4,519 nt of DNA. It comes from Naegleria gruberi (taxonomy: Eukaryota). Below the pieces are notes generated by a model. That model was not told the origin of the DNA. It searched no databases and was given only the letters and a program-made list of their open reading frames with translations. The stretch lies in NCBI GenBank assembly GCA_000004985.1, contig GG739180.1; one strand, given 5' to 3'. The position numbers and the translations under genes were made by a program. Below, piece after piece: positions 1 to 4,519 of the stretch. Every line of letters begins with the position of its first letter. The stretch's first letter is position 1.

Positions 1-418
1 TTCGGCTTTGTACTTTTGCAATCTTGTAAGAAATTAATGGCAACTGTTGTGGCCACCATTGAAACGTTATTGCTGGTGGCCAACAATGAGGTGATCCATT
101 GTGATAATATCCTCCCCAATTCTGAGCTGGCCACACTGGAACAGTTGCAACGCAAGGAATTGGTTCCATATAAATGATTATTGGTTCCTTTTCCTCCCTT
201 GAGGTGTTTCTTTCCGATGATTCATCTTCATCATCTGAATAGTCATATTCGTCAAATTCCTCTTCCTCATCTTCTTCTGGATTGTAGCTACTCGTAGAAT
301 CAATACTGCATAAATCATCATCACATGATTCCTCTCCGAAGTGCATCACTTCTTGATTGTCCTCTTCTTCTTCACTGCTTTGATAATCATAAATATCACA
401 TGAACTCTTAATAGACAT
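1..418 (-). CDS. Partial host gene (5' part; continues beyond window start): hypothetical acidic Ser/Asp/Glu-rich protein with a Trp/Pro-rich downstream segment
   Basis: Hand translation of the reverse complement from ATG at 418..416 gives 139 codons with no stop down to position 1 (MSIKSSCDIYDYQSSEEEEDNQEVMHFGEESCDDDLCSIDSTSSYNPEEDEEEEFDEYDYSDDEDESSERNTSREEKEPIIIYMEPIPCVATVPVWPAQNWGGYYHNGSPHCWPPAITFQWWPQQLPLISYKIAKVQSR...). An open frame this long in AT-rich DNA is unlikely by chance. The start context ACAAAATGTCT matches the yeast optimal initiation consensus. It is missing from the ORF track because no stop lies in the window. The same frame stays open upstream to 463, with additional in-frame ATGs at 451..449 and 460..458 (TAA at 466..464), so the true start could be 451 or 460. 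No family is recognisable. Confidence 0.6.
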   Translation of the reverse strand, partial: MSIKSSCDIYDYQSSEEEEDNQEVMHFGEESCDDDLCSIDSTSSYNPEEDEEEEFDEYDYSDDEDESSERNTSREEKEPIIIYMEPIPCVATVPVWPAQNWGGYYHNGSPHCWPPAITFQWWPQQLPLISYKIAKVQSR

Positions 419-558
419 TTTGTTTGTATATTTGAATTGTCTCGAGACCATCCTTGCCATCAATTAATTTAAAAGACTTTGAAACATCCATCACTACAAG
501 GAAATTACCAAGTTCCTTCATCGGATCACTTAATAAAATTAAGATCCCATTTTATTGA

Positions 559-1764
559 TGTGAGAAAATTGAACCAGATAACCTTAAACAAATTATTCAC
601 GCTAAAGCTATTAGCTTATTTACACACCTTTCTAAAATTAACTTAATTCCTCTGAAAAAGGCACAACAAATTGATATAGCCATTAGAGGAGCAATTAGAA
701 GAAAACTATATATGGACAGGAAAACACCAACCAGCTTATTCCACTTACCATTAGAAAAAGGTGGATTAGGACTACCATCTATTGTAGAATTTTCTGAAAG
801 AATGAACCTAAGAACCATGACCTTAATTGCTAACAGTAACAATTTACTCGTCAAGAAAGCTTTCAAACATGGTATCAAGCACTGTGAGGAAACGAAAGAC
901 AATATTTATTCGAAATGGCTACTAGTACTAAAAGAATACAACCTCACACTTAAGAAAAATGAAATGAAATTCAAGTTGAAAAAAATCAAAACAGGAAATA
1001 ATTTTGATATTCACACTGACGGATCAAGACTCGAATCAAAGACTGGAATGGGGATTAATATCTATGATTGCTCCAATATGAACACTCCAGTTAGATCTTT
1101 ATCCCTCCATATTAATGATCAATATTCAAATAATGTAGCTGAAATATGCTCTATTATTACAGCAGCTAAAGTTATCCCAAGAGACTCCAAGATTAAAATC
1201 CATACTGATAGTAATGTGGCAATTGAAGTTCTCAAAGAACGATATAAGGGAAACTTTCTACCACTAAAAAAAGCCTTCTTTAAAACCATTAAGGATAGAA
1301 AACTTGAATATGAATTCAAGAAAGTTGAAGCTCATAAGGATAAGGAAAATATCAAAGTTGATTTATTGGCAAAGAATGCAACTCTGAAACCTAAAATCTT
1401 TGATATCCGTAAACTACTCTTTAATCAATATATCCTCACAAAGAACGATATTATAATCTTTGACTATAAGAGGTTAACTACCTCACAACATTTAAGGCTA
1501 ATGCTTGACAAGATAGAGAGTCACCCCAATCACATACCTAACCTAGATTGGAACTCTATCAACGTCAGCTACCTTAAATCCCATTTGTCTCCTAAATCTG
1601 AATATTATATTTGGAGAAACTCTTCAAATGCCCACATCAATTTTGGTGAGGGTAAAAGTTTCTGTCATGATTGTAACACAGAATCTGACCTTAATCACTA
1701 TATTCATGAATGCCCTGNTCTGGATAGTGCCAGATACTTTTGCTTGTCAAAAATATCTGATATT
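559..1764 (+). CDS. Partial ORF2 (pol-like) of the non-LTR retrotransposon: post-RT region + RNase H + CCHC zinc knuckle; truncated at the 5' end by the insertion and at the 3' end by the N gap
   Basis: Same frame as ORF-track entry 712..2889, whose first Met at 712 is not the biological start. The frame is open from 559, and the upstream peptide CEKIEPDNLKQIIHAKAISLFTHLSKINLIPLKKAQQIDIAIRGAIRRKLY continues the ORF2-like sequence. Everything after 1764 in the track ORF is Xs from Ns and is not real. Confidence 0.7.
1000..1383 (+). other. RNase H (type 1) domain of the retroelement ORF2, catalytic residues intact
   Basis: Motifs read in order: IHTDGS (D at 1018-1020), NNVAEICSI (E at 1141-1143), IHTDSN (D at 1207-1209), EAHKDKEN (H at 1333-1335), KVDLLAKNA (D at 1360-1362). 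This matches the retroviral/LINE RNase H pattern (DGS ... AEL ... TDS ... H ... N..AD.LA). Confidence 0.8.
1663..1713 (+). other. C-terminal Cys/His zinc knuckle of non-LTR ORF2 (CX2CX7HX4C)
   Basis: CHDCNTESDLNHYIHEC: tgt 1663-1665, tgt 1672-1674, cac 1696-1698, tgc 1711-1713. The spacing C-2-C-7-H-4-C is typical of the cysteine-rich domain at the C-terminus of LINE ORF2 proteins. Confidence 0.7.
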
Positions 1765-2859
1765 NNNNNNNNNNNNNNNNNNNNNNNNNNNNNNNNNNNN
1801 NNNNNNNNNNNNNNNNNNNNNNNNNNNNNNNNNNNNNNNNNNNNNNNNNNNNNNNNNNNNNNNNNNNNNNNNNNNNNNNNNNNNNNNNNNNNNNNNNNNN
1901 NNNNNNNNNNNNNNNNNNNNNNNNNNNNNNNNNNNNNNNNNNNNNNNNNNNNNNNNNNNNNNNNNNNNNNNNNNNNNNNNNNNNNNNNNNNNNNNNNNNN
2001 NNNNNNNNNNNNNNNNNNNNNNNNNNNNNNNNNNNNNNNNNNNNNNNNNNNNNNNNNNNNNNNNNNNNNNNNNNNNNNNNNNNNNNNNNNNNNNNNNNNN
2101 NNNNNNNNNNNNNNNNNNNNNNNNNNNNNNNNNNNNNNNNNNNNNNNNNNNNNNNNNNNNNNNNNNNNNNNNNNNNNNNNNNNNNNNNNNNNNNNNNNNN
2201 NNNNNNNNNNNNNNNNNNNNNNNNNNNNNNNNNNNNNNNNNNNNNNNNNNNNNNNNNNNNNNNNNNNNNNNNNNNNNNNNNNNNNNNNNNNNNNNNNNNN
2301 NNNNNNNNNNNNNNNNNNNNNNNNNNNNNNNNNNNNNNNNNNNNNNNNNNNNNNNNNNNNNNNNNNNNNNNNNNNNNNNNNNNNNNNNNNNNNNNNNNNN
2401 NNNNNNNNNNNNNNNNNNNNNNNNNNNNNNNNNNNNNNNNNNNNNNNNNNNNNNNNNNNNNNNNNNNNNNNNNNNNNNNNNNNNNNNNNNNNNNNNNNNN
2501 NNNNNNNNNNNNNNNNNNNNNNNNNNNNNNNNNNNNNNNNNNNNNNNNNNNNNNNNNNNNNNNNNNNNNNNNNNNNNNNNNNNNNNNNNNNNNNNNNNNN
2601 NNNNNNNNNNNNNNNNNNNNNNNNNNNNNNNNNNNNNNNNNNNNNNNNNNNNNNNNNNNNNNNNNNNNNNNNNNNNNNNNNNNNNNNNNNNNNNNNNNNN
2701 NNNNNNNNNNNNNNNNNNNNNNNNNNNNNNNNNNNNNNNNNNNNNNNNNNNNNNNNNNNNNNNNNNNNNNNNNNNNNNNNNNNNNNNNNNNNNNNNNNNN
2801 NNNNNNNNNNNNNNNNNNNNNNNNNNNNNNNNNNNNNNNNNNNNNNNNNNNNNNNNNNN
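1765..2859. other. Assembly gap (1095 consecutive N), plus a single ambiguous base at 1718 just before it
   Basis: The sequence shows an uninterrupted run of n. It sits inside and downstream of a repetitive retroelement, which is where short-read assemblies typically break. The true length is unknown. Confidence 0.99.
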
Positions 2860-3500
2860 CTTTTAGACAGTTTTACTTGTTTAACATGAGAACAAAAATC
2901 AAACAATGTTTCAAATGTCAATTCAAAAAATAGTTGGACAGAGGAGATCTCAGACTTTGGTCTTTAACATGTTTTTAAGGTTGAAACCTATTAATTAAGT
3001 GAGCGATATCAGTGCCCAAATATGACCCCTTTGCCGACTAGAACCAAATCATTCCAATAATTTGCTACATAAACTAATCTCAAATCCTCAGAAATATAAA
3101 ATCTCTACCGATGATTTGTTGAGTGTTTCAATACTACAACTCTTGATGTCTTGCATATAGATATTCGAAATGACAACAAGAGACAACTAGCTGAGTAAAT
3201 CCATAATTATCTTTGAATAAGTTTTTGGTCTGAATAAACCTATATTTGTTTATGCTGAATCCGCATCCAAGATTATGACACTACATGACAATGAGGAGAT
3301 GATTCCAATAACCACTTTCGTATATCTAAAATACCACTGGCAACTATCATAAAAAAATCAACCAACCATCCAACTTAAAACATCCTCATTCCATTCACTT
3401 TTGCACCCATTAATAATAATTCATCCTCTCTAACATACTCCACTTTAACTTTCTGAAAATAACAATGTTTTTATCCCGCTCTCCTTATTCTCCCTCAATT

Positions 3501-3521
3501 CATCGCTTGCAAAAAAAAATG
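3501..3521 (+). promoter_or_regulatory. A-tract 5' leader / translation initiation context of the downstream gene
   Basis: Nine consecutive A (3511-3519) run into ATGTCT. A-rich leaders with A at -3 and TCT as the second codon are the preferred initiation context in budding yeasts. No convincing TATA box could be assigned. Confidence 0.3.
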
Positions 3522-4519
3522 TCTTTCGGAATGAACGCTTCACACCGCCGCAAATTGGGAGACGACAATGATGATGATCACACTTATTACGGCAGGGTTG
3601 AACAACAACAAATAACAACCCCACCAAAGAATAAGGCAGTCTCTGGATTTGAGTTCTCAGAGTTTAGACAGCAGAGATTGCAGAGCTTGGCTGGTTTGGA
3701 TGTTGAAACGTCTCCATCATCAAATGATGAATTTGCCAATAAGGCAAGAGAGAGAGTATCTTTTAGTATTCCGAGAATGGATTTTTCAATGATGGGAGGT
3801 GATAATCAATCTTCATCATTTGGTTCACCTCCACTTTCATCGGAGAGGACAGATTCTGTCAGATCAAATTTTGGTAAAGTATTTGATGAAGATATGTTGC
3901 AATTATTGAATCCAATTGCTTCTCGGGTTCATTCCTTTGAAAATAGAAGCAGTAGGAGGAGAAGTATTAGTAATAGTTCGAAAAACAGTCCTGAGGTTAA
4001 TTCAGGCATTGTAGATTGTCCAAACCTTGAACAGAACGAGTCTGGATTATCATCTTTCCTTTGGAAACAAAGCAAGGAATATTTGTATGTTTTGATACCG
4101 ATGGGAGGAGATAAGGGTTTCTATAAACAGGATGAAAATATTGAACTAGATGTTCAAATCAAATCAAAGAGAATTTACGCAGCCTTCAATGAGAAGGGTT
4201 CAGATATTCCACACGAAAAGCTTGTCGATTCAGAGTTGAGCATTGAGGTTCAAGTAGATGAATCAGGTTGGTGTATTAGAAATTCTCATTTACTTTTAGA
4301 GTTGAAAAAAAGAGATTCATCTGATGATGTTCAATTCCCTTTGCAATCGAGATTAAGAGTTAGAGAACTAGAGGAGGAAGCTGAAAATTCTTGTAAATAT
4401 GAAGTAATGTCATCAGATGCTCCACTCCACAAGGAAATTTATCAGAGTTGGTTCAGTTGTATTGAGGATGATATTGCCAATTATTACTCCAAGTTTGAAG
4501 CATTGAAGAAAGATATGGG
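3519..4519 (+). CDS. Partial host gene (5' part; continues beyond window end): hypothetical protein with Ser-rich N-terminal half and a candidate CS/p23-like domain
   Basis: ATG at 3519-3521 in the context AAAAAAAAATGTCT (yeast consensus). Hand translation gives 333 codons with no stop to the window end: MSFGMNASHRRKLGDDNDDDHTYYGRVEQQQITTPPKNKAVSGFEFSEFRQQRLQSLAGLDVETSPSSNDEFANKARERVSFSIPRMDFSMMGGDNQSSSFGSPPLSSERTDSVRSNFGKVFDEDMLQLLNPIASRVHSFENRSSRRRSISNSSKNSPEVNSGIVDCPNLEQNESGLSSFLWKQSKEYLYVLIPMGGDKGFYKQDENIELDVQIKSKRIYAAFNEKGSDIPHEKLVDSELSIEVQVDESGWCIRNSHLLLELKKRDSSDDVQFPLQSRLRVRELEEEAENSCKYEVMSSDAPLHKEIYQSWFSCIEDDIANYYSKFEALKKDM. It is missing from the ORF track because no stop lies in the window. 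An alternative in-frame ATG at 3465 would add MFLSRSPYSPSIHRLQKK; the frame is closed by TAA at 3417-3419. The segment FLWKQSKEYLYVLIPM ... LDVQIKSKRIYAAF ... LSIEVQVDESGWCIRNSHLLLELKK follows the W-Q-(x)n-V-I ... L-x-L-K alternating beta-strand pattern of CS/p23 domains. Confidence 0.7.
   Translation, partial: MSFGMNASHRRKLGDDNDDDHTYYGRVEQQQITTPPKNKAVSGFEFSEFRQQRLQSLAGLDVETSPSSNDEFANKARERVSFSIPRMDFSMMGGDNQSSSFGSPPLSSERTDSVRSNFGKVFDEDMLQLLNPIASRVHSFENRSSRRRSISNSSKNSPEVNSGIVDCPNLEQNESGLSSFLWKQSKEYLYVLIPMGGDKGFYKQDENIELDVQIKSKRIYAAFNEKGSDIPHEKLVDSELSIEVQVDESGWCIRNSHLLLELKKRDSSDDVQFPLQSRLRVRELEEEAENSCKYEVMSSDAPLHKEIYQSWFSCIEDDIANYYSKFEALKKDM

Follow-up and report, generated by a model that had tools for sequence, protein, structure and literature searches.

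A probable dead-on-arrival, 5′-truncated APE-type LINE insertion in Naegleria gruberi that resembles the I group or Proto1

Few clades of non-LTR retrotransposons carry an RNase H domain. Those listed as doing so are the I group, Proto1, Dualen/RandI and plant L1 (Kojima and Jurka, PMC4640811), with Proto1 being a Repbase clade (PMC4640811, PMC4455052). In plant L1 elements the domain is archaeal-like, and an R replaces its catalytic H (PMC4640811). In the I group (I, LOA, R1, Tad1, Ingi, Nimb and Outcast), ORF2 encodes an AP-endonuclease (APE), a reverse transcriptase (RT), an H-type RNase H with the catalytic set D-E-D-H-D and, often, a CCHC knuckle, in this order; gag-like CCHC knuckles in ORF1 are typical of many members, if not universal. 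L1-clade elements, including Zorro and human L1, are likewise APE-type and have two ORFs; their copies are often 5′-truncated and flanked by target-site duplications, and they carry a GG motif in the thumb region and a C-terminal CCHC knuckle. R2 elements (R2Bm, R2Tg) have a DGGLG/AIP thumb motif and the knuckle context 'C..C.......H....CP....aR', together with N-terminal zinc-finger/Myb domains and a C-terminal restriction-like endonuclease, and possess neither APE nor RNase H. Naegleria genomes are very transposon-poor: LINEs make up ~0.25% of the N. lovaniensis genome (PMC6125883), and total repeats ~0.28% of that of N. gruberi (bioRxiv 10.64898/2026.06.24.734286). Methylation (5mC) of young transposable elements has been reported in N. 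gruberi (PMC12344493). A literature search for Naegleria LINEs or the Proto1 clade yielded no specific description.

Here, we analyzed a 4,519-nucleotide stretch of the N. gruberi genome, hereafter referred to as the window. Its segment from ~565 to 1764, continuing into an assembly gap, is very probably a dead-on-arrival, 5′-truncated insertion of an APE-type LINE whose family is not L1/Zorro and resembles the I group or Proto1. The family has the ORF2 order and the H-type RNase H of the I group. It shares with L1 all of the features named above, and with R2 the thumb motif and the knuckle context; it differs from R2 in having APE and RNase H and from L1 in the points set out below.

The open frame and its domains

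As the earlier note had described, the plus-strand frame is free of stops from the flanking TGA to the gap (Table 1). The remaining five frames of the same interval contain 16–63 stops each, and the probability of encountering 402 codons without a stop at the local base composition (39% A, 28% T) is ~2e-14. A single N lies inside the frame at 1718, 47 bases ahead of the gap, and in-frame ATGs occur at 712 and 802.

Table 1. Coordinates of the features in the window, with the evidence for each
Feature	Position	Strand	Evidence
Probable ORF2 C-terminal part (thumb, RNase H, CCHC) of a 5′-truncated heterolobosean APE-type LINE copy	565..1764	+	blastn, tblastn, P0002
Open frame, 402 codons, from flanking TGA (556–558) to gap	559..1764	+	
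GGLGLP, post-RT 'thumb' motif, generic to non-LTR elements including R2	760..777	+	
RNase H type-1 domain, catalytic set D-E-D-H-D complete	1006..1380	+	PF00075, residue mapping, fold match
Zinc knuckle CX2CX7HX4C (CHDCNTESDLNHYIHEC)	1663..1713	+	conserved in every family member
Assembly gap, 1095 N	1765..2859	.	
5′ flank, apparently intergenic DNA outside the element, with TGA 556–558	419..564	.	alignments no better than shuffles

The GGLGLP motif, complete RNase H and zinc knuckle that had been read from the translated frame were all confirmed. Pfam matched RNase_H (PF00075) to frame residues 150–274 with E=1e-11 (45.7 bits vs a cutoff of 25.8). All five catalytic residues are present, as D154, E195, D217, H259 and D268. 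In a profile alignment, the last four correspond to E48, D70, H124 and D134 of an E. coli RNase HI sequence that we take to be the reference, while D154 was assigned by eye from the motif HTDGS. AlphaFold modeled the RNase H domain alone with confidence (mean pLDDT 54.8 across the 402-aa frame), and the predicted domain matched E. coli RNase HI with a TM score of 0.74 and a Foldseek E value of 7e-8; thus, both the fold and the catalytic set are those of a type 1 RNase H. Since only this domain was confident, the model was left out of clade inference. The knuckle consists of the residues C-HD-C-NTESDLN-H-YIHE-C.

The 5′ boundary of the element was located by comparison with related sequences. 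Using blastn against 3779–4972 of the contig L001, which carries a sibling copy, we found 90.4% identity over 1200 bp, with similarity starting at window position 565. Using tblastn with P0011, the closest intact relative, we found that 565–1764 is covered with E=7e-112 and that the frame is colinear with P0011 residues 748–1143. By local alignment, the 146 bases at 419–564 scored no better than shuffled controls against the element sequence in L001 and in L002, a contig of N. lovaniensis. An extension of the element upstream to 436, the start that the earlier note had suggested, was therefore rejected. Given that similarity starts at 565 and that the 146 bases upstream are unlike the other copies, nucleotide comparison places the truncation point at ~560–565 and the TGA at 556–558 in the flank. 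The alignment to P0011 further indicates that the window copy is without ORF1, endonuclease and RT, and that what it keeps is about the final quarter of the element. The same colinearity upholds the original description of the locus as a 5′-truncated LINE copy with an intact ORF2 C-terminal frame.

The gap would hide the last ~70 ORF2 codons and ~50–65 nt of 3′ UTR, as estimated from P0001/P0002 and L001, and beyond these the 3′ junction and any target-site duplication there. With the 3′ end unassembled, a search for a target-site duplication in the window found no repeat joining the 5′ junction to post-gap sequence. The gap is probably a repeat-induced assembly break. A small N. gruberi scaffold of 7.8 kb carries NAEGRDRAFT_82331 (P0002), which is 99% identical to the window frame; this scaffold might be the missing piece of the gap, or a second copy.

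Two other ORFs lie in the window. On the minus strand, an ORF with its ATG at 418 runs off the window across 1–418 and encodes a very acidic N-terminus (MSIKSSCDIYDYQSSEEEEDNQE...). Pfam found no match in this ORF, which is arranged head-to-head with the element, ~145 bp from the insertion junction. The other ORF, on the plus strand, has at least 333 codons; it occupies 3519–4519 and also runs off the window. It gave a borderline match to the CS domain (PF04969, E=7e-4, 20.9 bits vs a cutoff of 21.3) and is presumably a host gene.

Full-length relatives, other copies and the mode of insertion

The architecture of the complete element is seen in its relatives. P0011 is a 1213-aa ORF2 protein in which Pfam recognized Exo_endo_phos_2 (PF14529, 31.3 bits, above the cutoff), RVT_1 (PF00078, 2.4e-24) and RNase_H (PF00075, 2.1e-13). 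The contig that encodes it (L005, Logan SRR26782605, 5279 bp) consists entirely of one element, in which ORF1 (at least 523 codons) and ORF2 (1213 codons) are both open, which suggests that this element is currently active in the SRR26782605 sample. L004, a locus of N. fowleri, carries a nearly full-length relative in which ORF1 precedes an ORF2 with one frameshift; this ORF2 encodes, in order, APE, RT (FADD), thumb (GGMGIP), RNase H and CCHC. The full element is ~5.3 kb in length and comprises ORF1 and then an ORF2 that runs from AP-endonuclease through RT, thumb (GGLG) and RNase H to CCHC, with a short conserved tail behind it. Through P0011 and L004, the window frame is colinear with ORF2 proteins that combine an AP-endonuclease with a non-LTR RT. 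In the ORF1s of L004 and L005, Pfam recognized no domain, and no gag-like CCHC knuckle was found either.

These relatives bear directly on where the RNase H and the knuckle come from. RNase H domains occur in LTR retrotransposon and retroviral pol genes and in host RNase H1 genes as well, and Naegleria genomes carry Gypsy and DIRS elements (PMC6125883), so that an origin in one of these was considered. The full-length relatives, however, combine an N-terminal AP-endonuclease with an RT of the non-LTR type, for which R2 and L1 are the best matches among solved structures, and both protease and integrase are absent from them. Within ORF2, the RNase H domain sits in a colinear position, and both the 5′ truncation and the 17-bp target-site duplications described below are hallmarks of LINEs. 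The colinearity with APE-RT ORF2 proteins excludes both the LTR and the host RNase H origin, which we consider to have almost no chance of being correct, and the LINE reading, against which such an origin would have counted, stands.

Additional copies of the family are also 5′-truncated, each at a different point. The sibling copy at L001 3676–5238 lies in unrelated flanks and begins at ORF2 residue 713, compared to 748 for the window and 599 for L002. It is flanked by perfect 17-bp direct repeats (ATTTTTTAGTGCTAAAT) at 3659–3675 and 5239–5255, where none is expected by chance. Decay is evident in the L002 copy, where a stop codon is present and the frame is disrupted beyond it. Variable 5′ ends were thus found across the copies, and target-site duplications in L001; together, these are the signature of target-primed reverse transcription and characterize an APE-type LINE.

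In established LINE biology, the endonuclease would nick the target, the RT would copy the element RNA from its 3′ end by target-primed reverse transcription, and RNase H would strip the RNA from the RNA:cDNA hybrid. At the window site, synthesis or joining would have halted at about ORF2 codon 748. We infer that the truncation took place at insertion rather than by later deletion. A halt at this codon would leave the copy without promoter, ORF1, endonuclease and RT, so that it could neither move nor encode an active enzyme. Its frame would still be open owing to recent insertion, and not because the locus is a gene.

We also considered that the frame could be a host gene, a domesticated LINE-derived protein with RNase H and zinc knuckle kept open by selection. 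The 402 intact codons, the in-frame ATGs, the JGI gene model on the 99% identical copy (P0002, which starts MNLRTM) and the dN/dS of 0.10 against the L001 copy are all in line with such a gene. Against it, the family includes copies that are almost identical and copies that are truncated at various points. Moreover, the open frame has the truncation junction, and not a start codon, as its exact beginning, and the assembly is interrupted within the sequence, as a repeat would lead one to expect. Finally, because the copies compared lie at different loci, in unrelated flanks and one of them with target-site duplications, the low dN/dS (0.096, with dS 0.41) reflects purifying selection on active source elements, not on the window locus. 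We therefore regard domestication as very unlikely and the truncated LINE insertion as the preferred reading.

The 3′ ends of two elements were compared. In L001 the element ends in ...TAATAAAAG, with no long poly(A), and in L005 it ends in ...TAATAAA, with T8 closing the contig. Both 3′ UTRs contain the same 22-nt block (AAGAGAATCTGAATAGATTCGT; L001 5200–5221, L005 5233–5254), even though the two belong to subfamilies whose ORF2 proteins are only ~47% identical. The block holds a 6-bp hairpin (GAATCT/AGATTC) of stability that is not unusual (z ~0), and TAATAAA follows it near the element end. This block could be an RNA tag recognized by the RT of the family. Its window equivalent falls in the gap.

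In three N. gruberi gene models (P0005, P0006 and P0007), thumb, RNase H and CCHC follow directly on an N-terminal AP-endonuclease and the first part of the RT. The models skip the whole RT core and represent two subfamilies with 54% identity between them; P0005 and P0006 have the RT-skipping junction in common, and that of P0007 differs. These models are either spliced across masked RT sequence or real RT-deleted, non-autonomous derivatives. In L001, a short second fragment at 7163–7218 is 79% identical to window 856–922, which suggests that another degraded family copy lies ~2 kb downstream from the sibling copy. In N. lovaniensis, the decayed copy immediately adjoins the telomerase reverse transcriptase (TERT) gene (L002 3837–9656 on the minus strand and 9704–11224), an adjacency that is probably a coincidence.

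Clade placement

The earlier note had assigned the copy to the L1 clade and specifically to a Zorro-like lineage, based on motifs that it described as lying in canonical order, among them an L1 post-RT GGLGLP. The motifs themselves are present. However, GGLG aligns with DGGLAIPS of R2Bm and with DGGLGV/I of other solved R2 proteins and is therefore not L1-specific, and an RNase H between RT and knuckle is not canonical for L1. The knuckle, too, is common to R2.

We compared the family with solved proteins using a profile built from 11 heterolobosean ORF2 sequences. The best solved-structure matches to the RT and thumb were R2 proteins, with 175.7 bits (E=1.5e-50) and a match extending through the thumb, compared to 99.4 bits (1.7e-27) for human L1 ORF2p. 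Pairwise phmmer ranking of L1 and R2 was inconsistent among family members and was not used alone as evidence; P0014, for instance, scores human L1 slightly above R2. One protein, P0036 of Parnassius mnemosyne (2328 aa), surfaced solely through a thumb match to the family profile and contains six tandem repeats of the R2 C-terminal segment (thumb, knuckle and restriction-like endonuclease).

We then built a neighbor-joining (NJ) tree from 429 RT and thumb columns with 300 bootstraps and human L1 as the single labelled L1 reference. The tree is a rough one, with saturated distances, unlabelled I-like references and an alignment fitted to the heterolobosean profile. The heterolobosean sequences were monophyletic at 89%. 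They joined human L1 in 0/300 bootstraps, whereas P0151, an L1-like element that bears RNase H, joined human L1 at 97%. In this rough tree, the family grouped at 72% with two elements, unlabelled as references, that we recognized as I-like by their strong PF14529 matches (P0089 and P0129), and in the case of P0089 also by its TRAS1-type endonuclease. As evidence, the tree weighs more heavily against L1 than in favor of any named clade.

Domain searches point in the same direction. In the window frame and in P0011, Pfam found neither DUF1725 nor zf-RVT, the latter being a domain that the earlier note had suggested searching for, and in the ORF1s of L004 and L005 it found no L1-type domains (Transposase_22, or RRM with knuckle). 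The window RNase H retains the catalytic H259 and lies ahead of the knuckle, between it and the thumb, in contrast to the L1 pattern in which RNase H is absent or has R for H as in plant L1 (PMC4640811). The L1 pattern differs further from the family in its 3′ end, in that the one visible end, in L001, lacks a long poly(A), and in its host, which for this family is Naegleria, an amoeboflagellate, and not Candida. To our knowledge, Zorro elements have not been described as carrying RNase H. Membership in the L1 clade and in Zorro would fit the APE-type architecture, the two ORFs, the C-terminal CCHC knuckle, GGLG and the P0014 score, yet the profile scores, the tree, the Pfam results, the RNase H and the heterolobosean host of every traceable relative all speak against it, and we consider this assignment improbable.

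The family instead resembles the I group or, possibly, Repbase Proto1. The likeness to the I group lies in the order APE-RT-RNase H and the H-type RNase H. In addition, the PF14529 model that strongly matches P0089 and P0129 is the one that matches the family APE above threshold, and in arthropod I-like proteins the family-profile match is colinear from RNase H to knuckle. There are also differences from the I group. The ORF1s of L004 and L005 have neither gag-like CCHC knuckles nor a recognizable domain, the family is very divergent and restricted to heteroloboseans, and its APE, itself very divergent, has no significant TRAS1 or R1 match, while P0089 matches TRAS1 at 9e-16. Indeed, single-sequence comparison of the family APE domain with solved L1, TRAS1 and R1 endonucleases gave nothing significant. 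Proto1 is a candidate as one of the few clades listed as bearing RNase H. A word-indexed homology search with the RT domain for clade relatives returned three matches, none of them named.

A vestigial restriction-like endonuclease after the knuckle, as in Dualen, was also considered and dropped. About 85 residues follow the knuckle in family members, and no PD-(D/E)XK motif was seen in them by eye; the R2 match of the family profile ends before this post-knuckle region.

Host range, age and significance

The genome had been taken to be yeast-like, a view that the closest proteins contradict. The best database match is the N. gruberi predicted protein NAEGRDRAFT_82331, with 99% identity over 80% of the frame, followed by a protein of 92% identity from the assembly of a sequencing run and by proteins of N. 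lovaniensis and further ones of N. gruberi. When 1.8 billion representatives were searched exhaustively with the profile, 25 proteins fell below 1e-30, and the organisms behind the traceable matches were N. fowleri, with dozens of gene models, and Willaertia magna. On these matches, the family appears to be restricted to Heterolobosea (Naegleria species and Willaertia). No tRNA genes were found in the window, L001, L002 or L004, and no Rfam matches in the window, and targeting of tRNA genes as in the TRE elements of Dictyostelium was consequently rejected.

The proposal that the insertion is young, or the family young or recently active, has held up. The 99% identical second N. gruberi copy, the intact frame of 402 codons and the assembly break inside the element support a young insertion, and the low dN/dS is consistent with recent activity of the family.

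The window copy is an ordinary kind of element, and nothing about it is mechanistically new. Its value lies partly in annotation, given that NAEGRDRAFT_82331 and related N. gruberi 'predicted proteins' are LINE fragments rather than host genes. In a transposon-poor genome, the contig with intact ORF1 and ORF2, the near-identical copies and the low dN/dS are signs of recent activity. It is also possible, though we hold this only tentatively, that the heterolobosean elements of Naegleria and Willaertia form a separate deep clade of APE-type LINEs, maybe Proto1 or an unnamed one, which would be characterized by RNase H and CCHC, an unclassifiable ORF1 and an RT and thumb profile nearer to R2 than to L1. 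If true, the near-basal position of such a clade among LINEs with RNase H would make it easier to date the acquisition of this domain by APE LINEs.
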